The notes under the pieces: generated by a model
The model's database searches: none
Seen by the model: only the letters and a program-made list of their open reading frames with translations
What the model was told of the DNA's origin: nothing
Made by a program: the position numbers and the translations under genes
Shown here: piece after piece, positions 1 to 64,000 of the stretch
Layout of the letters: each line of letters opens with the position of its first letter
Numbering within the stretch: position 1 is the first letter of the stretch
Source of the DNA: Magallana gigas
Taxonomy: Eukaryota
NCBI RefSeq assembly: GCF_963853765.1
Contig: NC_088854.1
Coordinates: forward strand, 43,028,001-43,092,000
Direction: 5' to 3'
Length of the DNA: 64,000 bases

Positions 1-515
1 AAATTTATGTAAAAGCATCCTCAGGTAATGTAGTTTCAATCGTGTTCAAATCATGATCATCAGGGGTAGGGTGAGCCACAAAAGGGGATCCAATTTTACA
101 TAGGAAAAAAATTTAAACTATTCTAAAAAACTCATGTGTAAAAATATATGCAAGCTATATATGACATATTGTTGATTCTCAATTGTTTAGACTGTGGCCC
201 CTGGACAATTATTGGGCCCCACAAGGGTTGAAAGCCTGATGTAGGTAAATATATATATATCTATGAGCAATTGTTAAGATCATCTCTAGAACTGTGAAGC
301 TTAATATGTAATATAATGGCTATGAAATCATCCTGTTACAAAAAGGGCTTAATGCTTAACATTAGAATATCTGGAGAAAAATTTATTTTCACAAATCTAT
401 TCTACTACATACGTTGTCAATATATTTTGTATATGACTCCATAAAGCTCCATAAAGCTGATTTTATTATGGCTATTGTTCCTCAGGTGAGAGATGTGGTC
501 CATGGGCCTTTTGTT
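1..515 (+). mobile_element. 3' part of a Helentron-associated (HINE-like) non-autonomous element, truncated by the window start
   Basis: Shares blocks with the 3158-3875 copy (aagcatcctcaggtaatgtag...; ctcaggt...atgtg..ccatgggcct.ttgtt terminus). Confidence 0.6.
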
Positions 516-1143
516 AGTGCATTAATAACTGTACCCCTGGTAATTGGATATCTGTGATATGAACTTAGTTATTTCATTATTAAATGAAAGAAGACCATCT
601 ATTATCTAAATCTATTAGCTACCAAGGTTTTTCACCATGAACATTTGTAACATTATACAGCAGAAATTGTTTTCGAAGGTTAAATGCAAATTACATATAT
701 TTTGTAATGCATGGTTAAGACAAAGTTCAAGGGCCCTATAGATGGATGTACAGATTTTTTTACCTTATAGGTATTTCATAATAATTTAATAATGAACTTG
801 TTTTTTATGAGAGTGAAGTAGTGTAGTAATAAAGATTCGGGTTAGCATAGTACTGTTTTCTTGGTATCTTTTTATATTGTTTTTAAGATAATTGTTTTAT
901 CTGTAAGGGATTTAAATCTGCCTTAATGTATAATCTTTTTATATTTCCTTACAAGTAATCAAATTTTTATTGAAAACATCATTCTTAAAAAATGAGGGTT
1001 TCAAAACATCACTTAAATGAAAACTTAATAGAATTTAGTGTAAAACAAAACATTTATCATTCTTCATTTTCCATTTGCATTCATTGATAATGTTAATTGT
1101 GAGCATGAAATTTGAGATTCTGTTTTTGTTTAATTACATACAG

Positions 1144-3271
1144 CCTGTTCCTACAACATTACCTATACGAGACTTTGTGGAAATTAACACGGTAAGTCTA
1201 TAGACAGAATTTAAAATAGTCCTTAGATAACTGTTTTCGTCCTATTTGCATGAAATTACTTCACCATTACTTCACCATTGTTTTTCTGAAAGGAGAAATA
1301 AGCATATAAACTACTGTAAATTCCTAATTAAACGTGAGAATTAATATCCGCATAAATTTGCCATCTCTCAGATTTTAAAATCTTGCTGTTATTTTTCTGA
1401 CAGGTGTAAACTCAAGAAACTATGATAAAAATCTAGTGTTCGCGATTTCATATTCTTGCGATTTGATGCAGAATGGTTGAATCGCGGAATTAGTACTAGT
1501 GAAATATAAGGAATCTACAGTAACCTATCTTTGGGAAGGTTTGGGTGTTTATAGATGATATGCCACTTCTAGTACTACATATTGTTGCATTTATTCTGTA
1601 AGTTTCGTTTGACCTTTACAATTATCCTTTACAGTTATCACATTTAGTACTTGAATCTAAATGTTGGGGGAAGAAAAAAATCTTTAACAAATTTCAACTA
1701 TGTACATGAAATAGAGCTCATGTTTAGATCCAGAAATGTTTCCAGTTGGGGGGGGGGGGGGGGGGGGGGAGGTTGGGGTTGTGAGATAGTTTATAGTTGT
1801 GTTTGCTGGGGGGGGGGGGGGCTGACTACCCCCACCCACCCACCCCCTTCCCTGTTTTTATACCCCCGCTCCGAAGGAGAGGGGGTATACTGTTTTACCC
1901 TTGTGTGTCTGTCTGTCTGTCTGTCCGTCTGTCTGTCCGTCCGTAACAAAAATTTCTGTCGCATTTATCTCAGCAACTATTTATCCCAGATGCTTGAAAT
2001 TTTTACACAGTGTTTGTTAAGGCATGCCATATCGTGGGATATATTTTTGTACCAATCGGATGTCAACTTCCTGTTAAATGACGACTTTGCTTATTTTTTA
2101 ACTAAAATTTTCAAACAAATTTTCGTCAAAGATTTCTCAGCAACTATCTATCGCAGATGCTTGAAATTTTTACACAATATTTGTATAGGCATGCCGTATC
2201 GTGGGATATATTTTTGTACCAATCAGACATCAACTTCCTGTTAAATGACGACTTTGTTTATTTTTAGCCAAAATTTTCAAACAAATTTTTGTCAAAGAAT
2301 TCTCAGCAACTGTTTATCGCAGATGCTTGAAATTTTAACACACTATTTGTTTTGGCATGCCATATTGTGGGATATATTTTTGTACCAATCAGATGTCAAC
2401 TTCCTGTTAAATGACGACTTTGTTTATTTTTAGCAAAAATTTTCAAACAAATTTTTGTCAAAGAATTCTCAGCAACTGTTTATCGCAGATGCTTGAAATT
2501 TTTACACATTATTTGTTTAGGCATGCCATATTGTGGGATATATTTCTGTACCAATCGGATGCCAGCTTTCTGTTAAATGTCGACTTTGCTTATTTTGCAT
2601 ATTCACATCAGAGCGGGGGTATCACTAGTGAGCATTGGCTCACAGATATCTTGTTATTTATGTATGAGTTATGATATACAATAGAATGAATGTTTAGTAA
2701 TCACCACCAACAATTTGATTGCAGACAGAGGCTGTGATTCAGACAAGGATAAATATAAAATCAGAGAGCCTGCCTCAGGAGGTCAGTAAAGTAAGGTCAT
2801 TGAAATGTAGAATGTACTTTATTCATGGTGTCCAATACATGTCAATTTGAATGTAGCACACTTTATGGGGGCACTAGTATATATTCCTTATGTGTTATCT
2901 TACTTTATCATGCATCATCTGCTGTTCTCTTACTTACCTTGGTGTGTCTGTTTCACATTATTTCTTAATAGTACAGGTATATCGAGAGTGGATAAGTTCA
3001 ATTATCGTTTGAAATTTTCTAATATATTACAGCTTAATATTAGTTTCTTTGAATATTATGGATTTGTTGCATGCAATAAGTTAAATGTCCATCCTAAACA
3101 ATTATTTGAATGAGTTATATGACCTCTTTATCTAAAGTTTTCAGATATCTCTCAGGGTTTTTTTTAGCTCACCTGAGCCTTTGGCTTTTCTAATCAAAAT
3201 TTGTCTGTTGTCTGTCGTTGTCATCTTCGTTGTTGTTGATGAAAACTTTTCACAATTTCATCTTCTTCTCT

Positions 3272-3314
<43 letters not shown>

Positions 3315-5863
3315 ATTAGATGAAGGGCTTTTAAGTTAGTTCAAATGTAGGGCCAGGTTCCCTTTAAAGGAGAGATAATCTAGAATTATTGAACATTTGT
3401 TGGTATTTTTCTAAAATCATCTTCTCAAAAACCATCTGACCAGAAAAGCTGTAGCTTGTGTGGAAGCATCCTCAGGTAATGTAGATTCAAATTTGTTCAA
3501 ACCATGACCCCCAGGGGTAGAATGAGGCCACAATGGGGCAGAGGAGGGTGGGATTGTTGTTGAATTTTTACAATGAAAATAAATTTCATTATTCTCAAAA
3601 ACTTAAATGTTATAATATATGGTATTACATGTACTTATAAGCAAGCATGTTGACATTTGTTTGTTCTCAGTTTTTAGACTGTGGTCCTAGATAAGGTGTT
3701 GACGGTTTGATGTAGATTAATTTTTTATGAATAGTTCTTCTTGATCTAAATCTTCTTGAGTTCTTTTCAATCTATTTTACTACATTATCTAGATATTTTG
3801 TATATGACTCCATAAATCTGATTTTATCATGGCTGTTGGTGCTCAGGTCATTATGTGACCCATGGGCCTCTTGTTTATGGGTCCCAATGAGTTTGAGACT
3901 CAAGTGTGACTCATATGAATAAAAAACAAAACAAGTGTGTTTTGATCTGAACTAATCTGACCATGATGAAAGAATATAAAAATTAGTATCATTAGCATGC
4001 TGCTTTTCTCATTTCTTTGCTGAGATTCTACTCACAAATAGTATTTTTTTTTTTAAATTTCATCATACAGAACTCTCAGAAACAAAAAAATTAGTCATAG
4101 AAGTATAAATTTACAGAGACTAAAGCATTTAATTTAAAAAAAAACATATCAAGTTATAGTAGTTTATATCTATTATAGATCAAGTACCAGCCTCCACTAC
4201 AAAACCAGACAAGTATCAGATCTAACGATGAAAACCATTATCAGGTATTAAACGTCTATGTTGCATATAAAAGGTTATTTCCAAGACAGAAATCTTTTTT
4301 TGAAGAACTTTGTTGATATTAAACGTAATTTTACAGGACATTATGAGGAGACTGGTGAGCCGGTACATCCATCAATTTAAGAAGGACAGACAGCTGGACG
4401 GAGTGAATGAGGACGACCTGTTAGAGATCAAACAAGACATCTCAAGTCTCAGGTAATGTTAGTGATCAAACTGGACATCTCTAGTCTCTGGTAATGTTAG
4501 AGATCAGACAGGACATCTCTAGTCTCAGGTAATGTAAGAGATCAAACAGGACATCTCTAGTCTCTGATAATGTTAGAGATCAAACAGGACATCTCGAGTC
4601 TCTGGTAATAGAGATCAAACAGGACATATATAGTCTCTAGTAATATAGATCAAACAGGACATCTCTAGTCTCTGGTTATGTTAGAGATCAAACAGGACAT
4701 CTCTAGTCTCAGGTTATGTTAGAGATCAAACAGGACATCTCTAGTCTCAGGTAATGTTAGAGATCAAACAGGACATCTCTAGTCTCAGGAAATGTTAGAG
4801 ATCAAACAGGACATCTCTAGTCTCAGGTAATGTTAGAGATCAAACATGACATCTCTAGTCTCAGGTAATGTTCACGTCTCAGCTGTGAATGAGGATGGTT
4901 TATTAGAGATCAAATTGGACATCTCTAGTTTCAGGTACATGTAACGTTCATGTCTAAGGTATCCAACAGCACCTGTTTTTCCCATAGAAAAGGTGGACAA
5001 GAATGATTAAAAGAACTTTGAAAGTAAAGATATCATTATCGGTTAAATGTATGAAAATGTTTTATGGGTTGGTCATATTGTTAGAGCAATACTGAAAGTA
5101 TATATAGTGTTTCTCAATATTTAATCGAAAACTATCCTGGAGGGTTGAGATTTTACAGCTATTTTAGGTTAGAGTGTTTGACATGATGTCATCACTGGGA
5201 ATAGCTTGCGCAATTTTTCATCAGGGTCAGCTGCAATACAAAATCCCCATGGACATCACATTTTTTAGCCATGTATTGAAACCTGATAAGCTAAAAGGGG
5301 CATTTCAACGGAGAAATCTTTGAATTTTTTCATACTTTTGAATGAACATCATTTGAATCCTGGGTATTTGAAAATAATGAGTAATTCAACAAAACATGAA
5401 TTGGTGATATTTTTGGACAAAGTGTAGTCCAAGTTAATTTCTGGATATTCTCGCATGTTTAAAGTCCATTTTCTTTCTTTTATGGTGTTCTTTTTACTCT
5501 TATTTTTTCTGCAGATTTGAGTTAAGAGCCGACAGAAAAAGAGAATCTTGCCTAGCTGTCTCTCTATTGCAAAGTACGAAACAAGAAATCCTGTCCATCA
5601 TACAGGAGTTTAACAGGGCCAGCTACCCACAGCAAACAGTGGGGTATCAAGGTCATAGTCCCCAGAGTAATTCCCAGGTCAGAGGTCATATCAGTGACAG
5701 GGGTCATATGTTGTCTTCTAATGACCTTGAGCAGTTGAAAGAGGACATAATCAGTGGAATTTGTTCCAGGTTACAGGACAATTTACAGCCTTTTCAGGGA
5801 GTGGAAAGACTACCATCCATTGACTCAGATCTCTACACAACACATCTGTACACACAACTGTAA
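1144..5863 (+). CDS. TRPC: 3' exons of a TRPC-family (TRP-gamma/TRPC4/5-like) cation channel; 5' part lies before the window
   Basis: Phase-consistent GT-AG exons 1144-1191, 2725-2781, 4179-4244, 4337-4452 and 5515-5863 join to ...NHYQ|[39 protein letters not shown]|FELR.... This matches the TRPC C-terminal rib-helix/coiled-coil motif (YQ.VMR.LV.RY...[15 protein letters not shown]). The two small upstream exons are less certain. Confidence 0.85.
1855..2655 (+). mobile_element. Helentron-type non-autonomous element carrying ~4 copies of a 166-bp satellite
   Basis: 5' T-run plus subTIR ATACCCCCGCTC (1860-1871) with its inverted copy GAGCGGGGGTAT (2611-2622). (GTCT/GTCC)n microsatellite at ~1906-1942. 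166-bp period (2245 vs 2411). 3' hairpin GTGAGC-attg-GCTCAC (2628-2643) followed by CTTGTT. Confidence 0.8.
3158..3875 (+). mobile_element. HINE-like non-autonomous element in a TRPC intron
   Basis: Starts TTTTTAGCTCACCTGAGC and ends GCTCAGGT...CCATGGGCCTCTTGTT. Homologous to 1-515. Confidence 0.7.
4421..4940 (+). repeat. 38-bp minisatellite derived from the TRPC exon end plus its splice donor
   Basis: Unit TTAGAGATCAAACAGGACATCTCTAGTCTCAG|GTAATG. One copy is the true exon end (4421-4458). Eleven intronic copies follow (4459-4870), plus one longer degenerate copy (~4885-4940). Confidence 0.95.
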
Positions 5864-6190
5864 CTTACATAGGTTCATTTAATTTTGAATCATTTTGCAC
5901 ATTCATTGTATAACATTTCAGCAAAACAAGAGATTCAGAATGTTTTTGATAGTCTTTTTTTCACTCCATGTAAACTTGAATGTCAATCGAGACCAAATTT
6001 TTGAAAGAATTATATATTCAAATTTTTGTTGTTAGGGCCCATTAGCATCCTGTAGCATTGCTTTTAATGTTTTCAGAAGAGAAAGAATATCATTGAAATA
6101 CATAGAACTTGCTTTTTCATGCAAAGAGTATACTCCTATTGTATGTCTTTGTGTCCTAAGAAAATAAAATTGTTATCCTTAATTTTTAAT

Positions 6191-6286
6191 TTTGATTTGA
6201 TATTCATGATTACATGTAAAAGTTTGATTTGATATTCATGATTACATGTAAAAGTTTGATTTGATATTCATGATTACATGTAAAAG
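6191..6286 (+). repeat. 3 x 32-bp perfect tandem repeat downstream of the TRPC stop (probable 3' UTR)
   Basis: TTTGATTTGATATTCATGATTACATGTAAAAG repeated at 6191, 6223 and 6255. Confidence 0.9.
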
Positions 6287-7158
6287 TTTAAATTTAATGG
6301 TTATATAGTTATCATGTACTGTGGTAAAGCTGTGTGTGGACTGTTACAAACTAGCCACTCAGCTATGACTTTTATTTCAAATAGAGACATTTTGTGATAT
6401 TGTAGTTGTGATAAAGTACTTGTGATACTGTACCTATCATTCCTGGCTCCCACTAACTCCTGTACATTCCAGTGTCTGATGGGTTGTTTTTCTTTTTCCA
6501 ACTGTGAATTGATGTTTGAAGGACTAGAATTCAATTCAGTGGAAAAAATATCCATTTCCTTGTTTAAGTTTTATTTTTGGAAGCAATGTGTCACAATCAT
6601 GATTGACTGGTGAACTGTGCTAGAAGTGTGTTGAGAGGTGTCTAAATTTTAGTTTATATTTTATTATTGATGCTTTTTGTTTTCTATCTCATTAAGATTT
6701 TAACTGTGGTATTTTAAGTGTAGTTTTTATTGTTTTGTTAAAAATTGAATTCGTTTAAACTGTAGCAACAGTATAACACACTGTCTGATGCAGGTGATCA
6801 AACGGTCATCATTGGGCGACGGCGGTAACGTTAGAATATTGTCTGATACCTGAATGTCATCACTCATGCTTAAATCATGTGCCATATGTGATTGTAGTAC
6901 ATCAAGAACTGATACCATTTTGTTTGTAATTTATACAATAAAGATTTACAGAAATACAGAAATGTTATAAAATATGTATGTTTCGGTAATTAGAGTATCT
7001 GAAAGTACAAGTACATATTGAGACCTGATATATTTAAATTATTAAAAAAAGATAACATTTTTTTTATTAGTAATCATGAATAAATGAAATTAGAAATGAT
7101 TTACAATATTTAACCAAAACAATTTAATCAGACATTAAAACATTGTATTCAGTTGACA

Positions 7159-9400
7159 TCACCGGCCTCTCCACCTGTAAATGAAATGGACAAACATCAG
7201 AGATTAATTTTGATAAATCAGTCTAGTCCTTTAAAAATATATGTGTGTTTTGTACATTTATACTTGGAATAAAGAGACCTCAACATGTGAATACTTAAAG
7301 AGAAACGTGAATCGAACACTTTGGTAAACCGCTTAAACCCCAAGCGGAAGTCAAGCTGGGGGGGGGGGGTGGTCTGGACCCCTTCCCCCTCTCGGAAAAT
7401 TGAAATGTCTTTAACTAATATATAAAATAACCGGAAAAAAATCCCCCGATTCCACCCCAACCCCAAGCAAACTCAAATATCCATCGGAACCCCCCCCCCC
7501 CGGAAAAAAATTCTGGATCCGCACATGAACCCCCATTGTGGAAACAAATCTAGGCAAATTAAAATACTGCAGATAATAATCAAATCGTGTCTGTAGATTT
7601 TTGCCAACATTTGAAAATAATTAACCCGTTTTTGCCACCGACACATCCGTGTTCAATGCACATGACATCTCGATGTACGGTTTTTAGCTCACGATGCAAG
7701 CAAAAACCAAAGGCTAAAATTTCCAGGTGTAAAGTAATTTCATAGTTATAGCACGTAATATCAAGAGAACCTGGTATCCCTCGCCTTAATTTTGGCAGGA
7801 ACCTTTTACTTAAAATAAATATATTCTTATATGGATAAATAATTTTTGTTGTCAACCCCATCCTATACCTTCGAAGTTGATACATTTACATGTATTTTTA
7901 AAAAGCATATTGTTTCGGTCTGATCATATGTTAAAAAAAAAAGAGAAGAAAAAAAACTAAAACCGATTACTAGTGATCCTGATTTTTTAACTTGTATTTA
8001 CCTTCTTATGAAGAAGAGCTATGTATAAAGATATAGGAAAAAGATCAAATTTTAAATCAAAATATTTGGATTTTTTTCACTAGTATTACTTTATTGCCAA
8101 AATCATATTTTCATATGTCAAAGTTTAAGGTTGGTCATTTTGATAAATTTTTGACCACCCAGCCTCCTTAAAGTCATGCGATCTATAGATAAGGTTATGC
8201 CCAGCATTTTGTGGGATATCTTACCATATTTACTCTGGTTAGGAATAAAGTTCCGTATAATTTGAGAGTAGTTGTCTCTGTTAAGCCACAAAGCTTTAAA
8301 CCTCTTAGAATTGACATCACTGACGTAGTCAATGTAGCGCTCTCCTTCGTCTGTTTCGTTTACCGAAAGTTTGTACATCTGCAAGAGTCATAAATCAAAT
8401 AAAATTCAATAATCGTCGGCAGCAGCAACAATACACCTTACCTCTCAAAAAACAAGGAAGATCGAAAAAATTTGAAAATTGATACGAATCTGAAATTACC
8501 ATTGTTTCTTAAATTTGAAAGAAACAACGCCTAAAAAATACCTAGATTTCATAATCATAGGGGCTGTTGTGGTTGTACCTTGAAACCTATGGGACTGTGG
8601 TCCACGATATTGATGACGTCAACATCGTTGTCTACCCAGACCTCGATCCGACCTCTGTCAATGGAATACACCCTGTTCACCATGTGTAGCTTTAAGCCAT
8701 CGAAACCAGCATCATCTACAGAGAAAAGAACACACCGTTTCATTTTTTAATTTTAAATACATTTAATTTGCATACCAGTACGTATCAATGACAAAATATA
8801 CTTTAACGATAATAATGCAATGTCTCAAAATTTACAAACCAAATAAAAGTGTTGAAACATTTCGATCCAGAAGTTTGTGTTGTCGTAGATCCAGCTCAGA
8901 CACTCTCTTTCCATGGAAGGTGATTTTAATGGTTTTTGATTCGTTCCCCCGCATGCCGGATGCCACGAATCTGAAAGTGGAGGCGGGGCGATCACAGACG
9001 GTGACGATAGGGATCATGGAGGCCGGAGACAAGCCGTCGTCCGTACATGGGGTGTAGTCCCACAGACACTCGGTGAACACCCGGTAATGGGGCAACCTGC
9101 GCAAGCATCTCTTAATGGACCGAAATTTGGATAAAATGATGTATCCGGGGCCACAGGGACATTTTGATGTTTGGAAAAAGGGCACCGCGGTTACAAGTTC
9201 ATCTATATGTCGGGAAGAAAAAGAGAGAACAGGTATTTAAAAAAATGCATTGTATCATTTTGGTTATGACATTGATTATCTCATTATTATTATGAAGATA
9301 TACCTGTGAATTTCTTTAGAACCTCCTCTCCAATCAAACTCCATGCTAATCGCACGTCTGCAGTATGGAGACTGTCAAACACCCTTTCTGACATGAGCAT
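7159..9400 (-). CDS. Gene A: gasdermin/pejvakin-like protein, ~294 aa, 7 exons
   Basis: Exons 9400-9304, 9202-8840, 8715-8579, 8378-8225, 7713-7626, 7293-7264 and 7174-7159 are all GT-AG, phase-consistent and total 885 nt; polyA signal at ~7062. Protein MLMSERVFDSLHTADVRLAWSLIGEEVLKKFTDELVTAVPFFQ...RLPHYRVFTECLWDY...ITFHGKRVSELDL...VINIVDHSPIGFKMYKLSV...GIHMLRSLYSKWRGR. Motifs align without gaps to recalled GSDME segments RPKYQFLSLTLGDV, SSFGTLRKQEVDL and VLEIPAATTIAYGVIELYV. The last three exons are less certain. Confidence 0.7.
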
Positions 9401-9548
9401 GCTTATACATTTGTGTATTTCATTTCATAATGACGTCATAATATCATTCCTTGTGGCGTCACAACAATGAAAAAATGTTTTGATGCTATTAAAACGTCAC
9501 AATACTTATGACGTCATAATGTGCTGAAGTTGACAAGAAGAAGGAAAC
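9401..9548. promoter_or_regulatory. Putative bidirectional promoter with CRE/ATF-like palindromes
   Basis: Only 148 bp separate the divergent ATGs. Perfect ATGACGTCAT palindromes at 9430-9439 and 9508-9517; imperfect sites TGGCGTCA (~9453) and AAACGTCA (~9492). Confidence 0.6.
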
Positions 9549-12500
9549 ATGGATCCGTACCTCTATAAGACGCTTAAAAATTGTGATGCCAAGCGTTGTT
9601 GGGCACTAGTGAAAAATGTCATCGGCGTTCAATTAATAGGTTAGTCCATTCAATTACAGAATTTAATAAAGACAAACTGAATAATTCGACCAATGCTACA
9701 ATATTCGAATTATTTTATTGTATCATAATAATGCGCTTTAGTATTTTCAGTAATAAATGCACTAGTGTGTTTAACATTTTGTTTTTCGCAGATGATGACG
9801 TTATCATGGTACCTTTTTTACAAGAGGGACTGCATTACGATCTTAGCCGTGTCGTAATCAAAGAGGAGAGGTCTCCAATGCAAAAACTGGCACGGGTGGC
9901 TCCAGGAGCGATCTCTGTCGGAAAGCTGACGGATTTTGTCAAGGATGAAGTGATCCCCGGCACGTTTAATAGGCTTAGTGAAGTACAAAAGGTGGAAACC
10001 ATCCACAACCAACGCTACGTGTTCGAAGAATCCGATATGAAGCACGGCGTGAAGAAAACTGTTCGAGTGGAGATTCTCGGTTGTGACCACTATACCTTGT
10101 GGAGCAATCCTGAATGCAACAGTCTGGTGGTGGATTTCGACAACAGAGGTAACATTCACACAGTTTCTGTGTAGACTTCTTAGTATTCTTGTATTTATCC
10201 ACTTATTTTTACATTTTCCAGTGTCTATGTCTTTGATAACACTACGAATCGATTTTGAAATGTATAGTCCAATACTTTTCATCGATGACTATTTCGTTAT
10301 TTAAAATTTACATGCAGTTGCTGAAAAATATAAGTAAATTAAATAAGGAATCATTCTTTAAATTTTATGAGGTAATCGAAGACGATCGGAGGTGGTGAAA
10401 TCTAAAAACCTTAAATATGAGCTTTATTGGAATTGATCACCTCCGACCGTATATAAACAACTCATAATACTGATAGACGATTCCTTAAAGGGACTTGGAC
10501 ACGATTTGAGATCAAAAAATTTATTTCTATTTTTTATGTATAAAATGGTTTACTTGTGCATTTTAAATGATTGACCAAAATATTAAATATTAAAGTCAAG
10601 TTACAAACGAGATACAGAGGTAAGAATTGATAGTTATGTAAACAAAGCTCGAGTCTTATAGTTGTTTACAAAAATGTAATGTAGAATTTTACCATTTCTT
10701 AGACAAAATGACATGTAAAAAACAATTTAAACTAATTCAATATCTTCATAAATACTATTATCAACAAAAGAAAGTTACATTTGATTAAAACTTACATCAA
10801 TACAACACATATGTAAAAATGACAATATTCGAGCTTTGTTTACAACACAAAGAATTATGAACTCTGTATCTTGCTTATAACTTGATATTTTAGCTTCAAA
10901 ATTTTACATAGTATTATAAACTTCTATATTTATCAGTATAAACATTGAAAATGGAAAAACAAAATTTGAAAATTTTAAGTCAAATCGTGTCCAAGTCCCT
11001 TTAATCCTTGAATTTCCGTGTATTTTAAAGCTTTATATCTTTACATTTATCATTATATTTATCCACCTTGCAAACTTGAACATAATGATTTTAAGCGTCT
11101 TAAATTGAAATAACTGGTATAAAACTGTAGTTTTGCAACCATCAGATCCATAAATATGCTGTGAAGAATTGTATATCAATATTGTCGTTGAAGTTTGTAT
11201 CGTCAGCGAAAAACAATCAAGAACATGCATTAATTAATAAGCATTTGTTAGGACGATGTTTTTGACCTTGAATTTTACGTAATACTGTTCCTATTCACGT
11301 TCGCTTTACCTGAAACGAAAAGATTTGGGCCTTGTCATTGCCAATTGTTAACGGCATCAAAAGCCTACATAATGTTCAAATGTTTGTTTTTATCATGAAA
11401 AATGGGTGTGTGTTGCTTTACTATAACGTTTTCACAAATTCACTCGTTTTCTCCGAACTCGCATTTTTTTTCTCGTTGACGCGGTCAGTATCATTGTTTT
11501 AAGAAATAAATACCAACTTTTCTGGGAAAAACAAATGGTGCAATTAAACTTCAAAAGGTGTATATTTTATTATCTTATTTTAGTGTTATTTTTAACCAAA
11601 TTGGCCTTTCCAATGTTTTTCCCCAGTTGGTCTAGTGCAAGTATGTGTAAAATTCATATAAAGTCAAGAAAAAAAATCCCCTACAAATCCAAAATATTTG
11701 CATTTGATTGTTTAAAAAAAATCTTATACGTGTCCTTTAAGTAATTTTGAAGGCATTACTGGAAAAAAATATAGATCTTACATATATACACGTAGTCATT
11801 TGGAAGGCGTTATTGGAAAAAAATATAGATCTTACATATATACATGTTGGACATTAACATACATATCTCATGTATTGGCAACTGATATATTGTAGGATTC
11901 CCCTATGTGAAGAAATTCTACCTGATATATGACGCGTTCTACGCTCACCACGTCAAAGTTCACGTCCGTATCAACGACGAGGTGGACGAGTTCTGCGTCA
12001 ACCAGCACATCCCGATCGGCTTCCGATTGAAGCGCTACACGATCAAGCCCAATGGGCTGATCGGGCCCATCAAAGATATCACCAGCAGCGAGTGGGACGT
12101 CCACTGGATCAAGAGCTCCATGTTTAGGAACCCCATGGATGCCCTTCCCAGAGTTCCTGACTCAAATGCTCCTAGCACAAGTAAGTGGACATACCTTTTT
12201 TTGGTTTATCAATTCTTTAATAAATGTATAATGATAAAAAAGAAACTGATTTGAAGGCTTTGAAAACAACGCTAATGAATTTTTGGTAGGCAAAATGTAT
12301 AGCTAAATTGATATACAATGAAAAAATGGGTTATAAAATCCCGTTTGGGATATTATACCCAAAACGGGATATTCTCATGCAAATGTGTACAGTGCAAACA
12401 TGGAAATTTCTGGTGTGTTAAGAATGTGGCAAAAAAGCATTGTAATAGATAAAATGAAACAACTCTTTTGTACTCTGACTGTTTAAGGAGCTAGAGTGAT

Positions 12501-14859
12501 CCCTCGGTAGATCCCAAACTTCTTGGGTATCAATCTTAAAAACTTATAGAAAACATCCTTACCAATTACGTTGTGCATCTGATAATTGACTAGTATGTTT
12601 ATGCGGCTTAATATGCTAACATGGTAACATTTTGGAAACCTTTGTCGTCAAAAATATGATATGAAATAGCGGTAGTAGAATAAGTATGGCATGATTAGAT
12701 AAATATAATCAAAGTTATACGTTGACGTTTAAATTTGGGGGGAAATTGTGGGGTTGGGTAATTTGGAGTTCAGTTGTTAATGGAGAAGAAGCTAAAGTCG
12801 GAGAGCACCAAAAGTCAGACGTTTTTCTATAACAAGAACAACAATATTAAATATATTCATAGACAGGTTTACTACCATTAGACAAAAGGAAATAACATAC
12901 ATTGTTATACTTTCATGTTAAATACTGAAATCTGATTGGTTAAGACGCAGTTAATAATATTTACTATTACCCTAAGCGTTAGCAACGCACTTGGCAACGG
13001 GTAACATTAAAAAATGTTACATGCGCGAAAATTATGCGCGTACGGTTCGCTGTAGAATTCACGTTATTCCTATATAAAAGCAGTAAAATTTTCTTAAAAA
13101 TTTTAAAAAAGACATTCAGTATAACAAAATAAATAGTGCCTGTTTGGGAGGATAACAGTTGAAATTGACACCCCTCGAAAACCATTGTCAACCTCCGCTT
13201 CGCGTCGGTTGACAATGGTTTTCTCGGGGTGTCAATTTCAACTGTTACCCTCCCAAACAGGCACTATTTATATAATATAAGCATGTTAAGGATGTGATAT
13301 GAACTTTGTTGGTCACGTGATCAAATTACATGAAGCTTGAAGGCTCCCCAAAAGGTTTGACCACATACCATGGTTGGGAAAGACGACTTTATCAAAAATT
13401 ATTTATATGTCTATTTATATACACAACGAAGCATGACACAAACCATAAAAGGTTATGATGGTCATTTTGACGTCTTATTTTGACATTAGCCCATGAAAAA
13501 GTTCACCAGGATATAAAAAATTTTTTGACCCTTATCACTTCTCATTAAAACAAATATTTTCAAATGCAAATACATGTAGAACTGTTTTAACAAGACCTTG
13601 GACTTTCGGTAGTATGTTACTATCTATTTCTTGCGCCAAAACAAGTAAAAAAATGACGCTGGTTTGAAGTGAAATATACACCGATTGCGTAGTCTTAGCT
13701 CAAAAGCCGTTTTCAATGAGCTATGGCTGAGTGGCCAGCAATTAAATAGACAGGGCTACGTCACATTGATGTTTGACACAACTACCCAAAGTCCAAGCTC
13801 CTGTTTATGTAAAATAAGACTTTTTTTCTTCATCAACAGGTCGAGCCCGATGAAGTTTTTCAGCATCTTGGATTTTCCATTCCGTCATATAATTTGTACT
13901 TTTATCTAACAGCATGTAAAAATAAATCTTAACATTTTACTTTTCTTTTCTTTCAATTCCATTTACATTCAAATACATTTTAAAATCTACAGCATCCCGA
14001 TTCTGTTTCATTTACAATGTATGTTTCTTAAAATCATATACATTGTAATAGGCATGCGCGATTACATTCCATTCTCAATAATTATTTGTAGAAGTGTGAT
14101 TTAAAGTAAACATTTGTTTTAATACATTTGAATTAATGTGTTAGAATTTTTTTTGGAATTTACCCTTGTGTCAGAAGACAGCTTCTTTACCCCCTCCACT
14201 TTCTCCATTTAATGCTTTGAACTTGCAAGTTCAGATGATTTAAGATTGTTTAGAAGATAACGTTTCTGAAGCAATTATTTTGTGGATTTACTAGAATTAC
14301 AAAGAAACTAAATTAATGTTCATTTAAAAACGTTTAATTCTAAGACTTTTAAAATAGAATTAACTTATTGTAGTAAATTATGTAACCATACACCAAGAAA
14401 CGATATAAAGTCCGTTCACAAAAAAAATTCTATAAGAAAATGTCAAATTGTTTTGCTAATAGTATTAGTTAATTAGAATTTGGATGAGAGAACACGAAAT
14501 AAATGAGAATTGGGTGCAAGAACACTGGGGCCATGCATATGTAATATAGCTTGTCGAGTGAGGGTGCCTGAGGCTGTATATATGTAAACCACCGGTGTAC
14601 ACACGGTCAAAGGTCTCTCATCTATCATGCTAAAGAATATATATACAATGAAATGTCAAAAAACATTAATAACCATACTGACAAACATACAGTTCCGAGG
14701 CACAAAGAACAGGGATCCTATTCGAAAGCAAGGCCAACGCGGTTCTTAAATCGTTTATACCAGGAGTATAGTAGCTGGTGCCACATGGATTTGGATCACG
14801 TGTTTTGGTGGAGCGGCCGGACGGGGGCCACAAAAATAATACAAAGCCATAAAAAATGA
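9549..14859 (+). CDS. Gene B: gasdermin/pejvakin-like protein, ~299 aa, 4 exons; paralogue of gene A
   Basis: Exons 9549-9639, 9792-10148, 11896-12180 and 14693-14859 total 900 nt with all junctions in phase 1; AATAAA at ~15022. Protein MDPYLYKTLKNCDAKRCWALVKNVIGVQLIDDDVIMVPFLQEGLHYDLSRVVIKEER...EFCVNQHIPIGFRLKRYTIKPNG.... VPFLQEGLHYDLSRVVIKEER aligns without gaps to recalled PJVK [21 protein letters not shown]. The last exon is less certain. Confidence 0.72.
10489..11000. mobile_element. Kolobok-like MITE (512 bp) with TTAA target-site duplication
   Basis: TTAA|AGGGACTTGGACACGATTTGA ... TCAAATCGTGTCCAAGTCCCT|TTAA: a perfect 21-bp TIR. TTAA TSD with purine-purine termini is typical of Kolobok. 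Confidence 0.8.
12905..13275 (+). mobile_element. ~370-bp non-autonomous element ending in a long hairpin (copy 1)
   Basis: Near-identical to 46734-47103. Terminal stem-loop at 13129-13271 has ~65-bp arms and loop TCCGCTTCGCGTC. Confidence 0.85.
13588..13806. mobile_element. MITE of the AACAAG..CTTGGACT family
   Basis: TIR AACAAGACCTTGGACT / AGTCCAAGCTCCTGTT. The interior is the reverse complement of the 22861 and 58704 copies. Confidence 0.65.
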
Positions 14860-15908
14860 ACAGGGACGACAAACACTCTAGCTTATTCATACATGTATGC
14901 CTTGTTTTATGTTTGACGCATGATCACAGCAGACAAACAGCGAATTTACTCAGAGACTACACTTTTATTACGCGCGACAGGCTGCTCCCTTTTTAATGAC
15001 GGTGGAAAAACAGGGAAGTCAATAAAATGATACTTGACATTTTGTTCTTTGATATATTCAGAAAAGACACACATTGTAGTTAGAATTAGTTTTATTGCGG
15101 AAATTCAACAATAACAGTGTTTGAAGTAATACCTAGTAAATGATTCATCAATCAATTCGGCATGTTTTCACTCATATTACATGATGTCCTTGCATGGAAA
15201 ACATAAACAATCTGTCATTTCTACTGTCCAACTTCTTTTATTCTAACAGAGTTTCCTCGGTGCGTGTTTGTGGCTTACCTCATTTACAGGATAAGTGAAA
15301 GAGGACAAGCCAGAAAAAAAGCAATTAATACGTCAGACGAACAAAAAGACACATTACAGGCAAAGTCGACACCCTTGTCTCATTCCAGTAGGGGGATGTA
15401 ATTAGGATTTGTATGTACAGCGGGACCTTGATCATGTAGTGTACTATAAATACCATGTATTTCTATCACGTCTTAAGTGAAACACTAAATATACTTATCT
15501 AGCACATTTTTGTCGCCAATGGCCCGCTAAAGACTATCACTCTAGTCCATGCGTACACAAACGTGTATGTTTCTTAACTTGAATGTGTTTTTGTCAGTGT
15601 CATTTTTCCCCGGTCTATATTGATGACATTTTCGACATAGGCCCACAAGGTACAAATAATAACATATTTAATGTCTCTGTTCATAACAAGGTATAGAAAA
15701 ATTCACGTACTCCGCTAGGTTATCAATCACACGGACAAGAAAACATCTAATTAAGCGATTGGTTTTATGAATCAAGTTGCCCTAAAATCACACATCAATT
15801 AACTAAACAACATTGTACCCTGGATTTTTATGTACAACCATATAAACACGAGAACAAACAAAAACTCAGTCTTTGTTTTTCCTCACATCCGTATTGCGTA
15901 TAAGAATA

Positions 15909-17218
15909 CTAGCATCCACAGTTCGGTGGGGGTCGACAGTTTGACATTGGTCCTTGTTGATCACAGATACCTACAAAAAATAATGGGGTGTACTAGGAAT
16001 AGAAAAGATGGCATATTTGGTTACTAATTATTAAGTATGTTCACTACGAAAAAATCAACCAAATGATTTTATAAAATGGTATAGGCACACTGTCTAATCA
16101 ACCAAATGATTACATGCACGTATATGAGAAGAAAATAAGACAAACCTGGATGGCTGTTTGCGTTGCCTAGAAGACCTCTGTACTGGAGGAAGTTGATGGC
16201 CCGTGGGTTCATGTTGTACTCCACAAGGAATCTACAGAGGGTCTCCAGGTTGTACTGGGTCGTGATGAGGCCTAGCTCTTGTCCGTTCCTTACACCGTCC
16301 ATGTCAGAGTCGGCGAGACATAACTGTTCTGTAAATCTGTGGCCATTGGCGGCGAAGTCCTATAGAAAAATCGCAGTCGTGAAATATACTTAGTCTACTA
16401 AAATATGTGTTTTCATAATTGCCAACATTAATAATAACTGCTTCAATAAGATACTAACATTCAAAGTATATAATTATAACTCTCACGAATTGTTTAGATG
16501 TAAAGGTGTCCTATATTTTGATAATTTGATAGTCATCATTAAAGAAATTTGATTGTAAATTAAGGCTAAGGCATGTTGGTTTATAAGTGTTGTTCAACAT
16601 TATTGGCTATATTTTCTTGTAATAAATTTTGCATGGCGACCGACCTTTAGTTTAAGCATGCTAACAGACATTGAAAGTACAAACCGTTTTACAAAAGAAG
16701 TTTTATCTATAAATTATTTTAAGTAGTATTGTTGGAGGGGGGTTAAAATTATGTTTTTCCATATGGGAATATATGCAAAATGAATACAATTGTATTTTCG
16801 TAGAAATTCGTAAATTCAAAATCGAATGAAAATGTGTTCCCAAGTAGTATCAAGGAATTTACTAAATAAAAATAATTTTGGGTAATAAGTCGGATAAACA
16901 GAAAACGAAATTACTGAAACTATAAACTTAAACTGAGCGATCTTTGACACTGTCTTTAAAAAGAAACGTGTTTAAATAAAACTATTTTTTGGTGCGTTGC
17001 GAAAACAGCACCAAAAACCAAGGAAAAAATCATCTACTCACGGATCCAAATCGGTTAAGTTGGGTTCCAGTCGTGCTCGCGTGTCCGACTCTGTCCCAAG
17101 TTCTCCCCGGACAGCAGGGGTTGGGAACATTGTGTCCATTCAAAATTCGGTCCCTATATTGCGGTAAAGAGTGCACCAACGACACAAGTATACATCCTAG
17201 AACTGCGAAACGAAGCAT
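15909..17218 (-). CDS. Temptin-like secreted protein, ~150 aa, 3 exons
   Basis: Exons 17218-17042, 16359-16146 and 15970-15909. Signal peptide MLRFAVLGCILVSLVHS, then PQYRDRILNGHNVPNPC...VGH...LNRFGSDFAANGHRFTEQLCLADSDMDGVRNGQELG...SHPG. This is the temptin signature (IPNG.VPNPC, GVGH, N.FG.DF, LC..DSD.DG..NG.ELG, SHPG). Confidence 0.88.
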
Positions 17219-18371
17219 GTTGTCTTTTGGGAACCTCAGGGTAGACTAATGCTGTGATCACGGGCCGGCCGACTAAAAATACCTCTTCAGCTCCCCGCAG
17301 TTGATTCGTCCGTCTTATTCTGTGACGAGTTTTCTACCTTACCAGGATATGCGCAATCCCCGCCTGTCATTATAAGGTGACGGACGTCAATCAGGGATCA
17401 ACACAAGTCTGTGTTTACCCTTAGATATAATGGTAATTGCTCATAAAACCGCGGTCGGACTTCAATGTCTCGTTAATTCTACTGACTAGTAACACCTTCA
17501 GTCTTGTAAATAAGACTGTAATTAATTAAAGCGCTAGAAAGTTCACTTGAGATTTTTTAAACGATATAAAATTGTCATCCTTAGCTCACCTGAGCGGGAA
17601 ACTTTCCTGCCTAATGTATGTGGAGAGGAGGTGATAAAAGTGAAACCATCTTTGTTAAAATGACCGGAAATTCGTATAAAGAAAATTTGCATCTAGATGT
17701 ACAGTGCATACCCTTGGGTCGTAAGCATGCAGTGTATATAAGTGGTGTATACCCATTGATAGTCCTTGTATTCTATATTCATAATTCATACAATTTATAA
17801 TTTATATAAAGAAAAATATTGAAGCTCTGTTGTATTATATTACACAAAACACGTACATTCATTATATTATTTAAACTCTAAATCATTAAGTTCCTTTTTT
17901 TGAGAATGTCACGTGGACTTTTGATAGACCAGTGTACATTTTTTTTAAAAGAGTAGGGTGTGTCAAGTTAGAGAAAATCGATCGTTTGATACAGGCACAT
18001 AGCAACCGGTTTTGAAAGTGGGGGGGGGGGGGGGCGGCAGGCTCATCCCAAAAAAACCCTTGACAAGCAAAAAAAATAAAATAAAAATCGAAATCTTTCC
18101 AAAATCCTGAAAATCCTAATCCCGGGGAGGTTTACTTTTAACTTCAATTTCACTGTCCATTTCCTTATTTTTAATTCATTTTTTTTTACATGCTCCCTTA
18201 AAAGGGGGGGGGGCAACTCCATGTTATTTCAATTTTTTGGATGTAAATTTAAGAAAAATCTTTGCTGCGCAAAAAAGTGGGGGGGGGGGGGGGCAAGCCT
18301 GATTAAAAAGTTAAAGATACAACATTGATTGGAAAACTTTGGGTAATTATGCAGTCTTTAAAATACATGTA

Positions 18372-18794
18372 CAGGGTGTCCCAGAATATTTGATACCATT
18401 TTGAAATTCATATAAATTAAATAATGTTTGGCCAAAACATGTAAATTGTGACTCAATTAAAAGGTAGGATATTTTATTTTTTTCCTCACAAAAAAATTTA
18501 TGAGAAAAGCGTGCCTTTCATTGAAATATGATGTCACTAAATTGCATCATATTTCTTTGGTTGAATTGAATTTTATTCAAGATGAATTGGATAAGAGAGC
18601 AAGCGTCTTTCGTTTTATGTTAATTATAGCTGGGTTTTTTTTCATTTGTCAAAAACTTATGAATGTTTGTGAAATTTGTTGAGTGAAATTTACACCATAT
18701 ACAGTTATGAATATGCCTTTGATTTATTTGTAAAATAACTTTAATCAAAAGTTATTTGAACAGTAATTGGTATCAGATATTCTGGGACACCCTC
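18372..18794. mobile_element. Tc1/mariner-type MITE
   Basis: TA|CAGGGTGTCCCAGAATATTTGATACCA ... TGGTATCAGATATTCTGGGACACCCTC|TA: 27-bp TIR with 2 mismatches and a TA TSD. Confidence 0.8.
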
Positions 18795-18835
18795 TACTAT
18801 GTAACTAATGATTAAATATTGCCGAGGATAGAACC

Positions 18836-19105
18836 GTTTTAACAGCTAGAGCTCACACTTTCTTTCAGTATTCTAATTCGCGAAGAGAAGCTCATATTCA
18901 TGGACTGTCAAAATCGTTTTGCCAAGATCTGTTCTGTTGTGTGAAATTCACACAGTTTCAAATGAAATATACAGCCCTGGATGAGGCCGGTCAAAGTACT
19001 CCTATGTAATAGCCAACGACTGAACAGTTAACCACGGGTAGATCCCGTCTACATCAAATCGGAGTTTGTTACGTACTGCCCAAAGTCCAACGGCTCTAAA
19101 TATTC
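18836..19105 (-). mobile_element. Inverted degenerate copy of the 38613-38957 MITE
   Basis: The reverse complement shares TTGGACTTTGGGCAGTAC, GGTTAACTGT, GCTGTATATTTCA and CAGATCTTGG blocks with 38613-38957. Confidence 0.55.
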
Positions 19106-19816
19106 TGTGGTGGTGGTGGTTTTGTTGGAGAGAATGGATCAGTTTTAGTTTTTCATCGACAAAATTAAACGATTATCATTTGTGATATTGGTTTTGTATC
19201 AAGCTAGACAGTTTGCAGATGTTTGAAGTTTGTTTTAACCATATCGTTCATGTGGTGGTCAGCAAGAGGATACACTGAGTGATCATTTTAACTCAAAAAT
19301 ATACGACAGAAAACTTCTTGTTAACTATAATTTGAATTACAGTCCTCTTTAAGCAGAAAGGGACCAAAGTTATGTTCAATTTATCTCACAGAAATATGGA
19401 GGCGGAAATTTTACCTAAATCATGCCTAGAACCGTTATAATTTCTTCATACCACAATTCCTAAGAATCAGATAAGGGTCGCATTCGGGCATCTTCCCTAG
19501 TCAAGGGTGTCTGATCTGCACCTCACCTCACAAACTTGTGGGGAGCAGAGTGGACCGAAAACCCTTGGCTAGCGAAGATGGCATAAGGGGAAATGGACTT
19601 TCACTTGGACATACTGTGCATACACAAATAAAAATGAAATGAAATGTATGGAGGCAATAGTTGTAAGCTTATGTTGTTCGTTTTTATATAAAAGAAGGAA
19701 AGTCCTATCGATCTAAATGATTTGCGTAACTAGTCGTAATTTCATCTGATAAGGTAAGGCTATTCAGTTGTCTGTTAAGGCGAGCAATGTGGCCCACGGG
19801 CCTTTGTTTATATTTC

Positions 19817-19886
19817 TTTCTCTATTATTTAGAGCGTATACACTTTTTAAAAAGATATTGTGTATACTCTCTAAATAATAGAGAAA
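19817..19886. repeat. Short inverted repeat / hairpin
   Basis: 27-bp arms (TTTCTCTATTATTTAGAGCGTATACAC, 1 mismatch) with a 16-nt loop. Confidence 0.85.
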
Positions 19887-20119
19887 ATTAGAGGTGCACT
19901 CCCCCAATCCTTAACTGTTTTCAGATTCATTTCAACTACAACAGATTACCTGTGTTGAAATAATAGTAATCGTTTTTACATTTAAATGTTTTTTTTCCCT
20001 TCAAATGTTCTAGAAAATTGCACATTAACATAATGATCGCATTACAGACATTGACATTTAATGACAGATTAAGTCTCAAATTTGTAATAATACATCACTG
20101 TAATTCTATAAATAGTAAG

Positions 20120-21173
20120 CACAGGGGCATCGTATCCGCGCTACACTCTATGACATATATATAATAATACACAAGGGAAGAATCGAAAGTAGGACACGAT
20201 TTGTAAACAATGTCAAAAACAACTTACTTCACAAAAGTTACGCAAATCCTCGCACACATTGTTGCAAATGTTGTCAAAAAACACGTTCACACTCAAATAT
20301 TCCTAATAAACTCGGTAAAAAGCGTTTTTATCCCATTAAAACCGCTGTCTGCTGCAGAAACCCAATCTCTTCGCCCAAGAAAAGATAACTCTGTACTTTC
20401 TCTCTATATATGTTCAGTAATGATAGTAGAAATTTCGGCAGTAAACTGTGTAAAATGTCTGGGGAAATTTTCGTCGTATATGTTACTACCGTAAGCATAA
20501 TAAGTTAACATGCGTTCCGATAAATTTGGCATGTACTTTAATTAGCGTAATTTAAAAAACAAATTAATATATTTCCTATCATTTAATCTTTTGTAGAAAC
20601 GTAAATATACTAGGCTAGTAATTTGATATTGACAATTAAAACAATGCTGAAATTCTTAGGCAACGACAATTAATTTTGAAGGTTTAAATTGGAATAATTG
20701 CAAAGACAAAAAATGATGAATTATGAGTATTTTAATTATTGAATAAAAAAATAATATAATTTTTTTTTATGTGAACACCAACGTAGTTTTCCATTAACAT
20801 TTTAGAGAAGAAAAAAATATTTAAAATTTCCCCAGACATTTTACAGTTTACCGCCGAAATTTCTACTATCATTACTGAACATATAGAGAGAGAAAGTACA
20901 GAGTTATCTTTTCTTGGGCGAAGAGATTGGGTTTCTGCAGCAGACAGCGGTTTTAATGGGATACAAACGCTTTTTACCGAGTTTATTAGGAATATTTGAG
21001 TGTGAACGTGTTTTTTGACAACATTTGCAACAATGTGTGCGAGGATTTGCGTAACTTTTGTGAAGTAAGTTGTTTTTTGACATTGTTTACATTTCGTGTC
21101 CTACTTTCGATTCTTCCCTTGTGTATTATTATATATATGTCATAGAGTGTAGAGCGGATACGATGCCCCTGTG
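20120..21173. mobile_element. Foldback-type non-autonomous DNA transposon with a 7-bp TSD (P-superfamily-like)
   Basis: ~350-bp near-perfect TIRs (CACAGGGGCATCG...CGATGCCCCTGTG). Direct repeat TAGTAAG at 20113-20119 and 21174-21180. Confidence 0.85.

Positions 21174-64000: not shown

What the first reader, a model, noticed from the sequence alone, without database searches (positions are those of the whole stretch)
7159..14859. Head-to-head pair of divergent gasdermin/pejvakin-like genes lacking the autoinhibitory domain: a possible two-component system
Seen in sequence: two spliced genes (~294 and ~299 aa) point away from each other with ATGs 148 bp apart. They are paralogues with an identical first-exon geometry (30 codons plus a phase-1 intron) and aligned blocks: MSERVFDSLHTADVRLAW / MDPYLYKTLKNCDAKRCW; DELVTAVPFFQ / DDDVIMVPFLQ; VDNDVDVINIVDHSPIGFK / INDEVDEFCVNQHIPIGFR. 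From recalled human sequences, gene B DDDVIMVPFLQEGLHYDLSRVVIKEER aligns without gaps to GSDME DGDLIAVSNLNDSDKLQLLSLVTKKKR and to PJVK [21 protein letters not shown]. Gene A PHYRVFTECLWD matches the P.Y......L.D motif, ITFHGKRVSELDL matches SSFGTLRKQEVDL, and both HxPIGF motifs match PJVK HTTIAF. Neither has the ~200-aa helical gasdermin C-domain. Established: fungal RCD-1-1/RCD-1-2 are pore-domain-only gasdermins activated as a heteromer. Inference: these co-promoted paralogues may be an animal heteromeric gasdermin-like pair, co-expressed in fixed stoichiometry.
Basis: partly seen in the sequence, partly recalled or inferred. Interest (0 to 1): 0.92.

Follow-up and report, generated by a model that had tools for sequence, protein, structure and literature searches.

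The report
Paired gasdermin-fold genes in oyster
Two neighbouring Pacific oyster genes that point away from each other encode small proteins with the shape of the pore-forming half of gasdermin. One belongs to the uncharacterised C11orf42/DUF4663 family and the other is an unrecognised sister branch of it. The pairing is conserved in mussels and scallops, but nothing yet shows that the two proteins bind each other or make pores.

Summary
The window is Magallana (Crassostrea) gigas.

**The genes**
- Gene A runs on the minus strand, CDS 9400 to 7149, and encodes 258 aa. It is identical to RefSeq XP_011434932.3.
- Gene B runs on the plus strand, CDS 9549 to 13853, and encodes 248 aa. It is identical to XP_011434920.3.
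- They are spliced, divergent paralogues with start codons 148 bp apart.

**What they are**
- B is a clear member of Pfam DUF4663 (C11orf42-like). A is a divergent sister type below Pfam's cut-off (hhalign A versus B: 97.9%, E 3.5e-13).
- Neither matches the gasdermin sequence profile.
- The gasdermin fold of human C11orf42 was published in 2022, so this part is not new.

**What seems new**
- The A-type subfamily.
- The A/B head-to-head pair, kept with a promoter containing cAMP-response elements (CRE, TGACGTCA) in oysters, a scallop and a mussel.

**What is not shown**
Heteromer or pore function is untested. The complex prediction gave no verdict. RCD-1 partners are alleles whose co-expression kills, which is the opposite logic to a shared promoter.

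Other notes of this scan cover the same stretch (s1-399302, s1-399425). None is on other DNA.

The parts
9304..9400 (-). Gene A (LOC105333585) exon 1, coding part. ATG at 9400-9398, second ATG at 9394. Donor GT, phase 1.
   Evidence: identical to P0053; joint 9202|9304 in RNA run X1; L012 mapping
8840..9202 (-). Gene A exon 2
8579..8715 (-). Gene A exon 3, ending in the ...SPIGFK motif
8225..8378 (-). Gene A exon 4, with donor GTAAGA after ...NQSKY + G
   Evidence: cDNAs L006 and L012
7149..7174 (-). Gene A exon 5, coding part (GGEAGDVN, stop TGA at 7151-7149)
   Evidence: the L012 block at 7148-7175
9401..9548 (.). 148-bp region between the two start codons. It acts as a shared or overlapping bidirectional promoter. 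Perfect CRE palindromes ATGACGTCAT lie at 9430-9439 and 9508-9517, and CGTCA half-sites at 9457 and 9495.
   Evidence: 3 matches in the window against 0.09 expected; two full CREs also in Saccostrea and Ylistrum, two half-sites in Mytilus; cDNA contigs L012 and L013 run through it
9549..9639 (+). Gene B (LOC105333573) exon 1, coding part: 30 codons plus 1 base
   Evidence: (identical to P0047)
9792..10148 (+). Gene B exon 2. Matches DUF4663 at 32.3 bits, profile positions 39-159.
11896..12180 (+). Gene B exon 3. Matches DUF4663 at 29.2 bits, profile positions 180-260. Carries the HIPIGF and FRNPMDALPRVP motifs.
13840..13853 (+). Gene B exon 4, coding part (completes a Ser codon, then RAR and stop). 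This is the true last exon.
   Evidence: L012 and L013 blocks at 13836-13887; conserved with Saccostrea

Best explanation
This is an anciently duplicated, divergently transcribed pair of DUF4663 (C11orf42-like) genes in the Pacific oyster.

Shown:
- Each gene encodes a cytosolic single-domain protein of about 250 aa.
- The predicted fold of each is the gasdermin N-terminal (pore-domain) fold, followed by a short tail. There is no C-terminal repressor domain.
- B is a canonical family member. A is a fast-evolving sister type that Pfam does not recognise.
- The head-to-head arrangement and CRE sites in the spacer are conserved across oysters, a scallop and a mussel.
- Both genes are under purifying selection, and both are spliced and present in the same RNA samples.

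Inferred mechanism:
- A CREB/ATF/CREM-type factor on the shared CREs switches both genes on together in one cell type.
- The two proteins then act in the same process as membrane-associated, probably non-lytic gasdermin-fold proteins.
- They may act as hetero-oligomers.

My odds: identity, fold and family about 0.9; co-regulation through the shared CRE promoter about 0.6; physical A-B partnership about 0.3; pore formation about 0.15.
For: Gene models and identity:
- The models are identical to RefSeq proteins.
- All junctions are present in RNA contigs.

Family:
- B-type scores 96.4 bits against DUF4663. The window's own exons score 32.3 and 29.2 bits against a cut-off of 25.
- Relatives are named C11orf42-like in Saccostrea, Mytilus and Saccoglossus.
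- A is linked to B by BLASTP E 1e-9, hhalign 97.9%, and shared intron positions and phases.

Fold:
- The B model has pLDDT 88.2 and pTM 0.83. The A model has pLDDT 75.5 and pTM 0.75.
- In Foldseek, the top 22 hits for B and the top 32 for A are all gasdermins.
- Independent literature reports that human C11orf42 has the GSDM fold (PMC8986115).

Conserved pairing:
- Saccostrea L008, Ylistrum L010 and Mytilus L009 all carry an A-type gene on the minus strand directly upstream of the B-type gene.
- The A-types form one split with 100/99 support.
- CREs are conserved in the spacer.

Selection: dN/dS of A against a related oyster cDNA is 0.105.

Single locus: there is only one such locus in the 564-Mb genome.

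The non-lytic reading rests on two points:
- The gasdermin-like span is about 200-210 residues, against 226-247 in solved pore-forming domains.
- Human C11orf42 was judged to lack membrane-penetrating regions (PMC8986115). It is a cytoplasmic, spermatid-specific protein that interacts with SNX5 (PMC8564638).
Against: - No experiment or prediction shows that A binds B. The complex job gave no verdict.
- RNA contig depths differ between runs (the A:B ratio is about 0.5 in X1 and above 3 in X3). Co-expression is therefore not shown to be tight.
- Contigs that bridge both genes do not show single transcripts or promoter sharing.
- The models align about as well to pore-state chains as to inactive-state chains, so a pore-competent protein is not excluded.
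- A freshwater mussel (Potamilus) has a B-type gene without an A-type within 10 kb upstream.
- The tissue and condition of expression in oyster are unknown.
Confidence: 0.6

Rival explanations
1. Binary pore-forming system. A and B are both pore-domain-only gasdermins that hetero-oligomerise into a lytic membrane pore. The shared promoter would set their stoichiometry.
For: - Both proteins have the gasdermin pore-domain fold and no repressor domain.
- The models align to pore-state chains with about 170-194 residues.
- The pair is conserved over deep bivalve divergences.
- Partner proteins encoded by divergent gene pairs are known elsewhere, for example H2A-H2B (my own knowledge).
Against: - RCD-1-1 and RCD-1-2 are alleles kept in different individuals, and their co-expression is sufficient for death (PMC7414189). 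A constitutively co-transcribed lytic pair would need a further, unknown trigger.
- The domain is 20-45 residues shorter than solved pore-forming N-domains.
- Human C11orf42 was judged to lack membrane-penetrating regions (PMC8986115).
- There is no sequence match to the gasdermin profile.
- RNA depth ratios vary between runs.
Confidence: 0.12
2. Two independently acting paralogues. An inverted duplication left the copies sharing a compact promoter region, and that constraint keeps them together. The proteins neither bind each other nor act in the same step.
For: - A and B are only 21% identical and have different conserved tails. B has RNPxDxLPxxP and A has NQxKYGGEAGD.
- A evolves faster. 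Between C. gigas and Saccostrea, A is 64-69% identical and B is 79%.
- RNA depths are unequal and vary between runs.
- Potamilus has a B-type gene without an adjacent A-type.
Against: Retention of the exact head-to-head arrangement, with CREs, in three bivalve orders is more than a neutral expectation would give. Both genes are under purifying selection.
Confidence: 0.25
3. Trans-regulation. One paralogue, probably the fast-evolving A, holds the other inactive. It would stand in for the missing C-terminal repressor domain, and a signal would release it.
For: This rests on indirect evidence only: neither protein has a cis repressor domain, transcription appears obligatorily paired, and the two evolve at asymmetric rates.
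Against: There are no interaction data. The complex prediction gave no verdict. No precedent among solved gasdermins appeared in the searches.
Confidence: 0.05

Closest known systems
Pfam DUF4663 / human C11orf42 (Q8N5U0) family
   Same: - Gene B matches the profile well above the cut-off. Orthologues are annotated C11orf42-like.
- It has the same predicted gasdermin-like fold without a repressor domain (PMC8986115).
- Its function is equally uncharacterised.
   Different: - The oyster proteins cover only profile positions about 8-260 of 367, so they lack the longer vertebrate C-terminal region.
- Gene A is below the Pfam cut-off (16.8 bits) and defines a separate branch.
- No paired paralogue is mentioned for C11orf42 in the papers I read, and I did not examine its locus.
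Trichoplax adhaerens gasdermin (PDB 8jyv, 8jyw), a pore-domain-only animal gasdermin
   Same: - It has a similar overall size and also lacks a C-terminal repressor domain.
   Different: - Identity in the structural alignment is only 7-16%.
- There is no sequence-profile relationship.
- The aligned span is about 36-44 residues shorter in the oyster proteins.
- Pore formation is shown for TrichoGSDM and not tested here.
Neurospora RCD-1-1 / RCD-1-2
   Same: - It is a gasdermin-like fold without a repressor domain.
- Two related proteins are needed together (PMC7414189; PDB 8jyz, 8jyx and 8jyy appear among the matches).
   Different: - The RCD-1 partners are alleles of one locus in different individuals, and their co-expression kills. 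Here two ancient paralogues sit in one genome on one promoter region and are transcribed together in living tissue.
Canonical metazoan GSDME / pejvakin
   Same:
   Different: - There is no hit to Pfam Gasdermin PF04598.
- There is no C-terminal domain and no linker with a caspase site.
- Oysters have a separate caspase-cleaved CgGSDME (PMC11830306, PMC12122919).

Membership tests
Pfam DUF4663 (PF15668, C11orf42-like) | Score at or above the 25-bit gathering cut-off: gene B | tested here: met
   The window's exons score 32.3 and 29.2 bits. The 98%-identical full-length P0019 scores 96.4 bits over profile positions 8-257. The genome scan hits only this locus.
Pfam DUF4663 (PF15668, C11orf42-like) | Score at or above the 25-bit gathering cut-off: gene A | tested here: not met
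   The score is 16.8 bits and covers the N-terminal 50 residues only. Homology to B-types is nevertheless shown by hhalign at 97.9%, E 3.5e-13 over 226 columns, and by BLASTP at E 1e-9. A is therefore a divergent sister type, not a profile member.
Gasdermin (PF04598, pore-forming N-domain) | Sequence match to the family profile | tested here: not met
   There is no PF04598 hit at E up to 10 for the exons or up to 1 for the full proteins. The PDB sequence-profile search returned only chance NUDT5 matches at E 0.16.
Gasdermin (PF04598, pore-forming N-domain) | Gasdermin N-domain three-dimensional fold | tested here: met
   [not shown]
Gasdermin (PF04598, pore-forming N-domain) | Two extension regions that refold into membrane-spanning beta-hairpins | tested here: inconclusive
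   - The aligned span is 203 residues in B and 211 in A, against 226-247 in solved N-domains.
- The candidate regions are short and have the lowest confidence. They are residues 76-104 and 134-155 in B, and about 79-97 and 137-161 in A.
- No coordinates or residue-level alignment were available.
Gasdermin (PF04598, pore-forming N-domain) | Acidic-lipid binding, oligomerisation and pore formation | not testable with these tools
   This needs liposome and cell assays.
Full-length (two-domain) gasdermins | C-terminal helical autoinhibitory domain and a cleavable linker | tested here: not met
   The CDSs stop at 258 and 248 aa. The cDNAs end there. The models show one domain plus a short tail.
RCD-1-like two-component gasdermin | Direct heterotypic binding of the two partners | tested here: inconclusive
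   Complex prediction gave no verdict.
RCD-1-like two-component gasdermin | Partners are antagonistic alleles kept apart until cell fusion | tested here: not met
   A and B are paralogues in one haplotype. Both spliced mRNAs are present in the same RNA samples. Compare PMC7414189.

The most novel reading that the evidence does not exclude
The A/B pair is an animal binary gasdermin-like module. The two repressor-less gasdermin-fold paralogues would be made together from one CRE-driven promoter and hetero-oligomerise on membranes. One would either complete the other or restrain it, and the complex would be lytic or membrane-remodelling on a signal. That would be a trans-regulated alternative to cleavage-activated gasdermins, kept for several hundred million years in bivalves.
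Probability: 0.12. Interest if true: 0.85.

Novelty: new variant of a known kind. Interest (0 to 1): 0.55.

Why it matters
- Gasdermin-fold proteins without a repressor domain raise the question of how their activity is controlled. Known answers are cleavage of a short peptide (bacteria), disulfide reduction (Trichoplax) and allelic partners (fungi).
- The C11orf42/DUF4663 branch has no known function in any animal.
- A deeply conserved, co-located pair of two very different versions of this fold gives a concrete and cheap experiment: express A, B and A+B.
- The CRE-rich promoter, together with the spermatid-specific expression of human C11orf42, gives a testable lead on where to look, namely in gametogenesis.
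- If the pair is merely two co-located paralogues, the result is still a corrected annotation and a newly delimited subfamily.

Tried and rejected
- **Complex prediction.** Complex prediction on A (P0053) plus B (P0047) scored 0.00 in both runs. The partner's own fold was uncertain and the verdict was 'no answer'. This is not evidence either way.
- **PDB sequence-profile search** with the family alignment returned only NUDT5 matches at E 0.16, which is chance.
- **Genome-wide six-frame scan with Pfam Gasdermin PF04598** found nothing at all. Published work describes a canonical GSDME in this oyster (CgGSDME; PMC11830306, PMC12122919), so the exon-by-exon scan is too insensitive to be informative.
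- **The protein-atlas search** gave no usable hit for A. For B it gave RAG1- and phage-like clusters with low shared-feature counts, which I treat as noise.
- **Weak Pfam hits for A-types** are all below their cut-offs: FokI cleavage domain 19 bits, Stealth_CR2 12.5-13.6 bits, Imm42 20-26 bits against a cut-off of 27.2. I rejected them as assignments.
- **Rejected gene models.** A with exon 4 read through to the stop at 8118 (284 aa) is contradicted by cDNAs L006 and L012 and by RefSeq.
- **Raw poly-A run X19**, sampled at about 1%, gave no reads on the exons, so I have no strand or transcript-start information.
- **The search for homologous proteins with the family profile** did not reach beyond oysters.
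- **The library search with B exon 2** gave only 18 relatives, so the alignments used for folding are shallow (19 rows).


Full report
**1. What is in the sequence**

The region holds two spliced genes on opposite strands.

- Gene A is on the minus strand. Its coding exons are 9400-9304, 9202-8840, 8715-8579, 8378-8225 and 7174-7149.
- Gene B is on the plus strand. Its coding exons are 9549-9639, 9792-10148, 11896-12180 and 13840-13853.
- All introns are GT-AG.
- The translations are 258 and 248 aa. They are letter-for-letter identical to P0053 (XP_011434932.3, LOC105333585) and P0047 (XP_011434920.3, LOC105333573) of Magallana (Crassostrea) gigas. Both are named only 'uncharacterized protein'.
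- The two start codons are separated by 148 bp (9401-9548).
- The first two introns of both genes are phase 1 and lie at homologous positions.

RNA supports every junction.

- In run X1, one contig carries A spliced at 8378|8579, 8715|8840 and 9202|9304, at depth 94. Another carries B spliced at 9639|9792 and 10148|11896, at depth 204.
- A 1712-nt contig from another RNA run (L012) contains both fully spliced cDNAs joined through the spacer. It maps as eight blocks that include A exon 5 (7148-7175) and B exon 4 (13836-13887).

That stretch has no counterpart in the cDNAs or in Saccostrea.

**2. Paralogy**

- A and B are 21% identical (BLASTP E 1e-9).
- A profile of A-types against a profile of B-types gives hhalign probability 97.9%, E 3.5e-13, over 226 columns, which is end to end.
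- Only this one locus exists in the 564-Mb assembly.

**3. Family**

- Gene B's exons 2 and 3 each pass the gathering cut-off of Pfam DUF4663 (32.3 and 29.2 bits against 25).
- The 98%-identical full-length protein scores 96.4 bits.
- Relatives are annotated 'C11orf42-like' in Saccostrea cucullata, Mytilus californianus and the hemichordate Saccoglossus. Others come from a scallop and a freshwater mussel.
- Gene A scores only 16.8 bits and carries no Pfam assignment.
- Neither protein matches Pfam Gasdermin or any solved gasdermin by sequence.

**4. Fold**

- With a 19-row alignment, AlphaFold2 gives B a pLDDT of 88.2 and pTM of 0.83. A gets pLDDT 75.5 and pTM 0.75.
- In Foldseek against the PDB, the first 22 hits for B and the first 32 for A are all gasdermins. 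They include Trichoplax, GSDMB, D, E and A3, bacterial gasdermins and RCD-1.

The gasdermin-fold claim therefore holds, on predicted models.

In the oyster models the gasdermin-like span is 203 residues (B, 16-218) and 211 residues (A, 18-228). The solved N-domains span 226-247 residues. The candidate 'finger' regions are short and have the lowest confidence. I could not obtain a residue-level superposition, so whether the hairpins are competent remains open.

Both proteins end 30-35 residues after the domain, so there is no repressor domain.

**5. Conservation of the pair**

- In Saccostrea cucullata, a 258-aa A-type gene (minus strand) lies about 115 bp from the B-type gene (plus strand). 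A TRP-channel gene lies upstream and a temptin-like gene downstream, collinear with the window.
- In the scallop Ylistrum balloti, a 266-aa gene lies head-to-head with the B-type gene, again beside the TRP channel. A-type queries match it far better than B-type queries do.
- In Mytilus californianus, a 332-aa unannotated gene lies head-to-head with the C11orf42-like gene and carries A-type exons (tblastn E 1e-10).
- A-type signature motifs recur in these species: (C/S)PCxPG, E(C/F/L)(L/I)WD(Y/F), and (N/C)(Q/E)xKYG.
- In a maximum-likelihood tree the five A-types form one split (100/99) against all B-types plus Saccoglossus. The root is unknown, and the Mytilus A branch is long.
- A unionid, Potamilus, has a B-type gene without an A-type within 10 kb upstream.
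- A is under purifying selection, with dN/dS 0.105 against a related oyster's cDNA.
- A changes faster than B. Between C. gigas and Saccostrea, A is 64-69% identical and B is 79%.

**6. The spacer**

- The perfect palindrome ATGACGTCAT occurs twice in the 148 bp, and three times in the whole 64 kb where 0.09 is expected.
- Two full TGACGTCA sites also lie in the spacers of Saccostrea and Ylistrum. Mytilus has two half-sites.
- cDNA contigs run through the spacer. L013, a B cDNA, begins inside A exon 1. The 5' ends of the two transcription units probably overlap, but contigs cannot prove single transcripts.

**7. How it probably works**

What is shown: fold, family, absence of a repressor domain, a conserved pairing with CREs, presence in the same samples, and purifying selection.

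What I infer: a CREB/ATF/CREM-type factor turns both genes on together, and the products act in one process at membranes.

I lean towards a non-lytic role, for these reasons:
- The domain is shortened.
- Human C11orf42 was judged to lack membrane-penetrating regions (PMC8986115).
- Human C11orf42 is a cytoplasmic, spermatid-specific protein that binds SNX5 (PMC8564638).
- Two constitutively co-transcribed partners that killed on meeting would be self-defeating.

The last point separates this case from RCD-1. There the two proteins are antagonistic alleles, and co-expression is necessary and sufficient for death (PMC7414189). Divergent pairs that encode partner proteins are known, for example H2A-H2B (my own knowledge), so a hetero-oligomer remains plausible at about 0.3. 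The one complex prediction allowed gave no verdict. Contig depths do not point to a fixed ratio.

**8. Verdict**

- The 'gasdermin-like, no C-domain' reading is right at the level of fold.
- The genes belong to the already described but uncharacterised DUF4663/C11orf42 family, and B's orthologues are already annotated as such.
- The A-type subfamily appears to be new. So does the deeply conserved, CRE-linked head-to-head A/B arrangement.
- The two-component pore idea is untested, and I think it unlikely in its RCD-1 form.

Noticed in passing
L006 and L007 (RNA contigs of a related oyster), mapping to window 9359|9813 on the minus strand: A minus-strand transcript runs antisense through B intron 2 and exon 2. 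It then splices with a canonical GT-AG from about 9813 to an acceptor inside A exon 1 at about 9359, skipping A's ATG, and continues through A's normal splices. Both splice sites are present in the window. This could be an alternative upstream start of A that is also a natural antisense to B.
   Followed up: partly
window 9115-9644, plus strand: The plus strand is open from the antisense of A exon 2 and exon 1, through the spacer, into B exon 1. ORF callers have deposited 'proteins' such as P0027, P0028, P0001 and P0002 that are artefacts of this reading or of intron read-through.
   Followed up: yes
window 10485-11004, 12900-13300 (hairpin arms 13129-13198 and 13202-13271) and 13500-13900: B's introns contain MITE-like elements. 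One has 50-nt terminal inverted repeats at 10485-10534 and 10955-11004. Another is a 70-nt, 93%-complementary near-perfect hairpin. In RNA runs these stretches have contig depths of thousands to tens of thousands, which means repeat families transcribed elsewhere.
   Followed up: partly
window 1-5863 (plus strand) and about 14900-17400: The flanking genes are collinear with Saccostrea. Upstream is the 3' part of a TRP-type cation channel (Ank, TRP_2 and Ion_trans domains in the Saccostrea and Ylistrum orthologues). Downstream is a temptin-like gene. The TRP channel is also next to the pair in the scallop.
   Followed up: partly
Saccostrea A-type proteins P0044 and P0030 (orthologues of window gene A): These give near-threshold matches to Pfam Imm42, a bacterial immunity protein family. 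The scores are 25.8 and 20.3 bits against a cut-off of 27.2, over residues about 107-243. The C. angulata orthologue (P0029, 3 residues different from the window's gene A) shows no such hit. This is probably chance, but it could hint at a shared beta-sheet architecture.
   Followed up: no
G000:C4:40711830-40711931 (locus L004): This is a 34-residue match to A exon 2 with 47% identity, interrupted by three stop codons. It may be a decayed fragment or chance.
   Followed up: no
B-type C-terminal tails (window 12100-12180; P0010, P0012, P0015): The motif R(N/D)PxDxLPxxP follows the fold in all B-types and is repeated two to three times in some relatives. It looks like a short linear interaction motif. 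A-types lack it and end in NQxKYGGEAGD(V/I)N instead.
   Followed up: no
window 7340-7500: Runs of G and C (G13, C12) lie within a degenerate repeat in A's last intron.
   Followed up: no

What the first reader, a model, noticed from the sequence alone, without database searches (positions are those of the whole stretch)
8579..12180. Both paralogues look like 'fingerless' gasdermins: the two membrane-inserting beta-hairpins are largely deleted
The flanking core strands align with recalled GSDME, but the loops that refold into transmembrane hairpins are very short. Hairpin 1: A has FRFVAS-GMRGNESK-TIKITF and B has YVFEES-DMKHGVKK-TVRVEI, about 8 aa versus roughly 26 in GSDME. Hairpin 2: A has IEVWV-DNDVD-VINIV and B has VHVRI-NDEVD-EFCVN, 5 acidic aa versus roughly 32. 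The same truncation in both copies implies it predates the duplication and was retained. Inference: they may not form a classical bilayer-spanning barrel. They could instead be decoys or dominant-negative caps of a full GSDME, or non-lytic membrane-binding oligomers.
Basis: inference. Interest (0 to 1): 0.8.

Follow-up and report, generated by a model that had tools for sequence, protein, structure and literature searches.

The report
Oyster C11orf42-like stub-fingered gasdermin pair
Two neighbouring Pacific-oyster genes encode small proteins with the gasdermin fold but only stubs of its membrane-piercing hairpins; they belong to the known C11orf42/DUF4663 family, for which this was published in 2022.

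Summary
Both genes are intact, spliced as read and expressed. A is on the minus strand (258 aa) and B on the plus strand (248 aa). They are identical to Magallana gigas RefSeq XP_011434932.3 and XP_011434920.3.

RNA contigs from three studies join the exons directly, so no hidden exon restores the short segments.

Each domain is about 36-45 residues shorter than a gasdermin N-domain. B covers 170 of 182 residues of a GSDMB pore model built without its barrel. It gains only 9 more against the 221-residue model with the barrel. Short stubs remain, and I could not map the missing residues one by one.

The finding is not new. B is Pfam DUF4663 (C11orf42 family, E 2.4e-27). A is a fast-evolved member of the same family. 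PMC8986115 (2022) already described human C11orf42 as a gasdermin fold without membrane-penetrating regions. Hairpin lengths are constant across 49 family members.

The decoy idea is untested. This scan noted the same gene pair once more (s1-399268), on this same stretch and not on other DNA.

The parts
9304..9400 (-). Gene A, coding part of exon 1 (ATG at 9400-9398); transcripts reach at least 9445
   Evidence: RNA contig joint 9202/9304 and pieces 9304-9415 and 9304-9445; translation; identical to XP_011434932.3
8840..9202 (-). Gene A exon 2: helix alpha1 end, core strands and the first beta-hairpin
   Evidence: Joints 9202/9304 and 8715/8840 with GT..AG ends
8934..8957 (-). Gene A first hairpin tip, GMRGNESK (residues 115-122; modelled turn at G118-N119)
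   Evidence: DSSP strands 98-117 and 120-136 in the model; sequence
8579..8715 (-). Gene A exon 3: the second beta-hairpin
   Evidence: Joints 8715/8840 and 8378/8579
8618..8632 (-). Gene A second hairpin tip, DNDVD (residues 182-186; modelled turn at D182-N183)
   Evidence: DSSP strands 161-181 and 184-207
8225..8378 (-). Gene A exon 4 (last core strands and start of the tail)
   Evidence: Joints 8378/8579 and 7172/8223, the latter with cut +2
7149..7174 (-). Gene A exon 5, coding end (GEAGDVN, then stop)
   Evidence: Joint in run X1; translation
9401..9548 (.). 148-bp spacer between the two start codons, holding both 5' UTRs and a shared divergent promoter
   Evidence: A contigs reach 9445 and B contigs start by 9507. 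The same head-to-head layout occurs in Saccostrea cucullata, with start codons 115 bp apart
9549..9639 (+). Gene B, coding part of exon 1 (ATG at 9549)
   Evidence: tblastn of P0003; RNA joint 9637-9640/9790-9793
9792..10148 (+). Gene B exon 2: core strands and the first beta-hairpin
   Evidence: Joint 10146/11894 (cut +2) in three runs; GT..AG ends
10034..10057 (+). Gene B first hairpin tip, DMKHGVKK (residues 112-119; modelled turn at H115-G116)
   Evidence: DSSP strands 105-114 and 117-133
11896..12180 (+). Gene B exon 3: the second beta-hairpin, last strands and the tail
   Evidence: Joint 10146/11894; tblastn
11973..11987 (+). Gene B second hairpin tip, NDEVD (residues 176-180; modelled turn at N176-D177)
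   Evidence: DSSP strands 156-175 and 178-199
13840..13853 (+). Gene B exon 4, coding end (completes S, then RAR and stop)
   Evidence: The loose end behind 12182 in three runs matches 13842-13871 exactly; translation

Best explanation
A and B are the Pacific-oyster members of the C11orf42/DUF4663 family, a metazoan branch of gasdermin-fold proteins.

Each protein consists of the gasdermin 'palm' (a mixed alpha/beta globular domain) and the 'thumb' (helix alpha1). The two 'fingers' are reduced to short beta-hairpins that end in charged 2-residue turns. There is no C-terminal repressor domain and no signal peptide.

Shown:
- family membership
- the gasdermin fold
- the intact, expressed and conserved state of both genes
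- the constant short hairpin length across the family
- the conserved head-to-head arrangement in two oyster genera

Inferred: the four strands per subunit are about 10 residues too short each, and their tips carry charges on both faces. The proteins therefore cannot build a bilayer-spanning barrel. They most likely act as soluble or peripheral, non-lytic modules, through protein-protein contacts, oligomerisation or surface binding to membranes. This is the scaffold role proposed for human C11orf42.

A arose from a B-like gene, probably within molluscs. It diverged very fast and has since been kept under purifying selection beside B, on a shared divergent promoter.
For: Family:
- B (through P0003, 98% identical) scores 96.4 bits, E 2.4e-27, on Pfam DUF4663, where the cut-off is 25 bits.
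- The Saccostrea orthologue is named 'C11orf42-like' by NCBI.
- A is 21% identical to B and aligns end to end (E 1e-9). The equivalent introns have the same phase.
- A scores 58.7 bits, E 2e-20, on a profile built from 46 family members that excludes the A type.

Fold:
- The B model has pLDDT 94.8 and pTM 0.88. The A model has 85.1 and 0.83.
- The ESM Atlas neighbours are pejvakin and GSDME clusters, TM 0.61.

Short fingers:
- B aligns 170 of 182 residues of the GSDMB pore model without barrel (8et1), but only 179 of 221 of the model with barrel (8et2).
- B aligns 184 of 242 residues of the GSDME pore.
- In GSDME, 159 residues form the unchanged globular domain and the rest refolds into the hairpins (PMC13534543).
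- The hairpin regions are 29 and 44 aa at the median in 49 members.
- The tips are 29-36% charged at the median.

No missing exons: RNA contigs from three studies; exact RefSeq identity.

Selection: dN 0.24 for A and 0.13 for B against ML dS of 1.9-2.5. The gene pair is conserved in Saccostrea cucullata.

Prior literature: PMC8986115.
Against: - No experiment bears on function in any member of the family.
- No residue-level superposition was available, so the exact length of the stubs beyond the palm is not measured. My estimate is about 10-30 residues in total, from aligned counts of 155-178 against autoinhibited forms and 171-191 against pore forms.
- There is no sequence similarity to gasdermins. 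Homology rests on fold and topology alone.
- The remaining hairpins are long (10-20 residues per strand). A shallow or partial membrane insertion, or a short barrel in an oligomer, is not excluded.
- dS is saturated, so the dN/dS values are rough.
Confidence: 0.8

Rival explanations
1. Decoy or dominant-negative cap. A and/or B joins a growing oyster GSDME (CgGSDME) oligomer through the palm interfaces and blocks ring closure or insertion, damping pyroptosis.
Against: Identity to gasdermins is about 10% in structural alignments and nil by profile search, so conserved subunit interfaces are unlikely. The family has kept the same form across animals and evolves as a lineage of its own. No interaction data exist.
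Confidence: 0.07
2. Still membrane-active. A and B together, or each alone, assemble into a ring whose short four-stranded stubs form a shallow barrel that perturbs or thins membranes. This would resemble the two-partner gasdermin-like RCD-1 of Neurospora.
Against: The strands are about 10 residues short each. Both faces of the tips are charged. RCD-1 partners are allelic and kill when they meet, whereas A and B are co-expressed in healthy animals. Most family members seen here were not examined for a linked partner. The differences in Z between pore and inactive forms are within 1, which counts as tied.
Confidence: 0.07
3. Similar fold without common descent. The DUF4663 fold resembles the gasdermin palm by convergence, or through the wider MACPF/CDC-like sheet.
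Confidence: 0.04
4. Gene-model artefact. Exons that encode the hairpin extensions were missed, for example in the 1.7-kb intron of B.
For: RNA depth is high inside B intron 2, at 10446-11036.
Against: That depth belongs to a dispersed repeat with loose ends at both borders, and it is never joined to B exons. Contigs of three studies join 10146 to 11894 directly. In A the intron at this place is only 124 bp. The models equal RefSeq and the Saccostrea orthologues in length.
Confidence: 0.02

Closest known systems
Human C11orf42 (UniProt Q8N5U0) and its homologues, Pfam PF15668 DUF4663
   Different: The oyster proteins are shorter, at 248 and 258 aa. The vertebrate homologues seen here have 267-322 aa, and skates and rays carry tails of about 900 aa. 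Oysters also carry a second, fast-evolved paralogue (A) head to head with the canonical one. A falls below the Pfam threshold, at 16.8 bits.
Trichoplax adhaerens gasdermin (PDB 8jyw pore, 8jyv crystal)
   Different: The Trichoplax protein has about 45 more residues over the aligned span and forms a membrane pore. Identity is 8-15%.
GSDME and pejvakin (Pfam PF04598), including oyster CgGSDME
   Different: There is no Pfam Gasdermin hit and no Gasdermin_C domain. A and B are 36-42 residues shorter over the aligned span. GSDME refolds about 87 residues into two long transmembrane hairpins (PMC13534543).
GSDMB pore model without the transmembrane barrel (PDB 8et1)
   Same: B aligns with 170 of its 182 residues. 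B is essentially a gasdermin N-domain minus the barrel.
   Different: 8et1 is a truncated model of a real pore-former. In A and B the truncation is in the gene.
Neurospora RCD-1-1 and RCD-1-2 (PDB 8jyz, 8jyx, 8jyy)
   Different: RCD-1 partners are allelic incompatibility factors that form pores with full hairpins. A and B are linked, co-expressed paralogues with stubs.

Membership tests
Pfam PF15668 DUF4663 (C11orf42 family) | Score above the curated Pfam gathering threshold (25 bits) | tested here: met
   B (through P0003, 98% identical; B itself equals XP_011434920.3) scores 96.4 bits, E 2.4e-27, over residues 2-220. The B exons alone score 30.9 and 28.2 bits.
Pfam PF15668 DUF4663 (C11orf42 family) | The same threshold applied to copy A | tested here: not met
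   A scores 16.8 bits, on the N-terminal 50 residues only. A is still related: 58.7 bits, E 2e-20, full length, against a profile of 46 family members without A-type rows. A aligns collinearly with B, has matching intron phases, and has the same fold. A is best filed as a divergent subfamily.
Gasdermin (Pfam PF04598 pore-forming domain) | Sequence match to the Gasdermin profile or to solved gasdermins | tested here: not met
   There is no PF04598 hit at E up to 1 for B or up to 10 for A. The family profile hits no gasdermin chain in the PDB at E up to 10.
Gasdermin (Pfam PF04598 pore-forming domain) | Gasdermin N-domain fold (palm sheet plus helix alpha1) | tested here: met
Gasdermin (Pfam PF04598 pore-forming domain) | Two extension segments long enough to refold into bilayer-spanning beta-hairpins | tested here: not met
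   The domain is 36-45 residues shorter than gasdermin N-domains. B aligns 170 of 182 residues of the barrel-less GSDMB model but only 179 of 221 of the model with barrel. The tips are charged. A residue-level superposition was not available.
Gasdermin (Pfam PF04598 pore-forming domain) | C-terminal autoinhibitory domain (PF17708) with a protease-cleavable linker | tested here: not met
   The proteins end 30-40 residues after the fold, and there is no PF17708 hit. Short gasdermins such as the Trichoplax and bacterial ones also lack this domain, so its absence does not exclude membership by itself.
Gasdermin (Pfam PF04598 pore-forming domain) | Oligomeric pore formation in membranes | not testable with these tools
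   This needs liposome leakage, cell-death and EM assays.
RCD-1-like two-component gasdermin-like system | Two partner proteins that hetero-oligomerise into a pore | not tested

The most novel reading that the evidence does not exclude
A and B form a hetero-oligomeric, non-lytic gasdermin-fold assembly: a ring or arc with a shallow charged collar in place of a barrel. It would work on membranes or as a regulator of CgGSDME pyroptosis. The divergent-promoter pair, conserved between Magallana and Saccostrea, would keep the two partners in proportion. This would give the first function for the C11orf42 family.
Probability: 0.1. Interest if true: 0.7.

Novelty: new member of a known kind. Interest (0 to 1): 0.3.

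Why it matters
The C11orf42/DUF4663 family is a widespread animal offshoot of the gasdermins with no known function. Here it was seen in molluscs, a crinoid, a tunicate, cartilaginous fish and birds, besides mammals.

The oyster locus adds three modest points:
- The short hairpins are invariant in length across the family. This looks like an old, selected state, not decay.
- Oysters keep a second, very divergent paralogue that Pfam misses. It is locked head to head with the canonical gene, which hints at joint use.
- Both genes are expressed and under purifying selection.

None of this changes the published picture. It offers an invertebrate system with a known lytic GSDME in which the scaffold or regulator idea could be tested.

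Tried and rejected
- Pfam scan of the single exons of A gave nothing useful. A's membership needed the full-length protein and a custom profile.
- The DUF4663 family profile against all PDB sequences gave no gasdermin hit. The only hit was a chance match to proabylysin at E 1. A sequence-based residue mapping onto gasdermins was therefore impossible.
- I could not obtain a gasdermin sequence or any coordinates through the tools. No hhalign against a gasdermin alignment was made, and no residue-level superposition or measurement of stub length in angstroms.
- The high RNA depth in B intron 2 looked like a possible hidden exon. It is a dispersed repeat with inverted arms and is not joined to B.
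- The raw-read run X19 gave no reads on the exons at the sampled depth, so I make no statement on strand or expression level.
- NG86 dS failed because of saturation. Only the ML estimates are given.
- The placement of A in the tree is weak (92/75) and lies on a branch of 2.67, so I draw no firm date for the duplication.
- Literature searches for DUF4663 and for the two LOC and XP identifiers found nothing.
- PMC6007975 (the GSDMA3 pore paper) is not held.
Full report
**What is there.** The stretch holds two divergently transcribed genes. Gene A lies on the minus strand. Its coding exons are 9304-9400, 8840-9202, 8579-8715, 8225-8378 and 7149-7174, giving 258 aa. Gene B lies on the plus strand. 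Its coding exons are 9549-9639, 9792-10148, 11896-12180 and 13840-13853, giving 248 aa. All introns have GT..AG ends. The two start codons are 148 bp apart.

**Check of the gene models.** I laid Logan contigs of three RNA-type runs from three studies, plus one raw-read run, on 6900-12800. The contigs show every joint of A: 9202/9304, 8715/8840, 8378/8579 and 7172/8223. They also show every joint of B: about 9639/9792, and 10146/11894 in all three runs. The sequence that follows 12182 in three runs matches 13842-13871 exactly.

In A the intron there is only 124 bp. In B the 1.7-kb intron holds a dispersed repeat at 10485-11004. That repeat explains the very high depth there and is never joined to B exons.

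My translated models are identical to Magallana gigas XP_011434932.3 (A) and XP_011434920.3 (B). Both are named 'uncharacterized protein'. The 'missing exon' refutation therefore fails, and the window is Pacific oyster.

**Family.** B's exons already hit Pfam DUF4663. The full-length P0003, 98% identical to B, scores 96.4 bits, E 2.4e-27, and shows no Gasdermin hit. NCBI names the Saccostrea cucullata orthologue 'C11orf42-like'.

An exhaustive HMMER search found 72 representatives. Those carrying names include a scallop, a mussel, a unionid, two gastropods, a crinoid, a tunicate, a chimaera, skates and rays, and an ostrich. Several are named 'C11orf42 homolog' or 'C11orf42-like'.

A is only 21% identical to B. 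It is collinear over its full length (E 1e-9), and the equivalent introns have the same phase. It scores 58.7 bits (E 2e-20) against a profile of 46 family members that excludes A-type sequences. It stays below the Pfam threshold, at 16.8 bits.

A has orthologues of 256-258 aa in Crassostrea angulata, Saccostrea echinata and S. cucullata, at 62-99% identity. In S. cucullata the same head-to-head pair is present.

In a maximum-likelihood tree the A clade sits on a very long branch (2.67) next to the bivalve B group, with weak support (one fragmentary row under 200 aa was left out). Against S. cucullata, dN is 0.24 for A and 0.13 for B, with ML dS of 1.9-2.5. dS is saturated, so the ratios of about 0.13 and 0.05 are rough. 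Both genes are maintained.

**Fold.** AlphaFold2 with the family alignments gave confident models: pLDDT 94.8 and pTM 0.88 for B, 85.1 and 0.83 for A. I ran Foldseek for B and the Foldseek-independent VIA search for both models. In both, only gasdermins and the gasdermin-like RCD-1 come out on top.

| Target | B | A |
|---|---|---|

In the ESM Atlas the nearest clusters to B are pejvakin and GSDME, at TM 0.61. By sequence nothing links the family to gasdermins. This agrees with the '1% identity' remark in PMC8986115.

**The hairpins.** In B they are H115-G116 and N176-D177. In A they are G118-N119 and D182-N183. By the order of elements they sit where gasdermins have HP1 (beta3-beta5) and HP2 (beta7-beta8).

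The strands are not short: 10-20 residues each. But the domains are 36-45 residues shorter than gasdermin N-domains over the aligned spans. B has 199 residues against 241 for GSDME, and A has 204 against 240.

The clearest measure comes from GSDMB. B aligns with 170 of the 182 residues of the pore model deposited without its transmembrane barrel (8et1). It aligns with only 179 of the 221 residues of the model with the barrel (8et2). About three quarters of the barrel part has no counterpart.

In GSDME the unchanged globular domain has 159 residues, and about 87 residues refold into the two hairpins (PMC13534543). The oyster proteins align with 184-186 residues. They therefore keep roughly a quarter to a third of the finger length as stubs.

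The tip regions are rich in charge on both faces. B has EESDMKHGVKKTVR and KVHVRINDEVDEFC. The family medians are 36% and 29% charged.

The two hairpin regions have the same length in nearly all 49 aligned members. The medians are 29 and 44 aa, and the maxima 31 and 56. The shortening is a property of the whole family and far older than the A/B duplication.

No tool returned residue-level alignments or coordinates. Placing the deficit at the tips is an inference from element order and aligned counts.

Other papers mention C11orf42 only as a testis and cancer-expressed gene. Nothing was found on DUF4663 or on the two oyster loci. Oysters have a separate, functional CgGSDME.

**How it most likely works.**
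- Shown: a cytosolic-type protein (no signal peptide is evident in the sequence; no predictor was run) made of gasdermin palm, thumb and stub fingers, with no repressor domain. It is conserved and expressed.
- Inferred: it cannot span a bilayer. It acts as a non-lytic module through protein contacts, oligomerisation or peripheral membrane binding.
- A conserved Lys just after the first turn (K119 in B, K122 in A; 76% of members) and the invariant P-x-x-F after the second hairpin are candidate functional sites.
- The decoy reading (capping CgGSDME) and a hetero-oligomeric A plus B assembly remain possible but have no support beyond architecture and linkage.

**Verdict.** The finding is a rediscovery of a published property of a known family, with two modest additions: a Pfam-invisible paralogue, and a conserved divergent gene pair. 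The scan noted this same gene pair once more (s1-399268), on this same stretch and not on other DNA.

Noticed in passing
window 10485-11004 (inside B intron 2): An element of about 520 bp whose ends are inverted copies of each other (about 190 bp, 70% identity). RNA-contig depth is very high (up to about 1600) and contigs break at both borders. It is a dispersed, transcribed foldback or MITE-like repeat, not part of B.
   Followed up: partly
window 13129-13271 (inside B intron 3): A near-perfect palindrome: two 70-nt arms, 93% complementary, separated by 3 nt. It looks like a foldback or MITE-like element.
   Followed up: partly
window 9401-9548: The spacer between the A and B start codons is only 148 bp. 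A transcripts reach 9445 and B transcripts start by 9507, so the two start regions lie about 60 bp apart. The same layout is seen in Saccostrea cucullata (L001, start codons at 9885 and 10001). I did not test promoter motifs.
   Followed up: partly
P0035 (Narcine bancroftii, 1084 aa) and P0038 (Leucoraja erinacea, 1180 aa): In a ray and a skate the DUF4663 domain sits at the N-terminus of proteins with 850-950 further residues that hit no Pfam family. One is named 'mucin-5AC-like'. This is a domain architecture not seen in the other members.
   Followed up: no
Gene A residues 43-53 (window about 9144-9172, minus strand): The motif QTSKCPCGPGY is invariant in all three A-type orthologues compared, and replaces the family's conserved Y-D-L. 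Two cysteines in a loop near the start of the sheet could be a lipidation or metal site. This is only a lead.
   Followed up: no
L001 (Saccostrea cucullata) 1-3227, 14923-15836 and 19088-23127: The neighbours of the pair in Saccostrea are a TRP-type ion channel with ankyrin repeats, a Temptin_C protein and a CUB/LDLa protein. I saw no obvious functional link to the pair.
   Followed up: no
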